The notes under the pieces were generated by a model. It worked only from the letters and a program-made list of their open reading frames with translations. It ran no database searches and had not been told where the DNA came from. From NCBI RefSeq assembly GCF_003334765.1, contig NZ_QOWT01000118.1: a stretch of DNA of 491 nt, one strand, 5' to 3'. The position numbers were made by a program, and so were the translations under genes. Each line of letters opens with the position of its first letter. Within the stretch, counting starts at the first letter, position 1. Positions 1 to 491 of the stretch are shown here, piece by piece. The DNA is from Escherichia coli (GTDB taxonomy: Bacteria; Pseudomonadota; Gammaproteobacteria; Enterobacterales; Enterobacteriaceae).

Positions 1-491
1 GAGCAGGCTGAAGCCCTCCGTCAGAAAGACCAGCAACTGAGTCTGGTTGAAGAGACGGAGGCCTTCCTGCGCTCTGCACTGGCACGTGCCGAAGAAAAGA
101 TCGAAGAAGATGAACGGGAAATAGAGCATCTGCGGGCTCAGATAGAAAAACTGCGCCGGATGCTGTTCGGAACCCGTTCTGAAAAACTGCGTCGTGAGGT
201 TGAACAGGCTGAAGCCCTGCTGAAACAACGCGAGCAGGAAAGCGATCGTTACAGTGGGCGTGAGGATGACCCGCTGGTTCCCCGCCAGTTGCGACAGTCG
301 CGCCATCGTCGTCCGTTACCGGCACATCTCCCCCGTGAAATATACCGCCTGGAGCCTGAAGAAAGCTGTTGCCCGGAGTGTGGCGGTGAGCTGGATTATC
401 TGGGGGAAGTCAGCGCAGAACAACTGGAACTGGTGAGCAGCGCCCTGAAAGTGATCCGCACAGAACGGGTAAAAAAAGCCTGTACAAAATG
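1..491 (+). CDS. tnpC: IS66-family transposase (TnpC/ORF3-like), N-terminal region; partial at both ends (start codon upstream of window, catalytic DDE region downstream)
   Basis: Seen in sequence: frame 1 is open across the entire window (163 codons, no stop), while frames 2 and 3 hit stops early (TGA at 38-40 and 9-11). Translation contains RRMLFGTRSEKL (nt 154-189), RRPLPAHLPRE (nt 307-339) and CCPEC-x33-CTK[C] (nt 367-491). Established knowledge: this combination and order (leucine zipper, then MLFGxxSEK, then PLPxxLPRE, then CxxC zinc finger) is the conserved N-terminal layout of IS66-family transposases. Not in the ORF track only because it has no stop within the window. Confidence 0.85.
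16..165 (+). other. Coiled-coil / leucine-zipper segment of the transposase (heptad-spaced hydrophobic residues)
   Basis: Seen in sequence: hydrophobic residues at window-frame positions L6, L13, L27, I34, I41, I48, L55 (7-residue spacing, one skip at position 20), with additional d-like positions L44 and L51. The intervening residues are strongly charged (E/K/R-rich), typical of a dimerisation coiled coil. Established knowledge: IS66 transposases carry an N-terminal leucine-zipper domain (Pfam family name LZ_Tnp_IS66, from memory). Confidence 0.6.
367..491 (+). other. Zinc-ribbon / zinc-finger motif CxxC-x33-CxxC of the IS66 transposase (last Cys codon truncated by window end)
   Basis: Seen in sequence: TGT TGC CCG GAG TGT at 367-381 encodes C-C-P-E-C; TGT ACA AAA TG at 481-491 encodes C-T-K and the first two bases of a probable Cys codon (TGY). 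The spacing between the two Cys pairs is exactly 33 codons (nt 382-480). Established knowledge: matches the zinc-finger domain found in IS66 transposases (Pfam family name zf-IS66, from memory). Confidence 0.7.

Follow-up and report, generated by a model that had tools for sequence, protein, structure and literature searches.

A 491-nt window of Escherichia coli DNA as an internal part of tnpC of the IS66-family insertion sequence ISEc43

The 491-nt stretch of DNA analysed here as a whole (hereafter the window) lies, with a probability of about 97%, inside the DDE transposase gene (tnpC) of ISEc43, an IS66-family element, as it occurs in Escherichia coli and related Enterobacteriaceae. In a megablast search of complete E. 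coli genomes, the window was identical at 491 of 491 positions to chromosomal as well as plasmid genes annotated as 'IS66-like element ISEc43 family transposase', the name ISEc43 resting on the RefSeq PGAP annotation, and nothing was found that contradicts the identification as ISEc43 tnpC. ISEc43 is already known and catalogued, its family is well described, and the window does not depart from the element. Three features were assigned in the window:

1..491, + strand: internal tnpC segment of ISEc43 (IS66 family), codons 18–180 of 537 and element nt 949–1439 of 2,541 bp; open frame, 100% identity, mapped in the reference copy L004.
1..339, + strand: charged, heptad-like coiled-coil/leucine-zipper region with the LZ_Tnp_IS66 match at nt 127–339; 45% of the first 100 residues charged; presumed multimerisation module, as suggested by the family name and the composition.
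361..486, + strand: zf-IS66 zinc-finger domain, Pfam zf-IS66 i-E 3.4e-11; C..C motif located.

All 491 bases are open in frame +1, which runs through 163 codons plus two bases with 0 stops, and the remaining five frames contain 1–12 stops each. When the window was shuffled 20,000 times with its mononucleotide composition preserved, frame +1 was open in 21 shuffles and any of the six frames in 343. The GC content is also uneven between codon positions (75%, 40% and 53%). A Pfam scan of the 163-aa translation gave matches to LZ_Tnp_IS66 (window aa 43–113, i-E 3.4e-13) and zf-IS66 (window aa 121–162), and the NCBIfam model transpos_IS66 matched window aa 99–162 with an E value of 3.5e-12; it is solely the fragmentary nature of the window that keeps this match under the cut-off for whole proteins. 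The other Pfam matches were all weak and fell in coiled-coil families only, as expected from the D, E, K and R residues that make up 45% of the first 100 residues of the translation. The zinc-finger cysteines in the window are those of CPEC (aa 124–127) and C160-T-K; the window breaks off within the codon for the fourth cysteine of the CxxC...CxxC motif (nt 490–491 are 'tg', CTK|C), and this residue, just beyond the window, is present in the full-length TnpC, which reads ...KKACTKCDC.... Thus, the initial annotation, which had read one continuous frame with IS66 TnpC hallmarks over the whole window, had proposed a Pfam scan for these domains and had seen no evidence of a novel system, agrees with the open frame, with both domain matches and with the complete identity to a catalogued element.

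Within the coiled-coil region, an 18-nt direct repeat was observed at window positions 1–17 and 201–218, (T)GAGCAGGCTGAAGCCCT and TGAACAGGCTGAAGCCCT, the copies being 94% identical, and it encodes EQAEAL twice (window aa 1–6 and 68–73). A longer and weaker repeat (76%) joins positions 45–69 and 198–222. These repeats may reflect an old duplication of a coiled-coil segment within the gene, or may have arisen by chance in a low-complexity charged stretch.

The surroundings of the window were read from an intact copy on plasmid p1LS4 (NZ_CP024718.1; locus L004), which is identical to the window over the 491 bases. The parts of this reference copy are:

L004 1446–3986: ISEc43 element, 2,541 bp.
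L004 1531–1965: tnpA, 435 nt; matches two IS66 TnpA models, below their cut-offs.
L004 1962–2312: tnpB, 351 nt; IS66_TnpB (NCBIfam) 119 bits, cut-off 50.
L004 2343–3956: tnpC, 537 aa; transpos_IS66 (NF033517, NCBIfam) 448 bits, cut-off 180.

Canonical three-ORF IS66 elements have terminal inverted repeats that start with GTAAGCG, an 8-bp target-site duplication, and overlapping tnpA and tnpB upstream of tnpC. In all the reference copies L001–L004, tnpA and tnpB stand upstream of tnpC and share an overlap of 4 nt. On the 5' side of the window, 51 nt of tnpC are followed outwards by tnpB and tnpA; on the 3' side, 1,072 nt of tnpC lead to the right inverted repeat. Four Pfam domains were matched in the full-length TnpC, namely LZ_Tnp_IS66, zf-IS66, DDE_Tnp_IS66 (aa 196–486, 1.2e-95) and DDE_Tnp_IS66_C, the last two of which fall in the part of tnpC downstream of the window. 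The left end of ISEc43 reads GTAAGCGTAAAGCC and the right end ...TTGACGCTTAC, both termini beginning with GTAAGCGT as terminal inverted repeats, and the 8-bp target duplication GACCATTC is present on both flanks. When the element and one duplicate were excised in silico, a continuous 347-aa frame was obtained across the junction, that of the interrupted DUF1281 gene. Since the excision restores this frame and GACCATTC flanks the element, the insertion on p1LS4 arose by genuine transposition, with duplication of 8 bp of the target. An 8-bp direct repeat also flanks a published ISEc43 insertion in SGI1-B-Ec1 (PMC6531882), and 8-bp duplications are reported for IS66 (PMC6778807). The layout that had been predicted around the window, with tnpA and tnpB upstream, about 1.1 kb of tnpC with the DDE core and then the right inverted repeat downstream, and an 8-bp target-site duplication, is therefore the one seen in this copy.

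As to function, the window encodes the N-terminal, non-catalytic modules of TnpC. From what is known of the family, the charged coiled coil or leucine zipper may multimerise TnpC, and the zinc finger, most of which lies in the window, may bind the ends of the element, while catalysis would reside in the downstream DDE domain. In an intact element, TnpC would act together with TnpA and TnpB, the accessory proteins encoded upstream, a requirement that family knowledge suggests; transposition of the related IS679 reportedly needs all three ORFs. TnpC would then cut at the terminal inverted repeats and insert the 2.5-kb element with duplication of 8 bp of target. Among all PDB sequences, searched with the full-length TnpC as the query, no solved relative was found.

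What the sequence is should be distinguished from the state of the copy to which it belongs. Four copies that match the window at every base were compared, of which one is intact (L004) and three are defective: tnpC is frameshifted in L001, with 2 gap positions relative to the reference, and split by ISEc45 after element nt 2323 in L002 and L003. In addition, the 121-bp ISEc43::ISEc45 junction was found at a coverage of at least 80% in at least 602 of the 5,426 complete E. coli genomes. The chances are about even that the ISEc43 copy behind the window is decayed or interrupted, and is thus a pseudogene (with a frameshift, a truncation or another IS inside it) left by an old insertion that is no longer self-mobile. 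However, there is no lesion within the window itself, and at least one window-identical copy, that on p1LS4, is intact with a fresh 8-bp duplication. In either case, the question bears on the condition of the copy, and the identification as ISEc43 tnpC is the same.

ISEc45 is an element of the IS110 family, 1,446 bp in length, and the copies compared are 99.9% identical. It interrupts IS66-family tnpC at exactly one point, after ISEc43 nt 2323 and about 0.9 kb 3' of the window, at three unrelated loci:

L002:6375–7821: ISEc45, O104:H4 pAA plasmid.
L003:5375–6822: ISEc45, chromosome of strain 219.
L005:4061–5508: ISEc45, tRNA-Asp island of Nissle 1917.

The host IS66 copy in Nissle 1917 shares only about 89% identity with ISEc43 (nt 433–2323). 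Members of the IS110 family are targeted site-specifically by means of a guide ('bridge') RNA, and the shared site fits targeting of this type; common descent or recombination may also explain it. We consider it unlikely, though still a possibility of some weight, that the copy containing the window is itself among the numerous ISEc43-like copies that ISEc45 has split at this fixed 3' point of tnpC, where ISEc45 may be site-specific; the window itself holds no evidence either way. No curated bridge-RNA family of Rfam matched ISEc45, and the literature found on ISEc45, which consists of resistance or genome surveys, does not address its target choice in titles and abstracts. If ISEc45 does recognise this site in tnpC specifically, this would be a case of one IS homing into, and inactivating, another IS family.

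Some further rearrangements were observed at these loci. In Nissle 1917, the piece of tnpC on the 3' side of ISEc45 (ISEc43 nt 2323–2432) occurs twice in tandem (L005:5508–5617 and 5620–5838), each piece being about 95% identical to ISEc43, as a local duplication. In the O104:H4 pAA plasmid, a 215-bp piece of the ISEc43 right end (nt 2327–2541, 95.8%) lies inverted just upstream of the left end (L002:3809–4023), and the right-end piece after ISEc45 is only 66 bp long. These right-end pieces indicate rearrangement between IS66-family copies beside the virulence genes sepA and aat.

Sequences matching the window are widely distributed. They were found in 2,936 of the 5,426 complete E. coli genomes, with a median of 2 and a maximum of 45 places in each, and in 354 records the best place was at least 99% identical to the window. 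In PLSDB, 1,707 plasmids match, with Escherichia (1,382), Klebsiella (198), Salmonella (52) and Shigella (30) in the lead, and the plasmid matches at about 95% identity are mostly annotated as ISEc23. Moreover, seven phage records carry a relative with 95–99% identity. Short relics that cover only window nt 11–141, with 97–98% identity and annotated as 'hypothetical protein', occur on the large E. coli plasmids NZ_CP025708.1 and NZ_CP107123.1, and they are probably mis-annotated fragments of IS66 tnpC. As E. coli carries it in thousands of copies, chromosomal and plasmid-borne, ISEc43 is an ordinary element.

Considering how common such relatives are, the window might derive from another named IS66-family element, for example ISEc23 or ISEc8, all the more so as the relatives annotated as ISEc23, which are about 95–96% identical to the window, outnumber the exact matches. 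Nevertheless, they differ from the window at 4–5% of positions, and the 100% matches, among the matches listed, all belong to the ISEc43 family, so that such an origin is very improbable. The reading that the frame is open by chance, or that the real product is an RNA or is encoded on the opposite strand, has a negligible probability and is effectively ruled out by the strong family-specific domain matches, by the rarity with which shuffling keeps frame +1 open, the other frames all having stops, and by the lack of any Rfam match at E≤1 when the two strands of the window were scanned. The short ORFs of 21–60 aa in other frames and strands were likewise rejected as chance ORFs, since the coding frame that contains them is well supported and nothing else speaks for them.

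Copies of ISEc43 are a sign of accessory or rearranged DNA; they can disrupt genes, recombine with one another and lead to breaks in assemblies. For the window itself the significance is small, as it confirms a copy of a common catalogued IS and the interrupted target is beyond its reach; the interest, if any, is in what the flanks show to have been interrupted.

IS66 and IS679 are the founding and functionally studied members of the IS66 family. Compared with ISEc43 as annotated by RefSeq/PGAP in the p1LS4 copy, the window has the same 491 bases in the same frame, the same tnpC codons and the same domains; there is no difference inside the window, and the ends, the flanks and the integrity of the window's own copy are matters of the DNA beyond it. 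ISEc23 and related enterobacterial IS66-family elements share the organisation and about 95–96% nucleotide identity over the window, whereas the 4–5% divergence of ISEc23 sets it apart as a distinct named isoform or element. IS66 from Agrobacterium Ti plasmids and IS679 from E. coli share with ISEc43 the order tnpA-tnpB-tnpC and the 8-bp target duplication (PMC6778807), but they are different elements, likened to ISEc43 by organisation and not by sequence similarity.

Follow-up and report, generated by a model that had tools for sequence, protein, structure and literature searches.

The window, which is the whole stretch of Escherichia coli DNA analysed here (491 nucleotides), is an intact piece of the tnpC gene of ISEc43, a very common and already catalogued element of the IS66 family. 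Taken as a whole, the analysis very probably means that residues 69-130 of ISEc43 TnpC, a DDE transposase, correspond to the domain known as LZ_Tnp_IS66, which would consist of two conserved blocks separated by a variable linker and would belong to a modular N-terminal arm, in which a role can be proposed by inference for each of the two motifs.

The identity of the window has been established from its reading frame and from its matches in complete genomes. Frame +1 is open over all 491 nt, giving 163 codons with zero stops in translation, and several stops occur in each of the remaining sense frames as well as in two of the three antisense frames. When the window was compared by megablast with complete E. 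coli genomes, it was found with 100% identity within genes annotated as 'IS66-like element ISEc43 family transposase'. Members of this family were counted at 8,358 places, spread over 2,936 of the 5,426 complete E. coli genomes and located on chromosomes as well as on plasmids. In the O104:H4 chromosome, the window (positions 1-491, + strand) comprises codons 18-180 plus 2 nt of the 537-codon tnpC gene (WP_000080172.1), at a CDS offset of 51 nt and with neither stop nor frameshift, and lies downstream of tnpA and tnpB. According to the RefSeq annotation, the tnpA-tnpB-tnpC organisation is shared by the reference elements and by the loci whose window is identical. The assignment to the IS66 family, made in an earlier note on this DNA, agrees with the location of the window inside an annotated ISEc43 transposase, and no other family fitting better was found. 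Some database proteins join the IS66 TnpB domain (PF05717) to the N-terminal domains of TnpC; these are probably frameshifted or read-through gene calls over the 30-nt gap between tnpB and tnpC, and not natural fusions.

Two short motifs are encoded within this frame. Motif 1, RRMLFGTRSEKL, lies at nt 154-189 on the + strand (residues 69-80 of the full-length protein) and has the core L-x-R-x-x-[FY]-G-x-[RKS]-S-E-[KR], while motif 2, RRPLPAHLPRE, lies at nt 307-339 on the same strand (residues 120-130) with the core R-x-x-[LIF]-P-x-x-L-P-R. Both match the translation exactly, and the letters, positions and order given in the earlier note are therefore accurate. The same note had placed the two motifs between a coiled coil and a zinc finger, and this arrangement is also found, with a heptad-repeat helix before motif 1 and a CxxC...CxxC finger after motif 2.

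The conservation of both motifs was assessed on 110 full-length proteins, 35-50% identical to ISEc43, which were drawn from the representatives of clusters at 50% identity by means of an exhaustive search. A word-indexed search with the window peptide had yielded almost only close relatives and gene fragments, and was replaced by the exhaustive search with the full-length protein; to prevent circularity, the homologues were picked on the similarity of the entire protein, to which the DDE domain contributes most. The resulting set covers the closer members of the family (E<1e-80), out of ~4,300 clusters at E<=1e-30. Among these 110 homologues, the frequencies at motif 1 were 73% for L68, 68% for R70, 96% for F/Y73, 91% for G74, 87% for S77, 95% for E78 and 77% for K/R79, and those at motif 2 were 88% for R120, 91% for L/I/F123, 91% for P124, 87% for L127, 77% for P128 and 86% for R129. 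The core signatures [FY]-G-x-x-S-E-[KR] and R-x-x-[LIF]-P-x-x-L-P-R are thus conserved at 77-96% per position. Since M71, T75, L80, P122 and E130 vary among the homologues, the signatures are to be understood as these cores and not as the full 11- and 12-residue motifs. The mean frequency of the top residue reached 0.66-0.69 in the motif cores, compared with 0.21 in the coiled coil and 0.27 in the linker. Moreover, R70, G74, S77, E78, R120, P122, P124, L127, P128 and R129 are invariant across IS66, ISEc8, ISEc22, ISCro1, ISKox1, ISEc23 and ISEc43. The F-G, S-E-K and P-L-P...L-P-R-E blocks, whose conservation among IS66 transposases had been anticipated, are indeed conserved in the alignment of the 110 homologues and of the named insertion sequences.

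The matches are also far above chance when judged against composition-matched shuffles of the 110 homologues, in which the core expression of motif 1 was found in 34 of 22,000 (0.15%) and that of motif 2 in 8 of 22,000 (0.04%). Motif 1 precedes motif 2 in all 54 homologues that match both expressions (54/54), and the median distance between them is 53 aa, against 50 in the window. A third conserved block, Q-L-x-L, is carried by most family members some 11 residues downstream of the [FY]G in motif 1, with Q86 at 76%, L87 at 54% and L89 at 76% in the 110 homologues. Lying between the two motifs, this block had not been listed in the first reading of the DNA, and it is degenerate in ISEc43 (QAEALL, nt 205-222, full-length residues 86-91). 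The two motifs and Q-L-x-L are the sole conserved features of an IS66 TnpC N-terminus that otherwise drifts freely.

Searches against domain collections led to the same family. In the Pfam search, the window was found to carry LZ_Tnp_IS66 followed by zf-IS66, which is the order typical of IS66 TnpC. The first of these, PF13007, matches residues 43-113 of the window peptide (nt 127-339, + strand; E=3.4e-13, 50.5 bits, model positions 1-69 of 71), and the second, PF13005, matches residues 121-162 (nt 361-486, + strand; E=3.4e-11, 43.8 bits) and is cut by the end of the window. Three Cys codons of the finger are found at nt 370-372, 379-381 and 481-483, and the fourth is cut after 'tg'; the corresponding cysteines (141, 144, 178 and 181) are 91-98% conserved in the 110 homologues. 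As regards rival families, the next Pfam matches of the window peptide were generic coiled-coil families at E>=0.003, and the sole NCBIfam model found in the window was that of the IS66 transposase, NF033517 (transpos_IS66), which starts at motif 2. The full-length protein adds DDE_Tnp_IS66 (PF03050, E=1.2e-95) and DDE_Tnp_IS66_C (PF13817, E=8e-16), both located outside the window.

The contribution of the motifs to the PF13007 match was resolved by scrambling. Shuffling only the 23 motif residues brought the score from 50.5 bits to no match at E<=10, whereas shuffling the rest of the domain with the motifs kept still left 25.6 bits (E=2e-5). Because the match is abolished in the first case and survives in the second, its signal is carried by the two motifs, which by this profile comparison are its conserved ends. 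The earlier note had called them the most diagnostic part of the translation for family assignment, and this proves correct for the N-terminal stretch, to which the statement has to be restricted: zf-IS66 gives an independent, IS66-specific match of similar strength, and the blocks of the DDE domain are better conserved, which makes both at least as diagnostic as the motifs. Ranked over the entire protein in the 110 homologues, the top blocks are CWAHARR, EHLPLYR and GKKNYVF, all in the DDE domain and outside the window, with CWAHARR as the most conserved 7-mer (0.90), and LPAHLPR ranks eighth. In the ISfinder scheme, the IS66 family is reportedly defined by the DDE_Tnp_IS66 catalytic domain with its CwAHxR motif.

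The conservation described above is exerted at the level of the protein. For the whole window, dN/dS was 0.07 both against ISEc23 and against ISKox1, and within the motifs the comparison with ISKox1 gave 0 nonsynonymous and 12 synonymous changes (7 in motif 1 and 5 in motif 2), with dS about 1.4. These ratios point to strong purifying selection on the protein encoded by this class of sequences. The motifs might also have been kept by an element acting at the nucleotide level, for instance a structured RNA, a regulatory site inside the gene or an antisense gene overlapping it, as could be suggested by antisense frame -3, which has just one stop in the window and stays open for 186 codons in tnpC (L001:3450-5063), and by a 13-nt inverted repeat (nt 10-22/54-66) together with some short direct repeats. 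Such an origin is extremely improbable, since synonymous sites are saturated while the amino acids are kept, and since the repeats are lineage-specific. For the same reason of saturation between relatives, there is no sign of an overlapping antisense gene. The Rfam search of the window gave no match at E<=1, no promoter-like or terminator-like sites were found in it, and, along with the saturated dS at conserved protein, these results led to the rejection of any nucleotide-level or antisense element.

The repeats themselves are of a modest kind. The inverted repeat is 92% complementary with a 31-nt loop, falls in the region coding for the coiled coil, is devoid of a terminator-like tail and is likely due to chance. 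A 17-nt direct repeat (nt 1-17 and 202-218) encodes EQAEAL twice, and a 14-nt one (nt 145-158 and 181-194) encodes the EKLRR that flanks the core of motif 1 on both sides (EKLRR-MLFGTRS-EKLRR); both are specific to the lineage and neither is family-wide. The direct repeats probably represent coiled-coil sequence of low complexity or else small duplications within the gene.

Protein-level conservation of the sequence class does not by itself establish the state of the copy from which the window was taken, and the genomic copies of ISEc43 have to be considered. One of them is a plasmid copy with an identical window, a 2,541-bp element (L011:1253-3793) with ends GTAAGCG...CGCTTAC, in which the window corresponds to element nt 949-1439. 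This copy is flanked on both sides by a perfect 8-bp target duplication, GACCATTC, and splits a DUF1281 gene. A recent insertion of ISEc43 with an 8-bp repeat has also been described (PMC6531882). High copy number, fresh target duplications and purifying selection are indirect evidence that elements with exactly the sequence of the window have transposed.

Five loci whose window is 100% identical were sampled: tnpC is truncated by ISEc45 at two of them, tnpB is frameshifted at one, and all genes are intact at the other two. In the two truncated cases, strains 219 (L008:2450-5261) and FORC_069 (L009:2150-4891), tnpC ends after 1,425 nt and the IS110-like gene of ISEc45 lies about 250 bp downstream. 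These two strains are unrelated, the arrangement looks like one inherited or site-specific insertion of ISEc45 into ISEc43, and the window is still 100% identical in both. In the O104:H4 copy, tnpB is annotated as a pseudogene owing to a frameshift, and an 8-bp target duplication is absent at its ends (CTCTATGG vs GACTATTA). This copy (L001:2050-7250) adjoins the gene of the Pic autotransporter (pic), amid a mosaic of pieces from IS66, IS3 and IS110 elements in which several additional ends of the GTAAGCG type occur.

The window could accordingly come from a defective relic, with an intact N-terminus, a tnpC truncated downstream or a broken tnpB, and motifs that merely reflect a recent inactivation. 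This is a real possibility, although somewhat less probable than its opposite: it fits the two of five identical-window loci truncated by ISEc45, the one with a frameshifted tnpB, the fact that only two retain all three ORFs intact, and the location of the O104:H4 copy within an IS-fragment patch with no matching 8-bp duplication. On the other hand, there are intact copies flanked by fresh target duplications, purifying selection clearly acts on this class of sequences, the identity of the sequence would be the same in either case, and the window alone cannot reveal which copy it came from. The claim of intactness made in the earlier note stands, both for the motifs and for the whole window, which run without stop or frameshift in frame +1. 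Its further suggestion of a functional rather than decayed transposase N-terminus holds with the limit that it set itself, at least over this stretch: the sequence belongs to an undecayed class, as reflected by the dN/dS of 0.07, but the function of this particular copy does not follow. An intact window is not proof of a functional gene, because the identical 491 nt also sit in copies of tnpC truncated by ISEc45.

The structural context of the motifs was derived by modelling the full-length TnpC with AlphaFold from 101 sequences (pLDDT 92.9), the model being read in terms of pLDDT and secondary structure. The N-terminus is predicted to start with a long helix (residues 3-73), the C-terminal 56 residues of which (18-73) are encoded at nt 1-168 on the + strand, with pLDDT 85-95. 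Its heptad a/d positions are 70% hydrophobic, compared with 14% elsewhere, a value reached by 0/2000 shuffles. The helix breaks at residues 74-76 (Gly74-Arg76), where pLDDT falls to about 56, and is followed by a second helix (residues 77-98, nt 178-243, + strand; pLDDT 67-74) and by the linker (nt 244-309, + strand; pLDDT 48-79, conservation 0.27), which according to charge counts has an acidic part and then a basic run, RQLRQSRHRR (nt 283-312). Residues 99-120 are of low confidence, and residues 121-130 are extended with pLDDT 97, residues 121-128 having no regular secondary structure. Motif 2 runs into a strand at 129-134, two beta-hairpins occupy residues 147-178, and the strands and hairpins bear Cys 141, 144, 178 and 181. 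It should be mentioned that the label of PF13007 in Pfam, 'leucine zipper / homeodomain', is a name rather than a tested function, and that in the ISEc43 model most of the heptad coiled coil precedes the segment matched by PF13007.

On this basis, the N-terminus of TnpC may be regarded as a modular arm, in which a coiled-coil helix of ~70 residues, probably a multimerisation domain, would be followed by motif 1, the second helix, a flexible linker first acidic and then basic, motif 2, a Cys4 zinc ribbon, an HTH and finally the DDE core. The near-invariant Gly of motif 1 would break the long helix, and its Ser-Glu-Lys/Arg would cap and start the next one, so that the motif could act as a hinge or docking point. 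As it is near-invariant and yet modelled with low confidence (about 56) in the monomer, motif 1 may fold solely against a partner, which could be another TnpC, TnpA, TnpB or DNA. Motif 2, in turn, would be a rigid, proline-rich extended segment with flanking arginines, packed on the folded body and fixing the zinc ribbon relative to it, and the basic run that precedes it is a plausible DNA-contacting arm for the terminal inverted repeats of the element. Both the hinge and cap role of motif 1 and the arm role of motif 2 are inferred from the model and from conservation. In the literature, no experimental, structural or mutational study of the IS66 TnpC N-terminus was found, and a sequence search of the PDB with TnpC gave chance matches only (cathepsin G, E about 0.8).

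A self-fusion of two copies of residues 1-190 was also modelled with AlphaFold, and gave a pTM of 0.43, with motif 1 not becoming ordered (pLDDT 52-77), from an alignment shallower than that of the full-length model. In the same fusion, motif 2 had pLDDT values of 84 and about 67-91, compared with 97 in the full-length model, a difference which is confounded by the shallower alignment and only weakly suggests that the order of motif 2 depends on the catalytic body. A more specific proposal for motif 1 is that of a docking site, induced by the partner, for the accessory TnpB or TnpA or for the replisome clamp. It is unlikely; if true, however, it would explain why IS66 needs three proteins and why an invariant block is unstructured in the monomer model.

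The host beta sliding clamp deserves separate consideration: Gomez et al. 2014 (PMC3971601) demonstrated in vitro binding of the E. coli beta clamp by peptides taken from two parts of IS66-family TnpC, and placed the clamp motif upstream or downstream of the 'LZ' domain. The conserved N-terminal blocks might then be docking sites for the clamp (DnaN), coupling transposition to replication, and not a hinge and an arm. In favour of this, apart from the in vitro binding, the window encodes QLSLV at nt 34-48 on the + strand (residues 29-33), a literal match to the clamp consensus QL[SD]LF / QL[SD]L[FL], and most of the family has the Q-L-x-L block ~11 residues past the [FY]G of motif 1. Nevertheless, this reading is very unlikely for the flagged motifs, neither of which resembles QL[SD]LF, the clamp-like motifs being separate sequences, and the family QLxL is degenerate in ISEc43. 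QLSLV belongs to the coiled coil, for which a helix is confidently predicted, and its L30 and V33 fall on heptad a/d positions, whereas clamp ligands bind in a flexible, extended form; the match may be coincidental. It was also considered that an upstream QLSLV could substitute for the degenerate downstream QLxL, which proved unsupported, as the presence of the upstream motif was not associated with the absence of the downstream one (4/59 vs 5/43, Fisher p=0.50). The modular arm, with a hinge at motif 1 and a rigid segment at motif 2, is preferred over the clamp as an account of the two blocks.

As regards its significance, the finding is correct but already known, the element being catalogued and abundant and the motifs being already captured by PF13007, and its value is little beyond that of a correct annotation. 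In practical terms, [FY]GxxSE[KR] and Rxx[LIF]PxxLPR can be used as dependable short markers for the N-termini of IS66-family TnpC in fragments, bearing in mind that a copy is not shown to function by an intact N-terminal fragment. The role of the invariant residues and of the IS66 N-terminal arm is a small question in transposon biology.

Finally, the window may be compared with the named members of the family. ISEc43, the ISfinder name used in RefSeq, is 100% identical over the 491 nt, with no difference in the window; it is a three-ORF element (tnpA/tnpB/tnpC) with GTAAGCG-type ends and an 8-bp target duplication, some of its genomic copies being truncated. The closest relatives have both motifs identical: the TnpC of ISEc23 is 91% identical overall and 97% over the first ~195 aa, and that of ISKox1 is 81% and 84% identical, respectively. 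At the nucleotide level, the comparison of ISEc23 with ISEc43 (L006:613-3144 vs L011:1253-3793) in steps of 100 nt gave 37-68% identity in the initial 400 nt, which hold the left end and tnpA, 90-98% at 500-1700 (tnpB and the 5' half of tnpC, with the window included), 67-88% at 1700-2300, which includes part of the DDE region, and 100% at the right end. Such mosaicism suggests recombination between IS66-family elements.

More distant members share the order of domains with ISEc43, but are only 40-64% identical overall and 35-60% over the first ~195 aa, and their coiled coil and linker are essentially unalignable with those of ISEc43, the lengths of the coiled coil being different. Among them, the founding IS66 of Agrobacterium tumefaciens (represented by the copy in A. 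tumefaciens pAt15955, located through PMC6778807) has the motif cores RRELYGTRSERK and RKPFPEHLPRE, ISEc8 and ISEc22 have RRMNFGSRSEKV and RKPFPESLPRD, and ISCro1 has QRMQFGKSSEKL and RKPLPASLPRE. Beyond the family, the closest solved fold to the body of TnpC is that of the ISCth4 transposase (PDB 6xgx and 6xg8; Foldseek E=2.4e-8 over 382 aligned columns), which belongs to a different family, IS256, and is only 13-15% identical. This likeness between the modelled body and a solved structure suggests a DDE architecture like that of ISCth4, and hints at a structural kinship between IS66 and IS256 that is invisible to sequence searches.
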